Shown piece by piece: positions 1 through 64,000 of a DNA stretch of 64,000 bases (the stretch's first letter is position 1; each line of letters opens with the position of its first letter). The translations under genes were made by a program, and so were the position numbers. A model generated the notes under the pieces. That model was not told where the DNA came from, did no database searches, and saw only the letters and a program-made list of their open reading frames with translations. The stretch comes from Bacteroidaceae bacterium (GTDB lineage: Bacteria > Bacteroidota > Bacteroidia > Bacteroidales > Bacteroidaceae). The stretch covers positions 7,926 to 71,925 of the forward strand of contig JAEEZS010000067.1 in the NCBI GenBank assembly GCA_016291905.1, written 5' to 3'.

Positions 1-3000
1 TACAGAACTCAAAGCCGCCAGAAGCAGGTAATTGTGATAATACTCAAAGGTGCTGATGTTCATCTTGCCATCGAAAATGAGTTTGCGCACACCGTTCTCA
101 GTCGTATAGTAAACCTTGTTGATGTTGCTTTCTGGATCTTGGCTGTTATTGTAAAAAGTATCAAAGGTGTATGGTATGTGCAAATCAGAGTCGAACTTGT
201 TACTCCACTTGATGCAGGAATAAGCCACTTTCGTGGGATCCAAATCATCTTTCAGCAGCGAAGCATCGAACACATTTCTGTAATCCTCCTCATATATTTC
301 GTCAGAAAAAAATTCCTGCTCCAGCTTTTCAAGGAATTCTTCTTTGGTGTAAGTGGTTCCATCAATAACCTCTACCTTTTCCTTAAATTCGCGGACAAAT
401 CTATCCCAATCTATATAAGTAAGGTTCAGATAACCAGTCTGCTCTGGTTCACCGTTTTCTTCATCGTATTGCTTAATACCGACTGCGTTAAGCAGTGTCT
501 CATATTTGTTCTCCAGACGAATCATTTCCAGCTCACCGCCACATAGGGGTAGCATGCTGCCCGTTTCCAATTCAGGGAGCACGGCGAAAATCCAGATGTC
601 GTCAAGCACGTAGTCGCCACCATCGGTACTCGTGGCGTTATTGTCTATCTTCAAGTAGTATTCAACGGAGCCATTGCCGTAAAACTCGAAGTAGAACTGC
701 TGCCAGATAAAATCACCGACATTGCTGAATACTTTGTTGTCATCAGGATAGATGATAGAACCATCTGCCTTTTGGACATGGTAGGGGAGCTGTCCTGGAC
801 AGAACGAATAGACCTCTTCCTCCGTGTAAGTGCCGTCACCTTTGGGTTTACGACCCATCACGGTTAGTATTACGCTGCCAGGCGAGGTGTTAACTGTACC
901 ATTAGTAATTGTAAAGCCACCTTGCAGCGAAGCCATCCATCCAGAACACATCAGCAGCGACCCTTCGCAGAAGTCACCGTCGAACGACACCGTGGCCACC
1001 TGCCCGGGCATATCGGAGGCATCGACAAACAGGAAACCCGGGTCGTAAGTAGTATTCGTATTTGTATTTGGGTATGGAAGACCAGTATTTTGTTCACTGA
1101 GATAGTCATTGATGCTACGGATAATGTAGGTCTTGTTATTGTTTGTACTGGCCGTGGCTGAATGTGTATTACCTATGCCTGAGCTTCCCCAACCGGCAGC
1201 AAGACGTATGTTGCCTTTTCGCCGTGCATAGGCATAGTTGGTAGTACTGTATTCCAATGGCAAGGCAGCCATCATGGCTTCCGTCGTGGTCTGGAACGGA
1301 GAGGTGAAGCCAAAGGTACGGGGATAGTCAAAGTTAAGATGCGCCTTTGGATTGCCGCAGCGTTTTATCAAGGCATTGGGTGAGCGTTTTGCCCTGTTTT
1401 CAGGAACATCATCCCCCACAAAGTCCATGTAAGGCAGCGTCTCGGTACCACCATCGAAGATGATGGTGAATTTTGCCACGTTATATTCGTTCCCATGGCC
1501 GTCAGCGTCTTTGGCAAACACTTTGATGACTATCTTCGAACCGGCGGGCACCTCATGAGTAGAAGGATAGCTGAAGGAAATATGGCGTCGACGTTTGTGG
1601 CTGGTGTTCGACATAAACATACCATTGTCAGTTTCTTTCGACAATTGGACAAAATGTCCACCATTTTCAAGGTTTATGTCTATATTATTGGGTTTTTCGA
1701 GAACTATTCTATAGTACTTATCGAAATTGGTGCCGTCAACCTGGGCCATTGAGACAAGATTCTCATCGATGCGTTGTGCTGCATCGCCAGTGTAGTTCTT
1801 ATAGAACCAGTAGTTCTCAAGGTCGTTTTGTATAGGGATATACTCGTGACTCAGCCCTTGTGTGCGGCTAGGAAAGTGGATGGTGCGTTCTTCAAGCCAG
1901 TCATCATCGCCTGTCTTGCTCACAATCTTGTCGGCTATCACCTTGGCGTCAACGAGCTTCCATATCTGCCGAAGGCTCAGTGTGGGCTCTGTCAGATTGC
2001 CGGCTTCGCCCATGCTCGTAGCAGTGCCATTTTCAAACCGCATATCGGTCATATTTTGCTGGAGTTCGTAGCTGAAGTCGCAGGCAATGGTCACACTATC
2101 CTCGTTGGTAGGCAGGCGTCCAATGAGCGATAATCCCACATACATATCATAGGCGTCTGCCGCCGTCTTTTTGCTTAGGTTAATACCATCGTCGTTGATG
2201 AGTCCATTGCCCATCACAAGACCGTTCTGGTAGTAGAATGAGTTGTTGTTGTTGAAGGGCATGTGGTATTTGTGCTCTAAGGGCGTTTCGCTGTCGTAAA
2301 GATACCAACGCTGATAGGCAGCATGATGCGTTTTTGCCATACCGTTACTCGTTGTAATATACAGTCCCACGTATTCGCCCTGCTTGACATATCGCGTCAG
2401 CCGGTATTCGGGGGTATTTTGGACATCGACGCTTCCACCTCCCGATAGTGCTTTGTTCGTCAAACCAGATCCGGGCTTCAGGAATTCTTGGGGGAAGGCT
2501 CCACCCAAAGCGTTGGCGCGTTCCTGAAAATAGGAGGGCCGATGAATTACCCTGGAGTTTTTCGTAGCCTCATCGTACCAAGCATCATTGGTAGTTACTT
2601 TCTGGAAATAAATAGAGGCCCACTCCCTTTCGTTATATTCAGCGTTAGAACTATTGCTTAAGTTGCTGATTTCTTTCTCTATGAAATAGGTGCTATTGGG
2701 GACGGTTGTGGAGCCATAAAGTTTAGGTAGGAAGACCTTTCCTTCGTGCAATAGATAGTAACCGTATTCGCTGCTTGTCATGGTGAAATGGGCAGCTTTG
2801 GTATCATCGCTTGTGATGTAGTATTTGTTGTTGGTCGTGTCAAAGGCAATGTAGCGGTTGAATTCATTCTTAAAGCGATAGTAAAAGTCATCACCACTTA
2901 TTTCGGGATCCAACGCTGTCCAGGCCATTCCTCCATAGTTGGGGTAGAGGTTCATTAGATCGCAGTCTCCACCATGTTCCATTTCTACGTCGTACATGCC

Positions 3001-5343
3001 TCGCAGTTCATTATTCTTGAAGTAGAACACGTATTTTTCTCCATCTTCAAGTTCCGAAGGAATGAGATCTACACCAAAATAGGTGCTAATGGACACGGGC
3101 ACCTCCTTAAAGGAACTATTGCCTGCGTTGCCTTTTGTAGCCACGGTGGCACCTCCATAGAAATCACCTACGAGACGCGACAGGTGCCAGCCTGTCAGTT
3201 CGCGTGTAACAACAAACTGTGTGGCTTCATCTGCATTTGTAGTAGTGGTGTACCCATTAGTTCCATTCCACATCAAGTATTTCCCGCCGTACATGAAGGT
3301 GTAGATGCGGTTTTCACCACCATCATTGCCTACATACGTCACTTTCTTTGCACAAATGGGTGTGTCGTGGAAATAGAGCATATACCATTCGGACTCATTC
3401 AAAACCGTAGTCATTGTAGGACGTTGCGTTTCGACTTCATCGAGAGGGATAGAAGTATCTTCCTCAAACGTAAAGTAGGTGCTTGCCTTATCTGTATTGT
3501 TAGCATTCCTGCATTGATAGACCTCCTTGAAGGTGTTGCCTTCAGCTATCACTACTTTTACGTTAACGTAATCAGTGGTGACGCGCTCCAGATGCCAGCC
3601 CGAACGCTCGGCACGTATCTCGAACTTGGCTGCTTGTGAGGCATTGGTAGTATAAGCAAGTGTCGTACCGTTCCAATAAACATAGCGGCCTTTGTCGTGT
3701 TCAAGTGTATAATAGCCATCCGTACCGACGTGTGCCCTAATCAAGGTTTGCGGCAAACTACCACCGAACGACAATTTGTACCAATGGCCGTCCTCCATCG
3801 CGGGTACGTCTTGTGGCAACGGGTCATCGTTACGAATAAAGTCAAGTACTACTTTCTTGAAAGTATTAAAATTCGTGGCGTTTAAATCTGTAGTAGATCT
3901 AAACACGTATCTATGAGAACTACTATTCTCCATTTCGAATACTCCAGCAGGATTGGCTGCATCAGTAAGAGCTAGTTCATGGTCAACATCCCTTGTTCTG
4001 ATAATGAATGTTGCCTCCTTTGTTGGCTTGACGGTATAGACATTCCTGTTTCCCCATGCAGAATACTGGAAAGTGTTGCCTATATACAAGCCGTTATTAC
4101 TTTTAATGTAATAATTGCCTTCTGTGTCTGAACTTTCCAGCGTCCATGTCATACTCTTCATGTTTGCCGTAAAGGCTATCATGTTGTTGTTGTTGATTTT
4201 ATTTCCGCCAACTGTCGTTCCAGGGCTCTCAAAAAGTGCTGGATCATGTCCATTATAGGAGTCGGGGTATCCCAGTTCGTGAATGAATGCAGAATAGGTA
4301 TTATTGATAAACCTTATGAAATATGGCTGATTCACGGTGGGATAGTAATCTACCAGTTCCAATTCGTCATCAGTAGAATTCAGATTTTCAGACGATACAA
4401 TAAGCGATCCGGGGACGACTCTCTTATTGTCATCCACCGTTTGGGGACGCGCTACGAGGTCGCAGTCAGTGCCATCTGCATTTAATACTCGTAGCTTTGG
4501 ACGGGCGTATTCGCTATAATAAATTCGGAATCGGGTAGCTTGACTTTTGTCGGCTGTTGTCTTGAACTCTGTGCCGTCTAAAAAGATATAATGCTCTTGC
4601 AGATTACGCAGATATTTGCCGTCAACCCACTGCCAAAGTTTGTTGCTGGCATCTTCTTCAGTCAGGTTGTTTCCTCGAATGGTCATTGTCAAGGGTTGAT
4701 CCACGCCATTGTCGGTGGCAACAGGATAGGAGCCTACAGTAAATGCGTTTCGACTGGAGAAACGAATATAGAATGCTTCGGAAAAGGTCTCGTTATGATA
4801 GGAAAGAGCCTCAGTATAGGTGGTGGCTGTTCCGATGGCATATTTGGACTCGCTCCTTGATGGGACATCTACTATGTCAGCTCCGTCAACTGCTGCGCTA
4901 AAGCCCATCTCAAAGTCGGTCTGGTCTTTTCTGCGCAATTTAAGGTTGCCGTGAGCATCGGTAAAGGTTTCCATCGGCACAGCCTCGTTGCGGTTAGGAG
5001 TAACAGCATATTTTTGAGCGTTTGTATCGTAGCGAAGATAGCGGTTGTTAGAGTAGCAGACTAACAAATCTCCATCCCATCTCCAAAGACCTACTGGATC
5101 CGAATACAATCCTTGTTGCTCATTATCAGTTTGCATTCTACCCAATTCCAAACCGTTATCATCCGGCCATTTTGCTCTGACAAATCTACAATCGTTTTCA
5201 TTATCAATATTGACAAACTGGATGAAAAAGTATTCTTGTCCGTCAATAACAACAGCGTGGCTTTGTTGGCAAAACAATGTAGCCATTGCTCCGATGCAGA
5301 GCAATGTCCGAAGGATATGTTGGAAATATAGTCGTAGGCTCAT
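1..5343 (-). CDS. Giant secreted protein, 5' part only (>1780 aa; continues beyond the window start). Paralog of the 2047-aa protein at 7233-13376, with an extra N-terminal extension of about 790 aa
   Basis: Hand translation of the minus strand from the ATG (cat at 5341-5343) gives an uninterrupted frame down to nt 1. It is absent from the ORF track because no stop lies in the window. The N-terminus MSLRLYFQHILRTLLCIGAMATLFCQQSHA looks like a signal peptide. From about nt 2590 downward it aligns with the 2047-aa paralog: AYQRWYLYD/YYQRWYYYD, LTEPTLSLRQIWKLVDAKV/LTEPSLTIRHHFKLIDANV, WLEERTIHFP/WLEEHTIHFP, LLMCSGWMASL/KMMCSGWMTSI, GGDYVLDDIWIFAVLP/GGDYFLDDVWVYAKLP. Confidence 0.8.
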   Translation of the reverse strand, partial: MSLRLYFQHILRTLLCIGAMATLFCQQSHAVVIDGQEYFFIQFVNIDNENDCRFVRAKWPDDNGLELGRMQTDNEQQGLYSDPVGLWRWDGDLLVCYSNNRYLRYDTNAQKYAVTPNRNEAVPMETFTDAHGNLKLRRKDQTDFEMGFSAAVDGADIVDVPSRSESKYAIGTATTYTEALSYHNETFSEAFYIRFSSRNAFTVGSYPVATDNGVDQPLTMTIRGNNLTEEDASNKLWQWVDGKYLRNLQEHYIFLDGTEFKTTADKSQATRFRIYYSEYARPKLRVLNADGTDCDLVARPQTVDDNKRVVPGSLIVSSENLNSTDDELELVDYYPTVNQPYFIRFINNTYSAFIHELGYPDSYNGHDPALFESPGTTVGGNKINNNNMIAFTANMKSMTWTLESSDTEGNYYIKSNNGLYIGNTFQYSAWGNRNVYTVKPTKEATFIIRTRDVDHELALTDAANPAGVFEMENSSSHRYVFRSTTDLNATNFNTFKKVVLDFIRNDDPLPQDVPAMEDGHWYKLSFGGSLPQTLIRAHVGTDGYYTLEHDKGRYVYWNGTTLAYTTNASQAAKFEIRAERSGWHLERVTTDYVNVKVVIAEGNTFKEVYQCRNANNTDKASTYFTFEEDTSIPLDEVETQRPTMTTVLNESEWYMLYFHDTPICAKKVTYVGNDGGENRIYTFMYGGKYLMWNGTNGYTTTTNADEATQFVVTRELTGWHLSRLVGDFYGGATVATKGNAGNSSFKEVPVSISTYFGVDLIPSELEDGEKYVFYFKNNELRGMYDVEMEHGGDCDLMNLYPNYGGMAWTALDPEISGDDFYYRFKNEFNRYIAFDTTNNKYYITSDDTKAAHFTMTSSEYGYYLLHEGKVFLPKLYGSTTVPNSTYFIEKEISNLSNSSNAEYNEREWASIYFQKVTTNDAWYDEATKNSRVIHRPSYFQERANALGGAFPQEFLKPGSGLTNKALSGGGSVDVQNTPEYRLTRYVKQGEYVGLYITTSNGMAKTHHAAYQRWYLYDSETPLEHKYHMPFNNNNSFYYQNGLVMGNGLINDDGINLSKKTAADAYDMYVGLSLIGRLPTNEDSVTIACDFSYELQQNMTDMRFENGTATSMGEAGNLTEPTLSLRQIWKLVDAKVIADKIVSKTGDDDWLEERTIHFPSRTQGLSHEYIPIQNDLENYWFYKNYTGDAAQRIDENLVSMAQVDGTNFDKYYRIVLEKPNNIDINLENGGHFVQLSKETDNGMFMSNTSHKRRRHISFSYPSTHEVPAGSKIVIKVFAKDADGHGNEYNVAKFTIIFDGGTETLPYMDFVGDDVPENRAKRSPNALIKRCGNPKAHLNFDYPRTFGFTSPFQTTTEAMMAALPLEYSTTNYAYARRKGNIRLAAGWGSSGIGNTHSATASTNNNKTYIIRSINDYLSEQNTGLPYPNTNTNTTYDPGFLFVDASDMPGQVATVSFDGDFCEGSLLMCSGWMASLQGGFTITNGTVNTSPGSVILTVMGRKPKGDGTYTEEEVYSFCPGQLPYHVQKADGSIIYPDDNKVFSNVGDFIWQQFYFEFYGNGSVEYYLKIDNNATSTDGGDYVLDDIWIFAVLPELETGSMLPLCGGELEMIRLENKYETLLNAVGIKQYDEENGEPEQTGYLNLTYIDWDRFVREFKEKVEVIDGTTYTKEEFLEKLEQEFFSDEIYEEDYRNVFDASLLKDDLDPTKVAYSCIKWSNKFDSDLHIPYTFDTFYNNSQDPESNINKVYYTTENGVRKLIFDGKMNISTFEYYHNYLLLAALSSV

Positions 5344-5361
5344 AGTCGTTCGCTTTTCTCT

Positions 5362-6975
5362 TTATTGCTTAAGGATGTTATAGTTGAACTGATAGGCAAA
5401 GCCATCGAGTATAAGTTTTATCGTGACGGTGACCTGACCATTTTTATTGTCATCGTTAATCAGTTTGCCGACGATATCGCCCGAATCTAACTGAATGAAT
5501 CGCTGTTCAAAAATATTTAAATCGCCCGTTAGGACAATTCCCGTATAAATCGGTCCTGTCGTGTTTTCAGATGTTTTTTGGGTAAGGGACTCTGCCACGC
5601 CCGTGTCTGGTGTTGTCCATGCATATGGCTGAGAGCTGGTTACCGTCTGTTGCACAGCCGGTACTCCATTTACGATGTAGGGTTCTCCCTTAAGTTCGAA
5701 GGTGACGTTGCTATCATCGAAGCCGCGCCAGACGCCTTCGGGGTCGTCATTTTTACGGAACATGGGACGCAGGAAGATGTAACCACCGGAATTGAAGGTG
5801 ATGCTCAATGCATCCGCAGAAAGCACACGAGCCTGGAAACCGGCAATAGGCGGGAAGGGTAGTGCCTCCACACGGAATGTCCAGTCGTTGAAATCGATAG
5901 GAATCTTTATCCAGTCGTTACGGTGGATGTAGTCGAAACCTTTGGGGTCAATTCCTGTATTTACAGTGAAGCCATAGCGAAACTCTTCTACATCAGATGT
6001 GCCACGCCTTACTTTAATGCGGATGGAGTACTGGTTCTTATTCGGTTCCTCAGTGGATATGGCAGAGGCATTGGTCTCATTGACATAGAAGATAGGGGCT
6101 GTCTCTTGAGATGGCGGAGCATTTTCTACTTTTTTAGGCAAATAAAGAGAAGTGAGTGGATCCTTTTTTAAGTTTATGGCATAAGACTCTGTTTCATTGG
6201 CAGCAAGGATTGCAGGAAAGATTGGGTGTTCATCATCTGGTTCACTTCTTGGTTCGAGAAGGCTGACATAGTTTTCCTTGGCTAAGGGGGAAATTTCGAA
6301 GCCATCGATATACAAATCCTGCTGTGTACTGTTGAGGAACGTGAACTCCATCTTCGCCATGGCGCGGATGAGTTCTATTTCAAACGACTGGTTTTCGGCT
6401 TCGACGACCGTGATGGCTTGGCCGTTTATGTTGCTGGACATAGGAATTTTTCCCGTCCATCCGTTGGTAGTGGCAAGCCTTACGTTCGTCAAGTCTGGCA
6501 TGGATTCTCCTTTTGTAATCGCAGCTAAAGGAGTAAACACAAAAGAGGAAGGGTCGGTTACTGTGGCTTCTTTGGGTGTATATACTTTAACTAAAGAAGG
6601 TGACAATTGTAGAGAGGCTGTAGCAGGAGTGTATTCAGTTTCAGGTAGGTTGGCGAAGGCATAGGCGGTATAGTCCCCTGGGGGAAGAAAAAATTTGAAC
6701 GAGTGTTCTTCTGCACCGCCGGCAGTACCACGGGCAATTTCCTTGACAATATTATTATTGACAAATACCACGTAGTAATCGTGAATCAACTCGTTGTCGG
6801 AAACAGGGTCGAGTAAATCACCATAGGCGCGGGTGGCCTTATGGTAGGGCGCCGTGAGGTAAATCTCTACCTGCCCCATACCGGCGGGAATCGAATCGCT
6901 TGGTTCGTTACAAGCGCTCAACCCCAGTATAGCAGCGAGCGCAAGCAGACAATATATGGTGATGTTTTTTTTCAT
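5362..6975 (-). CDS. Type V pilin-like accessory lipoprotein (paralog of 13390-15000)
   Basis: 537-aa ORF. It has a lipoprotein signal (LLALAAILGLSAC) and the pilin-type propeptide cleavage motif YHKATRA. Both ends are very similar to the 536-aa paralog, including the block RNDWIK.P..F.DWTFR.EALPFPPIAGFQARVLS.DALSITFNSGGYIFLRPMFR. Confidence 0.8.
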   Translation of the reverse strand: MKKNITIYCLLALAAILGLSACNEPSDSIPAGMGQVEIYLTAPYHKATRAYGDLLDPVSDNELIHDYYVVFVNNNIVKEIARGTAGGAEEHSFKFFLPPGDYTAYAFANLPETEYTPATASLQLSPSLVKVYTPKEATVTDPSSFVFTPLAAITKGESMPDLTNVRLATTNGWTGKIPMSSNINGQAITVVEAENQSFEIELIRAMAKMEFTFLNSTQQDLYIDGFEISPLAKENYVSLLEPRSEPDDEHPIFPAILAANETESYAINLKKDPLTSLYLPKKVENAPPSQETAPIFYVNETNASAISTEEPNKNQYSIRIKVRRGTSDVEEFRYGFTVNTGIDPKGFDYIHRNDWIKIPIDFNDWTFRVEALPFPPIAGFQARVLSADALSITFNSGGYIFLRPMFRKNDDPEGVWRGFDDSNVTFELKGEPYIVNGVPAVQQTVTSSQPYAWTTPDTGVAESLTQKTSENTTGPIYTGIVLTGDLNIFEQRFIQLDSGDIVGKLINDDNKNGQVTVTIKLILDGFAYQFNYNILKQ

Positions 6976-6981
6976 ACTTGT

Positions 6982-7040
6982 TTAGATGTATATGATAGAA
7001 TGTTCTACCGAGATCTATTTTTGAAGAAAATACTAACCAT
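6982..7040 (-). pseudogene. Short relic of the 3' end of an Mfa1-family pilin gene (homologous to the end of 15007-16584)
   Basis: Nucleotides 6976-7035 align by eye at about 70-75% with 15001-15060. The alignment includes the stop codon position (tta at 6982-6984 versus 15007-15009), but there is an indel and no ORF. Confidence 0.35.
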
Positions 7041-7182
7041 CAACTCCTCGAGTGTACTGGACCCCGTAGTGGCATTGATGGAGAACCTATATCAATTGTT
7101 GTATACTATACCTTATTCCATAAAGTCGTGGTTTATGTTTACAGTGATTGATTCTAAATCTACAGCGTTTGATTCTATATTT

Positions 7183-7220
7183 TTATCGTATAACGCTGTG
7201 TTTACAGCGTTATACGATAA
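7183..7220 (-). terminator. Perfect 17-bp stem-loop immediately downstream of the giant gene stop (possible terminator or processing site)
   Basis: ttatcgtataacgctgt / gttt / acagcgttatacgataa. The stem is flanked by T5 and A4 runs. No canonical U-tract follows the stem on the minus-strand transcript. Confidence 0.45.
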
Positions 7221-7232
7221 AAAGTATGCCTA

Positions 7233-10200
7233 TTAATTGTGTACCTTCTTCGTCTGTTGTGTGGAGTCGGTCTGTGCCCTTACCACATAGGTGCCTCCTG
7301 ATAAGCTAAAATGGTGTTCGGCGCTGTTGGGTGTTGCCGCATAGACCTGTCGTCCGCCGGCATCATAGACACGCACTTCCGTGATGGGCTGATTCGTGGC
7401 GGAGGAAACGGTGATGCTGCCATCGCTGGCGAAGATTTGCAGATTGCTCTCGTCAATGGCCTCTTGCAAGTTCTCTCCCTTCACGATGAAGAAACGGTTC
7501 TGAGTGCGGCCTGGCATCCGAACCTTCATTCCTGACTTCAGAGGCAGCAACTCTTCCGTCTTCGCATCGTAGATCATCAGGTCGTCGCCCAAACTCTCCA
7601 CTCCGTCGAAGGTTACAATTGCCAGTTTATTGCTGTTGCTTTCTATGCCGATGGGCAGTACCCTGAAATCGTGGATGCGGTTGATACTTGTTGCCAAGCG
7701 GCCCGTCAGCGTGTAGATGACTGGAATGGACGAGCTGATGTCGCTGACGACGAAGGTTTCCAAGTCTTCTTCGGGAAGGAACTTGTTGCTGGCATCATGA
7801 CTTATCATCACCAGAGCCTCGCTGATATCACCGTCACGTTCTGCCTTGATGCGAAGGCCGGGAGCACCACCCCCTTGTGGATCCGGATCCTCCGTTGTGG
7901 TGGTCGTTCTGGGCGAATGTACCATCATATCGGCGGTGAATTTCAAGGTCAACTGGTTCATGTTTTCTTCTCCTTTTTTCTTTAGGAAGAAGGCGTAGCG
8001 CGGAGGAACAACTGTATTACCCGAACCTTCGTAATAGGCAAAGTTCATATCCGTCCACTTCCACTCAGCCCCATTGGGATTCAACGAAGAATCTTTTGGA
8101 TCGATATCGCTGTCCTTCATTACCAGATAGTAGGGATACACGACATCTGCATTCTTCGCGAAGAATTTTTGCATATCCAAACCGCAGATGAAGGGATTGC
8201 CGGCGAGGAAGTAGCCCATGCTGCCCTCTCCTTCGTTTTTCAGGGTCACTTCATACTCTGCTGTTGAATCAGGAGCAAAGAAGTCCGAGCGCAGACGACC
8301 GCGATTGTTCAACGTCACCGTGTTCGCTTCAGTCGCACCATCAAGCATTGGACGTCCGTCGTTAATGTAAACGCGAACACGTCTTTCAATCTCGTAGCCC
8401 TTTGTCCAGTCCCAAATATCGTAGTACTGGTCGTCCTTTGGCATACGGAAGATGGTCTTAATTTTTTCATCGTTATATGCTTTCAGGTTGTTGATGGGCA
8501 TTACGCTGAAGCCGCCATTGTCGTAGGGGACCGTATGGTCGTTGTGTGCGCCACTCCACGACCCGCGAACGGCAACGTTAACCTTACTGAGACCGAAGGG
8601 CTTATATACCAAACGATTCAGATATTCATCGGCATTACTACTATCCCATTCAAATCCCTGACCCGAACTCGACCAGTCACCTTCCTGCTCCTCTCCGAGG
8701 TTGTGATACTGGTCAGCATCATCGGCGCTCCACACAGCACCACGCTCGTAGAGTACGGCTTTTGCCTTGTCCCATTGACGCTGATAGACGGCTGGAGCGA
8801 AGCGGTCATAGTCAAGGCCTGCGGGATATGCTCCGCTGATGCCTGTCATAGCGATATGGTCGGTTACGTCAAAATTGATGGGCTCGAAGTAGGTGGTTTC
8901 TTGACGTCCGCTCCATGTCGGGGCATACCATTCTCCAGAGATGGTGCTTTGCAGAGGTGAACAGACAAGATGCCACTTGTTCTTAGGAAGAGCAAATTCC
9001 ACCCATGCCTTGCTATAGTTCAACAGATGGGCTTTCACGAGTTCTGTTTCAGACTGGAAGGCAATGTTCTCGCAAACGTTGGTTGAATAGAGTTCGGTTA
9101 TCATATCACCGTTTGCGCGGAAGTTCGTTGATACTCCGGATCCTTCAACAGACATTGTAGTTCTATCCCATTCGTGGGCTTGGAAGTCGTAACGGATAAG
9201 AGGCGAAGACGTATTTCGCAGGGCAGGGAAGCCCGTCAGCTCACCGTTTATCTCTTCATCTCCATCGTCGTATAGCAACGCAGACGCTTTTCTCTCATCC
9301 GTCATCATCAGGATATTGGTGCAGTAGAGCGGTGCGAAGCCCTGCATACGTTCACGGTCAGCAGCTGTGACAAAATTGGTGGTTTCAGGGTCGTCACCTT
9401 CTTTTCCGTTCGGCAGGTAATTGTTCTTCAAAGTTGTACCATTGTCGGCATACAACTCATCATAGTCAGCGCGACGCCAGTTCTCGTCGTTGCTCCAGTC
9501 TGTATTATCTGCTCCGCCTGTCCAAACCTCATAGTCGGGGACGATCTTTATGATGATGTCTGCATTACCATTACATGCAATTGAAAAACCTTCATTAAGA
9601 TCCTCAATATAATAGTATCGCAGGGTATAACTGTAGCCTTCGCGTACTTGGAAATCTTTGTTGAAATGAATTTTCAACATACGTTGCTCGTTCGGATAAG
9701 CATAGTTTGAAGGTGTAGGCCAATAATTGTCTTGCTTGGCCACCAAATAGTCAACCACACCACAAACAGGAGGCCAACTGTTGTTTTCATCAAAGATAAT
9801 GTTATCCATTATGTATTCTTGCATCAAGGCATCAGTGGAATTCGCAATCCTAACGTATTTAAGATTGTCGGAATTACTATTTATCACACCAACACTTTGA
9901 GGAATAACTACGTCAATGCTGCGTAGAGGAATATGTAACTCGCTAAAGCCTTTTCCGTCTTCATGGTCAACCAATTTCTCAAACTGGCTCTTAGAGATAC
10001 GAATACTCAACGTTCCCAAGTTGGAAGGATAGTGCTTTTCACTAAAGCCTACCTCCATGTGTGGAGCATGTTCACCCACTTTTACCTTGAAGGGCTGCGG
10101 TTCAGCACAGATATAGACAAAGTCTGTGACTCCTTCGTTAAGATTTGCTTCGATGGGGATAGCAACAAACTTTACATATTGGATAGTGTCACCGAGGTAT

Positions 10201-13200
10201 ATTTCAGTAAAAATGTTATCATCATTAATTTGGATATCTACGATTTGAGTATGAATGAAGAGCTGTGGTTTACTGCCGTCGGCAGGCGAGGCAAGCGATC
10301 GGAGATAGTCCAACATCCTTTGCGTAAAGGCGGGGATATTATGGTAAAGAGGATTTTGTCCCAATCGGATGTTGGGGGAATTGATATCGGTAATGTCGGG
10401 ATTCATGAAACGGAAGCACCTAACCGCATCGTAAAGATAGAGTCTTTTCTCATAGCCATCTTCCATATAGGTTATATATTGTTGCCTGTAGTTCTCTACG
10501 GTAGCAGGGACGCCATCAGGATTCTCTTCCGACTTGGGAAGTCCCATCCACCAGTCAAAATAGACATCATGCATAAGGACATAATCGCCAGGATGATGAA
10601 CACCATCTTCATCTTCATAGCCATCTGTTCTAGTATAACCTGCTAACTCCATGGCAAAGGTCTGAGTGGTATACGAACAGAACTCTAAATCGTCAATGGA
10701 AATACCACCGATAGTACCCAAAATCTCTATTTTAGGAGCAAACCAGAGGATGGAACGGTTGGAGCACTCGTTGAGTACGTTGTAATATATGTCGTAAAAA
10801 TCTATTGTTCCGATTTCGCCTTCGGTCATTGGCGTGTCGCGTACTGTTGTCAAGAGCGCATAGTTGTGGTAAAAGTCCCACTTGAAAGCACCCATGTAGC
10901 CATTGAAAAAGAGCCTTCGCTTACCGTTGTCTGTCATCCGATAGACAGTGTGCAGGGTATCCAGCGCCATCTCTGCAAATGAAAATTCTGGATGGTCATT
11001 ATAGAAACTGCTCCACTGAAAATTGCCAAAGATAACCTTGTTTTCGAGAGTGTCTCTGAGCATTGACTCGGAAAACGCCGTGTGGTAGATTGTACGATAA
11101 TCATCCCAATCGTAGATACCGGTGTTAATGTTTTCCTGTAGTTCGTGTGCAGTAACATTGATGCCCATATCTGCCAATCCCTCCTTGAACTTCAGCAAGA
11201 AGTTATCCCAATCAAGATAAACAAAGGAGAGATAGCCTGCTTCAGCCTCTTCTTGAGTCTCAGCTTCGGGTGTACCTGTCGATGTAAGCAATGCGTCGAA
11301 ATCAGTCTCAAGTTGCACCACTTCGAGATCGCCACCGCAAAGCGGGGTGGTCATCTCAGGGCCTACACTCGGCAATTTGGCATATACCCAAACGTCATCC
11401 AGAAAGTAGTCACCGCCCGATGTGGATTCGCAGTTGTTCTCAATACGTAGCTCATAGGAAACACAAGGGTCTTTGAGGATAAATTCAAAATAGAATTGTT
11501 GCCAACAGTATTCTCCAGAAGAATCCGTTAAGGTGCCGGGAGCATCGTTATATTTTCTATAGTATCTGCCTATCTGACCAGGACAGAAAGCGTAAATCTC
11601 AACCTCTTCTCCATTGGGCTTCGTTCCGATGACTTTCAGGATTACACTTCCTGGCATATTATTAGAGAATTTGTTATCTGTGATGCTGGTCATCCAACCA
11701 GAGCACATCATTTTAGTACCCATACAAAATGTACCTTGGAACGGTACGGAACCTACCGTGCCAGGCAAGTCAGAGGCATCAATATAAAGGAAACCAGATT
11801 CCAGATTTGCATCTAAGACTACACCAGTCTTTCGACTTACAGGATAGACTTTCAGTGCTTGACCCGATTCTTTTCCAATGCCATACTCACCCCAAACACA
11901 CCAGTTATATACATTGTCAACGGCAAATGGAGCATAGCCATAACTTGTATGTTTATAGGAAAGTGGCAAGGCTGAACTTTGAGGGAAAGCGGTGTTGGCA
12001 GCTGCTCCGCCGTTACCATGATACTTCGTTTGACCTTTAGGTGGATTCCTGAATGACTGGTTCTTGGGGTAGTCAAAATCGATATGGGCTACAGGATTGT
12101 TGCCTGATATTGTATGAAGTCCCTGAGGAGACCTTTTTTTGTTAAGGTCAGGATCGGCATTCGGACCGACAATATCCATCCATGGTAACACTTCAGAATC
12201 GCCGTCGAAAAACAATGTAAAGCGGGCCAGATTATATTTCCGTGCATCTGCAGCGGTGCCTTCGCGGGCATATACGCGGATTTCCATCTTTGAACCTGCA
12301 GGCACCTGACCACCCGTGGGATAAGAAAACTTGACCATACGGCGGCGAAGAAAGGTGGTATTCGTGATGTTTGAATAGCTGTTGGTCCTGTCTGAAGTTG
12401 GAGCTGGAATCAGGTCAATGCCACCAAACCCGAGATTCGTTCCATCAGGATAATAAAACTCGTAAGTGATATATTGTGATGCTGAAATATTCTGCAGATT
12501 GCCTTCTGCTTCTACCCCTCCACGATAGAACCAGTAGTCTTGCAATTCTAGATTCAAGGAAACATGGTCGTCACGCAACCCAATCGTCTTATTGGGGAAA
12601 TGGATAGTATGTTCTTCTAACCATTCATCGCCACCATACGTCTTTGACGTAAGCTGTCGAGCCATCACGTTAGCATCAATAAGTTTGAAATGATGACGAA
12701 TGGTGAGAGAGGGTTCAGTTAAATTGCCGGAGGCCTGAGCCGTTGTTCCATTTTGGGCATAGCTCATATCACTATAACGGGAAATATCACCACCTATTTC
12801 AAGACTCTCCATATTTTGGGGTAGTCTGCAAAGAAGAGAGGTTGAAACGGGTACTGTTCCATTGCTGAGATTTCGACCAGTGTCGTTATTGTACAACCTT
12901 TCGCCCATTACAAGCCCATTGCTGTAAACATACGCCTTAAATTCGGGAGCATAGTATTCTTCAGGCAAAGGTAATTCATTTCCGTTGGCATCATAGTAGT
13001 ACCAGCGTTGATAGTATTTATGATCCGAAGTGGAGGTGTTCTGTTTTGTTGTGAGAAACAAAGGAGCCCATGTTCCTTTTTTTACATAGCGGGTAGTATA
13101 GTAATCCGAAGTGTTCTGGACCTGTTTGCCATATTCATTGGTTTTCCAACCTTCGTTTTTCTGCAAAAACTCCTGAGGGAATGAGACGGTCATAGCGTCG

Positions 13201-13376
13201 GCTCTGTCGGCTAGAAACGACTGCTTATGCACGACTTTCAAGGATTGCGTGTTCTTGATGTAATTTGTAGAATTAAATGTTTGTGCCTCTACTTTGCTGT
13301 ATACCGCCACACCTGCTAGGAGCAGAATGGCTATGCGATGGAAGAGGCTATTGGAATAGTATTTCGTTTTCATCAT
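7233..13376 (-). CDS. Giant (2047 aa) secreted protein with a T9SS C-terminal sorting domain; Mfa5-like candidate pilus tip or adhesin cargo
   Basis: The ORF has a signal peptide (LFHRIAILLLAGVAVYSKVEAQ). The C-terminal ~75 aa (ITVSSATNQPITEVRVYDAGGRQVYAATPNSAEHHFSLSGGTYVVRAQTDSTQQTKKV) fit the T9SS type A CTD pattern. It lies last in a type V pilus operon unit. Confidence 0.85.
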   Translation of the reverse strand: MMKTKYYSNSLFHRIAILLLAGVAVYSKVEAQTFNSTNYIKNTQSLKVVHKQSFLADRADAMTVSFPQEFLQKNEGWKTNEYGKQVQNTSDYYTTRYVKKGTWAPLFLTTKQNTSTSDHKYYQRWYYYDANGNELPLPEEYYAPEFKAYVYSNGLVMGERLYNNDTGRNLSNGTVPVSTSLLCRLPQNMESLEIGGDISRYSDMSYAQNGTTAQASGNLTEPSLTIRHHFKLIDANVMARQLTSKTYGGDEWLEEHTIHFPNKTIGLRDDHVSLNLELQDYWFYRGGVEAEGNLQNISASQYITYEFYYPDGTNLGFGGIDLIPAPTSDRTNSYSNITNTTFLRRRMVKFSYPTGGQVPAGSKMEIRVYAREGTAADARKYNLARFTLFFDGDSEVLPWMDIVGPNADPDLNKKRSPQGLHTISGNNPVAHIDFDYPKNQSFRNPPKGQTKYHGNGGAAANTAFPQSSALPLSYKHTSYGYAPFAVDNVYNWCVWGEYGIGKESGQALKVYPVSRKTGVVLDANLESGFLYIDASDLPGTVGSVPFQGTFCMGTKMMCSGWMTSITDNKFSNNMPGSVILKVIGTKPNGEEVEIYAFCPGQIGRYYRKYNDAPGTLTDSSGEYCWQQFYFEFILKDPCVSYELRIENNCESTSGGDYFLDDVWVYAKLPSVGPEMTTPLCGGDLEVVQLETDFDALLTSTGTPEAETQEEAEAGYLSFVYLDWDNFLLKFKEGLADMGINVTAHELQENINTGIYDWDDYRTIYHTAFSESMLRDTLENKVIFGNFQWSSFYNDHPEFSFAEMALDTLHTVYRMTDNGKRRLFFNGYMGAFKWDFYHNYALLTTVRDTPMTEGEIGTIDFYDIYYNVLNECSNRSILWFAPKIEILGTIGGISIDDLEFCSYTTQTFAMELAGYTRTDGYEDEDGVHHPGDYVLMHDVYFDWWMGLPKSEENPDGVPATVENYRQQYITYMEDGYEKRLYLYDAVRCFRFMNPDITDINSPNIRLGQNPLYHNIPAFTQRMLDYLRSLASPADGSKPQLFIHTQIVDIQINDDNIFTEIYLGDTIQYVKFVAIPIEANLNEGVTDFVYICAEPQPFKVKVGEHAPHMEVGFSEKHYPSNLGTLSIRISKSQFEKLVDHEDGKGFSELHIPLRSIDVVIPQSVGVINSNSDNLKYVRIANSTDALMQEYIMDNIIFDENNSWPPVCGVVDYLVAKQDNYWPTPSNYAYPNEQRMLKIHFNKDFQVREGYSYTLRYYYIEDLNEGFSIACNGNADIIIKIVPDYEVWTGGADNTDWSNDENWRRADYDELYADNGTTLKNNYLPNGKEGDDPETTNFVTAADRERMQGFAPLYCTNILMMTDERKASALLYDDGDEEINGELTGFPALRNTSSPLIRYDFQAHEWDRTTMSVEGSGVSTNFRANGDMITELYSTNVCENIAFQSETELVKAHLLNYSKAWVEFALPKNKWHLVCSPLQSTISGEWYAPTWSGRQETTYFEPINFDVTDHIAMTGISGAYPAGLDYDRFAPAVYQRQWDKAKAVLYERGAVWSADDADQYHNLGEEQEGDWSSSGQGFEWDSSNADEYLNRLVYKPFGLSKVNVAVRGSWSGAHNDHTVPYDNGGFSVMPINNLKAYNDEKIKTIFRMPKDDQYYDIWDWTKGYEIERRVRVYINDGRPMLDGATEANTVTLNNRGRLRSDFFAPDSTAEYEVTLKNEGEGSMGYFLAGNPFICGLDMQKFFAKNADVVYPYYLVMKDSDIDPKDSSLNPNGAEWKWTDMNFAYYEGSGNTVVPPRYAFFLKKKGEENMNQLTLKFTADMMVHSPRTTTTTEDPDPQGGGAPGLRIKAERDGDISEALVMISHDASNKFLPEEDLETFVVSDISSSIPVIYTLTGRLATSINRIHDFRVLPIGIESNSNKLAIVTFDGVESLGDDLMIYDAKTEELLPLKSGMKVRMPGRTQNRFFIVKGENLQEAIDESNLQIFASDGSITVSSATNQPITEVRVYDAGGRQVYAATPNSAEHHFSLSGGTYVVRAQTDSTQQTKKVHN

Positions 13377-13389
13377 TTAGAATACGCTA

Positions 13390-15000
13390 TTAGTTTTTCT
13401 CATAGATATTATAGTTGAACTGGTAGGCAAAGCCATCCAGCTTGAGCTTTAGCGTGACCGTGACCATACCCACTGTTTTCGAGGGATCAGTGACATCAGT
13501 AGTCTTGCTGTTCGTTAGTTTGCCGACAATGTCGCCCGAGGGTAACTGAACAAATCGCTGTTCCAAAATGCCTAAGTCACCCGTGAGTACAATGCCCGTG
13601 CCTGTATCCGGATCAATGGACTCTGCTACGCTATTATGCGTAAGGGGCGTTGTCCATGCATACTGCTGAGTATCGGTTATCGTTTGTGCCACTGCCGGCT
13701 CTCCGTTTACAGTATAGGGCTCGGGCGGGAGCACGAAGGTGACGTCGCTGTCGTCGAAACCGCGCCACACGCCTTCGGGGTCGGCATTGTTGCGGAACAT
13801 TGGACGGAGGAAGATGTAACCGCCAGAATTGAAGGTAATGCTGAGTGCATCGGTGGAGAGCACGCGAGCCTGGAAGCCGGCAATAGGCGGGAAGGGGAGT
13901 GCTTCAATGCGGAATGTCCAGTCGGTGAACATGATGGGCAACTTGATCCAGTCGTTACGGCGGATATAGTTAAAGCCGTTGATGTTATCGCCTTCACCAT
14001 CCTCCTTTAGAGGGTCGAAACTCATCCCAGAAGTTTCGCTGTTTACTGTGAAACCATAGCGATAGTCGATAACATAATTATTTGGATCATCATCTTCATC
14101 ATCATCTTCTTCTGCATTGCGATAACGCCTTGCTTTAATTCGGATGGAGTATTGGTTCTCGGTAGATGTTGCAGAGGCGTTGGTCTCGTTGACATAGAAA
14201 GCCTTGGCAGTTTGGGATGTCGGAACTAACATAGTCGGAGTCATGGCTGGTAATTTGAGTGGATCATCTTCACGATTCACGGCAAATGACTCTGATTCGG
14301 TGGTAACGATATGTTCGGGATCCGTTGGTTCAAGGAGGCTGACATAATTGGTCTTAGTCAAGGGGGAAATCTCGTATCCGACGATGCCCATCCGTTGTTG
14401 TGAATTGTTGATGAAAGTAAGTTCAATCTTCGCCATAGTACGGATGAGTTCAATCTGGAACGTCTGGTTCTCGGCTTCATAAACCGTGACGCTTTGTCCG
14501 CCTGTATGACTGGTCATGGGAATGTTTCTCGTCCATCCGTTGGAGGTGGCAATTTTCATGGTCGTCAGATCGGGCAGGGCCGAGCCTTTTACGATACCCA
14601 ACGAGGAAAATGGCGTTCCGGGGATAGCGGGGTCTTCTCCATTTGCAGGAATGTCTTCAGGAAGGTTGGCGAAAGCATAGACGGTATAGTTCCCCGGGGG
14701 AAGCAGGAAACGGAATGTATCCTCTTCCTTGCCATTGGCATTGCCCTGGGCAATTTCTTCGACAATATTACTGCTGTTGACGAATACCACGTAGTAGTCG
14801 TGAATCAACTCTTCCGAGCGATTAGGATCGGGATCCAGCCAATCGCCGCTAGCGCGAGTGGCCTTATGGTAACGTGAAGTGAGACGTATCTCAACCTTCC
14901 CCATTCCTTCCGGGATGGAATTGTCATTTTCACTACAAGCGCTCAGCCCCAGTATGGTGGCGAGCGCAAGCAGACAGTATATGGTGATATTTCTTTTCAT
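13390..15000 (-). CDS. Type V pilin-like accessory lipoprotein
   Basis: 536-aa ORF with a lipoprotein signal (LGLSAC) and the YHKATRA propeptide motif. It is a paralog of 5362-6975 and carries an acidic insert (EEDDDEDDDPNN). Confidence 0.8.
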   Translation of the reverse strand: MKRNITIYCLLALATILGLSACSENDNSIPEGMGKVEIRLTSRYHKATRASGDWLDPDPNRSEELIHDYYVVFVNSSNIVEEIAQGNANGKEEDTFRFLLPPGNYTVYAFANLPEDIPANGEDPAIPGTPFSSLGIVKGSALPDLTTMKIATSNGWTRNIPMTSHTGGQSVTVYEAENQTFQIELIRTMAKIELTFINNSQQRMGIVGYEISPLTKTNYVSLLEPTDPEHIVTTESESFAVNREDDPLKLPAMTPTMLVPTSQTAKAFYVNETNASATSTENQYSIRIKARRYRNAEEDDDEDDDPNNYVIDYRYGFTVNSETSGMSFDPLKEDGEGDNINGFNYIRRNDWIKLPIMFTDWTFRIEALPFPPIAGFQARVLSTDALSITFNSGGYIFLRPMFRNNADPEGVWRGFDDSDVTFVLPPEPYTVNGEPAVAQTITDTQQYAWTTPLTHNSVAESIDPDTGTGIVLTGDLGILEQRFVQLPSGDIVGKLTNSKTTDVTDPSKTVGMVTVTLKLKLDGFAYQFNYNIYEKN

Positions 15001-15006
15001 ACTTGT

Positions 15007-16584
15007 TTAGACGTATATAATTGGATGCTCAACGGAAACCCATTTTTTGACGTAGATGCGTGCCTTCAGCTCCTCCGGATGACGAGGATCAGGCTCGGGA
15101 GTGCCGGGGCCTGTGGCGGCGTCGATGGAGAACCGATAGATGTTATTGCGCACGATACCGAACTCCATGGTATTGTGAACCACCTCCACTTTGTTGGAGT
15201 GGCGCATATAGACATAGTAGTAACATACACCGCCCTCATACTTCACCACTTTGCCGAAGTGACCCTTAGCGGTATTGGTGGCATAAGCATCGGCATCAAG
15301 CTTATTCTTGAAGTAAAGACGCTCGCTTTCGTCAATGGTCGGAGTGTTGAGTTCAACCATATAGAATGTCTCACCTAATGTATAGGTTCCCGTGGTTAAT
15401 GCATCGTTCTCTTTATCATAACTAATATAATAGTTATGTTTAGGAACAAAACGGCACTTCAGCTGCACGCCTGTAGTATATTCTGCAAAGGTGCAGGTGC
15501 GGTCGAAGGTGTTTTCATTGACATAGCCCAGAATCTGATTTTCTTTCGTCGGGTCAAGGTCAAAACGCGGTGTGGGTGTCGTGCCGAAGAGCGTTGTAAG
15601 CAGGGTGGTATTAGTGCGGTTGGCGTCAGTCTTTTGTGCAGAGTAGGGGTCGATGACATAGTTTGTGGCGACACCATTGGGGGTGGGAGTCTCGTCACCT
15701 AGATATGTTAGGTTTGTGCCATTAATATCGTTAGCCACACGTTTGATGAGATATGAGGGCTGAATGCTTCCGTTGACGATTTGCAACTCATCGAGATATA
15801 ACTCTGAAAGGAGGGTGCTCTCGCTGTTCTTTAATTGATAGACGAGGCTTTTACCGTCATTGGAAATGCGTGAGTAATTGTCTCGCTTAAAGTCGATGCG
15901 CGCTGCCAAACGCTCGATGGTTACATGCAGGCGTACGGGACTGTCAAGGGTTCCATAGCCATTATAATAGATAGCGTCGTTCTCGTTCGACATTACAAAA
16001 TTGCTGTATTGGGCAATTGTTTCTCCAGGTTCGAATGACTTTTCAGGCAGGAAGTCACGTAATACACCTAACGTAGTGACATTGGCAACAATATTACCCA
16101 CGTTGGCAGCTATGATGAAGCGAAGTTGACGCAGTCGCTCTTCGTTTTCAATGAATTCAGAAATGTTTTCTGTTCCTAGAGGTACGGCAACGTTGAATAC
16201 GTAGCTGAAAACATTTTTATTGACTCCTTTTAGAGGAATTTCCTCAAGGGATGTGGTAGCCGTCAATACTTCATCGTGATTAAAATAACGTGCAGCGACA
16301 AAAGACGTTGTAGCATCATCGTTGATATTGTTACCGTCCAACACGAAGAGGCAAAAATCATAAATGGAATTCTCATAGTCATATCCATACTCCCAGCCAT
16401 CGCCCTGCTCGCCTCCGTTGGGATTGGCGCGAGTGGCAGAATTGTTGCTTAAGTCAAGTGACAGCTGCACATAGAGACTATCGCCAAGCACCCTCTGTTC
16501 CGTGAGGTCTTCAATGCGTGAGTCTTTACATGCCGCCAAGCTCAGCAGCAGGAGAAGGATTGATATGTAGTGAAGCACTTTCAT
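15007..16584 (-). CDS. Mfa1-family (Fimbrillin_C-type) accessory pilin lipoprotein
   Basis: Lipoprotein signal LLLLSLAAC and an N-terminal SATRA cleavage motif. The C-terminal block GIVRNNIYRFSI...GPGTPEPDP...IYVKKWVSVE parallels GVLRNNWYKLTV...PEPVEPGPEPDD...IHVMPWTLRV of the neighbouring major pilin. Confidence 0.75.
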   Translation of the reverse strand: MKVLHYISILLLLLSLAACKDSRIEDLTEQRVLGDSLYVQLSLDLSNNSATRANPNGGEQGDGWEYGYDYENSIYDFCLFVLDGNNINDDATTSFVAARYFNHDEVLTATTSLEEIPLKGVNKNVFSYVFNVAVPLGTENISEFIENEERLRQLRFIIAANVGNIVANVTTLGVLRDFLPEKSFEPGETIAQYSNFVMSNENDAIYYNGYGTLDSPVRLHVTIERLAARIDFKRDNYSRISNDGKSLVYQLKNSESTLLSELYLDELQIVNGSIQPSYLIKRVANDINGTNLTYLGDETPTPNGVATNYVIDPYSAQKTDANRTNTTLLTTLFGTTPTPRFDLDPTKENQILGYVNENTFDRTCTFAEYTTGVQLKCRFVPKHNYYISYDKENDALTTGTYTLGETFYMVELNTPTIDESERLYFKNKLDADAYATNTAKGHFGKVVKYEGGVCYYYVYMRHSNKVEVVHNTMEFGIVRNNIYRFSIDAATGPGTPEPDPRHPEELKARIYVKKWVSVEHPIIYV

Positions 16585-16611
16585 GCTTTCGTTTCGTTCG
16601 TATCTTACTTA

Positions 16612-17766
16612 CTAATTAAGTTCAACATTCTGGAAGCGTTGTGTCCAGGGAAGCGTATGTATGCCCAGACTTAGGTACTCCCATTTATCGCCTACGAGGA
16701 TGAAGTCGAGGCGATAATCGTAGGCGCGATCAAGAAATCCCTGAGCCGTGTAGATATAGCGTTCTACAGCGCCGCGCCCTTGCTTGAGGATTTCGGGCAG
16801 GTTGATGGCTGCCACCGTCTTGTTGTCGGGACGATGGACGATGTAAAGCATAGCAGGAGCCACCGTACTGTTGCCAGAGCGCAGCATCAGACGGTTGAAG
16901 TCGATGTCGGCATGTGCGGTTTCTTCAACGGCATTGTCGTTGGAAGGCCGCTGGTCGTAGCTCTGGCCAGTGGTTCCGCTGTAATAGGTGTTCCATTCGT
17001 CGAACGGACGATAGGTGATAGTGGGTGTGCCGACGGTATCGACGGAATTATCCCACAAAAGCCGACCATTGATGTCAACAATGCGGATGTCGTAGTCGGC
17101 AATATCGCAATGGGCAGGGTCGTCGCTCTGTCGGAGCGAGATATGTAGGCGTTTGGTGTCGCGCACAAGGCTGACAATACATTTTGTCAGTTCGTATTTG
17201 TGGACGCTGACGGTCTGTGCGTCGACGAGCACGTCTTCTTCAGCGGCACGGGTGGGGTTCAGCGTATATTGTGCAGAACGCAAGGTGCCGTGCCAGAGGG
17301 TGTCAAGTTGTTGGGCGATTTGTGTGGCGGCTTGTGCGCCAGGTTGTGTGGCGAGTGTGACATTGAGGTCTGTCATAGGGCCATTTTCTCCGTCACGTAG
17401 GTAACGTACACCAGAAAGCTGGCTGATATCGGCGTACTGACGCTGGTTAGCCAGCGCCAGTAGCCGATATTCACCGGGCTGCAGTCCAACGACGGTCATG
17501 CGATAGTTCGGGTCGCGTAGGGGCTTGGCCGAGGAGGTGTTATCCTCGGTCTGCGTGCGCACCAGCTGGCCAGCCTCGTCGTAGACGTAGAGCGTGATGC
17601 TGCCCACATGGTCATTAAACATGTTGGCTCTTTCCACGTTATAGTCGTAAACAAACTCCACGCTGAGTCCCTGCGGACAGTCTTCAAGGCTGTCGGACAT
17701 CAGGGAGCAGGCCGTCAGGCTGGCGCAGGCTGCTATTGCTATGAATGTCTTATAAATGAACTGCAT
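16612..17766 (-). CDS. FimB/Mfa2-family fimbrial anchor or length-regulator lipoprotein
   Basis: Lipoprotein signal (ACASLTAC). It has Mfa2-like N-terminal features (EDCPQGLSVEFVYDYN...ITLYVYDEAGQLV) and sits directly after the major pilin gene. Confidence 0.7.
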   Translation of the reverse strand: MQFIYKTFIAIAACASLTACSLMSDSLEDCPQGLSVEFVYDYNVERANMFNDHVGSITLYVYDEAGQLVRTQTEDNTSSAKPLRDPNYRMTVVGLQPGEYRLLALANQRQYADISQLSGVRYLRDGENGPMTDLNVTLATQPGAQAATQIAQQLDTLWHGTLRSAQYTLNPTRAAEEDVLVDAQTVSVHKYELTKCIVSLVRDTKRLHISLRQSDDPAHCDIADYDIRIVDINGRLLWDNSVDTVGTPTITYRPFDEWNTYYSGTTGQSYDQRPSNDNAVEETAHADIDFNRLMLRSGNSTVAPAMLYIVHRPDNKTVAAINLPEILKQGRGAVERYIYTAQGFLDRAYDYRLDFILVGDKWEYLSLGIHTLPWTQRFQNVELN

Positions 17767-17819
17767 CTGTTTTACTTTCTAATGATTTTTTTGCAAATAG
17801 TTGGTCTAAATGCGAGAGA

Positions 17820-19649
17820 TCAGAGCTTGTAATTATCCTGAACACGGAGAGTCCAAGGCATTACGTGGATCTTCACGCTGATGTACTTGTCAACCTCGTC
17901 GTCGGGTTCGGGACCGGGTTCAACGGGTTCGGGCTTGCCGATGTGGCGGATGCCGGTGACAGTCAGCTTGTACCAGTTGTTGCGGAGAACGCCCCAACGA
18001 CCCAGATAATAGGCGGCACGATTTGTCACAGGATAGGTGTCGTTATATGCGGCACTCTGCTTGTTGACGGCATCCCACGGAGTCTCGTCGTTGGAAAAGT
18101 GCTGGATGGGTACATAGTAGTAAGCCATACCTTGAGGATAAACATAAATGGGCGAATTTGTCATCGTTTCCTCATACTTATCTTGTACATCAGTGAAGTC
18201 TACAGTAGCGGTACCGTTGTAATCAATGGCTACTTCAACATCCTCCAATTCAGTCTCTGTTAGGGTCACATCAATATCGTCTCTACCAATCCAAACACCA
18301 ATCTCTGTGTGGACAGCAGTTCGGAATGTTTCCCAAGCCGGCAGTCCAAGTACGATATTTTTGATGTGAGTTTTGACTCCAGCTTCGTCGTAAATGAAAT
18401 CAGTACCAGTTGTGCCAGGAAGGGTGTAGAACTTGTTTCCTCCATTCAGTTTAACGCCAACAGCCACATATGTAGTGTTCCGGTGTGTCATCAGGGTCTC
18501 GTCCATGGTGTTTTCGGTGGTGTACATAATATCACCCGTTTTCTTTGTATAGGCTGTGGTTGAGGGAACTCCATTGTCTAATAATTTGCCCGTTGTGTTG
18601 TCAACACCATAGTTCGGGTCCATACCCCAATAGGTGCGCCATACGCCGGAGTGTATAGGAGTATAGCCTACGAAGCGATATTTATAGTTTGCGCCAGGAG
18701 CGGCTTCTTGCGTTGCAGGAATTCCTTCACCAGGAGCATAAAGTTCCAGCCATGTGCTGTTGAACTGACGGCCAATGAAGAAGGTCTTGTTCGTGTTGCC
18801 AAGAGTCCATACAAATGACGTGGCATCGAAAGTCACATCAGTATTGCCCTCAATGGTTGTCGTTGAGGGGAAGTTCGTTGTTACTTCCACTTTGACGGCG
18901 GAGCGGCCTACGTACACTTCAGCAGCGGGGTTGCTGCGGGCCATTTCGCGGGTATTGTAGATTTTCGACTTGTCAAGTTTTGCAAGAGCGGTAACCTTTG
19001 CACCCTTCGGGTTTTCCGAGCCACCCTGCTTGTCGCTGTTGGGAGCGCTGGTCATCAGCATATTGCCCAGTTCGCCAATTCTTTGTGCAGCAAGTTCATA
19101 CTGTGTGAATTGTTCAAAAGTGACACTACCTGGCGTGAGTGGTTCGGTTGCGGTCTCGGTAACATTGTCACCTGCCACAGTAGCTTTTTTGACCGTCAGA
19201 GTCTGGTTAGCGGCATTCACATAGAACAGATTTTCAGTCTTACCATTAATGATGACATAAGCGTAGACTTCGTCAGTCGACTGTTCTTCCTTCTGCTGGA
19301 GCAGAGCTGTGAGACGAGCCTCGGTGGTACAGCCGTCGGTCGTGGTTTCATCAGTTTCGAAGGGCGTCGTATCCAGTTCGTAAGCGCTTTGGAATTTGGC
19401 GGAGGCCTCATCGGTTCCGGCGAAGATTACAAGGATTGCATCTTTCACTTGGTACTCTTCTGCAAGACCATCGTCCCAGTCATCGTTCGCACGGGTGCTG
19501 GAGGGAGTGGTGGGCAACATGATGTTGAAGGCAACGTAGCCCTCGCCGGTAGGACCATAAGGGCTATTGACTTTAACATCATCATTACTGCTGCAGGAAG
19601 CCAGTATGCAGGCCGCTACAGCCATCATGGAAAAAAAGAATTTTTTCAT
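17820..19649 (-). CDS. Mfa1-family major fimbrial subunit
   Basis: 609 aa with lipoprotein signal AACILASCSS, propeptide motif PSSTRAND and a Fimbrillin_C-like C-terminus. Confidence 0.75.
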   Translation of the reverse strand: MKKFFFSMMAVAACILASCSSNDDVKVNSPYGPTGEGYVAFNIMLPTTPSSTRANDDWDDGLAEEYQVKDAILVIFAGTDEASAKFQSAYELDTTPFETDETTTDGCTTEARLTALLQQKEEQSTDEVYAYVIINGKTENLFYVNAANQTLTVKKATVAGDNVTETATEPLTPGSVTFEQFTQYELAAQRIGELGNMLMTSAPNSDKQGGSENPKGAKVTALAKLDKSKIYNTREMARSNPAAEVYVGRSAVKVEVTTNFPSTTTIEGNTDVTFDATSFVWTLGNTNKTFFIGRQFNSTWLELYAPGEGIPATQEAAPGANYKYRFVGYTPIHSGVWRTYWGMDPNYGVDNTTGKLLDNGVPSTTAYTKKTGDIMYTTENTMDETLMTHRNTTYVAVGVKLNGGNKFYTLPGTTGTDFIYDEAGVKTHIKNIVLGLPAWETFRTAVHTEIGVWIGRDDIDVTLTETELEDVEVAIDYNGTATVDFTDVQDKYEETMTNSPIYVYPQGMAYYYVPIQHFSNDETPWDAVNKQSAAYNDTYPVTNRAAYYLGRWGVLRNNWYKLTVTGIRHIGKPEPVEPGPEPDDEVDKYISVKIHVMPWTLRVQDNYKL

Positions 19650-19708
19650 AATTTTTGATGATTAAAAAATAAATAATTAAAATGTTTAACTCTATATTCT
19701 ATTCACAA

Positions 19709-21199
19709 TTACTTTCTATCTTTGTAGGGTAACATCTTGCGGATGGCTTCGCGGTTGCGGCTGACGTCGATGCCCAGTTGCTCGGCACGGTCGAGCATGC
19801 GGCTGGCATCGTCGTAGCGTTCCTGAAGGATGTAGAGGGCTGCACGGGCGTTCAGAGCCTCGCCACTTTCGCCGGCATTCTTCAGAAGGGACTCGGCCTT
19901 CAACTTGTCTCCCTGATGAAGGGCTACATTGGCCAAGTTAATCATAGCCACGGTAGAATCAGGATAGGTGTTGTAGGCTCTTTGTATCACTTGATTGTAT
20001 TCGTCACTATAGGGCTCGAAGGTGTTGGCTACCTCCCAGAACTCGTGGAGCGAGAGGTGCTGGGGGCGTGTGGCATAAATTTGAAGGGCTTCCTCAAGGG
20101 TGAATTTACGAATGTCGAAGGATATCTCGTAATCGGAGCGACGCAGACCGGGATAAACATTCTGCAGCAGATAACGGTACTCCTGAGGATATTTCGACTT
20201 AAGGGCATGTTCATCTCGGTCAGCTTGGTTGGTGACACCACGGTCGAGGTCAGCAAGCACCTTGTCAATGAGCTGAAGAATCTCTGTGCGATGAGGCAGA
20301 ACGTCTGTTGTCATCTCGTCAACAGCCTGACGCAGTCCAATCCAGTTCTCAGGCGTAGCCTCAGCGGGAGCGAACACGTCAGCGGGCAGGTTGTATGCCT
20401 TGCGCACGTAGTCGGTAAGTGACTTGGCACGGTTGGTTGCCAGCATAGTGTTGTGCTTATAAGTGGCCTCAGGCGATGCCCAACCGTGAATCTTCACCTC
20501 GCGCACGGTAATGTTGGGGTCTTGCACCATGATGTCGAGCGTATCGGTAATCTTGCGCAGCTCACGGCGGTTGTCCATGTAGTCGGGCTTCATCTCCCAA
20601 CGGTCAACCACAAAGTTGATGAATGCTGTGCCATGCAGATTGATGGTAGGCTTCTCAAGCGAAGGCGTTTCGTTGACTAAGGCGATAAGCTCAACAGGAT
20701 CGGGCGGCAGGTCGCGACGCAGAGAGGGTACGTAAGGCATCGAAGAGAGGTCGCCGCAGGCGCAGAGGTCCTCCTCAAGGAGCAGCTGATAGCTGTCCAT
20801 CCACGACTCATAGGGAATGGTGCTGAGGTAGGACACGGTAAGGGGCTTGTTGTTCTTATGCTCTACGTGGCGAACATTCTTGTAAACCAAGTTGGAAAGC
20901 CCGCGTTGATAGAGCACATATTGAGCATGGCTGTCAATGACCAAGGGGTCGAAGGGGACGCGGTTGGTGCCATCAAGGGACGTGAGCACAGGATGAAGCA
21001 CCACCGACTGCTTATGGTTGAGGCTGAGTTCATCGAGACAGACGTCCATGGTCAGTAGCATCTGATTGTCCCTGGGGGTTAAGAGCGCATTCTTTACCAC
21101 GGTCTTTCCGTCGCTCAGCGTTTGAGCAAACAAAGGCTGGAAGGCCACCACGACAAGCAGCCCTGCAAGAATATAGCGTAACTTAATAGTCCTATACAT
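19709..21199 (-). CDS. DUF3868-like protein with an OmpA-like region and C-terminal TPR-like repeats (pilus-operon associated)
   Basis: Signal peptide, an OmpA-like motif (GWASPEATYKHNTMLATNRAKSLTDYV) and a helical repeat tail. It follows a DUF3575-like barrel gene, as is typical of Bacteroidales type V pilus loci. Confidence 0.6.
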   Translation of the reverse strand: MYRTIKLRYILAGLLVVVAFQPLFAQTLSDGKTVVKNALLTPRDNQMLLTMDVCLDELSLNHKQSVVLHPVLTSLDGTNRVPFDPLVIDSHAQYVLYQRGLSNLVYKNVRHVEHKNNKPLTVSYLSTIPYESWMDSYQLLLEEDLCACGDLSSMPYVPSLRRDLPPDPVELIALVNETPSLEKPTINLHGTAFINFVVDRWEMKPDYMDNRRELRKITDTLDIMVQDPNITVREVKIHGWASPEATYKHNTMLATNRAKSLTDYVRKAYNLPADVFAPAEATPENWIGLRQAVDEMTTDVLPHRTEILQLIDKVLADLDRGVTNQADRDEHALKSKYPQEYRYLLQNVYPGLRRSDYEISFDIRKFTLEEALQIYATRPQHLSLHEFWEVANTFEPYSDEYNQVIQRAYNTYPDSTVAMINLANVALHQGDKLKAESLLKNAGESGEALNARAALYILQERYDDASRMLDRAEQLGIDVSRNREAIRKMLPYKDRK

Positions 21200-21212
21200 T
21201 ATTAATATATAA

Positions 21213-21794
21213 TTAGAAGTTGTAAATTAGGTTAAGCGCGAGTTTCGTGGGACCGAAGTAGTTGTAGTGTCCGCTGCCTGTCTGCGTGCCGCATACCTCG
21301 CAGGGGAATTTTTTGTACTGAACGTAGTCGTAGCCGAGGCCGAGGACAGTCTCCACACTAAAGTGACGACTGACAGGCCATTGGTAACCATAAACGAAAC
21401 CGCCACCTGCATACCAACCTTCATAACGGTTGTTGTGCAGACAAGGGGCTATGCCAAAGGGGAACTTCACTCCGCCGGCATTGAACTCACCACCCATGAG
21501 ATGGAGGCCTATGAAATGTCCGTTGAATGCCTGGCAGAACCAATAGCGGAGTTCAGGCTGCAGAAGCCAGTGACGCCACTTCTTGTTGTCGCTGAATGTC
21601 CAAGGATTGATGCCGTAGGTGAGGTCGAATGTCCATTTGGGTGACAAACCCACCTCCATACTGACGTTTGGAGTAAGAGTGGCATCATAAAGCAGGTTGT
21701 TCTTCAATGAAATCTGGGCCTCGGCCTGATTGCTTGCTGCCAAGAAAATCACCAACAGCAACGTTCTGCCAATGGTCCTTTGTATGTGCTGCAT
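21213..21794 (-). CDS. DUF3575-like small outer-membrane beta-barrel protein
   Basis: The internal start MQHIQRTIGRTLLLVIFLAASNQAEAQ gives a signal peptide and lies downstream of the -7 box at 21851-21858. The longer ORF start (21914) lies upstream of that promoter. The sequence LKNNLLYDATLTPN...WRHWLLQPELRYWF is DUF3575-like. Confidence 0.7.
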   Translation of the reverse strand: MQHIQRTIGRTLLLVIFLAASNQAEAQISLKNNLLYDATLTPNVSMEVGLSPKWTFDLTYGINPWTFSDNKKWRHWLLQPELRYWFCQAFNGHFIGLHLMGGEFNAGGVKFPFGIAPCLHNNRYEGWYAGGGFVYGYQWPVSRHFSVETVLGLGYDYVQYKKFPCEVCGTQTGSGHYNYFGPTKLALNLIYNF

Positions 21795-21850
21795 ACGATT
21801 AGTTGGTATTGTTTTGATAGGGTTAAATCTTTTTTTAGCTAAAAACCGTG

Positions 21851-21875
21851 CAAAGGTAGCGTTTTTTTTTTTTTT
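21851..21875 (-). promoter_or_regulatory. Putative pilus-operon promoter (-7 box TACCTTTG) abutted by an A14/T14 homopolymer
   Basis: The minus strand reads A14-CGC-TACCTTTG-CAC. The box matches the Bacteroidetes TAnnTTTG consensus about 55 nt upstream of the 21794 start. T14 occupies 21862-21875 on the plus strand. Confidence 0.55.
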
Positions 21876-22050
21876 AGCCACGTAATATAAATACAAATAT
21901 TCATTTCTTAACATCTTTTAAAGAATTGCACATTTGGGTATGAAATGTTCATAGCGGCTGATTTGTTAGCGTTTTAGGCTTACACATCGCTCACGTTCAG
22001 ACTTGTTTTTTATCGATTCCTATAGGAAAATGCCGTCTGCAGAACAGTTA

Positions 22051-22262
22051 CTTTTTGGGGTTGTCAGCCGCTATTTTCCGAATGTCCTGCCGTAACGCAC
22101 TACTTCCTGCCCGTAACGCACTACGTCCTATCCGTAACGCACTACGTCCTGCCCGTAACGTAGTGGGCTGTGGCGCCAGCCCCTTGGGTTGAGCGCACAG
22201 CCCAAGCATCTGACGTCGTAGAAAAAGCTTTTACTCACATAGCGGCTGACAACCCAAAAAGG
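22051..22262. repeat. 23/24-bp inverted repeat pair flanking a 164-bp segment
   Basis: ctttttggggttgtcagccgctat (22051-22074) pairs with atagcggctgacaacccaaaaag (22239-22261); they are reverse complements apart from one C. Partial extra copies lie at 21951-21970 and 22308-22327. Confidence 0.7.
22086..22166. repeat. 21-bp tandem repeat (3 full copies plus 1 partial)
   Basis: The core ccgtaacgcactac(g/t)tcct recurs with cgtaacg starting at 22091, 22112, 22133 and 22154. The last copy is partly inverted, forming a cactacg/cgtagtg stem. Confidence 0.8.
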
Positions 22263-22379
22263 AAACTGTGCTATGGAAGGTACTTTTGTTTGAATAATTG
22301 AGGGCAAAGGGTTGTCAGCCTATTCGGATACCTTTTTCATAAAATTGGAAAATGAGGTCTGAGAAACGAAAAAAAGTAT

Positions 22380-22387
22380 TATCTTTG
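22380..22387 (+). promoter_or_regulatory. -7 promoter box TATCTTTG
   Basis: It matches TAnnTTTG 23 nt upstream of the 22410 ATG. Confidence 0.5.
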
Positions 22388-22409
22388 CACCGAGAATAAT
22401 CTATGTGAA

Positions 22410-24191
22410 ATGAAAAAGCTCATAATAATGTTGTTTTGCCTTTGGGCGGGAATGCCTGTGTCCCTGCAGGCTCAGGAAAAGGACCTGGCTGATACGCTGA
22501 AGGCTACTCAGGATTCGGTGGTGAAATTGCTGATGGCGCAGGTGCAGGAGCTGCAGCTGCAACGTATTCTGCTTCAGGAAGAACTGGACCGTTCGGGACT
22601 GAATGCCCGGATGGATTCCATTGCCCGAGCACAACGTCAGCATCGCATCGATTCGCTCCGTCAGATTACTCCCGGTTCGCCGCTTATCATTGATGACGAC
22701 ACCCTGCTTGTGCTCTATGCCCGCCAAGGGGGTATCCTGCCTGAGACGAGGGTAGAAGCGGCAAAGAAGAAAATCGAGGAACTGGGGCATAAACTGGTGT
22801 TGAAGCCGGATTCCATCTATGTCTATGATAGTGAGGGATCGTCCGACATTATGGCAGGCAACGACGTCATTCTCAGCATTACTGACACCGATGGCCTTTG
22901 GCAGAGCAAGTCGCGCACAAAGCTGGCTGAGGAGTATGCCTCTTCCATCCAGAAGAAAGTTCAGCAACTCCACAAGACTTATGGTCTGAAGCGCAAGCTG
23001 TGGAGTTTTCTGCTGGCCCTGCTTCTCATTGGGGTGCAGGTGTGGCTCATTAAGCTGACGAGCAGGCTGTTTGCCAAGGGGCGGTTCAAGGTGATGCGCA
23101 GACTGGCGCGAACGTTAAAACCCATTCGCTGGAAGGACTATGAATTCCTAAACATCCATCGTCAGGAAGTCGGCTGCATGTTCATTTATAAACTCTTGAA
23201 GTTTATTGTTATAGGCATTCAATTGTTCATCTCCGTGCCGATACTCTTCTCATTGTTTCCTGAGACGCGCACGTTTACGTTTACTGTCCTCGGATACATT
23301 TGGAATCCTGTAAAGGACATCTTTGGATCCATTCTTGGCTACCTGCCCAATGTCTTCAAGATAGTTATCATTTATCTCTGCTTCCGCTATCTGGTGCGCG
23401 GATTGAAGTACTTCGCTGGTGAGATAGAGACAGGACGCCTGAAGCTGGGCGGCTTCTATTCCGATTGGGCAAAGCCCACATACTACATCCTGCGCGTGTT
23501 GTGCTATGCGTTGATGTTGGTGATGATATGGCCTTTGCTGCCCAACTCAGACTCATCCGTGTTTCAGGGCGTGTCTGTGTTCATGGGTCTTGTGGTGTCG
23601 TTGGGCTCTACGTCCATTATTGGTAACATTGTGGCTGGTATGGTGATGACCTATATGCGTCCCTTCCACATTGGCGATTACATCAAGGTGGGCGACGTCG
23701 TAGGCGAGGTCATCGAGAAGAATGTCCTTGTCACCCGCATCCGCACCCGCAAGAACGAGATTGTTACCATTCAGAATTCCAACATGCTTAGTGCACAGAC
23801 ATCCAACTACACGGAGGCAGCCAAGACTTACGGCCTTATTGTCCACACGAAGGTTACCATAGGCTATGATGTTCCCTGGCAGCTGATAAAGCGCATTATG
23901 GAGGCTGCTGCAGCTGATACGCACGGCATCAAGAAGAATCCCAAACCCTTCATGATGACAACGGCGCTTGACGACTTCTATGTGGAGTATGAAATCAACG
24001 CCTATACGGATAACTCCGTCGGCCTGCCTCGCATCTATTCTGAATTGCATCAGAACCTTTTGAAGCGTTTCTTCGAGGCAGGCGTGGAAATCATGTCGCC
24101 CCATATTTACGCCCGACGTGACGGCATCGATACCCAGATGCCTGCAGATTACCTGCATCCCAATGAGGAGATTAAAAATCAAGAGCAATAA
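22410..24191 (+). CDS. Mechanosensitive (MscS-family) ion channel protein
   Basis: 593 aa with a signal/TM N-terminus, several TM segments and an MscS beta-domain signature (GNIVAGMVMTYMRPFHIGDYIKVGDVVGEVIEKNVLVTRIRTRKNEIVTIQNS). Confidence 0.85.
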   Translation: MKKLIIMLFCLWAGMPVSLQAQEKDLADTLKATQDSVVKLLMAQVQELQLQRILLQEELDRSGLNARMDSIARAQRQHRIDSLRQITPGSPLIIDDDTLLVLYARQGGILPETRVEAAKKKIEELGHKLVLKPDSIYVYDSEGSSDIMAGNDVILSITDTDGLWQSKSRTKLAEEYASSIQKKVQQLHKTYGLKRKLWSFLLALLLIGVQVWLIKLTSRLFAKGRFKVMRRLARTLKPIRWKDYEFLNIHRQEVGCMFIYKLLKFIVIGIQLFISVPILFSLFPETRTFTFTVLGYIWNPVKDIFGSILGYLPNVFKIVIIYLCFRYLVRGLKYFAGEIETGRLKLGGFYSDWAKPTYYILRVLCYALMLVMIWPLLPNSDSSVFQGVSVFMGLVVSLGSTSIIGNIVAGMVMTYMRPFHIGDYIKVGDVVGEVIEKNVLVTRIRTRKNEIVTIQNSNMLSAQTSNYTEAAKTYGLIVHTKVTIGYDVPWQLIKRIMEAAAADTHGIKKNPKPFMMTTALDDFYVEYEINAYTDNSVGLPRIYSELHQNLLKRFFEAGVEIMSPHIYARRDGIDTQMPADYLHPNEEIKNQEQ

Positions 24192-24193
24192 CT

Positions 24194-26245
24194 ATGAAAA
24201 AGACAACGATTCTTCTTATCATGATGGCTATATCCTTGTTTGCTCAGGCGCAGACGGCCCGAATGGTAGACCCATCTGAAATTCCGGCTAGCAGCCAGAA
24301 CTATGTGAACAACCGTGCTCCGTTGCCAGCAAATCCTTTCATCAAACTCCCCGTTACTTCCGTTACACCGCGTGGCTGGATAGGTGAAATGATTCGTCGT
24401 CAGAGCGAAGGACTTGCAGGCAAGCTGGGTGAAATCAGCGTTTGGCTCGATAAGAAAGACAATGCCTGGCTTAGCGAAGGTGGTTCGCATGGCTGGGAGG
24501 AAGTGCCCTATTGGCTACGCGGCTATAGCAACATGGCCTATATGCTAGGCGATAAGGATATGCTGGCAGAGACCAAACTATGGGTTGAAGCCATTCTACG
24601 CAGTAGTAAGGATGACGGTTTCCTTGGTCCTATTAACGACAGAGAAGGGCGTCGTGAAGTGTGGGCCAACATGCTTGCCTTGCAAATCCTTCAGGATTAT
24701 TACGACTACAGTGGCGACACACGTGTCATAGATGCCCTTACCGCTTATTATCGTTGGGAACTTAGTTACCCCGAGGAGAAGTTCCTGCGCCACTATTGGG
24801 AGAATTCGCGTGGAGGCGACAATTTGCTTTCAGTCATTTGGCTCTACAACCGCACAGGCGAGCCTTTCCTTTTGGAACTTGCTGAGAAGATACACCGCTG
24901 CACCGCTAATTGGATGCAGGAAAGCACACTACCCAACTGGCACAACGTCAATGTCGCCGAGTGTTTCCGTGAGCCTGCCGAGTACTATCTCGTTAGTCGC
25001 AATCCTGCGGCACTTCGTGCTACTTACGACGACTTCCACCTCATCCGTCGCATTTATGGCCAAGTGCCAGGCGGAATGTTTGGCTCTGACGAGAATTGTA
25101 GACACGGCTACATTGACCCTCGTCAGGGAACAGAGACGTGTGGCTTTGTCGAGCAGATGTTAAGCGATGAAATCTTGATGGCTCAGACGGGCGACCTGCT
25201 TTGGATGGAGAACCTCGAAGACGTGGCTTTCAATAGCCTGCCCGCTGCCTTCATGCCCGACCAGCGCTCGTTGCGCTACATCACCAGCCCCAACATGGTG
25301 CAAGCCGACAGCCGCAACCACCATCCTGGCATTGACAATCCAGGTCCCTATCTGATGATGAATCCTTTCTCGTCGCGCTGTTGCCAGCATAACCACACAA
25401 TGGCATGGCCTTATTATGCCCAGAACCTCGTTCTGGCGAGTGCCGATGGGGGTGCCGCATTGCTTATTTACGGCGATTGTTCTGCTACCCTTCGCGTGGC
25501 AGATGGGCAGCTTGTTACAATTGACGAGCAGACTCACTATCCTTTTGAAGAAGATGTCACTCTTACAATGTCCATTGGGAAGGACAAAAAGAAAGGTAAG
25601 AAAAGAGCAGAGAACGCTGTCGCATTTCCTCTCTATCTCCGCATCCCCACTTGGACGCCTGCTGCTCACGTTTCTGTGAATGGCACGTCAGTACCCTGTC
25701 AGGTAACTAGGGGAGGGTTGCTCTGTATTCAGCGTGAGTGGCACGCGGGTGATGAAGTCAAACTTCACTTCCCCATGAATCTTACTTTGCGTCGCTGGGC
25801 ACTTAACAAGAATAGCGTCAGTGTCGATTATGGTCCTCTTACGCTTAGCCTTCTTATCGGCGAACGGTACGAGGCGAAGAACTCGCGCCAGACTGCCCAG
25901 CACGATTCTGGCTGGCAGGAGGGTGTCGACGACAGCCAGTGGCCTTCCTACGAAATCTATCCCGAAACCCCATGGAACTACGGAATTGTCCCGTGTGTAG
26001 CCGACATGACGGTTGAGCGTCTCCCGTGGCCTGCTGATAACTATCCCTTCACGCTCACCAGTGTGCCTCTGCGCGTTACTGCTCATGGAGCACGCATTCC
26101 CTCTTGGGGACAGGACGAGACAGGACTATGCCAAATCCTTCCTGATGCTGATGCTCCACGTGGTTCATTAGAGGATATCACCCTTGTCCCCATGGGTGCT
26201 GCCCGTCTTCGCATCAGCGCGTTCCCGCCTGTGGAATTATACTAG
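24194..26245 (+). CDS. GH127-like (DUF1680) beta-L-arabinofuranosidase family protein
   Basis: 683 aa with a signal peptide. GTETCGF and SSRCCQHNH match the Glu/Cys and Cys-Cys Zn-site and nucleophile motifs known from HypBA1-type GH127 enzymes. Confidence 0.75.
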   Translation: MKKTTILLIMMAISLFAQAQTARMVDPSEIPASSQNYVNNRAPLPANPFIKLPVTSVTPRGWIGEMIRRQSEGLAGKLGEISVWLDKKDNAWLSEGGSHGWEEVPYWLRGYSNMAYMLGDKDMLAETKLWVEAILRSSKDDGFLGPINDREGRREVWANMLALQILQDYYDYSGDTRVIDALTAYYRWELSYPEEKFLRHYWENSRGGDNLLSVIWLYNRTGEPFLLELAEKIHRCTANWMQESTLPNWHNVNVAECFREPAEYYLVSRNPAALRATYDDFHLIRRIYGQVPGGMFGSDENCRHGYIDPRQGTETCGFVEQMLSDEILMAQTGDLLWMENLEDVAFNSLPAAFMPDQRSLRYITSPNMVQADSRNHHPGIDNPGPYLMMNPFSSRCCQHNHTMAWPYYAQNLVLASADGGAALLIYGDCSATLRVADGQLVTIDEQTHYPFEEDVTLTMSIGKDKKKGKKRAENAVAFPLYLRIPTWTPAAHVSVNGTSVPCQVTRGGLLCIQREWHAGDEVKLHFPMNLTLRRWALNKNSVSVDYGPLTLSLLIGERYEAKNSRQTAQHDSGWQEGVDDSQWPSYEIYPETPWNYGIVPCVADMTVERLPWPADNYPFTLTSVPLRVTAHGARIPSWGQDETGLCQILPDADAPRGSLEDITLVPMGAARLRISAFPPVELY

Positions 26246-28006
26246 TTCGCTGAGTTCAAGCCAGCGCATTGACTTTTCGTCGAGCTCGGCATTGAGGAGA
26301 GGGAGGCGTTTGGAAGCAGCGGTGAGGGCTTCGACAGAGAGTGTCCCGCTGCAGAGGGCATCTTCCAGTTGCTTCTTTTCTGCTTCGAGGGAAGCAATGT
26401 CCGTATCTAGCTGCTCAAATTCGCGCCGTTCCTTAAACGTCATGCGGCGCGGCCCTTCTGGTTTTGAAATCGTCTTTTCGTTTGCAGGCTTAGTCTTAGG
26501 TGCTGAGGTGGTTTTCTCGGCTTTTTCCTGCCATGCTGCCCACTCGCGATACTGGCTGTAATTACCGGGGAAATCTCGGACAGAGCCCGTTCCGTCGAAA
26601 ACGAGCAGATGGTCCACCATCTTGTCCATGAAATACCTGTCGTGGCTGACAACGATCAGGCATCCCTTCCAGGCCTTCAGGTATTCCTCAAGGATTTGCA
26701 AGGTGAGTATGTCGAGGTCATTCGTCGGCTCGTCTAGGATTAGGAAGTTGGGATTCCGCATGAGCACCGTGCAGAGATAGAGCCGACGGCGCTCGCCTCC
26801 GCTGAGCTTGTGGACGTAGTCGTATTGTTTCTTCGGACTGAAAAGGAAGTTCTGAAGGAGCTGGGAGGCGGAGAGGGAATTGCCGTCGCTCATGGGAATG
26901 TAGTCGGCAATGGCGCGGACGACGTCAATGACCTTTTGCGACGAAGGGTAATCCGTTAGCCCCTGCTGGCTGTAGTAACCGAAACGGATGGTGCTGCCTA
27001 CGTCGATAGTGCCGGATGTGGGCGTCAGTTCGCCCATCAGCAAACGGAGAAAGGTGGTTTTTCCTGTCCCATTGTCACCCACAATGCCGAGCTTCTCGTA
27101 GCGGGAGAAGGTGTAGCTGAAATGGGAAAGCAGCGGTTCCTTTTCCTTATTAATAATATAAGAGAAAGAAACATCGTCGAGCTCAATTATTTTGTTGCCG
27201 ATGTAACCTGCCTGCGTGCGAAGTTCCACGCGCTCGTCGCGGATAGTCTGGTGGGCTTTCTTCTCTAGTTCGTAGAATGCTTCCTGACGATAGCGGGCTT
27301 TGTGCCCTCGGGCGCAGGGCATGCGGCGCATCCAGTCAAGCTCGGTGCGGTAGAGGTTGTTGGCTCGGGCGATCTCTGCGCTCAAGGCGTCGATACGCTC
27401 TTGCCGTTTTTCGAGGTAGTAGGAATAGTTGCCATGATAGGTATAGACCGTATTGTCGTCAAGTTCCATAATGACGGAACAAATACGGTCGAGGAAATAG
27501 CGGTCGTGCGTGACCATCAGCAATGTGGAGGTGCTGTGCGAGAGTTCGCCCTCAAGCCATTCGATAGTGGAAAGGTCGAGGTGGTTGGTAGGCTCGTCAA
27601 GGATAAGGAAATCGGGCTTTGTGACAAGCACCTGTGCTAATGCTACACGCTTTTGCTGCCCGCCTGAAAGGCTGTTTGTAGGCAACGTCATATCCGTAAT
27701 GCCCATGACATGCAGCAGCGCCTCCTCCTCATGCGTGGGGCATACGTCGCGGATGATTGTTCCCTCAGGGAAAACGGGCGTCTGACGCAGATAACCTATG
27801 CGTAGCCCGTTCCGATAGACGATGGAGCCGCTGTCGTAGCCCTCCACACCGGCAAGGATGTCGAGCAGGGTGCTTTTGCCCGTACCGTTTTTGGCGATGA
27901 GGCCGATGCGTTGTCCTTGTGCTACACCAAAGGAGATGTCCTCGAAAAGCACATGCTCGCCGAAGGACTTCGTCAGATGGTCAACTTGCAGGTAGGGCGT
28001 TGGCAT
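26237..28006 (-). CDS. ABC-F family ATPase (Uup-like, two ABC domains plus C-terminal coiled coil)
   Basis: Two Walker A motifs (GKNGTGKST, GDNGTGKTT), two ABC signatures (LSGGQQKRV, LSGGERRRL), no TM domains and a charged helical tail. Confidence 0.9.
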   Translation of the reverse strand: MPTPYLQVDHLTKSFGEHVLFEDISFGVAQGQRIGLIAKNGTGKSTLLDILAGVEGYDSGSIVYRNGLRIGYLRQTPVFPEGTIIRDVCPTHEEEALLHVMGITDMTLPTNSLSGGQQKRVALAQVLVTKPDFLILDEPTNHLDLSTIEWLEGELSHSTSTLLMVTHDRYFLDRICSVIMELDDNTVYTYHGNYSYYLEKRQERIDALSAEIARANNLYRTELDWMRRMPCARGHKARYRQEAFYELEKKAHQTIRDERVELRTQAGYIGNKIIELDDVSFSYIINKEKEPLLSHFSYTFSRYEKLGIVGDNGTGKTTFLRLLMGELTPTSGTIDVGSTIRFGYYSQQGLTDYPSSQKVIDVVRAIADYIPMSDGNSLSASQLLQNFLFSPKKQYDYVHKLSGGERRRLYLCTVLMRNPNFLILDEPTNDLDILTLQILEEYLKAWKGCLIVVSHDRYFMDKMVDHLLVFDGTGSVRDFPGNYSQYREWAAWQEKAEKTTSAPKTKPANEKTISKPEGPRRMTFKERREFEQLDTDIASLEAEKKQLEDALCSGTLSVEALTAASKRLPLLNAELDEKSMRWLELSELV

Positions 28007-28013
28007 AGAAATG

Positions 28014-28047
28014 AAAAGCGGCGCGGTAAATGCCGCGCCGCTTTTTT
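28014..28047 (-). terminator. GC-rich hairpin terminator downstream of mutB (bidirectional shape)
   Basis: agcggcgcgg / taaatg / ccgcgccgct, flanked by an A-run on the left and a T-run on the right. Confidence 0.7.
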
Positions 28048-28048
28048 C

Positions 28049-30211
28049 TTATTCCTCCATGAGGAGTTCGCAAATCTTGGCAGCGGAGGTACAGACATTG
28101 GAGCCTGGACCGAATACAGCCGCTACACCAGCCTTGTAGAGGAAATCGTAGTCCTGAGCGGGGATGACACCGCCAGCGATAATCATAATGTCCTCTCGGC
28201 CGAGCTTCTTGAGCTCTTCGATGACTTGCGGGATGAGCGTCTTGTGTCCGGCAGCCAGTGAGCTGACACCGAGCACGTCAACGTCGTTCTCCACAGCCTG
28301 CTTGGCGCTCTCAGCGGGTGTCTGGAACAAGGGTCCCATATCCACGTCGAAACCGCAGTCGGCATAGCCGGTGGCAACCACTTTGGCACCACGGTCGTGG
28401 CCGTCCTGACCCATCTTGGCAATCATGATGCGGGGACGACGACCGTTCCGCTTGGCAAACTCTTCGGTGAGGGCGCAAGCACGCTGGTACTCGCTGTCCT
28501 TCTTGGTTTCTGAACTATACACTCCTGAAATGGTTCTGATGATGGCATTGTAACGGCCCACGATAGCCTCGCAGGCATCGCTGATTTCGCCGAGGGTGCA
28601 ACGCAGGCCGGCAGCCTTGACGGCAAGGTCAAGCAGGTTGTTCTCGCTGCGCTTGCCCTCGTTGAACTCCTTGACGCATTTCGTAATCTCCTCAAGAGCA
28701 GCCTTGCAGGCAGCCTCGTCGCGGCCTTCGCGCAATTTCTTCAGTCCTTCAATCTGCTCCAGACGCACAGCCGTGTTGTCGACCTCAAGGATGTCGATGG
28801 GGTCTTCCTTCTCCAGGCGGTACTTATTGGTGCCGACGATGGTCTGCACACCGCTGTCGATACGGGCCTGCGTGCGTGCGGAAGCCTCTTCGATACGCAT
28901 CTTGGGCAGGCCTGTTTCGATAGCCTTGGCCATACCGCCCAGCTGCTCAATCTCCTGGATGTGCTCCCACGCCTTGTGGGCAAGCTCGTTGGTGAGGCTC
29001 TCCACATAGTAGCTGCCGCCCCACGGGTCGACGTTCTTGCAGACGTAGGTCTCTTCCTGAATATAAATCTGGGTGTTACGGGCGATACGGGCGCTGAAGT
29101 CCGTCGGCAGGGCGATAGCCTCGTCGAGGGCGTTGGTGTGGAGGCTCTGGGTGTGGCCCAGGGCGGCTGCCATAGCCTCGATGCAGGTGCGGCCCACGTT
29201 GTTGAACGGGTCTTGCTCGGTGAGGCTCCAGCCAGACGTCTGCGAGTGGGTACGCAGGGCGAGTGACTTCGGGTTCTTCGGGTCGAAGCTGTGGACAATC
29301 TTAGCCCAGAGCATACGGGCGGCACGCATCTTCGCAATCTCCATGAAGTGGTTCATGCCGATAGCCCAGAAGAACGAGAGGCGGGGAGCAAAAGCGTCGA
29401 CGCTCATGCCAGCCTTCACACCGGCGCGGAGGTATTCCAGACCGTCGGACAGCGTGTAGGCAAGCTCAATGTCTGCAGTAGCACCAGCCTCCTGGATGTG
29501 GTAGCCGGAGATGGAGATGCTGTTGAACTTGGGCATGTTCTTGGAGGTGTACTCGAAGATGTCGGAGATAATCTTCATGGAGAACGCGGGCGGATAGATG
29601 TAGGTGTTACGCACCATGAACTCCTTGAGGATGTCGTTCTGGATGGTTCCAGCCATTTCCTCCAACTTGGCGCCCTGTTCAAGTCCGGCGTTGATGTAGA
29701 AGGCGAGGACGGGCAGCACGGCGCCGTTCATCGTCATGGAGACGGACATTTTGTTGAGGGGGATGCCATCGAAGAGCACCTTCATGTTCTCAAGCGAGCA
29801 GATGGACACGCCAGCCTTACCGACGTCACCCACGACACGCTCATGGTCAGGGTCGTAGCCACGATGGGTGGGGAGGTCAAAGGCAACCGAAAGACCCTTC
29901 TGACCAGAAGCCAGGTTGCGGCGATAGAAGGCGTTGGACTCCTCAGCCGTCGAGAAACCGGCATACTGACGGATGGTCCAGGGACGCATGACGTACATGG
30001 TGGAGTAGGGACCACGGAGGTTGGGGGCGATACCTGCAGCATAGTTCAGGTGCTCCATTCCCTCAAGGTCTTCCTTTGTGTAGACGGGCTTCACATCGAT
30101 GAGCTCCGGTGTGCGCCAGTTAGCCTCGATGTGGTTTTCCTTTTGCCATTCGGCACCATTCTGAGCGGTGAAACCGGCACAGATATCGATATCTTTGAAA
30201 TTCTTTCTCAT
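28049..30211 (-). CDS. mutB: Methylmalonyl-CoA mutase, large (alpha, B12-binding) subunit
   Basis: 720 aa. Strong family signatures ([45 protein letters not shown]) and a C-terminal B12-binding domain ([13 protein letters not shown]). Confidence 0.95.
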
Positions 30212-30222
30212 AGCGGTTCGGT

Positions 30223-32079
30223 TTATTTGATGTTCAGAATAGTGTTGAAGTTTTTCAGCGTGTCAAGCACGTTGCAGCGGATGTGGATGAAGTGCTCGAT
30301 GCCAGCGGCCTTGAGGTCGTCCATGCACGCGGGGGCACCAGCCACGATGTACATAGCACGTCCAGCGAGGTACTGGAAGGCGGGGATGGCATACTCGGCA
30401 TACTCGTCGTCGCTCGAGCAGAGCACCACGATGTCGGCACCTGCCTTCAGGGCAGCGTCAACACCTTCCTCGACGGTCTTAAAGCCGAGGTTGTCGATAA
30501 CCTGATAGCCGGCACAGGCGAGGAAGTTGCACGAGAACTGGGCACGGGCCTGGCGCATAGCCAGGTTGCCGATGGTAAGCATGAATGCCTTGGGGCGCTT
30601 GCCGCTCTTCTCGGTCTGCAGACGCAGAGCCTCAAACTCGCTGGCGGCGCGATGGAAGTCGAGCTTCTCGTAGGCGGGAGCTTCCTCTGAGCAGCTGCAG
30701 CAGCAGGGGCTGACAGGCTCCTTGCCGTTGGCCAGTTCATTGAAGTTGGGGTACTGGTTGGTGCCGAGCAGGATTTCCTTGCGCTTGCTGACAGCCTCGT
30801 GACGAGCCTTCCCACTGGCGTTGACGGCTTCCTGAACCTTATTGGCCTTGGCCTGGGCGAGGAACCCACCGTCCTCTTCCACAGCGAGGAACAGCTTCCA
30901 ACCCTCCTTGGCGAGGTTGTTGGTCAGGGTCTCAATGTAGTAGCTTCCGGCCGACGGGTCGACAATCTTGTCCATGTGGCTCTCTTCCTTGAGCAGCAGC
31001 TGCTGGTTGCGGGCGAGGCGCTCGCTGAAGGCGTCGGGAGTCTCGTAGGTCTTGTCGAAGGGGCAGACGGTGATGGAGTCAACACCCGCGATAGCGGCGC
31101 TCATAGCCTCCGTCTGACTGCGCAGCAGGTTCACGTGGGCGTCAAACACCGTCATGTTGAACGTGCTGGTTTCGGCGTGAGCCGCCATCTTGCAGGCACA
31201 GTCGCACTTGGGCTCATACTGCTTCACAATCTGTGCCCACAGCATACGGGCAGCGCGGAACTTGGCAATCTCGAAGAAGTAGTTGCCGCTGATGCCGAAG
31301 TTGAACTTGATAGCTTTTGCAGCCTTGTCAGCAGGCACGCCTGCCTCAGTCATCAGCTGCAGGTACTCGTTGCCCCAAGCCAGTGCGTAGCCCAGTTCCT
31401 GATAGATGTAGGCGCCGGCGTTGCAGAGGTTAACGGCATTGACAGCCACGGGACGGAAGCCGGGCATCTCCTCACAGACTTCCACCAGTGCTTTCAGCGT
31501 AGCCGTGAAGTCGCCTACCTCCTTGCCCTTGCTGACAATCTTGTTCATCGGGTCGAAGTTGATGGAGCCCTTCACCTCCTTCAGGTCGTAGCCCTTTGCG
31601 GTGAAATAAGCCTTCAGGATTTCAGCCAGTTCGACGACACGCTTGCCGCAGGTCTTGAAGTTCAGTTCCACAGCCGTGCAGACGATGCCGTCAAGCAGCG
31701 TGGCGATGAACTCGGCGCTGACGTCCTTGCCCTTGAAGTGGAACCCCAGCGAATCGACGCCGCGATCCAGTACGTAGAGGGCCTTTTCATTGGCCTCCTT
31801 CGGGCAGGTCACCTCAATGTTCTGGCGGATGCGCCACACATTGTTGTCCTTTTTTGTACCGCGGACGAACGGGAATTCGCCGGGCAGTGCTTTCGTGGTA
31901 GCCAGTCCCTCGATGTCTTCCAATCGGTAGAACGGCTGAACATTGAATCCCTCGTTCGTGCGCCAAACGAGTTTCTTCGCAAAGTCAGCACCCTTCAGAT
32001 CTTCGGTGATCTTCTCCATCCACGCTTCAGTGGAGGTCGGAGCAAACTCAGCGAACAGTTTCTCTTTACTATTTGCCAT
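30223..32079 (-). CDS. mutA: Methylmalonyl-CoA mutase, small (beta) subunit
   Basis: 618 aa, immediately upstream of mutB. It is mutase-like but lacks the catalytic signatures of the alpha subunit. Confidence 0.85.
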
Positions 32080-32144
32080 AGTCTTTTAGTTGATAATAAA
32101 TATATTATAAAAAATAATAAGTATATTCTTCGTAAATAAGTCTG

Positions 32145-32152
32145 CAAAGGTA
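32145..32152 (-). promoter_or_regulatory. -7 promoter box TACCTTTG for mutA-mutB
   Basis: The minus strand reads TTGCACTACCTTTGCAGAC about 65 nt upstream of the mutA ATG. It is part of a recurring promoter cassette. Confidence 0.5.
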
Positions 32153-32248
32153 GTGCAAGCCGAACGAAAAAACAAATTTATTTGGTTTTTTCTGAGGCGC
32201 CTCCTACCTAAAAGCCCCGAAGGGGATTAAAGGTAGGGTGAATTGCCC

Positions 32249-32293
32249 AAAAAAAAACATTCGCTGCGCCTCGTCGTTTGTGCGCAGCGAATG
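32249..32293 (-). terminator. Rho-independent terminator after the DUF853 gene
   Basis: On the minus strand, a cattcgctgcgc ... gcgcagcgaatg stem is followed by T9. Confidence 0.8.
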
Positions 32294-32320
32294 TCATAGG
32301 TTCTCTTTTACGGCTTGACT

Positions 32321-33955
32321 TTACTTCACCAGGTTGCCGAGGATGGAACGGAGGATGGAGCGGGTGGCGGAGGAGGCAGCGTTGCCGATGGCGTTGCCGG
32401 CTGAGCTCTGCACGGAGCCGCTCTTTGATTTGCCCTTGACGGCTTTCTTCACTTCCTTGCCGACGGCGCTGCCTACAGCGGCTGTGGCTGAGGTGACGAG
32501 GGCACCTGCGACGACCTTGCCCAGGCTTTTGTTGCCTTTGCTGCTCTTCTTGGTGACCTTGGCGGCCTTCTCGCCTCGGGCGGGGGTACGCTCGCTCTGG
32601 CGTGCGGCTTCGATGGCACGGCGCTCGGCTTCCACTTGGGCGGCTGCGGCTTCAGCGGCTTTGGCGGCAGCCTCGCTCTCGGCAAGCAGTATCTCAAAGG
32701 CGCTCTCGCGGTCTATCATCTTGTCGTACTTGCCGTAGATGCGGCTGCGGTTGATGATCATCTCGCGCTCCGAGGAGCTGATGGCGCCAATCTGGCTGAG
32801 CGGGAAGAGAATCTTAGCGCGCTGCACCATGCCCGGGATGCCCTTCTCGTCAAGGAACGAGACAAGCGCTTCGCCCGTGCCGAGCTGGGTGATAGCCTCG
32901 GAGGTGTCGAACTTGGGGTTGGGGCGGAAGGTGTCGGCCGAGACCTTGACAGCCTTCTGGTCCTTCGGCGTATAGGCGCGGAGGGCGTGCTGCACGCGGT
33001 TGCCGAGCTGGCCCAGGATGCTCTCGGGCAGGTCGGTGGGGTACTGCGTGACGAAATAGACGCCGACGCCCTTCGAGCGGATGAGGCGGATGACCTGTTC
33101 AATCTTCTCAATCAGCGCCTTGGACGTGTCGGTGAAGAGCATGTGCGCCTCGTCGAAGAAGAACACCAGGCGCGGCAGGTCCATGTCGCCCACCTCGGGC
33201 AGCTGGGCATACAGGTCGCTCAGCAGCCAGAGCAGGAAGGTGCTGTAAAGCTTGGGGTTGAGCATCAGCTTGTCGGCAGCGAGGACACTCATCACGCCGC
33301 GTCCCCCCTCGTTGGCCAGCAGGTCGAAGATGTCGAACGACGGCTCGGCGAAGAAGAGGTTGCCGCCCTGATCCTCCAGGGAGAGGAGCGAGCGCTGGAT
33401 GGCGCCGATGCTGGCAGAGGTCATCATGCCGTACTTGGTGGTGTACTCCTTGTGGTGCTCGCTGACGTAGTTCAGCATCGAGCGGAGATCCTTGATGTCG
33501 ATGAGCAGCAACCCGCGCTCGTCGGCAATGCGGAAGACGATGTTCAGCACGCCCGTCTGCGTCTCGTTGAGGTCCAGCAGACGCGCCAGCAGCTGCGGAC
33601 CCATGTTGCTGATGGTGGTGCGCATGGGGTGGCCCTGCTCGCCATAGACGTCGTAGAAGCGCACGGGGCAGCCCTCGAACTGCGGATTCTCAATGCCGAA
33701 CTCGGGGCAGCGTTTCTCGATGAAGGAGCTCATGGCGCCCGGACGGCTGATGCCGCTCAGGTCGCCTTTCATGTCGGCCATGAAGCAGGGCACGCCTGCC
33801 TGGCAGAATGTCTCAGCCAGCACTTGCAGGGTGACGGTCTTGCCCGTACCCGTAGCACCGGCAACCAGACCATGACGGTTGGCCATCTTGCCACAGAGGT
33901 TGATGGCACCCTCTTCGCAGTGGGCAATGTAGAGATTGTTGTCTTTTGTCAGCAT
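32321..33955 (-). CDS. DUF853 / HerA-like P-loop ATPase (YjgR family) with a Lys/Ala-rich tail
   Basis: Walker A motif GATGTGKTVTLQ and the FFFDEAH box. The start MLTKDNNLYIAHCEE at 33955 is preferred over the ORF maximum (34033), which would overlap rfbB. Confidence 0.85.
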   Translation of the reverse strand: MLTKDNNLYIAHCEEGAINLCGKMANRHGLVAGATGTGKTVTLQVLAETFCQAGVPCFMADMKGDLSGISRPGAMSSFIEKRCPEFGIENPQFEGCPVRFYDVYGEQGHPMRTTISNMGPQLLARLLDLNETQTGVLNIVFRIADERGLLLIDIKDLRSMLNYVSEHHKEYTTKYGMMTSASIGAIQRSLLSLEDQGGNLFFAEPSFDIFDLLANEGGRGVMSVLAADKLMLNPKLYSTFLLWLLSDLYAQLPEVGDMDLPRLVFFFDEAHMLFTDTSKALIEKIEQVIRLIRSKGVGVYFVTQYPTDLPESILGQLGNRVQHALRAYTPKDQKAVKVSADTFRPNPKFDTSEAITQLGTGEALVSFLDEKGIPGMVQRAKILFPLSQIGAISSSEREMIINRSRIYGKYDKMIDRESAFEILLAESEAAAKAAEAAAAQVEAERRAIEAARQSERTPARGEKAAKVTKKSSKGNKSLGKVVAGALVTSATAAVGSAVGKEVKKAVKGKSKSGSVQSSAGNAIGNAASSATRSILRSILGNLVK

Positions 33956-33966
33956 ATAAATGGATT

Positions 33967-35103
33967 TTAGCGGTTTTTGTACATGTCGTCGTAGTATTTC
34001 TGATAGTCGCCACTGGTGACGTTGTCCAGCCACTCCTGGTTGTCGAGGTACCAGCGGACGGTCTTCTCGATGCCCTCCTCGAACTGCAGGCTGGGCTCCC
34101 AGCCGAGTTCGCGCTGCAGCTTGCTGCTGTCGATGGCATAGCGCAGGTCGTGCCCCGCACGGTCGGTGACGTAGGTGATGAGGTCCATGTCGGCGCCCTC
34201 GGGACGTCCCAGCAGGCGGTCAACGGTGTTGATCAGCACGCGGATGATGTCGATGTTCTTCCACTCGTTGAAGCCTCCGATGTTGTACGTCTCGGCAATG
34301 GTGCCGCGATGGAAGATGACGTCGATGGCGCGGGCGTGGTCCTCGACGTAGAGCCAGTCGCGCACGTTCTCGCCCTTGCCGTACACGGGCAGGGGCTTGC
34401 GGTGGCGTATGTTGTTGATGAAGAGCGGGATGAGCTTCTCGGGGAACTGATAGGGGCCGTAGTTGTTCGAGCAGTTCGTCACGATGGTGGGCAGGCCGTA
34501 GGTGTCGTGGTAGGCGCGCACGAAGTGGTCGCTGGAGGCCTTGGCGGCGCTGTAGGGGCTGTGCGGCTGGTACTTCAGGTCTTCGGTGAAGAACAGTTCG
34601 CCGTAGGCCAGGTGGTGCTGCCCGCTGCTGGCTTTCGTCGTGAACGGCGGCTGTATGCCCTCGGGGTGCGTCATCTCCAGGGCGCCATACACCTCGTCGG
34701 TGCTGATGTGGTAGAAGCGCTTGCCCTCGTAGCCCTCCGGCAGGCTCTCCCAGTAGAGTTTCGCGGCCTGCAGCAGGCTGAGCGTGCCCATGACGTTCGT
34801 CTTCGCAAAGGTGAACGGGTCCTTGATGCTGCGGTCCACGTGGCTCTCGGCAGCGAGGTGGATGATGCCGTCGACGTGCTCGCGTTGCATGAGGGCGCAG
34901 ATGGTGTCGAAGTCGCAGATGTCGGCGCGGACGAAGGAGTAGTTCGGCTTGTCCTCAATGTCCTTCAGGTTGGCCAGGTTGCCTGCATACGTCAGTTTGT
35001 CCACGTTGATGACACGGTACTCGGGGTACTTGTTCACGAAGAGACGGACGACGTGGCTGCCGATGAAGCCTGCTCCACCTGTGACGATGAGGGTTCGGTT
35101 CAT
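33967..35103 (-). CDS. rfbB: dTDP-glucose 4,6-dehydratase
   Basis: 378 aa with an N-terminal Rossmann motif TGGAGFIGSH, an SDR catalytic YSAAK motif and overall RfbB-like sequence. Confidence 0.9.
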   Translation of the reverse strand: MNRTLIVTGGAGFIGSHVVRLFVNKYPEYRVINVDKLTYAGNLANLKDIEDKPNYSFVRADICDFDTICALMQREHVDGIIHLAAESHVDRSIKDPFTFAKTNVMGTLSLLQAAKLYWESLPEGYEGKRFYHISTDEVYGALEMTHPEGIQPPFTTKASSGQHHLAYGELFFTEDLKYQPHSPYSAAKASSDHFVRAYHDTYGLPTIVTNCSNNYGPYQFPEKLIPLFINNIRHRKPLPVYGKGENVRDWLYVEDHARAIDVIFHRGTIAETYNIGGFNEWKNIDIIRVLINTVDRLLGRPEGADMDLITYVTDRAGHDLRYAIDSSKLQRELGWEPSLQFEEGIEKTVRWYLDNQEWLDNVTSGDYQKYYDDMYKNR

Positions 35104-35154
35104 ATTCTGTGCTGAATATTATAGTATTACGATTCTTCTTTTGGATTATGGGTA

Positions 35155-35162
35155 CAAAGATA
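35155..35162 (-). promoter_or_regulatory. -7 promoter box TATCTTTG for rfbB
   Basis: The minus strand reads CCTTGCACTATCTTTGTACCC about 50 nt upstream of the rfbB ATG. The same cassette occurs at 40750-40775. Confidence 0.55.
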
Positions 35163-35368
35163 GTGCAAGGCGAGCGAAAAACCAAATATATTTGAGTTTT
35201 TCCGAGCCGCAGCCTATCTAAAAGCCTCCGAAGGAGGATTAAAGATAGTGAACCGAGCGAAAAACCAAATATATTTGGATTTTTCCGAGCCGCAGCCTAT
35301 CTAAAAGCCTCCGAAGGAGGATTAAAGATAGTGAACCGAGCGAAAAACCAAATATATTTGGATTTTTG
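35156..35368. repeat. About 84-bp tandem repeat (about 2.5 copies), each with a promoter-like cassette plus a cUUCGg/GAAG hairpin
   Basis: aaagatagtg recurs at 35156, 35241 and 35324. The units share ...gagcgaaaaaccaaatatatttgg(a/t)tttttccgagccgcagcctatctaaaagcctccgaaggaggattaaagatagtg. Confidence 0.85.
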
Positions 35369-35418
35369 AGGAATAAACTATTATTTTGACATTTTTTGGA
35401 ACTATCGAAAAATCTAAG

Positions 35419-35426
35419 TATATTTG
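35419..35426 (+). promoter_or_regulatory. -7 promoter box TATATTTG at the start of AT-rich island 1
   Basis: It matches TAnnTTTG about 100 nt upstream of the 35527 ATG. Confidence 0.4.
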
Positions 35427-35526
35427 CCGAGGAAAAGAAAACCCCAACCACTCGATATACGTATACAGCCTTTTGACGGCATCAAAAGAATGCTTTCCTT
35501 TGCAGAAAAAAGAAACACGATGGATT

Positions 35527-35784
35527 ATGGATGAAATACTAGTAGAACAAATCAGGTGCTTGAATCAGATTAGTGCGTGGGAAACCTTTGGAATGCACGC
35601 TGTTGCCGTGGTGAGCAAAGGCAATCCAGGCGAGTATGAGAACAACCCGACAGTTATTGAATATCAGGCAAAAGGCTACGAACTGGTTGATGCCAATATG
35701 TTTGGTCAGGGAGGAGAGACAGGCGAGATCTTGATATTCAATAAAGTCGAGGATGGGGATGTTAAGAGAGGATGGGGATGTTAA
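35527..35784 (+). CDS. Hypothetical small protein (85 aa)
   Basis: This is the ORF 35386-35784 trimmed to the first ATG downstream of the predicted promoter (MDEILVEQIRCLNQ...). No recognisable motif. Confidence 0.45.
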   Translation: MDEILVEQIRCLNQISAWETFGMHAVAVVSKGNPGEYENNPTVIEYQAKGYELVDANMFGQGGETGEILIFNKVEDGDVKRGWGC

Positions 35785-36617
35785 GAAATGACGGGTCGGA
35801 AAGAACGAAGTTGTTAAAAGAACAAAGCATGAACGAAGCAACGGATTTCCATTTTCAAAGCATTTTCAAGGTTAAGCGATATTATTATTGCCATTATAAC
35901 ATAAAGAAATGCCATTGGCCGGAGTTCAAACTATATTCGCCAGATTCGATATACTTTCAAACACTGGCAGAAGCGGAGGAATACGTACAACGCTTCTCCC
36001 AGTACTCCTGTCGCGATACATACGCATTTGTCGTCACTGAGTTGCCTTTAGGGTTTCAACTTAGGGATCGTATTTCCGAAGATTACTTTTCCGAACGAAT
36101 CTATCTTCCTGACGGTACTTTGTGGGGCGTAAACGACTATGCTGATATCATGCAAACGTGGACTCCTCTTTCAGTAGATGAAGCAGAGCTGGGGCATTAT
36201 TTGGGAAAGAAACGGATGTTTCATGGGCGCACACCCGAAGAAATCCGGTTCAAGCCAGGAGATATTGTAGAGGTGTTCTGTTATCCGGGAAACAGCTTCT
36301 GGGGCGATGATTACGTGAGTCTTGCCATTGTTGTTCAGACACCTCCCCCTGTGGATGAGGTGGCCAGAATGAGAGAAGATTACATGGCAACCCACAGCGA
36401 CTATGATCTTTCCGACCATAGTTTGGGCTATGAATTTGGAAGCCACCTTGACTGCTATATTGTCATACCCTATAATTTTGGCGACACCGACTATTCTCCG
36501 ACAATTGCAACAATGAGGCCATCATTGCCAATCTCAACCAGAAGGAAGAATTTGCTTATAAGCCAGTACGAACAATACCTTGCGGGAGAACTGAAACCAA
36601 AAGAAATCAACCAATGA
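35772..36617 (+). CDS. Hypothetical protein (281 aa; alternative start MNEATDF at 35829)
   Basis: Long ORF in the AT-rich island with no recognisable motif. Its 5' end lies inside a 19-bp tandem duplication, so the 35829 start may be the real one. Confidence 0.55.
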   Translation: MGMLRNDGSERTKLLKEQSMNEATDFHFQSIFKVKRYYYCHYNIKKCHWPEFKLYSPDSIYFQTLAEAEEYVQRFSQYSCRDTYAFVVTELPLGFQLRDRISEDYFSERIYLPDGTLWGVNDYADIMQTWTPLSVDEAELGHYLGKKRMFHGRTPEEIRFKPGDIVEVFCYPGNSFWGDDYVSLAIVVQTPPPVDEVARMREDYMATHSDYDLSDHSLGYEFGSHLDCYIVIPYNFGDTDYSPTIATMRPSLPISTRRKNLLISQYEQYLAGELKPKEINQ

Positions 36618-36673
36618 GACATTAAATAAAAATATTAGATAAGATTATTTTGGAAAGAAGGAAACAGAGTAGT

Positions 36674-37471
36674 ATGTTAGTGGAAGGCGTTCAATATAAT
36701 GAAAAGGAGGACTCCTTTACCTTTAATTTCCTAAATGATTCGAAACAGGATATTATCAAATTAACAAATCACGGACTACATAAGAGTGAGTTATATAATA
36801 AATGTTTCTTTTTCAAATATCAGTTTGATCCTGACGTGAGCAAGCCAATTAGGTCAAAGTATATTGAATATATTAAATTTCATGAGAATATGAAGGACAA
36901 TGATATTTCAACCTTCATTAAAAGGGCTGTTAATTCACTGGATAGCACTATCAATCTAAGAGGATACAATACCGTCGTTTATCCACAATCCATGTCAGAG
37001 ATTAATAGAGAAATGCTTTCGTATTTGAGGATGTTTGGCTATCCTGAATTCATCCCATTTGAACTTGCAAAGATTCCTCCATCTGAGATAGTATTTGATT
37101 ATGACTCATACAAACGTGAGGTTTTGGATTCCACACATCAAATCGGGAATAGGGTGTTTCCCAAATACACAGAAGAACAAAAACGTGAAAAACTCTCGGA
37201 TATAGAGAAAATGATGGACGAATTGAGGAAAAAGGATTATTTCACAATTGGTAATGATTCGAAAGTAAAATACCGCAATTATCTACATAATATTTTCCGT
37301 TTCAACAATGAAGAAGAACGGATGGCGTTTGAAAAACTAACCAAACCTAAAGTACTCATCATTGATGATGTTAAAACAAGTGGTGCGTCACTAAATTTCG
37401 TTATTGATACTTTATATAAGGTTAATCCGTCTGTGACGGTTGTAGTGTTTTCATTAATTGGAAAAGACTAG
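36674..37471 (+). CDS. ComF-like phosphoribosyltransferase-domain protein
   Basis: The C-terminal PRPP-binding loop VLIIDDVKTSGASL matches the type I PRTase motif (hydrophobic x4-DD-x-x-T/S-G-x-T/S). The ORF-track start is TTG at 36650; the first ATG is at 36674. Confidence 0.6.
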   Translation: MLVEGVQYNEKEDSFTFNFLNDSKQDIIKLTNHGLHKSELYNKCFFFKYQFDPDVSKPIRSKYIEYIKFHENMKDNDISTFIKRAVNSLDSTINLRGYNTVVYPQSMSEINREMLSYLRMFGYPEFIPFELAKIPPSEIVFDYDSYKREVLDSTHQIGNRVFPKYTEEQKREKLSDIEKMMDELRKKDYFTIGNDSKVKYRNYLHNIFRFNNEEERMAFEKLTKPKVLIIDDVKTSGASLNFVIDTLYKVNPSVTVVVFSLIGKD

Positions 37472-37520
37472 TAAATTTGAATTTAGGGGTATTTTTGCGG
37501 ATAATCATAATAAAGTGCTT

Positions 37521-37991
37521 ATGCCAAAGAAAGTGACAAAATTAACAGAGGACGAATTGGAAGATGTTGTTAAGGAATCTTTCAAAAGAGTCCATGACGA
37601 ATATGCCGTTGCTTTGAACGATGAAAACGGTAATAGGACTATTGGGAGGAACATAATCAACGAAATGGCAAGATTGAACAAGAAAGATGGCCCACAATCA
37701 CCTTTTCCTTCTGATAAGTACAAAATTTGGGTTCAAGGCGATAATTCACCCCACAAACCACCGCACATGCACATAAATTACCCGCAAGAAGGTTGGCAAA
37801 TCAAGGTTTATATTGAGAATGGAGAACTGTGGAGCGTTGTAAGTTATGGTAATAGGGGAAGAAATGACACATTTTCTGATGTTATAAATTGGGTCAAAAA
37901 ATGGTTTGAAATGCCCACCACAATGCCAGGACGTGTCGGAACAAATCAACAAGCAGCATTGAACGAATGGGATGCTTGTAATAATGATTAA
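37521..37991 (+). CDS. Hypothetical protein with a DUF4160-like C-terminal region
   Basis: SPHKPPHMHINYPQEGWQIKVYIENGEL resembles the H-x-PPH-x-H core of DUF4160. The ORF-track start is TTG at 37458; the first ATG is at 37521. Confidence 0.45.
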   Translation: MPKKVTKLTEDELEDVVKESFKRVHDEYAVALNDENGNRTIGRNIINEMARLNKKDGPQSPFPSDKYKIWVQGDNSPHKPPHMHINYPQEGWQIKVYIENGELWSVVSYGNRGRNDTFSDVINWVKKWFEMPTTMPGRVGTNQQAALNEWDACNND

Positions 37992-38108
37992 GCTGTGTTT
38001 TTTTCATACAGTTTTAACCCACCTATTCAGGATAATCTGCAATATCATTGCCTAAATATTTGCTTATTTGAAATAGTTTCATTAATTTTGCCACCAAATA
38101 TAGTGCAT

Positions 38109-38531
38109 ATGTATAGGAATGTTTTATTTGGCGATTATTTTCACTTGGGCTTTTCATTACCTCGATATGTTGACCTTCTAAAGCTTATTAGGCCTAAATC
38201 GTTCATAATGGTAGATAACGATGGTATTAAAGGATATATGTTATTGAAAAAAGGAAAGATGAAATTGCAAAATTACAACAATAGTAATGAAACATTACAT
38301 TTTCTTAGGATTTATGACCAAACAAATTTCGAAATATACCAAATAATATCGTTGTTTCAAAAAGAAGATAATGATGTCATTTATAATATCTTTGATAGAG
38401 TATTAGCTAAACTGAATAATGGAGATTACTTGTGGGGCAAAGCATATAATTCTTCCGACCATTATATATATCAAAAATTAGGCTTTATAAAACTAAGTGA
38501 CAAAATATATGGCTATCAGTATACATTATAA
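38109..38531 (+). CDS. Hypothetical protein (weak GNAT-like C-terminus)
   Basis: The ATG at 38109 is preceded by a TAATTTTG box at 38083-38090. Only the tail (IYQKLGFIKL) is reminiscent of acetyltransferases, and no Q/RxxGxG/A motif was seen. Confidence 0.4.
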   Translation: MYRNVLFGDYFHLGFSLPRYVDLLKLIRPKSFIMVDNDGIKGYMLLKKGKMKLQNYNNSNETLHFLRIYDQTNFEIYQIISLFQKEDNDVIYNIFDRVLAKLNNGDYLWGKAYNSSDHYIYQKLGFIKLSDKIYGYQYTL

Positions 38532-38997
38532 AGATGAGTAACCAAATCAATGAGTGCTCATTTCTTATAGTTATTTATGCCAAGTGCTATATTATTGCCA
38601 AAAAATATGGGATAAAATGATGGCATATTATAAAATGCTGGTCACTAACCTCAAATGTTTTTAGCTTTGGTATTGCAGTTCCAGATTTTATTAGTATATT
38701 TGCACAGAATATAGCGTGACGCAGCGAGCAGGTATTCCAGACGGGATTACTCTCTATGACTATGATTAAGAGTCGATTATTGAAAAAAGACCCCGGCTTT
38801 CAAATAAGAGAATGTGATTCAATGCGTTGAGATGGAGAAGGCAAAACAGGTTGTTCTATAGACTGTTGAGGTGCCGAAAACTACGGGACAGATGGCGCGG
38901 TCGGTTTCTGGCTGGCATTCAGCGTCATAAGGGATAGAATGGGAAGACTGCGTTTTCGTAAGGCTTTCATTCACTATCAGTTATTAAGCAGATTTGC

Positions 38998-39241
38998 AAA
39001 GGTGTCAAAGTGTCAAGGTGTCATGGTGTCATTTTGGGTTATGGGGTTTGGGCGTAGGCCGGACGGATGGGGAGGGGGAGACTGTAAGAAAATCCGAAGG
39101 AATATATTATAAATTATTATATATATTATTTAATTATATATTATAATTTATTATAATATATAATTAAGGCTTCTCCCGAAGGTGCATGCGGAATGCTTCA
39201 CCGAAAATGACACCATGACACTTTGACACTTTGACACCTTT
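38998..39241. repeat. Structured element: 38-bp inverted repeat built from 8-bp GTGTCA(A/T) iterons around an AT-rich quasi-palindromic core
   Basis: The left arm aaaggtgtcaaagtgtcaaggtgtcatggtgtcatttt (38998-39035) pairs with the right arm aaaatgacaccatgacactttgacactttgacaccttt (39204-39241) with one mismatch. The core at 39103-39168 consists entirely of A and T. Confidence 0.85.
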
Positions 39242-39628
39242 TTCACTCGGCTGGAAGTCAGCGACTTACAAAGGATGCTAAGGGCTAACTCACACTGGCA
39301 GACGTTGTTACGCACAGGAGGCGGGCAAGGGCGTTTTCAGGGGTAAGACGGCTGCTCCCCATACCCTCACCCTGCCCAGAATCCCACTGCGCTGTACTGA
39401 CAGCCCAGTGGACTGGGCGCACGACGCAGTGCGTTAGCGATTTATTCCAGTGGGCTTATCGGAGGGGAATTGGGCGTCTTGCCCTGGCGTAAATGAGGGA
39501 ATACTGGCATGGCGCAAATGAAGGAAATAGGACAGGGCAAACCGAGCGAAAAGGCAATTCTATGGGAGATTTGGTTAAAAAAGCCCTCTTATATTGGGTG
39601 AGGATTTCGGGATTTTCAAAAAAGTGTG

Positions 39629-39636
39629 TAATTTTG
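39629..39636 (+). promoter_or_regulatory. -7 promoter box TAATTTTG
   Basis: It lies 35 nt upstream of the 39671 ATG. Confidence 0.5.
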
Positions 39637-39670
39637 CAGCGAGAGAATGCTTGTCGTTAAAGTAGAAAAA

Positions 39671-40600
39671 ATGAAGAAACTCTGTCATTACCTATCGGAA
39701 TACATGGGGGTGCTGGTGCTGGCAGCTGCCTTGCTGGCGCTGGCTTTCCCGAATGTGCTGCAACAGGTGCGTCCGAAGGTTATCAACTATCTGCTGGGCG
39801 TCGTGATGTTTGGCATGGGACTGACGCTGAACCTAAGGGATTTCAAAATCGTCTTCAGCCGTCCGAAGGATGTCATCGTCGGCTGTCTGGCGCAGTTCAC
39901 CATCATGCCGCTGCTGGCCTGGGGGCTGGGGAGAGCCTTTCAGCTCGACGAGGCATTGGCTCTTGGCGTGGTGCTGGTGGGCTGTTGTCCTGGCGGCACG
40001 GCCTCGAATGTGATTACGTATCTGGCGAAGGGCGATCTGGCATTGTCTGTGGGAATGACAGGCGTTTCCACCTTGCTGGCACCCCTGCTGACGCCTCTGC
40101 TCACCTGGGCATTGGCCGGAAAGAGCGTCGATGTGGACGTGGCCGGTATGCTGTTGAGCATCCTCTGGGTGGTCATCTTGCCTATCGTCGTGGGGTTGAT
40201 TGTCAAGGGACTTTTGCCCCAACTTACGGAGAAGGCCACCGCCTACCTGCCCGCTGTCTCCACGCTTGCCATCGCCTTCATTGTGGCTATCGTTGTCGGG
40301 GCCAATGCCCACAAGCTGATGGCAGGCGGCTGGGTCATCGTCATGGTAGTCATGCTTCACAACCTCTGCGGACTGGGTCTTGGCTATCTGTTGGGGAGGC
40401 TGTTAGGGCTGTCTGAGCCGAAGAAGCGGGCCATCTCCATCGAGGTGGGCATGCAGAACTCCGGCCTCGCCTCGTCGCTGGCCACGCTCCATTTCGCGGC
40501 CTATCCCATGGCTGCGATTCCCGGTGCCATCTTCAGCGTGTGGCACAACATCAGCGGTGCGATGGTCGCCCGGCTTTACACGAGAAAACAAGCCGGCTGA
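39671..40600 (+). CDS. Bile acid:sodium symporter (BASS/ASBT-like) family transporter
   Basis: Multi-TM protein with CCPGGTASNV and MQNSGLA motifs typical of the BASS family. The start MKKLCHYLSEY lies downstream of the promoter box. Confidence 0.85.
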   Translation: MKKLCHYLSEYMGVLVLAAALLALAFPNVLQQVRPKVINYLLGVVMFGMGLTLNLRDFKIVFSRPKDVIVGCLAQFTIMPLLAWGLGRAFQLDEALALGVVLVGCCPGGTASNVITYLAKGDLALSVGMTGVSTLLAPLLTPLLTWALAGKSVDVDVAGMLLSILWVVILPIVVGLIVKGLLPQLTEKATAYLPAVSTLAIAFIVAIVVGANAHKLMAGGWVIVMVVMLHNLCGLGLGYLLGRLLGLSEPKKRAISIEVGMQNSGLASSLATLHFAAYPMAAIPGAIFSVWHNISGAMVARLYTRKQAG

Positions 40601-40763
40601 CCGGATGTCTCCGTCAGGGAGATGAAATCGACGCGAGAAGGGGTTGTGGGGCAAAAGTCTGAATGACAAAAAAGGATTTATTATCTTTGCAGCGGAAATG
40701 ATAAAAATGTGCCGATGGTGGATTTTTCGTTCTTATAAATTTGCTTTTTTGCTCACCTTGCAC

Positions 40764-40771
40764 TATCTTTG
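40764..40771 (+). promoter_or_regulatory. -7 promoter box TATCTTTG with an upstream TTTG (-33-like)
   Basis: aaaTTTGcttttttgctcaccttgcacTATCTTTGtaccc lies 31 nt upstream of the 40802 ATG. A second TATCTTTG sits at 40682-40689. Confidence 0.6.
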
Positions 40772-40801
40772 TACCCAAAACCAGAAAATCGAATCCCAAC
40801 A

Positions 40802-42808
40802 ATGAAAAAGACGTTGCTTTCCCTCGTTGCAGCCGTGCTGTGCGCATCGGCTGTCGTTGCCCAGCCGGGCGGCATGGACTGGAACTCCCTGCCCAGTCAC
40901 GACTTTCAGGTGAACCTCAAGAAGGTGGGTGCTCCCATCCAGCCCACCATGTACGGCATCTTCTTCGAGGACATCAACTACGGCGCCGATGGCGGCCTCT
41001 ATGCCGAGCTGGTGAAGAACCGCTCGTTTGACTTCCCCTATGCCTTCACGGGCTGGCAGGTGGCCGGCAACGTGGAGCTGCGCCAGGGCGACGGGCCGTT
41101 TGACCGTAACCCCAACTATGTGCGCCTCGGCTACAGCGGGCATCACGACAAGTTCACCGCCCTTACGAACGAGGGCTTCTTCGGCATCGGTGTCGAGCAG
41201 GGCAAGACGTACAACTTCTCCGTGTGGGCACGTGTCCCCGTAGGCTTCAAGACGGCCAAGGTGCGCGTGCAGCTGGCTATCCCCAACACCATGGGCGAGC
41301 GTCAGCAGTTCGTGGAGAAGGAGATCACCTTCGAGGGCAGCGTATGGAAGAAGTACGAGGTGGCCATCGAGTCGCCTATCACCCATCCGAAAGCACAGCT
41401 GCGCCTCTTCCTCGTGGGGAAGAACAGCGTGGACCTGGAGCACGTCAGCCTCTTCCCGGCTGATGCGTGGAGGGGCATCCTGCGCAACGACCTCGTGCAG
41501 GCGCTCGCCGACCTCCACCCCGGAGTGTTCCGCTTCCCCGGCGGGTGCATCGTGGAGGGCACTGACCTTGCCACGCGCTACAACTGGAAGAACACCGTGG
41601 GCCCGGCCGAGAACCGCCCGCTCAACGAGAACCGCTGGCACTATACCTTCGACTACCGCTTCTTCCCCGACTACTTCCAGACGTACGGCCTCGGCTTCTA
41701 CGAGTTCTTCTGCCTGTCGGAGGCCATCGGCGCAGCGCCGCTGCCTGTCATCAGCTGCGGCCTGGCATGCCAGTTCCAGAACCGTCCGGAGGAGAACGCC
41801 CATGTGCCCGTCGACGAGCTGCAGCCCTATGTGCAGGATGCCCTCGACCTCATTGAGTTTGCCAACGGCAGCGTGGATACGAAGTGGGGCAAGGTGCGTG
41901 CCGACATGGGACACCCCGAGCCCTTTGGGCTGAAGTTCCTGGCTGTGGGCAACGAGCAGTGGGGACAGGAGTACATCGACCATGTGGAGCCCTTCATCGC
42001 CGCCCTGCGGAAGGCTCACCCCGAAATCAACATCATCGGCACCGCAGGCCCCTACAACAGTGGTGAGATGTTCGACTTCCTCTGGCCCGAGATGCGCCGC
42101 CTGAAAGCCGACCTCGTGGACGAGCATTACTATGCGCCCGAGAGCTGGTTCATCAGCCATGCCAGCCGCTACGACACCTACGACCGCAAGGGCCCGAAGG
42201 TGTTTGCCGGAGAATATGCCTGCCACGGACGCGGCAAGAAGTACAACCACTTCAACGCCTCGCTCATGGAGGCTGCCTTCATGACGGGCCTCGAGCGCAA
42301 CGCCGACGTCGTCTATATGGCCACCTACGCCCCGCTCTTCGCCCATGTGGAGGGCTGGCAGTGGAGGCCCGACCTCATCTGGTACGACAACCTGCGCAGC
42401 GTCCGCACGTGCAGCTACTACGTGCAGCAGCTCTACAGCACCTACAAGGGCACCAACGTCCTCACGCTCACCGAGAACGGCAAGCCCGTGGCAGGCAGCG
42501 AGGTGCAGGACGGGCTGTTTGCCTCGGCTGTGCTGGACAAGGAGAAGAACCAGGTGATTGTGAAGGTGGTGAACACAGCCTCCGAGCCGCGCCGCTTCGA
42601 CCTCACCTTCAGCGGACTGAAGAAGAAGCAGACGCTGGTGGACGGTGAGCACATCATCTTCCACAGCGACAATCCCGATTTGGAGAACACCGTGCAGAAT
42701 CCCGCTGCCGTGCTGCCGCGCACCTTCCAGCAGCGCATCGAGGGCAACGTCATGCACGGACGGATGGCTCCCAACACCTTCTGCGTCTATGCGTTTACGA
42801 TACAGTAG
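40802..42808 (+). CDS. GH51-family alpha-L-arabinofuranosidase
   Basis: Signal peptide MKKTLLSLVAAVLCASAVVAQ. Motifs KNRSFDFP, FPGGCIVEG, LAVGNEQWG (acid/base Glu) and FAGEYA (nucleophile Glu). Confidence 0.85.
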   Translation: MKKTLLSLVAAVLCASAVVAQPGGMDWNSLPSHDFQVNLKKVGAPIQPTMYGIFFEDINYGADGGLYAELVKNRSFDFPYAFTGWQVAGNVELRQGDGPFDRNPNYVRLGYSGHHDKFTALTNEGFFGIGVEQGKTYNFSVWARVPVGFKTAKVRVQLAIPNTMGERQQFVEKEITFEGSVWKKYEVAIESPITHPKAQLRLFLVGKNSVDLEHVSLFPADAWRGILRNDLVQALADLHPGVFRFPGGCIVEGTDLATRYNWKNTVGPAENRPLNENRWHYTFDYRFFPDYFQTYGLGFYEFFCLSEAIGAAPLPVISCGLACQFQNRPEENAHVPVDELQPYVQDALDLIEFANGSVDTKWGKVRADMGHPEPFGLKFLAVGNEQWGQEYIDHVEPFIAALRKAHPEINIIGTAGPYNSGEMFDFLWPEMRRLKADLVDEHYYAPESWFISHASRYDTYDRKGPKVFAGEYACHGRGKKYNHFNASLMEAAFMTGLERNADVVYMATYAPLFAHVEGWQWRPDLIWYDNLRSVRTCSYYVQQLYSTYKGTNVLTLTENGKPVAGSEVQDGLFASAVLDKEKNQVIVKVVNTASEPRRFDLTFSGLKKKQTLVDGEHIIFHSDNPDLENTVQNPAAVLPRTFQQRIEGNVMHGRMAPNTFCVYAFTIQ

Positions 42809-43514
42809 CCTTGTTGTGCTATGGCTGCTGCTGGTGCTGCCGACGACAGCCATGGCACAATTTGTGCCCGACTCGCTCTGCACGGTGGACACGCTGCACT
42901 GGGAGCCCAACCCCGCCATGCAAGCGCGCCATGCAGCTGTGCTCAACGACCGGAATGCCATCCAGCTGGAGGCTGCCAAGCGCTTCGGCTTGCGCTCGCC
43001 CCTGCCGACACGCGAGGGTGCCGAGGCGGCAACGGCAGGGCTGACGTTCATTGAGAGCAACGATGCCTACACCGTCGATTCGCTTGAATACTCCATTCCC
43101 TTCCTCACGTCGGCAGCGGCAACGCTGGTGAACGACATCGGCGAGGCGTTCCGCGACAGCGTCCGAGCGGCCGAGCTGGGCGAATACCGCATCATCGTCA
43201 CCTCGGTGCTGCGCACCGTGGAGGACGTGGAGCGGCTGCGTGCCTCGGGCAACCGCAATGCCGTGCCCAACTCCACCCACTGCTTCGCAACCACCTTCGA
43301 CCTCTCCTACGAGCGCTTCTACCGCCTGGCCACTGCCGATGAATGGTTGAACGCCACCTTCGACCCTCATGAAGTGACTGGCATCCTCTATGCCGACCCC
43401 GAGGCGCTCACCAACATCCTCGTCGGCATCGTCACCCGGCTGCGTGCCCAGGGGCGCTGCTACAGCATCTTCGAGCGGGGCGAGAACTGCATCCACATCA
43501 CCGTCAGACGATAG
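42789..43514 (+). CDS. Secreted hypothetical protein, possibly an LAS/M15-type peptidase fold (DUF5715-like)
   Basis: The internal start MRLRYSSLVVLWLLLVLPTTAMAQ gives a signal peptide. NSTHCFATTFDLSY resembles the SxHxxGxAxD motif of VanY/M15 enzymes. It overlaps the GH51 stop by 20 nt. Confidence 0.5.
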   Translation: MRLRYSSLVVLWLLLVLPTTAMAQFVPDSLCTVDTLHWEPNPAMQARHAAVLNDRNAIQLEAAKRFGLRSPLPTREGAEAATAGLTFIESNDAYTVDSLEYSIPFLTSAAATLVNDIGEAFRDSVRAAELGEYRIIVTSVLRTVEDVERLRASGNRNAVPNSTHCFATTFDLSYERFYRLATADEWLNATFDPHEVTGILYADPEALTNILVGIVTRLRAQGRCYSIFERGENCIHITVRR

Positions 43515-43606
43515 GTTTTCAGCCGTTTCGCACCCTGCGGAAAGAGATTTTTGCAGAAAAAGTGTTCTTTTTTTGGAAAAAGGTTGTGGGAATGAAAAAA
43601 ACGGTG

Positions 43607-43614
43607 TATCTTTG
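43607..43614 (+). promoter_or_regulatory. -7 promoter box TATCTTTG for tRNA-Val
   Basis: It lies 19 nt upstream of the tRNA 5' end. Confidence 0.55.
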
Positions 43615-43632
43615 CAGCGAAAATCGTCAGAT

Positions 43633-43707
43633 AGGGGCGTAGCCCAGCTGGTTAAGAGCGCTGCAGTCACATTGCAGAGGTCATCGGTTCGAGCCCGATC
43701 GTCCCTA
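43633..43707 (+). tRNA. tRNA-Val (anticodon CAC)
   Basis: Hand-folded cloverleaf: acceptor AGGGGCG/CGTCCCT (one G-U pair), anticodon stem CTGCA/TGCAG with loop GTCACAT, T-arm ATCGG-TTCGAGC-CCGAT. The T-arm resembles Bacteroides tRNA-Val as I recall it. Confidence 0.8.
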
Positions 43708-43756
43708 CGAGAGGAATTGTTTTGTTCATGACGCCGGAGGTTATTCTCCGGAAATA

Positions 43757-43789
43757 CCACGCTCCCGAAAGGGGGCGTGGTTGTTTTTT
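43757..43789 (+). terminator. Terminator after tRNA-Val
   Basis: Stem ccacgctccc / loop gaaa / stem gggggcgtgg, followed by ttgtttttt. Confidence 0.7.
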
Positions 43790-43878
43790 GGGGGGTGGGA
43801 GAGATTGCCGGAATACCCGGAATATACGGAATTGCCGGAATGTCCGAAACGATGTGCTTTTTAGATGGCGTGGGGGAG

Positions 43879-43913
43879 TAAAAAAGAAGTTGGGGCGAAT
43901 TAACGTCCCAACT
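43879..43913 (-). terminator. Terminator after tRNA-Arg
   Basis: On the minus strand, agttgggacg / ttaatt / cgccccaact is followed by tcttttttac. Confidence 0.7.
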
Positions 43914-43919
43914 CTGATG

Positions 43920-43993
43920 TGACTCCTATAGGATTCAAACCTATAACCTTCTGATCCGTAGTCAGATGCTCTATTCAGTTGAGCTAAGGAGCC
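43920..43993 (-). tRNA. tRNA-Arg (anticodon ACG)
   Basis: Reverse-complement cloverleaf: acceptor GGCTCCT/AGGAGTC, D-arm GCTC-AACTGAATA-GAGC, anticodon stem TCTGA/TCAGA with loop CTACGGA, T-arm ATAGG-TTTGAAT-CCTAT. A TACCTTTG box lies at 44018-44025 on the minus strand. Confidence 0.85.
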
Positions 43994-44102
43994 GTGCTTC
44001 TTTTCAGAAAAGCGGTGCAAAGGTAAGGCACATTTTTGAATTGTGCAAGCAATAGGGGAAGTTTTTTCAAAAAAAGTTTCGTCGGCAACCCTTTTCGGGG
44101 GG

Positions 44103-46418
44103 CTACCGTTCGATGAAGCGGGTGTTGAAGAGCTGCCAGCCGACGGTGACGCCGACGCCCCAGGGGTTCAGCGGCGAACTGTTGTGCGTGAGGTAGGCGC
44201 TGGCAACGATGGTGGAGAAGCGGCCCACGAACGAGAGTTCCTCGATGTGTCCCAGACGGCTGAAGTACGAGCCGTAGTAGGGACGGTAGTTGCTGTCCTG
44301 CAGGATGGGGCGGAGGGGGAGGAAGGCATAGCCTTCGAGCCTGACGGAGAAGATGCTGGAGAGGTTATAGACGGGGATGAGGCCGGCGGCAACGTATTTG
44401 TTGGAGCGGAAGTAGCTGTTGTAGGTGAAGGTGGACGAGGCGGTGGGGGTGAAGGCGTTGGCCTGCATGAGGGTGGCGGTGAAGTTCTGCGCCAGGTTGC
44501 GCGACGAGTAGAACCCCTCGATGTAGGTGCCGAGGGTGAGCTTGCTGCTCAGCGGGTGGTAGCGCTGGTCCTTGAAGAGCACCTGCAGCCAGCTGAGGGT
44601 GGAGATGTCGGTCTGCGGCCCCAGCGGCGTGAGTCCTCGCGAGGCGTCGGTGTAGGTGCAGGTGCCTGAGAACACCTGGGCGAGGACGCTCTGTGCGCGG
44701 CCCTTGGTGGCATACTGCGGGCTGTTGAGGGAGTTCTGCCCGAAGAAGACCGAGCCGCCGAAGAGCATGTAGTCGTTGGTGCTATAGACGGGGTTCAGGA
44801 TGTCCAGCGTGCCGCCCGGCACATAGGTGTCGATGATGCGTCCGACGCCGACGCCGATTTCGGCCTTCTGATTCGAGAGGAACGGCAGGGCGCCCTTCAG
44901 CTTGACGAACGACTCACGTTCGCGGTTGAGCGAGGGCTCCGACGAGCCCGAGAAGAGGTAGTCCTGCTTGTAGTAGTCGATGGTGGAGTAGGCCACCAGC
45001 GCCCGCAGCGACACGGGGAGGTCCATGGAGAAGAAGTTGAACCGTGCCATCAGCTGCACGTTGTTGTACGTACGTCCCAGCTGTCCGTCCAGCAGCACTT
45101 CCATGGAGCGCCGGCGGAGGTGGTTGAAGTAGAATCCGAAGTAGATCTGGCTGATGTTGCCCGTGCTGAGTGCGCCGCCCAGCATCAGCGAGAGGTTGTC
45201 CTGCAGGGTGACGTCGAGCTGCAGGTCATACGAACGGTCGAAGGGGTTGTAGATGGCTGTGGGGCGGATTTCCGAGATGCTGTTGTCGGAGAGCAGGCGG
45301 AAGTAGGCCTTGCGCAGCTCCTCCAGCGAGAAGTACTCCTCGTCCTCGTCGCGAATCTCGCGCTTGATGTACTGCCGCTGCTCGTCGGTAGCCCCGCGGA
45401 CGTAGATGTTGCGGAAGCGAATCTCGGGGAACGAGGCCTTGAAAGCCTCGCGCCGCGCCCTGATGGTGTCGAGGGGCACCGTGCGGGGCACCTTGCTGCG
45501 GATACTGTCCAGCAGGTCCACCGTCGTCTGGTAGCCCAGGTCGTGCAGCTCCTTCACCTTCTGGAAGTCCAGCAGGCTCACCTCGCCCTTGAGGTCGAAC
45601 TTCATCAGGATGCCGTTGGAGTCGGGCAGCTCGTAGTTGGTGCGTGCCATGATCATCGTCTCCAGCTGCCCGATGACGTCGTCGGGCTCGGGGCGCTCCT
45701 GTCCGTAGGCCGTCACGCTGCCAATCATGAAGTCGGGGTGGAACTCCTCCTTCATGATGTCCACGGGGAAGTTGTTGAAGATGCCTCCGTCGTACGCCAG
45801 TTCGCCGTCCACCTCGATGGGCTTGAAGACGAAGGGGAACGTCATGGAGGCGCGGACGGCCGTGCCCAGGTCGCCGTGGTTGAAGATGAGCGGGCGCTTC
45901 TCATAGACGTTCGACGCCACGCAGCGGAACGGCACGAACAGCTTGTTGAAGTCCCCGTCGCACGCTGCCGTGGGCTGGGCAAACGTTTCCATGAACATCA
46001 GGTTCATATACACGGGGTTGATGAGGTTCGTGGGCAGCGAGGGCGAGAAGGCGATGCTGTCGGCGCCCAGGTCGGCGCGCACGGTCAGGAACTCTGGCGT
46101 GGGGTCGTTGCGCTTGATGTAGTAGAGGTTATCCTCGTCCATCGTGCCGGTGTAGGCGCGGTAGAAGTCCGGCGATGAGATGAAGTCCACCATCTCCCTG
46201 GGGCTGTAGCCCATGGCATAGAGCGAGGCCACCACGGCGCCCATCGAGGTGCCGGCCACGTAGTCGATGGGTATGCCGTTGTCCTCCAGCGCGTGGATGA
46301 TGCCAATGTGGGTGAGTCCCCTGGCGCCTCCGCCGCTCAGCACCAGTCCCACCGTCTGCGCCGGTGAGGCCACGCACAGCAGCATTGCCGCAAGCACTAT
46401 GACAGCCTTTTTCATCAT
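44103..46418 (-). CDS. Patatin-like phospholipase with a C-terminal outer-membrane beta-barrel (surface-antigen-like) domain
   Basis: Start MMKKAVIVLAAMLLCVASPAQ. Patatin motifs LSGGGARG and GTSMGA (catalytic Ser). The long C-terminal region is beta-rich with alternating aromatic residues. Confidence 0.85.
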   Translation of the reverse strand: MMKKAVIVLAAMLLCVASPAQTVGLVLSGGGARGLTHIGIIHALEDNGIPIDYVAGTSMGAVVASLYAMGYSPREMVDFISSPDFYRAYTGTMDEDNLYYIKRNDPTPEFLTVRADLGADSIAFSPSLPTNLINPVYMNLMFMETFAQPTAACDGDFNKLFVPFRCVASNVYEKRPLIFNHGDLGTAVRASMTFPFVFKPIEVDGELAYDGGIFNNFPVDIMKEEFHPDFMIGSVTAYGQERPEPDDVIGQLETMIMARTNYELPDSNGILMKFDLKGEVSLLDFQKVKELHDLGYQTTVDLLDSIRSKVPRTVPLDTIRARREAFKASFPEIRFRNIYVRGATDEQRQYIKREIRDEDEEYFSLEELRKAYFRLLSDNSISEIRPTAIYNPFDRSYDLQLDVTLQDNLSLMLGGALSTGNISQIYFGFYFNHLRRRSMEVLLDGQLGRTYNNVQLMARFNFFSMDLPVSLRALVAYSTIDYYKQDYLFSGSSEPSLNRERESFVKLKGALPFLSNQKAEIGVGVGRIIDTYVPGGTLDILNPVYSTNDYMLFGGSVFFGQNSLNSPQYATKGRAQSVLAQVFSGTCTYTDASRGLTPLGPQTDISTLSWLQVLFKDQRYHPLSSKLTLGTYIEGFYSSRNLAQNFTATLMQANAFTPTASSTFTYNSYFRSNKYVAAGLIPVYNLSSIFSVRLEGYAFLPLRPILQDSNYRPYYGSYFSRLGHIEELSFVGRFSTIVASAYLTHNSSPLNPWGVGVTVGWQLFNTRFIER

Positions 46419-46584
46419 CCTTCCGAAATCGGCTGCGAAGATAGTGAAAACTCCGCACAACGCCAAACGAAACCCCCGTCATTTTTTCCCTAAAAAACCA
46501 TTTTCCGAAACTTTTTCCCCTTGCGTCACCCGTTTCGCGTTTTTTTGACTAACTTTGTCCCCCAAACCGCAAAAATCCGCTTCT

Positions 46585-47997
46585 ATGAAAACAACTCTCC
46601 GTCCCGCTGTCTGCCGCTGCCTCCTCACCCTCGTGCTGCTCCCCCTCGCCCTTGCCGCCTTGGCCCAGCAGCCATCGCTCCACCAGCTTCAGCAGCAGTT
46701 CATCGACCGCCGCTTCGGCATGTTCATCCATTTCAACATGCCCACCTTCTGCAACCAGGACTGGCCCGACCCCGACGCCCCTGCCGACCTCTTCAACCCC
46801 ACGCAGCTCGACTGCCGCCAGTGGGCCCGCGCCGCCAAGACCGCCCACATGTCCTACGGCTGCCTCACCGCCAAGCACCACAGCGGCTTCTGCATCTGGG
46901 ACACCCAGACCACCGACTATAACGTCATGCACAGCCCCCTCCGCCGCGACGTCGTGCGCGAGTATGCCGACGCCTTCCGTGCCGAGGGCCTTGCCGTCTA
47001 TCTCTACTACTCCATCCTCGACACCCACCACCGTCTGCGCCCCCACAGCATCCAGCCCAGCCACGTCCAGCTGATCAAGGACCAGCTCACCGAGCTGCTC
47101 ACCAACTACGGCCCCATCGGCGCCCTCATCATCGACGGCTGGGACGCCCCCTGGAGCCGCATCTCCTACGACGACATCCCCTTCGAGGACATCTACCGCC
47201 ACATCAAGTCGCTCCAGCCCGACTGTCTCGTCATGGACCTCAACGCCGCCAAATACCCCCGCGAGGCCCTCTTCTACACCGACATCAAGTCCTACGAGCA
47301 GGGCGCCGGCCAGCGCATCAGCACCAGCCAGAACCGTCTGCCCGCCCTCGCCTGCCTGCCCCTACAGAGCAGCTGGTTCTGGAAGACCAGCTTCCCCACC
47401 GACCGCCTCAAGGACCCCGCCGAACTCGTGCGCGACAACATCGAGCCCTACGGCGACGCCTACTGCACCTTCATCCTCAACGTCGCCCCCAACCGCGACG
47501 GCCTCATGGATGCCAACGCCCTCGCCGCCCTGAAGGAGATAGGCCGCCTGTGGACGCGCACCGGCCACGTCGCCGACCTCCCCGAGACCTCCGCCCCCAT
47601 CATCAGCAGCAACCTCGCCAAGAACCGTCCCACCGAGGGCACGTGGAGCGACGACTATGCCATCTACGACTTTGCCAACGACGACAACTTCGGCACCTGC
47701 TGGAACGCCAACCGCGAGGTCATCACCCCCTGGTGGAGCGTCACCCTCGGGCGCGAGACCCCCTTCAACCTCGTCGTCATCACCGACCGCGACGCCGACC
47801 GCCTGCAGCGCTACCGCCTCGAGGCCCTCTGCGCCGGCCGCTGGCAGACCCTCTTCGAAGGCCACGCCCCCACGACCGAGCGCGTCAAGATACACCGTTT
47901 CCCCACCGTCTGGGGCAGTCAGGTGCGGCTGACGGTGCTTGAGAGCCGCGGCACCACCTCCATTGCCGAAGTCGGCGTCTATTGCGAGCGCAGGTGA
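46585..47997 (+). CDS. GH29 alpha-L-fucosidase with a C-terminal F5/8 type C (discoidin)-like domain
   Basis: Signal peptide MKTTLRPAVCRCLLTLVLLPLALAALAQQ. Motifs FGMFIHFNMPTF and AKHHSGFCIWDT. A TAACTTTG box lies at 46550-46557. Confidence 0.85.
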   Translation: MKTTLRPAVCRCLLTLVLLPLALAALAQQPSLHQLQQQFIDRRFGMFIHFNMPTFCNQDWPDPDAPADLFNPTQLDCRQWARAAKTAHMSYGCLTAKHHSGFCIWDTQTTDYNVMHSPLRRDVVREYADAFRAEGLAVYLYYSILDTHHRLRPHSIQPSHVQLIKDQLTELLTNYGPIGALIIDGWDAPWSRISYDDIPFEDIYRHIKSLQPDCLVMDLNAAKYPREALFYTDIKSYEQGAGQRISTSQNRLPALACLPLQSSWFWKTSFPTDRLKDPAELVRDNIEPYGDAYCTFILNVAPNRDGLMDANALAALKEIGRLWTRTGHVADLPETSAPIISSNLAKNRPTEGTWSDDYAIYDFANDDNFGTCWNANREVITPWWSVTLGRETPFNLVVITDRDADRLQRYRLEALCAGRWQTLFEGHAPTTERVKIHRFPTVWGSQVRLTVLESRGTTSIAEVGVYCERR

Positions 47998-48040
47998 TAA
48001 GATGTCGCCTGTTTCCTATTCCTTTTAATATAGTTTCCGC

Positions 48041-48928
48041 ATGAAGCCCGCTCTGATTTTCCACCAGTATATCTGGATTATCAATACGTTCCGAACCTTT
48101 GGGCGTCTGACTTTTGACGAACTTGCCCAAAAGTGGAAGGCTGACAAAGTAGCCAATGGCAATCCATTGCAGCGCTCGTCGTTTAACCGTCATCGTGATG
48201 CCATTCTCGATATGTTCGGCATTATCATCGACTGCGAGGCTAAAACCTATAAATACTATATCAGCAATCCCGAAGTCCTGAACGACGATGCCATAGAACG
48301 TTGGCTGCTCTCCACGCTTACCGTCCAAGGCGTGCTCTCCGACAGCGTTTCCATCAAGGAGCGGATTGTCTTGGAGGAAGTGCCTGCGGGCGAAGAATAC
48401 CTGCAAACCATCATTCGTGCCATCAAGTCCGGCAAGCGTCTTCGTCTTGGCTACCAACGTTTCGGCACGGAAAGCCACGAGACGACGGTTTCGCCCTATG
48501 CGCTGAAGCTGTTTCACCGGCGTTGGTATCTGCTGGCTTACACAGGGCGCCACATGGCAACCTATTCGTTGGATCGTATGACCAAGGTAGAGATGACGGA
48601 CGAAAGTTTCACCTTTCCTGCCGACTTCTCGGCTCAGGAATACTTTTCGGAGTATTACGGCGTGTTGGCCGACGAGACCCCGATGGCCCACGTTGTCATC
48701 AGAGCCCATGCCTGGACTCCTGACTATATCCGCACCCTTCCTTTGCATTCTTCCCAGCGCGAGATAGGGGCTACGGACATGTACGCCGATTTCTCCTACG
48801 ACCTTCGTCCCACAGCCGATTTTCTGGGCACGCTGCTCTCGCATGGCGACGGTATTGAGGTGCTCGAACCCCTTGAGCTGCGCGAGAAAATGAAGAAAAT
48901 GATAGCCGAAAATCTTAAAAGATATTAA
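48041..48928 (+). CDS. WYL-domain transcriptional regulator (wHTH-WYL-WCX, BrxR/CapW-like architecture)
   Basis: 295 aa with an N-terminal HTH-like region and a central WYL signature (VSPYALKLFHRRWYLLAY). The size and layout match defence-associated WYL regulators. Confidence 0.8.
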   Translation: MKPALIFHQYIWIINTFRTFGRLTFDELAQKWKADKVANGNPLQRSSFNRHRDAILDMFGIIIDCEAKTYKYYISNPEVLNDDAIERWLLSTLTVQGVLSDSVSIKERIVLEEVPAGEEYLQTIIRAIKSGKRLRLGYQRFGTESHETTVSPYALKLFHRRWYLLAYTGRHMATYSLDRMTKVEMTDESFTFPADFSAQEYFSEYYGVLADETPMAHVVIRAHAWTPDYIRTLPLHSSQREIGATDMYADFSYDLRPTADFLGTLLSHGDGIEVLEPLELREKMKKMIAENLKRY

Positions 48929-49003
48929 AATCGCGCAGGGTGTCCCGACTTTTGGGTCACCACCCCTCTTACTTTGCATCCGTAATCATAAAACAGTAGT
49001 ATT

Positions 49004-49348
49004 ATGGAAGCAAAGAAACTCTATTTCATGGATTGCCACCTTGCTGGCAGAATGTATTACGATGCCGACGAAGTATGGGATCAGCTGAAAGTCGGAACAA
49101 TGCTAAAACTGGAGCGCGACAAAGAGAATCATTATGACCCCCATGCCGTAATGGTTGTGTATGAGGACAATGCCGGCGAAGAATTCAAGTTGGGATACAT
49201 CCCTCGTGGCGAAAACGAAACCCTTGCCGGCTTGCTCGAAATGGGTTGGACGGACATCTTCGAGTGTCGCATCAATAAACTGAATCCTGACGCCCACCCC
49301 GAGCACCAGGTCTTTATGACAATAAAAATAAAAAGGAATAAGAAGTAG
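49004..49348 (+). CDS. Stand-alone HIRAN-domain protein
   Basis: 114 aa. LAGRMYYDADEVWDQLKVGTMLKLERDKENHYDPHAVMVVY...LGYIPRGENETLAGLL fits the HIRAN pattern (G..yy...G..l.L.re..N.yD..Av.v....lGyip). Confidence 0.8.
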   Translation: MEAKKLYFMDCHLAGRMYYDADEVWDQLKVGTMLKLERDKENHYDPHAVMVVYEDNAGEEFKLGYIPRGENETLAGLLEMGWTDIFECRINKLNPDAHPEHQVFMTIKIKRNKK

Positions 49349-49371
49349 ATAATAAATACAGAAATAAAACT

Positions 49372-49581
49372 ATGGCAACGTTTTACACAATAAAATGTCC
49401 GAAATGCGGGAAGGTCTTCCATGTCGCCAAGTGGGTGTTTGCGAATTGGGATTTTTCGAAACCCGTACCTGTTGAACTGCGGGACGAAACGCCGTTCCAT
49501 TGCCCCGAATGCAATCATACGATGTGCGTGCTGGACGATGATTTCCACGACAATGTGCTGGAAGTGATACATGGCGACTAG
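49372..49581 (+). CDS. Small zinc-ribbon protein (69 aa)
   Basis: Two CxxC knuckles (CPKCG ... CPECN). The gene lies 23 nt after the HIRAN gene. Confidence 0.6.
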   Translation: MATFYTIKCPKCGKVFHVAKWVFANWDFSKPVPVELRDETPFHCPECNHTMCVLDDDFHDNVLEVIHGD

Positions 49582-49665
49582 GGAGTATAATTCAATCTGT
49601 ATTTGCGTGAATAAAAAAAGAATCATTACCTTTACATTTAATATCACATTTAAAAAACTACAATT

Positions 49666-50304
49666 ATGCAAACGAAAAAGACAAAACGAATTTTCAACCT
49701 GATTATCGTCGATGAAAGCGGATCGATGTCCGTTATACGCAAGCAAGCTTTCGCTGGGATGAACGAGACGCTACAAACCATTAGGAAAATGCAGGAGAAG
49801 TATCCCAATCAAACGCAGCTGGTTACTCTGGTCACCTTTGATAGCGACCATTTCACTTGGCATTATGACAACACACCAGCTTCCGACACAAATGATTTGA
49901 AATGGAAAGACTATAATCCAGGTGGATGCACGCCTCTATACGATGCTATTGGAAAATCCGTCTCAAAAGTAAATGCGCAGATTGACGAAGATGACAACGT
50001 GCTTGTAACTATCATCACGGATGGCGAAGAGAACAGTTCCATAGAGTGGACACTCAAAATGGTTCGCACCCTGATTGAGAAACTAAAGAAACAACATTGG
50101 ACTTTTACACTCATCGGAACAGACAATCTGGATGTAGAGACTATGGCTCGCGGTTTTGCGATAGACGAGCATTTAAAGTTCCAGCAAGACGAAGAAGGAA
50201 CAAAAGCTATGTTCGCTCGCGAACGTCGTAGCCGCGAACGATACAACTGCAGTATTGAGGAAGACATACCACTTCCATCAGGCTCGTTCTTCGAAGAAGA
50301 ATAA
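49666..50304 (+). CDS. von Willebrand factor A (vWA) domain protein with a complete MIDAS motif
   Basis: The motifs IIVDESGSMS (DxSxS), GGCTPLYDAIG (Thr) and IITDGEENSS (Asp) are all present. 212 aa, no signal peptide. Confidence 0.8.
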   Translation: MQTKKTKRIFNLIIVDESGSMSVIRKQAFAGMNETLQTIRKMQEKYPNQTQLVTLVTFDSDHFTWHYDNTPASDTNDLKWKDYNPGGCTPLYDAIGKSVSKVNAQIDEDDNVLVTIITDGEENSSIEWTLKMVRTLIEKLKKQHWTFTLIGTDNLDVETMARGFAIDEHLKFQQDEEGTKAMFARERRSRERYNCSIEEDIPLPSGSFFEEE

Positions 50305-50490
50305 ACAGTATTATCTCAAAGGGACTTTCTTGGCTCAGCTTATCCAAGTCCCTTTGTTTTTCAAAAAAGTCATAGCCTATTTTTTTATTTATCAAATAAT
50401 CCTTAACTTTGTTCCGCAATAAGGAAAAGGAAAGTTATTCTACATTTTTCTTTAATAAGTAAAGAGTGTAATCATTAAAAGGAAGATACC

Positions 50491-51867
50491 ATGAGTGTAT
50501 GTGTTTATTTTAAGACAGAGAAGCAATTAGAGCCTAAAGAAATATTCAAGGCTGTTGCTGATAAAGGAGAGCAGATAATGGTTGTATCATCTGAGTTTCC
50601 AAGTTTGAAATTCGGCAGGATGTATGCAGCTTTGAGGGGCTTGGAAGTAAATCAAGAGGAAGAAGGATTTGAAATCAGAATATGTGCAAACGCTTCCAGA
50701 GAGGATTATCGGCTGTATCCTGTGGTTATAGATGTAATGAACGAGTTAACATCGATAAAAGCTAAAAATGAAGACGATGAGGACATTAATAACCCATATG
50801 AAATATTCAATGATGAATGGATCGACGACCAGATGAAGGCAGATAGAAATGTCACTTGCGCTTTAATAAGATCTTCTGGCGCGTCAATTACATATAACGG
50901 AATGTTCTCGGACTTTTGTCTTGGTTTTCACATCATGAACGGGTTCGAAGTGGATATCAAGAACCCAGATGAATCTAAATATAACGGACTGCTGGAGTAT
51001 CTGGTTAGTGTTCAATGGATGTTGAAAGATAAAAAGGATACAAGCTCTAGGATTTTGATTCAGAATCCTAATGATAAAGAAGAGACGAGGAGCGTGTCTT
51101 TAATCTCCATTAAGAATAACCAACTTGACAAATTTGACTATATCTCACATGCTTCTTTGTTTTGTATAATGAATCAAGATACCGGAGAAGTGGCTATAAT
51201 GCCTTTTGAGCATCTTCCCAAAATAGTGAGAAGCAAGAGCCTTAAAATCATCGATGAATTTTCTTTTTTCAAAGATGGCAGGTTGATGGTCAATAGCGTT
51301 AAGGAAATGATGACATTGGCCAAGCGATATCAGCCACGCGACTTGTTCTATAGGCCTACTTTCCCAGGTAGTGGCTATGACAAAAAACAGCATACCTTTA
51401 TCCTGAAATGGAACCCAGCCATTTCCAGCGTAAAGATGGAAGACCATCTGGAAGGATTACGCAACATTTGGGTAGATGATTTTAACTGGAGTGTATATGA
51501 ATGGGAGAAAGCCGAAATGGGCGATCGCTTCTATCTTGTTAGGGTAGGTGAAGGTAACACAGGAATCGTTATGTCTGGTGTGTTTAGCTCACAACCTTAT
51601 GTTTTAGATGATTGGAGTGGTAGGGGTCGAACTGTTTATTATATGGAGATGAAGCCTAATGTTATCATTGATCCTGATAGAGCTCCAATGATTACAACGA
51701 AGGAATTAGACGAAGCCATTCCTGATTTTACATGGAATGGTGGTCATTCTGGCCACATGCTTACCGATGACCAAGCAATGAAACTGGAGAAACTCTTCGC
51801 GAAATATTTCAAGAAGATTGAGGATAAAGATGATGGCGAAACAATCAACGTGCTTCATCGTTTTTAA
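50491..51867 (+). CDS. Hypothetical 458-aa protein with a C-terminal PUA-like (EVE/ASCH-like) region
   Basis: The N-terminal ~310 aa show no recognisable motif. The C-terminus HTFILKWNPAISS...FNWSVYEWEKAEMGDRFYLVRVGEGNTGIVMSGVFSSQPY resembles the EVE/PUA pattern (W.lK.NP..w...W.v.....GD.f.ly....GIvg.g.v.s.py). A TAACTTTG box lies about 80 nt upstream. Confidence 0.6.
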   Translation: MSVCVYFKTEKQLEPKEIFKAVADKGEQIMVVSSEFPSLKFGRMYAALRGLEVNQEEEGFEIRICANASREDYRLYPVVIDVMNELTSIKAKNEDDEDINNPYEIFNDEWIDDQMKADRNVTCALIRSSGASITYNGMFSDFCLGFHIMNGFEVDIKNPDESKYNGLLEYLVSVQWMLKDKKDTSSRILIQNPNDKEETRSVSLISIKNNQLDKFDYISHASLFCIMNQDTGEVAIMPFEHLPKIVRSKSLKIIDEFSFFKDGRLMVNSVKEMMTLAKRYQPRDLFYRPTFPGSGYDKKQHTFILKWNPAISSVKMEDHLEGLRNIWVDDFNWSVYEWEKAEMGDRFYLVRVGEGNTGIVMSGVFSSQPYVLDDWSGRGRTVYYMEMKPNVIIDPDRAPMITTKELDEAIPDFTWNGGHSGHMLTDDQAMKLEKLFAKYFKKIEDKDDGETINVLHRF

Positions 51868-51872
51868 TTCTT

Positions 51873-52841
51873 ATGTTAGGAGCGATAATTGGTGATATCG
51901 TAGGGAGCCGATGGGAGTTCAATCCTACCAACGACTACAACTTTGAGCTGTTCTCAGACGAGAACGACTTTACCGACGACACCATCTGTACGGTTGCTGT
52001 GGCTGATGCGTTGTTGAAAGGGCGTGACTTTGGCCAGAGCATCCACGACTGGTGCCGACGCTATCCTCATCCGATGGGCGGATATGGATGCTCGTTTGTC
52101 GGATGGGTTCAAAGCGATAATCCCCAACCCTATGGCAGCTATGGTAACGGGGCAGCCATGAGGGTTAGCCCTGTGGCACATTGGTACGAGGAAGTCGGTC
52201 AGGTCCTTGATGCTGCAGCTGCAACAGCCCTTCCATCCCACAACCACGAAGAGGCTATCAAGGGCGCGCAGACGGTGGCATTAGCCATCTTCAAGGCTCT
52301 TGAGTACAAGAGATACCGAGAAGCTGCTTTGCACATCGACGAAATCCTCGCCGAGTGCGTACAGTTCTCCGGCTACGATATAAACATGCCAAAAGCCTCC
52401 GTCCTGAACAAGTTCGACGAAACCTGTCAGGGAACCGTGCCTGTCGCTTTGAAGATTATCAGCATGGCTACCTGTTTTGAGGATGCCGTGCGTCTGGCTG
52501 TCAGCCTTGGTGCCGATGCCGACACGTTAGGAGCCATCACAGGCAGCATCGCCGAGGCAATCTGGGGCATACCGTCAAAGTTGCGAAGGCCGTTTGAAAA
52601 GTTCCTGCCTGACGACATGCTGTCTGTCCTGAATGAGTTCCATCAAGCACGTCCTCGTTCTTTCATTCCCCTCATCGATACCTGTTTTTCGGGCGATGAT
52701 TTTAGCGATGTTTGTTGGGAAATCCTTTATGACGTGGATGGCAAAGAGGGCTACGACAAGATAAAGAGCAAGACGATGAGCGAGCATGAACAGAAACGCA
52801 TGCTGATGGCAGCACGCGCCAAAGCGAGGGAGGTTTGGTAA
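51873..52841 (+). CDS. ADP-ribosylglycohydrolase (ARH/DraG-family) protein
   Basis: The N-terminus MLGAIIGDIVGSRWEF, and GNGAAMRVSP and GADADTLGAITGSIAEA, are hallmark ARH motifs. It starts 5 nt after the preceding gene. Confidence 0.85.
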   Translation: MLGAIIGDIVGSRWEFNPTNDYNFELFSDENDFTDDTICTVAVADALLKGRDFGQSIHDWCRRYPHPMGGYGCSFVGWVQSDNPQPYGSYGNGAAMRVSPVAHWYEEVGQVLDAAAATALPSHNHEEAIKGAQTVALAIFKALEYKRYREAALHIDEILAECVQFSGYDINMPKASVLNKFDETCQGTVPVALKIISMATCFEDAVRLAVSLGADADTLGAITGSIAEAIWGIPSKLRRPFEKFLPDDMLSVLNEFHQARPRSFIPLIDTCFSGDDFSDVCWEILYDVDGKEGYDKIKSKTMSEHEQKRMLMAARAKAREVW

Positions 52842-52884
52842 AAGTATCTTTCATGATTGTTTTGAAAAAAACAAAAAAATGAGT

Positions 52885-52892
52885 TATCTTTG
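52885..52892 (+). promoter_or_regulatory. -7 promoter box TATCTTTG
   Basis: It lies 31 nt upstream of the 52923 ATG. Confidence 0.55.
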
Positions 52893-52922
52893 CATCGAAA
52901 TAATAAAACATAGTCAAATATC

Positions 52923-54632
52923 ATGAGTAAAATAACAGGAAAGGAATATCCCATTTGCGATATTTTCACTTATAAGTTTGAGTATCACATACCTAGTTAT
53001 CAACGTCCTTATGCATGGGAAAAAGAACAAGCTGAAACTTTGTTCGATGATTTATTGGATTTCTACAAGAATCAGCCTAAAGATGACAATTATTTCTTGG
53101 GAAGTATTGTTCTTATCAAGGAAGACGATGAAAACAAACCTTATTCAGACGTGATAGATGGACAGCAGAGATTGACCTCGTTGACAATTCTTCTCTCAGT
53201 AATAGCATCTGTAATAGAAGATGTAAAATTGAGAACAAAGGTCGAAAAATATCTTTATGAGGATGGAGACGAACTAATTGGATTGGCACCTCAACCAAGG
53301 CTCTTTCTTAGACCAAAAGAAAGGGACTTTTTCAAAGATTTCATACAGGATGTGCAAATAGATAAACTGCTCTCATTAAAACCAGATAGCCCAGTTTTTG
53401 ATACGGAAGCCAAAAAGCACATCAGAATCAATTGTCAGGCTTTTAAGGATAGATTAGAGCAGAATTTTGTGCCGGAAAGTGATGATTTCAAGAAATTTGT
53501 TAGTTTTATACTTAAGCGCTGTTATCTAATATCAGTAATGACACCCAGTCAGACTTCCGCCTTCAGAGTGTTTTCTGTTATGAATAGTCGGGGATTGGAT
53601 TTGTTGCCGATTGATATTTTTAAAGCGGATATTATTGGAGAAATTCCTTCTGGTCTTCAGAATTATTATACCCAAAAATGGGAAGATATGGAGAATGATT
53701 TGTCCCGTCAGGGATTCAACGAATTGTTTGTCCATATTAGAATGATTTATGCTAAAGAGAAACTTCGCGAGGAACTTGTTACCAATTTTAAGAAAACGGT
53801 AATATCACAAATAAGTAAATCGGAAGATTTTATCGACAAAGTCCTGTTTCCTTATTGTAAGGCTTTTAATACAATCCGAAAATGTGACTATTCTTCAACG
53901 TCTGATACAGCTAAGCAAATAAATGAAATGTTTAAATGGCTTAACAAAGGATTTAACTATGACTGGATTCCTGCTACATTAAAGTTCATGCTTAGTTATG
54001 GAAACGATTCAAATTACCTGCTGTGGTTTCTTAAAAAAATGGAACGGCTTGCTACGTGTTTAATGGCAACGGGTCAGGATGTCAACAAGCGTATAAACCG
54101 ATATGTCCAAATTCTAAATGAGTTGGAGAATAGAACTAACCATAGTCTATCTTCGCCTTTGGTTTCAATTGAACTTACTGAAGAAGAGAAAGCCTTATTT
54201 ATTGACGTCTTGAGTAAAGATATTTATAATATGACATCAAGATATAGGAATTACATTATTCAACGTCTTGACTCTTTTGTCTCAGATGGAGCTGCCACAT
54301 ATGATGAAAAAGTATTTACGATAGAACACGTTTTACCACAGACCGTCAATCCTGATTCTCAATGGGCTCATCTTTGGCCAGACGAAGCAAAAAGAACCTT
54401 TTGGTTGCACAAAATTGCCAATCTTGTTCCTCTTGCTCGTAGAATTAATTCTGCTGCTCAGAACTACGACTTTGATGAGAAAAAAGAAAAATATTTCACT
54501 AATTCTAGAACAGGTACATCCTCATATAATCTTACTACTCAAGTATTATCCATTCCTGTTTGGACTGAAGAGGTCGTAGAACAACGTCAAAACAATTTGA
54601 TAAACGTTTTCAAAGCAAATTGGGAATTATAA
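52923..54632 (+). CDS. GmrSD-like type IV restriction enzyme (DUF262 + DUF1524)
   Basis: The N-terminal DUF262 motifs are IPSYQRPYAWEKEQAETLFDDL and DGQQRLTSL. The C-terminal DUF1524 His-Me finger motifs are TIEHVLPQ and IANLVPLARRINSAAQNYDF. Confidence 0.85.
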   Translation: MSKITGKEYPICDIFTYKFEYHIPSYQRPYAWEKEQAETLFDDLLDFYKNQPKDDNYFLGSIVLIKEDDENKPYSDVIDGQQRLTSLTILLSVIASVIEDVKLRTKVEKYLYEDGDELIGLAPQPRLFLRPKERDFFKDFIQDVQIDKLLSLKPDSPVFDTEAKKHIRINCQAFKDRLEQNFVPESDDFKKFVSFILKRCYLISVMTPSQTSAFRVFSVMNSRGLDLLPIDIFKADIIGEIPSGLQNYYTQKWEDMENDLSRQGFNELFVHIRMIYAKEKLREELVTNFKKTVISQISKSEDFIDKVLFPYCKAFNTIRKCDYSSTSDTAKQINEMFKWLNKGFNYDWIPATLKFMLSYGNDSNYLLWFLKKMERLATCLMATGQDVNKRINRYVQILNELENRTNHSLSSPLVSIELTEEEKALFIDVLSKDIYNMTSRYRNYIIQRLDSFVSDGAATYDEKVFTIEHVLPQTVNPDSQWAHLWPDEAKRTFWLHKIANLVPLARRINSAAQNYDFDEKKEKYFTNSRTGTSSYNLTTQVLSIPVWTEEVVEQRQNNLINVFKANWEL

Positions 54633-54730
54633 TTCCGATTGCTGCAAAAAACCAAAAAAGAATCTCTGGGAGAGAGACGATAAAAAATGTATAAAATGTA
54701 AAAGTATTGGGAAAATAAAAAAAATCTATA

Positions 54731-54825
54731 TATATTTGCACCCGATAAGAGTGGCAACCGATGCACTTGTGGTTCTGAGCGAGGAATGAGTAGGTTGTCG
54801 CTCTTATTCTTAATATAGTTTTTAT
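54731..54825 (+). ncRNA. Candidate small structured RNA (orphan promoter + 15-bp stem + U-run)
   Basis: A TATATTTG box lies at 54731-54738. AUAAGAGUGGCAACC (54745-54759) pairs with GGUUGUCGCUCUUAU (54793-54807) as 13 Watson-Crick and 2 G-U pairs. T5 occupies 54819-54823. There is no ORF. Confidence 0.3.
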
Positions 54826-55058
54826 CTTCGTGATAGACCAGCAAATCAAAATATTGCTGGAATTATAAGACATTAGGCTTCATGATGAAATAAATTTTAG
54901 GCGGTAGCCAGTCAAAGAATACTATATCTTGTGGACAAATACATCTCAGATGAGGCAAGGGCTAAAGGAGAAGAGCTGATGAGAAAGTATGACGTTTATT
55001 ATCCGATAATAAGGCGTAGGATATGTTAGGGGAAAGGCTTTCAAATAATCCGCCCGGA

Positions 55059-55125
55059 CGGATTTTGACACTTGGAAAATGATTTTGACCAAATGACCAA
55101 ATGACCAAATGACCGCACGCGAATC
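55059..55125. repeat. 67-bp direct repeat, copy 1 (solo arm of the GGTCATTT-iteron element)
   Basis: cggattttgacacttggaaaatgattttgaccaaatgaccaaatgaccaaatgaccgcacgcgaatc. It is identical to 55756-55822 apart from 2 mismatches. Confidence 0.85.
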
Positions 55126-55287
55126 GTATCAGTAGCCGAAGTCGCCCGAAGAGAATCGCCAGGGACAGGACAACCGATCCGCTGAATTATAGTTCCCCCG
55201 ATACGCCACAATGTATTTTTGCTATATCTTTGCAGATATATACTCCTTGATTTTTGAAATAAGCTGGCGGGCAGGTGCTACGTATGG

Positions 55288-55530
55288 CTACAGTTTCTCT
55301 TTGTCAGCCTCAAAGAAACAATTATAATCGGCATTATCACGCATGATAACCAAATCGGAGAACAAAGCGCCATCTTCCTTCGAGAAGAGTCCACTCTTGA
55401 CATAATGCTCACCAAACAATGCCATTACACCCCGATGGCTTTTCACATTGTGGCCATCGCTTATCAGCAATGCTGGCCACCTGCCGGATGCTGTCTATAA
55501 CCTTTGTTCCTTCCATAAATCTATATCTCT
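55288..55530 (-). pseudogene. Decayed HEPN-domain (toxin-antitoxin type) gene remnant
   Basis: The 60-aa ORF ...LLISDGHNVKSHRGVMALFGEHYVKSGLFSKEDGALFSDLVIMRDNADYN matches the C-terminal two-thirds of HEPN proteins (KSHxGxxxxF...R..ADY). The N-terminal part is in another frame or behind a stop, and there is no MNT partner gene. Confidence 0.5.
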
Positions 55531-55655
55531 ATCAGACAAACGCCGCTGCAAAAAAAACGTATATAATGAGGAAAAGCAAGAAATTGGACGACTTTTTTAT
55601 ATGAAGCGAATGCTTTTTTCCCGAATATAGTTCCCAATGGGTTGTCCAGTTGTCT

Positions 55656-55822
55656 GGTCAAAGTGGTCATTTGGTCATTTGGTCATTTGTCATTTTCGTT
55701 TTCTGATTCGGTCATTTGCTCACTATATATAAATATAATATTTATTATATAGTGGCGGATTTTGACTCTTGGAAAACGATTTTGACCAAATGACCAAATG
55801 ACCAAATGACCGCACGCGAATC
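55656..55822. repeat. Structured element: inverted arms of (GGTCATTT)3-4 iterons around an AT-only palindromic core; the right arm lies within the 67-bp direct repeat copy 2 (55756-55822)
   Basis: Left arm ggtcaaagtggtcatttggtcatttggtcatttgtcatttt (55656-55696). Core cactatatataaatataatatttattatatagtg (55721-55754). Right arm ...gattttgaccaaatgaccaaatgaccaaatgacc (55773-55811). Confidence 0.85.
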
Positions 55823-56206
55823 AAAAAATCGGGCTCTAGTGCGATGTCATAACTTTTGGGGGTTTGATGTTTGATTACGACAAAGGTATCGGCTATTGGA
55901 GAAAAGCAAAGAATTATTGATGGAAGTTTGTGTTTCTAACATTTTCGATGGCACTATGCTCGTAGCGTTAAGGGCTGTGCCGACAGCGTTTAACTTTGTG
56001 CTCGTAGCGTTAAGGGCTGTGCCGACAGCCCATTGGGCTATAACAGTTCATAGTTCATAATTCATAGTTCATAATTCTTAGTTCATCCCACATTTGGACA
56101 AAAACTGAAAACAACCTACGCAAAAAAACGAGCGAGTTGCCGAAAATTACCCCAACGAAACGATGCAAAAACCAGAAAACCGTTTGGCGGGGTGGGATTG
56201 TTTTTG

Positions 56207-56214
56207 TACCTTTG
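56207..56214 (+). promoter_or_regulatory. -7 promoter box TACCTTTG
   Basis: It lies 29 nt upstream of the 56243 ATG. Confidence 0.55.
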
Positions 56215-56242
56215 CACCATCATCATCAACCAACCGCAAAAA

Positions 56243-57367
56243 ATGAGAATACTGACATGGATGACGGCTGCCCTCGTGGCCTTGACGGCCGGGGCGCAGC
56301 AGACAGGGAAGACGTTCACCGTAGTGAAAGAGCTGCCGATTACCAGCGTGAAAAACCAATACCGCAGCGGGACGTGCTGGGACTACGGCACACTGGGCTT
56401 CCTGGAGAGCGAGATACTGCGACGCACGGGCAGGACGTACGACCTGTGCGAGATGTACGTGGTGAACAAGGACTACATGGACTGCGCCACGCACTACGTG
56501 CGCATGCACGGCTACAGCCAGATCTCGGAGGGTGGCTCGTGCGACGACGTGGTGGAGGTCATACGCCAGCACGGCATCTGCCCCGAGGAGGCCATGCCGG
56601 CACCGGGCTCGCTGACGGGCGACTCGCTGGCGAACTTCAAGGTGTTCTTCCCCGAGCTGGAGCGCACGGTGAGCAGCATCGTCAGGCCTGCCGCCGACCT
56701 CAACCGCATCACCGAAGGAGACCCCTCGGTGGCCGTCGTGAAGGAGCCGCGACCCCATTGGCGCGACAGCGTGCAGGCGGTGATAGAGAGGTACGTGGGC
56801 CGCTGCCCCGAGACGTTTGTCTATGAGGGGAAGACCTACACGCCACAGTCGTTTGCCGAGAGCTTGGGGCTGGACCTCGACGACTACGTGAGCCTGACGA
56901 GCTTCACGCACCATCCGTTTGGCGAGTGGTTCGTCATAGAGGCTCCCTACAAGTGGCGGCTGAAGCCGAGCTACAACATCCCCATCGAGCAGCTGATGGA
57001 GGTGCTGGACAGGGCGCTGGACGCGGGCTACACGGTGGCATGGGGCGGCGACGTGACGGGCGACTTCCTGCGCAAGGAGGGGCTGGCCATGCTGCCCGAC
57101 GGCGTGGTGCCCACACAGCAGCTACGGCAGGAGCAGTGGGACGACTGGCGCTTCACCTACGACCACGTGATGCTCATCTATGGCAAGGCGACGGACGAGG
57201 CGGGGAAGCCCTACTACCTGGTGAAGAACTCGTGGGGCGAGAGCGGACCGTACAAGGGCACGTGGTATATGTCACGCGACTACATGGCGCTGAACACCAC
57301 CTACCTGTTCCTGAACCGTCACGCGCTGCCCAGGGCGCTGCGCAAGGCCGTTCATAGACTTTTTTAG
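56243..57367 (+). CDS. Secreted C1-family (papain/aminopeptidase C-like) cysteine peptidase
   Basis: The start MRILTWMTAALVALTAGAQQ gives a signal peptide. Active-site Cys motif VKNQYRSGTCWDYG. C-terminal NSWGESGPYKG block. Confidence 0.8.
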   Translation: MRILTWMTAALVALTAGAQQTGKTFTVVKELPITSVKNQYRSGTCWDYGTLGFLESEILRRTGRTYDLCEMYVVNKDYMDCATHYVRMHGYSQISEGGSCDDVVEVIRQHGICPEEAMPAPGSLTGDSLANFKVFFPELERTVSSIVRPAADLNRITEGDPSVAVVKEPRPHWRDSVQAVIERYVGRCPETFVYEGKTYTPQSFAESLGLDLDDYVSLTSFTHHPFGEWFVIEAPYKWRLKPSYNIPIEQLMEVLDRALDAGYTVAWGGDVTGDFLRKEGLAMLPDGVVPTQQLRQEQWDDWRFTYDHVMLIYGKATDEAGKPYYLVKNSWGESGPYKGTWYMSRDYMALNTTYLFLNRHALPRALRKAVHRLF

Positions 57368-57416
57368 TTAAGAGTCGTTTGTTGGTTAAGAATTAAGAGT
57401 TAAGAGTTAAGAAAAA

Positions 57417-57457
57417 ATGTCCCGTTTGCAGTACACCGCTTACGGGGCATTTTTTTC
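57417..57457 (+). terminator. Rho-independent terminator after the peptidase gene
   Basis: atgtcccg ... cggggcat stem (one G-U pair) followed by T7. Confidence 0.7.
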
Positions 57458-57576
57458 TTCATTCTTCATTTTTCATTGTGCGAAGCGCGACATTTTGTCA
57501 GCCGGCGGGGGAGTGGCAGACTTTTTGCACACGGTGGTTTGTGGAAATGAACAACCAAACAAATCGACATAGCACT

Positions 57577-59628
57577 ATGCAAAAAGGTAACATCGGGGTT
57601 ACGACAGAGAACATCTTCCCCGTCATCAAAAAGTTCCTCTATTCCGACCATGAGATTTTCCTGCGCGAGATGGTGTCGAACGCCGTCGACGCCACGCAGA
57701 AGCTGAAGACCGTGCAGCTGAAGGGCGACTTCAACGGCGAGCTGGGCGACCTGACCATCCGCGTCGCACTCGACAAGGAGAAGGGCACCATCACCATCAG
57801 CGACCACGGCGTGGGCATGACCGAGGAGGAGATTGACAAGTACATCAACCAGATTGCCTTCTCGGGCGCCAACGACTTCCTGGAGAAGTACAAGAACGAC
57901 GCGGGCGCCATCATCGGACACTTCGGACTGGGCTTCTACAGCGCCTTCATGGTGTCGAAGTCGGTGGACATCGTCACCCGCTCGTATCAGGAGGGGGCGA
58001 AGGCGGTGAAGTGGACGTGCGACGGCTCGCCCGAGTTCACCATGACCGAGGCCGACCGCGCCGAACGTGGCACGGACATCGTGCTCCACATCGACGACGA
58101 CTGCAAGGAGTTCCTCGAGGAGGGCCGCCTCGAAGGGCTGCTGCGCAAGTACTGCCGCTTCCTGCCCATCGCCATCGCCTTCGGCAAGAAGAAGGAGTGG
58201 AAGGACGGCAAGCAGGTGGAGACCGACGAGGACAACATCGTCAACAACACCAACCCCCTGTGGACGCGCACGCCCAGCGAGCTGAAGGACGAGGACTACC
58301 GCACGTTCTACCGCGACCTCTACCCGATGTCGGACGAGCCGCTGTTCTGGATTCACCTCAACGTGGACTACCCCTTCCACCTCACCGGCATCCTCTACTT
58401 CCCCCGCGTGAAGAGCAGCATCGACCTGCAGCGCAACAAGATTCAGCTGTTCTGCAACCAGGTGTTCGTGACCGACTCGGTGGAGGGCATCGTGCCGGAC
58501 TTCCTGACGCTGCTGCACGGCGTCATCGACAGCCCCGACATTCCGCTGAACGTCAGCCGCAGCTACCTGCAGAGCGACGCCAATGTGAAGAAAATCTCCA
58601 CCTACATCACCAAGAAGGTGAGCGACAGGCTGAGCGCCATCTTCAAGGACAACCGCAAGGAGTTTGAGGAGAAGTGGGACAACCTGAAAATCTTCATCAA
58701 CTACGGCATGCTGACGCAGGACGACTTCTACGAGAAGGCCGAGAAATTTGCCCTGCTGAAGGACACCGATAATAAGTACTACACCTACGACGAGTACAAG
58801 ACGCTCATCAGTGCCAACCAAACTGACAAAAATGGCAATCTTGTCTATCTGTACGCTGCCAACCCCGAGGAGCAGTACACCTACATCCAGACGGCCGAGG
58901 CAAAGGGCTACAATGTGCTGCTGCTGGACGGCCAGCTGGACGTGGCGATGGTGAGCCTCTGGGAGCGCAAGACGGAGAAGACACGCTTTGCCCGCGTGGA
59001 TGCCGACGTGCTGGACCGCCTGATTGAGAAGGACGACACCAACGTGGGCGAGGTGGATGCCGACAAGCGGCTGAGCCTCTCCACCATCTTCGAGAGTTCC
59101 ATGCCCAAGCGGGAGAAGGTGGAGTACCATGTGGAGACTGCCTGCCTGGGCGAGACGGCTGTGCCCGTGATGATTACACAGAGTGAATACATGCGCCGCA
59201 TGAAGGAGATGGCTGCCATTGAGAGCGGCATGGGCTTCTACGGCGAGATGCCCGACATGTACACCGTGGTGGTGAACGCCGACCACCGGCTGGTGAAGAG
59301 CATCCTCGACGCCGAGGACGGCGCCTGCAGCGAGAAACTCCGTCCGCTGATGGAGGAGAACACACGGCTGCGTGCCCGCCAGGACGAGCTGGAGGCTGCC
59401 CACAAGGGGAAGAAGGACGATGAAATCCCCGTGCCGGAGAAGGACGAGCTGAACACCCTGAAGGAGCGCATCGAGGCTATCCGCCACGAGCGTGAGGAGA
59501 TCCTCCGCGCCTTTGCTGCCGACAACACCACCGTGCACCAGCTAGTGGACCTTGCCCTGCTGCAAAACGGCATGCTGAAGGGCGAAGCCTTAGCCAACTT
59601 CGTCAGACGTAGCTTTGAAGTGCTGTGA
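57577..59628 (+). CDS. htpG: Molecular chaperone HtpG (Hsp90 family)
   Basis: The start MQKGNIGVTTENIFPVIKKFLYSDHEIFLREMVSNAVDA is the canonical HtpG N-terminal ATPase signature, and the GHFGLGFYSAFMV motif is present. Confidence 0.95.
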   Translation: MQKGNIGVTTENIFPVIKKFLYSDHEIFLREMVSNAVDATQKLKTVQLKGDFNGELGDLTIRVALDKEKGTITISDHGVGMTEEEIDKYINQIAFSGANDFLEKYKNDAGAIIGHFGLGFYSAFMVSKSVDIVTRSYQEGAKAVKWTCDGSPEFTMTEADRAERGTDIVLHIDDDCKEFLEEGRLEGLLRKYCRFLPIAIAFGKKKEWKDGKQVETDEDNIVNNTNPLWTRTPSELKDEDYRTFYRDLYPMSDEPLFWIHLNVDYPFHLTGILYFPRVKSSIDLQRNKIQLFCNQVFVTDSVEGIVPDFLTLLHGVIDSPDIPLNVSRSYLQSDANVKKISTYITKKVSDRLSAIFKDNRKEFEEKWDNLKIFINYGMLTQDDFYEKAEKFALLKDTDNKYYTYDEYKTLISANQTDKNGNLVYLYAANPEEQYTYIQTAEAKGYNVLLLDGQLDVAMVSLWERKTEKTRFARVDADVLDRLIEKDDTNVGEVDADKRLSLSTIFESSMPKREKVEYHVETACLGETAVPVMITQSEYMRRMKEMAAIESGMGFYGEMPDMYTVVVNADHRLVKSILDAEDGACSEKLRPLMEENTRLRARQDELEAAHKGKKDDEIPVPEKDELNTLKERIEAIRHEREEILRAFAADNTTVHQLVDLALLQNGMLKGEALANFVRRSFEVL

Positions 59629-59630
59629 AA

Positions 59631-59758
59631 AGTTAGGAGTTAAGAATTAAGAGTTATGAAAAATAGTTGGGAAACGGGATTGTCCGCCGGCGACAGAGGG
59701 AAAAAGGGATGTCGCATATAAAGCATTTTCTCTTAACTCTTAACTCTTAATTCTTAAC
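59631..59758. repeat. Inverted repeat of TTAAGAG-type words between convergent htpG and the DUF2007 gene
   Basis: gttaagaattaagagtta (59638-59655) pairs with taactcttaattcttaac (59740-59757), a perfect 18-bp match. The same 28-nt word string also occurs at 57386-57413. Confidence 0.8.
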
Positions 59759-59765
59759 TAAAAAA

Positions 59766-59999
59766 CTATTCCTCCTCTGTCACTTCAAGCACCGCCTTAG
59801 CCGCGGGAAGGTCATGCTCCAGTACCTCCACGTCGAAGATGCTTGGAAATGCGTAGGGGGAGGTGTACATGGTGACACCCGTACTCCGGTCGCGAATGGC
59901 TGATAGGATGCCCTCTGCCTTCAGACGGCCCACGACCAGCTCAGCCTCGAAAAGTTCGTTGCAGGTCTTGACGATGACCATTTTTTCTTCATCTAACAT
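59766..59999 (-). CDS. DUF2007-like small protein (putative signal-transducing, PII-like fold)
   Basis: 77 aa. MVIVKTCNELFEAELVVGRLKAEGI... is typical of DUF2007. A TATATTTG box lies on the minus strand at 60027-60034. Confidence 0.65.
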   Translation of the reverse strand: MLDEEKMVIVKTCNELFEAELVVGRLKAEGILSAIRDRSTGVTMYTSPYAFPSIFDVEVLEHDLPAAKAVLEVTEEE

Positions 60000-60130
60000 A
60001 AGTGGAAATCTTTCTGTTCAGCGGGGCAAATATAGACATCCTTTCTCGAACCGCCAAGCAACGTGCTCTTTTTTTACTAATAATATGGTTAAAAACACAA
60101 AATTTACTTTGTAGAACGTGCGTTTTAACG

Positions 60131-60138
60131 TACCTTTG
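60131..60138 (+). promoter_or_regulatory. -7 promoter box TACCTTTG for lon
   Basis: It lies 22 nt upstream of the 60160 ATG and supports the internal start. Confidence 0.55.
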
Positions 60139-60159
60139 CACCAATTTTCCGAAGACTAT

Positions 60160-62639
<2,480 letters not shown>

Positions 62640-62643
<4 letters not shown>

Positions 62644-63770
62644 CGTTTGAGCTGACTGCCACCGACTGCCAGACTAATGCCCGCGCCGGGCGTATAACCA
62701 CCGACCACGGTGTTATCGAGACACCCATCTTCATGCCGGTGGGGACGGTGGGCTCGGTGAAGGCGGTGCAGCTCTACGAACTGAAGGACGACATCAAGGC
62801 GCAGATTATCCTCGGCAACACCTACCACCTCTACCTCCGCCCGGGGCTCAACGTCTTGGAGCGGGCAGGGGGACTGCATCGCTTCAACGGCTTCGACCGC
62901 CCCATGCTCACCGACAGCGGCGGCTTTCAGGTGTTCTCCCTCAGCGGCATCCGCAAGATGACCGAGGAGGGCGTGGAGTTCCGCAGCCATATCGACGGCT
63001 CGAAGCTCTTCTTCTCCCCCGAGGGGGTGATGGACATCGAGCGCACCATCGGCGCCGACATCATGATGGCCTTCGACGAGTGTACTCCCGGCACGGCCGA
63101 CTATGCCTACGCCAAGCAGTCGATGGAGCGCACCCACCGCTGGCTCGACCGCTGCTGGCAGCGTTTCAACGAAACCGAGCCGAAGTACAGCTACCGGCAG
63201 AGCCTTTTCCCCATCGTGCAGGGCTGCACCTATCGCGACCTCCGTGAGCAGTCGGCCGAGAAAGTCGCCTCGCTGGGTGCCGACGGTAATGCCATCGGAG
63301 GACTGGCGGTGGGAGAGCCCACGGAGGTGATGTATGAGATGATTGAGCTGGTGAACGCCATACTGCCGAAGGACAAGCCCCGCTACCTGATGGGCGTGGG
63401 CACCCCTGCCAACCTCCTGGAGGCCATCGAGCGGGGCGTGGATATGTTCGACTGCGTGATGCCCACCCGCAACGGGCGCAACGGTATGCTCTTCACCAAG
63501 CACGGCATCATGAACATGAAGAACGAGAAGTGGAGCACCGACTTCAGCCCCATCGAGGAAGAGGGCGCCAGCCGCGTCGATACCCTCTACAGCCGTGCCT
63601 ATCTGCGCCACTTGTTCCATTCGCAGGAGTTCCTTGCCATGCAGATTGCCTCGGTTCACAACCTGGCGTTCTACCTCTGGCTCGTGGGCGAGGCACGACG
63701 TCACATCATCAATGGCGACTTTGCCGCGTGGAAGCGCGCCACCCTGCCCGAAGTAACCCGCCGCCTATGA
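62640..63770 (+). CDS. tgt: Queuine tRNA-ribosyltransferase (tRNA-guanine transglycosylase)
   Basis: The start [36 protein letters not shown] forms an ATGA overlap with the lon stop. Motifs LTDSGGFQVFSL and a CxCxxC-like Zn site region. Confidence 0.95.
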
Positions 63771-64000
63771 AGATAAGGGATAAGCTTTTCAAGCGCATCG
63801 ATGGCTACATCATCGGCAAGTTCCTGGGCACCTTCTTCTTCTCGTTGGCGCTCATCCTTGCCATCGCCGTGGTGTTCGACTACAACGAGCACGTTGACCA
63901 GTTCGTGCAGAACGAAGCCCCCTGGCATGCCATCATCTTCGACTACTACCTGAACTTCATCCCCTATTTCGGGCATCTGTTCAGCCCGCTGTTTGTCTTC
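63767..64000 (+). CDS. LptF/LptG-family (YjgP/YjgQ) permease, 5' fragment running off the window
   Basis: Hand translation gives MKIRDKLFKRIDGYIIGKFLGTFFFSLALILAIAVVFDYNEHVDQFV..., which overlaps the tgt stop (ATGA). It is not in the ORF track because no stop lies in the window. Confidence 0.7.
   Translation, partial: MKIRDKLFKRIDGYIIGKFLGTFFFSLALILAIAVVFDYNEHVDQFVQNEAPWHAIIFDYYLNFIPYFGHLFSPLFVF

Follow-up and report, generated by a model that had tools for sequence, protein, structure and literature searches.

A new PUA-like domain family encoded in a mosaic, ADP-ribose-themed conflict island of gut/rumen Bacteroidales

ADP-ribosylglycohydrolases (ARHs) serve as antidotes in the known pairs of an ADP-ribosyltransferase (ART) and an ARH. 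The ARH-like DarG3 can be an antitoxin of the DNA ADP-ribosyltransferase DarT (PMC13069673). Reversal of phage- or toxin-imposed ADP-ribosylation is a predicted arm of bacterial immunity, and “ARG-centric” counter-ADP-ribosylation systems have been predicted from actinobacteria, planctomycetes and proteobacteria (Iyer, Burroughs, Anantharaman & Aravind 2022, Viruses 14:1977; PMC9503650, section 3.8). Their proposed role, the removal of invader-imposed ADP-ribosylation, is a prediction of that paper, and a coupled phosphatase (rhodanese-phosphatase, HD or HAD) is present in ~55% of them (PMC9503650). The ARPP domain, which has an absolutely conserved Cys and Gln, occurs in ARG-centred systems; apart from these, it is encoded in two-gene neighbourhoods whose other member is HIRAN or a WYL regulator (Iyer et al. 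2022, PMC9503650). Bell, Wolf & Koonin (2020) described HTH-WYL (YafY)-EVE operons and EVE domains that serve type IV restriction as specificity modules; the EVE topology is β-α-β-α-β4 (PMC7641849).

The window analysed here is a stretch of 64,000 nucleotides from a Bacteroidaceae genome (contig JAEEZS010000067.1). Two adjacent genes, designated ORF1 and ORF2, lie in a mosaic, ADP-ribose-themed conflict island that carries a new PUA-like family in this gut/rumen Bacteroidales genome (Table 1). The GC content of the individual island genes is 0.35–0.53 and that of the flanking genes is 0.62–0.66, and the hotspot carries different cargo in the loci L001 and L087. No tRNA, integrase or Rfam family was found at the island borders. 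The right part of the island (54.6–56.2 kb) contains just remnants and repeats. The WYL + WCX protein, in which no HTH domain was detected, is taken as a transcription regulator from its family membership. HIRAN domains bind DNA 3′ ends. The zinc ribbon recurs 3′ of HIRAN in L087 and between an ORF1 homologue and an ARH in L099/L100.

Table 1 Features of the island and of the ORF1–ORF2 unit, in coordinates of the window.
Feature	Coordinates	Strand	Basis
Variable low-GC island of conflict/defence genes, located at a chromosomal hotspot	48034–56190	.	GC, differing cargo
WYL + WCX protein, 295 aa	48041–48928	+	PF13280 E = 1.2e-15, PF25583 E = 2.6e-8, PADLOC WYL E = 5.5e-32
HIRAN-domain protein, 114 aa	49004–49348	+	PF08797 E = 5.7e-14; PADLOC PDC-M03B E = 6e-18
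Zinc-ribbon protein, 69 aa	49372–49581	+	Two CxxC pairs; weak zinc-ribbon matches
vWA-domain protein, 212 aa	49666–50304	+	PF00092 E = 5.7e-7
Terminator-like hairpin and U-run, 3′ of the vWA gene	50317–50361	+	RNA fold
TAACTTTG, Bacteroidetes-type -7 promoter box for the ORF1–ORF2 unit	50404–50411	+	Sequence match
ORF1	50491–51867	+	458 aa, ATG start
ORF1 residues 1–296, divergent DUF4299-like α/β domain	50491–51378	+	Structure model, no enzymatic fold match
ORF1 residues 297–458, new PUA-like (EVE/YTH-type) domain	51379–51867	+	Foldseek, secondary structure
ORF1/ORF2 junction	51868–51872	+	5-nt gap; coincides with cassette boundary
ORF2 (ARH)	51873–52841	+	322 aa, ATG start
TATCTTTG promoter box upstream of GmrSD	52885–52892	+	TAnnTTTG match
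GmrSD-type type IV restriction endonuclease, 569 aa	52923–54632	+	PF03235 E = 9e-37, PF07510 E = 8.5e-26, PADLOC Orf5 E = 2e-151

As judged from the sequence, ORF1 and ORF2 appear to be genuine, co-transcribed genes. The ORF1 family comprises more than 228 clusters, almost all of 460–470 aa, which indicates a real conserved gene, and the start codon is backed by M1–S2, invariant across 39 homologues. The TAnnTTTG motif is a promoter element in Bacteroidetes. TAACTTTG is the sole exact TAnnTTTG box on the plus strand between 47.9 and 52.8 kb, and the next one is at 52885. The hairpin at 50317–50356 has a folding energy of −17.2 kcal/mol (z = −4.2; none of 200 shuffles was equally stable) and is followed by a U-run. 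Because it parts the upstream vWA gene from the TAACTTTG box, ORF1 and ORF2 would form a transcription unit of their own. The 5-nt gap and the single common promoter box given in a preliminary description of this sequence were both borne out, as were the canonical ARH motifs and the ~60-aa C-terminal extension it had assigned to ORF2.

ORF2 matched PF03747 (ADP-ribosylglycohydrolase) over residues 1–233 with E = 3.8e-30 (106 bits; cut-off, 26.2) and phrog_6572 with E = 2e-60. Its motifs are FTDDT (32–36), GNGAAMR (91–97) and GADADT (212–217). Among solved structures the nearest are 2cwc, with which GNGAAMR and GADADT align, and ARH3, with which TDDT and GNGAAMR align. ORF2 is thereby classified as a canonical ARH with intact motifs and is predicted to be catalytically intact. 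It belongs to an abundant clade (68–93% identity), and the C-terminal extension is kept in more than 100 clusters of 318–325 aa. Scores against the equivalog models are far under their cut-offs, both for DraG (TIGR02662; 34.3 bits vs 337) and for Tri1 (NCBIfam NF041672; 30.6 bits vs 490, E = 1.4e-7). Profile searches found no ART domain in any island gene. The recurrent neighbours in 86 ARH-centred loci were NUDIX (30), vWA (18–22), WYL (9), HD (6) and SIR2 (5), and these frequencies are lower bounds because the sample consists mostly of short rumen contigs. The vWA homologues in these loci are 53–79% identical and often adjoin the ARH gene, which they directly precede in L089. WYL is directly upstream of ARH in L081-85, L088 and L166, and an alarmone-type HD occurs in sister loci as an HD-X-ARH operon.

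The model of the N-terminal domain of ORF1 is confident (pLDDT 94.2). It consists of a β-α-β4-α unit (residues 2–87) and a second four-stranded meander with helices (185–280). A structure search of the PDB and BFVD gave no significant match, and no ART, Sir2, TIR or nuclease fold was among the top 50 PDB/BFVD matches. The best PDB match was the peptide-binding domain of ZipA (E = 0.055), which also has a sheet with helices on one face. The TY-Chap1-3 families contain two copies of a five-stranded β-meander with two helices flanking one face and match YbjN or T3SS chaperones structurally (PMC9503650); YbjN and CesT were absent from the top 50 PDB matches of the ORF1 domain. PF14132 (DUF4299), a ~300-aa family, aligned colinearly with the N-domain in 17 of 39 ORF1 relatives, but at scores under the gathering score of 31 (27.9 bits at best). 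ORF1 of the window itself gave no PF14132 match, and one distant standalone relative exceeded the cut-off with 33.1 bits. This domain family has only 109 representatives in 1.84 billion proteins, some of them standalone with 270–290 aa. The domain has invariant polar residues (R49, E52, E61, R63, D72, T184, S203 and D255) and could be an enzyme of unrecognised fold. Its most likely role is that of a binding or adaptor module, and ORF1 is probably a self-contained, non-catalytic protein of two modules.

The C-terminal domain of ORF1 was modelled by AlphaFold2 with a pLDDT of 93.8. Its best Foldseek matches were YTH and EVE domains, with a probability of ~1.0 and target-normalised TM scores of 0.5–0.6. 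Specifically, E was 1.8e-3 for the YTH domain 4u8t and the target-normalised TM score was 0.57–0.61 for the EVE structures 2eve and 2ar1; the matches also included the THYN1–5mC DNA complex and VcaM4I. The secondary structure assigned by DSSP (strands 302–307, 331–334, 346–351, 358–365, 370–372 and 382–393; helix 316–324) fits the EVE order. The EVE/PUA-like C-terminus named in the preliminary description thus holds at the level of fold but not by sequence profile: EVE (PF01878) and other PUA-like Pfam families gave no match even at E ≤ 1 in 39 ORF1 family members, and the profile of the domain family matched no PDB sequence.

A total of 783 clusters contain this PUA-like domain, mostly as standalone proteins of ~170 aa and none with a Pfam assignment, and this un-annotated family is a new domain family. 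It was absent from phage genomes and IMG/VR. The motifs are WNP..SS, NWSV, DWS and GHSG, and the invariant columns of the alignment are W, P, S, S, W, S, G, G, G, S, P, D, W, Y, L, W, G and G. The four invariant Trp, found across all architectures, are suggestive of an aromatic pocket for a modified base, and the predicted ligand of such a Trp-rich pocket is a modified nucleotide or nucleic-acid moiety. Elsewhere it is fused to NADAR (E = 5e-53), HD_4, UvrD helicase and LRR; the UvrD-fused version has a weak, sub-threshold PD-(D/E)xK nuclease-like match, and L062 encodes a split, permuted version of ORF1. The N-terminal slot of ORF1-type proteins thus appears to be exchangeable, with the DUF4299-like domain replaced by HD, NADAR, helicase/nuclease-like or LRR domains in paralogues. 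The HD fusion partners are 42–68% identical to the standalone HD near ARH in 8–9 ARH loci. The fusions with NADAR and with ARH-associated HD hydrolases are an independent tie of the PUA-like domain to ADP-ribose processing.

The preliminary description had proposed examining whether the two genes are neighbours in other genomes, and the pair proved not to be conserved. In a one-genome-per-species collection, an ARH was located within 10 kb of an ORF1 homologue at just 1 of 31 full-length loci, namely the identical locus L001; the homologues of the remaining 30 species all lack an ARH within this radius. Conversely, a profile search found a PUA-like gene in 3 of 86 ARH-centred loci, a lower bound as above. 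ORF1 homologues are often alone amid housekeeping genes, with no recurrent downstream partner. The PUA-like domain has the WYL regulator and the HIRAN protein as conserved partners. HIRAN was present in 25 of 80 PUA-centred loci vs 2 of 86 ARH-centred loci (p = 2e-7) and WYL in 31 vs 9 (p = 2e-5), while vWA showed the opposite bias (3 vs 22; p = 6e-5), the ARH-centred counts again being lower bounds. Of 77 loci, 19 have a HIRAN homologue immediately upstream (≤250 nt) of the PUA-like gene, and 23 have WYL upstream at a distance of up to 3 kb.

Comparison of DNA sequences located the cassette borders. Similarity to L087 is lost at 49656 and is back at 51868, similarity to L089, in which vWA is followed by ARH, picks up at 51861, and L001 departs from the window at 52897. 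The 5-nt junction between ORF1 and ORF2 is therefore a recombination breakpoint. The GC content is 0.39 for ORF1, 0.53 for ARH and 0.35 for GmrSD. In L087 the same ARH is 3′ of a different PUA-like protein with a gap of 287 nt. In L099/L100, a second, divergent island, an ORF1 homologue (45% identity) is near an ARH (71% identity).

Based on these results, we favour, with a probability of about 0.6, the explanation that ORF1 and ORF2 are independently mobile cassettes which were set back to back by recombination in a WYL-headed island and did not co-evolve; their co-transcription would then be a result of cassette shuffling. For the ligand, the binding role and the defence function, we infer the following. 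The PUA-like domain of ORF1 would bind a modified nucleotide or nucleic-acid moiety, with the N-domain as a binding or adaptor module and with the WYL regulator and HIRAN protein as the conserved partners of this reader. ORF2, as a transferase-less “ARG-centric” ARH whose customary companions are vWA, NUDIX, HD and WYL genes, would strip ADP-ribose placed on host macromolecules by an invader, and GmrSD would contribute restriction of modified DNA. Cooperation between ORF1 and ORF2 would be at most a loose synergy within an ADP-ribose-themed defence island. Co-transcription at this locus, the second co-location in L099/L100 and the invariant polar residues of the N-domain weigh against this explanation. 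Given the first two of these, ORF1 and the ARH may have some functional cooperation.

A stronger form of cooperation would be a dedicated reader-eraser, in which the PUA-like domain recognises ADP-ribosylated DNA, RNA or protein and delivers or activates the co-transcribed ARH, the two being a true unit in this lineage. The 5-nt gap, the one promoter and the co-transcription are in agreement with it, as are the fusions to NADAR and ARH-associated HD hydrolases, the ORF1 or PUA-like genes that closely precede members of this ARH clade in L087 and L099/L100, and the ability of an ARH-fold enzyme, DarG3, to act as antitoxin of DarT (PMC13069673). We consider it unlikely, as the pairing is found in just 1/31 and 3/86 loci, the junction is a breakpoint between genes of widely different GC, the ARH of L087 follows another PUA-like protein at a distance, and each gene functions elsewhere without the other. 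An orphan-immunity island directed at interbacterial toxins and not at phages has a still lower probability. In this case the ARH would be Tri1-like and erase ADP-ribosylation by secreted ARTs, and the DUF4299-like, LRR and TPR proteins would be toxin-binding immunity factors. In its favour, a variable T6SS effector/immunity region in C. jejuni is reported to contain DUF4299 (PMC8285248), members of the family repeatedly have BspA-LRR and TPR genes nearby, the Tri1 model is matched weakly, and no transferase is encoded locally. However, the Tri1 score is a small fraction of the cut-off, the islands abound in genes of the anti-phage type (GmrSD, type I R-M, PD-(D/E)xK, SIR2 and helicase-PLD) with no recombinase or T6SS genes seen, and the HIRAN and PUA-like domains suggest nucleic acids rather than protein toxins.

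It is very improbable that the genes serve no defence and came with a horizontally acquired segment as housekeeping or decaying passengers. The remnants and repeats on the right would fit such decay, but both ORFs are intact and in conserved families, their association with WYL, HIRAN, vWA, NUDIX and restriction genes is strong and non-random, and conflict systems typically show such turnover of cassettes at a hotspot. The least credible reading is that of the preliminary description, in which residues 1–310 of ORF1 were a divergent ART or another NAD-consuming toxin and the ARH its antidote or reset, following the logic of DraT/DraG and Tre1/Tri1. It drew on the close spacing, the common promoter and the antidote role of ARHs in known pairs. 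The fold search it had suggested returned none of the expected folds among the top 50 matches despite the pLDDT-94 model, the ORF1 homologues of 30/30 other species are without an ARH within 10 kb, and the junction is a cassette breakpoint. Both computational criteria that the description itself had named, the fold of the N-terminal region and the conservation of the pair, thus refute it. Homologues also stand alone beside housekeeping genes, where a toxin in need of a cognate antidote could not. An ART-ARH toxin/antidote pair was rejected because the profile searches and the top 50 fold matches gave no transferase, the neighbours are not conserved and the equivalog scores are low. What stands of the proposed ADP-ribosylation-based module is the ADP-ribose-themed conflict locus, with WYL, vWA, a transferase-less ARH and GmrSD.

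A bolder proposal, tentative and on balance doubtful, is that the PUA-like domain reads ADP-ribosylated nucleic acid or a nucleotide derived from ADP-ribose. Together with WYL and HIRAN it would form a sensor core which recruits swappable erasers or effectors (HD, NADAR, ARH, helicase/nuclease-like and DUF4299-like), and ORF1 with ARH would be one reader-eraser combination that defends Bacteroidales against invader-imposed ADP-ribosylation. If true, this would be the first PUA-fold reader of an ADP-ribose mark, and a domain that reads ADP-ribosylated nucleic acid would offer a handle on how cells sense the modification. The analysis also exposes an un-annotated family that is linked tightly to WYL/HIRAN genes and fused to ADP-ribose- and nucleotide-processing hydrolases. 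The case also warns against reading co-evolution of a pair into close spacing: in a defence hotspot, a gap of 5 nt between two genes can be the scar of recombination.

Among the known systems, the ART/ARH pairs (DraT/DraG, Tre1/Tri1 and DarHTG with the ARH-like DarG3) share with this locus an ARH-fold hydrolase able to reverse ADP-ribosylation and a conflict context, but here there is no transferase gene or fold, the gene next to the ARH is not conserved with it, and ORF2 falls far short of the DraG and Tri1 equivalogs. The PUA-like domain occupies the same contextual niche as ARPP, with HIRAN and WYL neighbours, but is set apart by the description of ARPP, since it lacks an invariant Cys or Gln and its topology is of the simple EVE type. 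Similar to the WYL-EVE operons and type IV EVE proteins, it is a PUA-like β-barrel of the EVE/YTH branch with a paired WYL regulator, nuclease/helicase effector fusions and a defence-island setting; in contrast, its sequence matches neither PF01878 nor another PUA-like Pfam family, and its partners are HIRAN, HD_4, NADAR and the DUF4299-like domain, with no McrB fusion. The ARG-centric systems differ from the present locus in several respects: it belongs to gut/rumen Bacteroidales, no phosphatase adjoins the ARH in the window (HD is found in sister loci), the nuclease is GmrSD, and the PUA-like and DUF4299-like domains are not among the components named in PMC9503650. The likenesses are an ARH/ARG with no coupled ART or sirtuin in the island (some sister loci do carry SIR2), a WYL or Nudix regulator (here the WYL + WCX protein), a vWA “chaperone”, restriction-type nuclease effectors, variable accretion of NADAR and alarmone-type HD phosphatases in the window or sister loci, and rapid module turnover between close genomes. 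The ARH neighbours NUDIX, vWA, WYL, HD and SIR2 match the components in section 3.8 of PMC9503650, and with this locus and its relatives the predicted ARG-centric systems reach into Bacteroidales that are abundant in gut and rumen.

The 458-aa gene (ORF1) and the 322-aa ADP-ribosylglycohydrolase gene (ORF2, hereafter ARH) lie on the same strand with a gap of 5 nt. The only exact TAnnTTTG match upstream of the two genes on the plus strand is a TAACTTTG box, and the next one stands ahead of the gene 3′ of ARH. Directly 3′ of the vWA gene, direct folding revealed a stable hairpin (−17.2 kcal/mol, z = −4.2) that leads into a U-run and that the sigma-70/terminator consensus scan had overlooked owing to its long loop. 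A comparable structure was looked for 3′ of ORF2 and was absent. Judging from the hairpin, the separate box and the short gap, ORF1 and ORF2 are predicted to form a transcription unit of their own, in agreement with the preliminary description of a tight pair behind one shared promoter box.

The same description made its hypothesis depend on the two genes being conserved neighbours, which is not what the comparison of loci indicated. In a set of genomes limited to one per species, ARH was located within 10 kb of a full-length ORF1 homologue at 1 of 31 loci, namely the identical locus L001. A search for divergent ARHs in the 80 genome loci by phmmer and then by hmmsearch, effectively a single-sequence search because one ARH match was available, returned L001 alone. 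Among the 86 loci centred on close ARH relatives, three contain a PUA-like gene (L087 and L099/L100, with BLAST and profile HMMs concordant), and two of these also contain the DUF4299-like domain. ORF1 homologues are frequently isolated among housekeeping genes (Na:Ala symporter, AlgH-like, adenine deaminase) or beside an IS200-type transposase. By Pfam scan, the genes immediately downstream of them encode LRR, SIMPL, adenine deaminase or unassigned proteins, and no macro, NADAR or ARH domain was found there. The DNA of L087 matches the window at 96% across the WYL-HIRAN-zinc ribbon genes until just ahead of vWA, and similarity resumes within the 5-nt gap, at 92% across ARH; vWA and ORF1 are replaced by a different 370-aa PUA-like protein. 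In L089, ARH directly follows vWA, and L001 parts from the window just beyond ARH. Since the breakpoints against L087 and L089 both fall at the ORF1/ARH junction, this junction is a cassette boundary.

ORF1 is a real conserved gene despite searches of Pfam, NCBIfam, PHROGs and PADLOC that gave no match, and its family comprises more than 228 clusters of ~460 aa with an invariant Met-Ser start. The AlphaFold2 model, built on 39 homologues, has a pLDDT of 93.8 and a pTM of 0.88. In Foldseek, the region from residue ~297 to 458 aligns with domains of the YTH and EVE type (4u8t, 2eve, 2ar1, THYN1 with 5mC DNA, and the 5hmC-dependent enzyme VcaM4I) at a probability of ~1.0 and a target-normalised TM of 0.5-0.6. 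The strand and helix order of this region fits the beta-alpha-beta-alpha-beta4 topology of EVE domains (PMC7641849). Sequence methods gave no PUA-like match, and two profiles (A1, and A3 for the PUA-like domain) found nothing meaningful among PDB sequences; the earlier EVE/PUA call for the C-terminus is thus confirmed at the level of the fold while being invisible to sequence methods. The domain family contains 783 clusters, most of them standalone proteins of ~160-185 aa and none with a Pfam assignment, and is characterised by four invariant Trp residues and the motifs WNP..SS, NWSV, DWS and GHSG. Neither deposited phage genomes (INPHARED) nor 2.9 million viral contigs (IMG/VR) contain the domain, and a phage/plasmid search for ORF1 or its C-terminal domain gave one weak match on a Sinorhizobium megaplasmid. 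Two ORF1 relatives (P0008 and P0022, 577-578 aa) have an additional ~110-aa C-terminal domain beyond the PUA-like domain (…GKFKCRGEIGRTSPLAKKYLNLYAGMNL…NGNDYWYY…), with no match in Pfam.

Residues 1-296 of ORF1 were also modelled alone (pLDDT 94.2). Foldseek searches with this model against PDB and BFVD gave no significant match, and ART, Sir2, TIR and nuclease folds were absent from the top 50; the top PDB match was the C-terminal peptide-binding domain of ZipA (E = 0.055). This confident model does not bear out the earlier suggestion of a divergent ADP-ribosyltransferase or another NAD-using effector. PF14132 (DUF4299) was matched just under threshold by 17 of 39 ORF1 family members, and one distant standalone relative passes; the N-terminal domain therefore appears, from its sequence, to be a divergent relative of DUF4299. 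Searched exhaustively with HMMER, 1.84 billion representatives yielded only 109 relatives of it, all of them either fused proteins of ~460 aa with the arrangement of ORF1 or standalone proteins of ~270-290 aa. In L062 the two halves are split and permuted in the order WYL-HIRAN-PUA (168 aa)-[DUF4299-like plus extra, 505 aa], which provides Rosetta-stone evidence for their joint action.

The partners of the PUA-like domain were compared between the PUA-centred set (80 loci) and the ARH-centred set (86 loci) as control. HIRAN was present in 25/80 PUA loci and 2/86 ARH loci (p = 2e-7), and WYL in 31/80 and 9/86, respectively (p = 2e-5). A HIRAN gene lies directly upstream of the PUA-like gene (≤250 nt, overlap being common) in 19 of 77 loci, and a WYL regulator lies ≤3 kb upstream in 23 of 77. 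A conserved effector downstream of WYL-HIRAN-PUA modules was sought and not found. In L050, L054 and L056, one HIRAN gene is flanked by two paralogous predicted reader genes in a tandem PUA-like (163 aa)-HIRAN-PUA-like (163-175 aa) whose stop and start codons overlap, preceded by vWA and WYL in L050 and L056.

The PUA-like domain is also fused to other domains, which occupy one and the same slot. NADAR, an ADP-ribose-processing hydrolase family that reverses guanine ADP-ribosylation of DNA, is the partner in three species (325-346 aa; PF08719, E = 5e-53 in L064), and an HD_4-type domain in eight loci. Another partner is a UvrD helicase that also matches PD-(D/E)xK, weakly and below threshold (19.4 bits, cut-off 22); these proteins of ~1390 aa have the PUA-like domain at the C-terminus and resemble modification-dependent restriction enzymes. 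The one in L074 is followed by another PUA-like protein, of 442 aa. The remaining fusions are with BspA-type LRR, several unassigned regions and the DUF4299-like domain of ORF1.

The preliminary assignment of the second gene to the ARH family, with a C-terminal extension of ~60 aa, proved correct: ORF2 matches PF03747 with 106 bits, the motifs TDDT, GNGAAMR and GADADT are intact, the nearest solved relatives are 2cwc and ARH3, and the extension is kept across a large clade. This clade is abundant and far better conserved than ORF1 (68-93% identity). Its neighbours within 5 kb include NUDIX (30/86 loci), the vWA type of the window (18/86, or 22/86 over the full locus), a protein of ~365 aa whose weak match is sigma-r4-like (13/86), WYL (9/86), a 143-aa alarmone-type HD (6/86) and SIR2 (5/86), as well as PD-(D/E)xK, helicase-PLD, GmrSD and type I R-M genes. 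Because vWA is enriched near ARH (22/86 against 3/80 PUA loci, p = 6e-5) and not near ORF1, the comparison suggests that in the window ORF1 was inserted into an older vWA-ARH pair. The HD regions found in fusion with the PUA-like domain retain the H...HD...D signature and share 42-68% identity with the standalone HD proteins near ARH in 8-9 loci, and PUA-like genes are occasionally found just upstream of the ARH clade (window/L001, L087, L099/L100). Together with the NADAR fusions, these relationships tie the PUA-like domain to an ADP-ribose/nucleotide-processing toolkit, though the specific ORF1-ARH pairing is not conserved. Four loci contain an overlapping HD (143 aa)-X (123-145 aa)-ARH operon, in which the middle gene X is tightly coupled to both neighbours and has no Pfam match. 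Phages of Porphyromonas and Bacteroides encode shorter ARH homologues that lack the extension; the two listed (~53% identity) are each followed by an overlapping ~108-aa hypothetical ORF.

The two genes reside in an island of low GC relative to the genome (~62-66%), which encodes in order a WYL+WCX regulator (GC 0.52), HIRAN (0.46), a 69-aa zinc ribbon, vWA (0.44), ORF1 (0.39), ARH (0.53) and a GmrSD type IV restriction enzyme (0.35), followed by ~1.5 kb of remnants and repeats. The closest public locus, L001 (a Bacteroidales MAG, UBA1189), carries this island at the corresponding chromosomal site with a different GmrSD gene (28% identity) and one flanking gene fewer; hence the cargo of the hotspot and even one flank differ among close relatives. 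Att-like flanking repeats, tRNA and integrase were sought at the island borders and Rfam families across the island, and none was found; two tRNA genes lie ~4 kb to the left, off the border. On the right, a HEPN-like gene remnant is bracketed by a 67-nt direct repeat (97% identical copies, containing (CAAATGAC)x3) and its inverted copy. The element recurs on the right-hand edge of the L087 sister island; for the hotspot it may represent a MITE-like or recombination element.

Coordinates of features in the window and in comparison loci.
Feature	Locus	Position	Strand	Remark
tRNA-Val(CAC)	window	43633-43708	+	
tRNA-Arg(ACG)	window	43919-43993	-	
Segment compared with L001	window	46511-48033		L001 7187-7269; syntenic apart from the next gene
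High-GC gene in this segment	window	46555-47997		absent from L001; 480 aa; secreted, judged by eye to be glycosidase-like
Low-GC island	window	~48.03-56.19 kb		
L087 match ends	window	49656		
Hairpin 3′ of vWA	window	50317-50356		
TAACTTTG box	window	50404-50411	+	
ORF1	window	50491-51867	+	
L089 similarity resumes	window	51861		
L087 similarity resumes	window	51868		
ARH (ORF2)	window	51873-52841	+	
Next TAnnTTTG box	window	52885	+	
L001 diverges	window	52897		
67-nt direct repeat	window	55059-55125, 55756-55822		
HEPN-like remnant	window	55288-55470	-	
Inverted copy	window	55665-55689		25 nt, between 67-nt copies
31-nt direct repeat	window	55957-55987, 55999-56029		perfect, spacing 42 nt, inside right border
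TAACTTTG box	window	55991		between 31-nt copies
67-nt repeat element	L087	5956-6089		
NADAR-PUA	L064	9998-11038		
NADAR-PUA	L065	4917-5894		
NADAR-PUA	L072	9998-10975		
UvrD-PUA	L074	6296-10453		
UvrD-PUA	L075	3054-7235		
HD-X-ARH	L094	2531-4377		
HD-X-ARH	L095	653-2499		
HD-X-ARH	L097	3408-5254		
HD-X-ARH	L110	7180-8963		
Phage ARH	L167	4001-5102		Porphyromonas phage 005b
Phage ARH	L168	4001-5090		Bacteroides phage Versailles

The locus is a mosaic and most likely an ADP-ribose-themed conflict island, and we give a probability of about 60% to the account in which the co-transcription of ORF1 and ARH is a product of cassette shuffling within it. The WYL protein probably holds the cassettes under ligand control, and the probable target of HIRAN and the PUA-like domain is a feature of nucleic acid, namely a 3′ end and a modified base or ribose adduct. 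The fusion partner of the PUA-like domain varies (HD, NADAR, helicase/nuclease-like modules or the DUF4299-like, presumably binding, module). ARH, usually with vWA, NUDIX or HD, would erase ADP-ribosylation not of the cell's own making, and GmrSD would restrict modified DNA. ORF1 and ARH may cooperate as reader and eraser, and neither gene would require it. The PUA-like domain itself is a previously un-annotated family set apart by its association with WYL and HIRAN and by its fusions to hydrolases, and the finding gains interest if it proves to be a reader of ADP-ribosylated nucleic acid.

The shared promoter box would suit a dedicated reader-eraser unit of ORF1 and ARH, which we consider unlikely in view of the single ARH-bearing locus among ORF1 homologues and the breakpoint between the genes. 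DUF4299 has been described in a variable T6SS effector/immunity region with a suggested adaptor role (PMC8285248), a setting that would accord with immunity of the island to interbacterial toxins; beside a GmrSD enzyme, this is more doubtful still. The absence of any conflict role would agree with the remnants and repeats in the right part of the island and is very improbable next to the restriction genes around ARH. Least credible is the original model of ORF1 as toxin and ARH as antidote: the 5-nt spacing is as it would predict, and the two computational results to which the toxin/immunity inference had been tied, on the fold of the N-terminal domain and on the conservation of the neighbours, refute it.

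The gene set of the island and its sister loci fits the 'ARG-centric' host systems predicted by Iyer et al. (2022, PMC9503650, section 3.8). In these, an ARH without a transferase is combined with a regulator of the WYL or Nudix kind, with phosphatases (alarmone-type HD among them), with chaperones such as vWA, and with modules that vary (NADAR, macro, REase, helicase and 'ARPP'). Their proposed role is to strip ADP-ribose put on host macromolecules by viral transferases (PMC9503650). ARPP, which also occurs in two-gene neighbourhoods with HIRAN or WYL (PMC9503650), shares the HIRAN/WYL niche of the PUA-like domain, but by description its defining conserved Cys and Gln and its fold are not matched; on this feature-level comparison the identity of the two was rejected for now. 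TY-Chap families were likewise compared with ORF1 at feature level, by published description. Operons of HTH-WYL with EVE have been reported, as have EVE domains that serve type IV restriction as specificity modules (Bell et al. 2020, PMC7641849). The precedent of DarG3, an ARH-like antitoxin of the DNA ADP-ribosyltransferase DarT (2026 study, PMC13069673), makes it plausible by analogy that ARH-fold enzymes act on nucleic-acid ADP-ribosylation. Relative to these three studies (PMC9503650, PMC7641849 and PMC13069673), the new elements, not described there, are the Bacteroidales setting, the HIRAN link, and the PUA-like and DUF4299-like modules.
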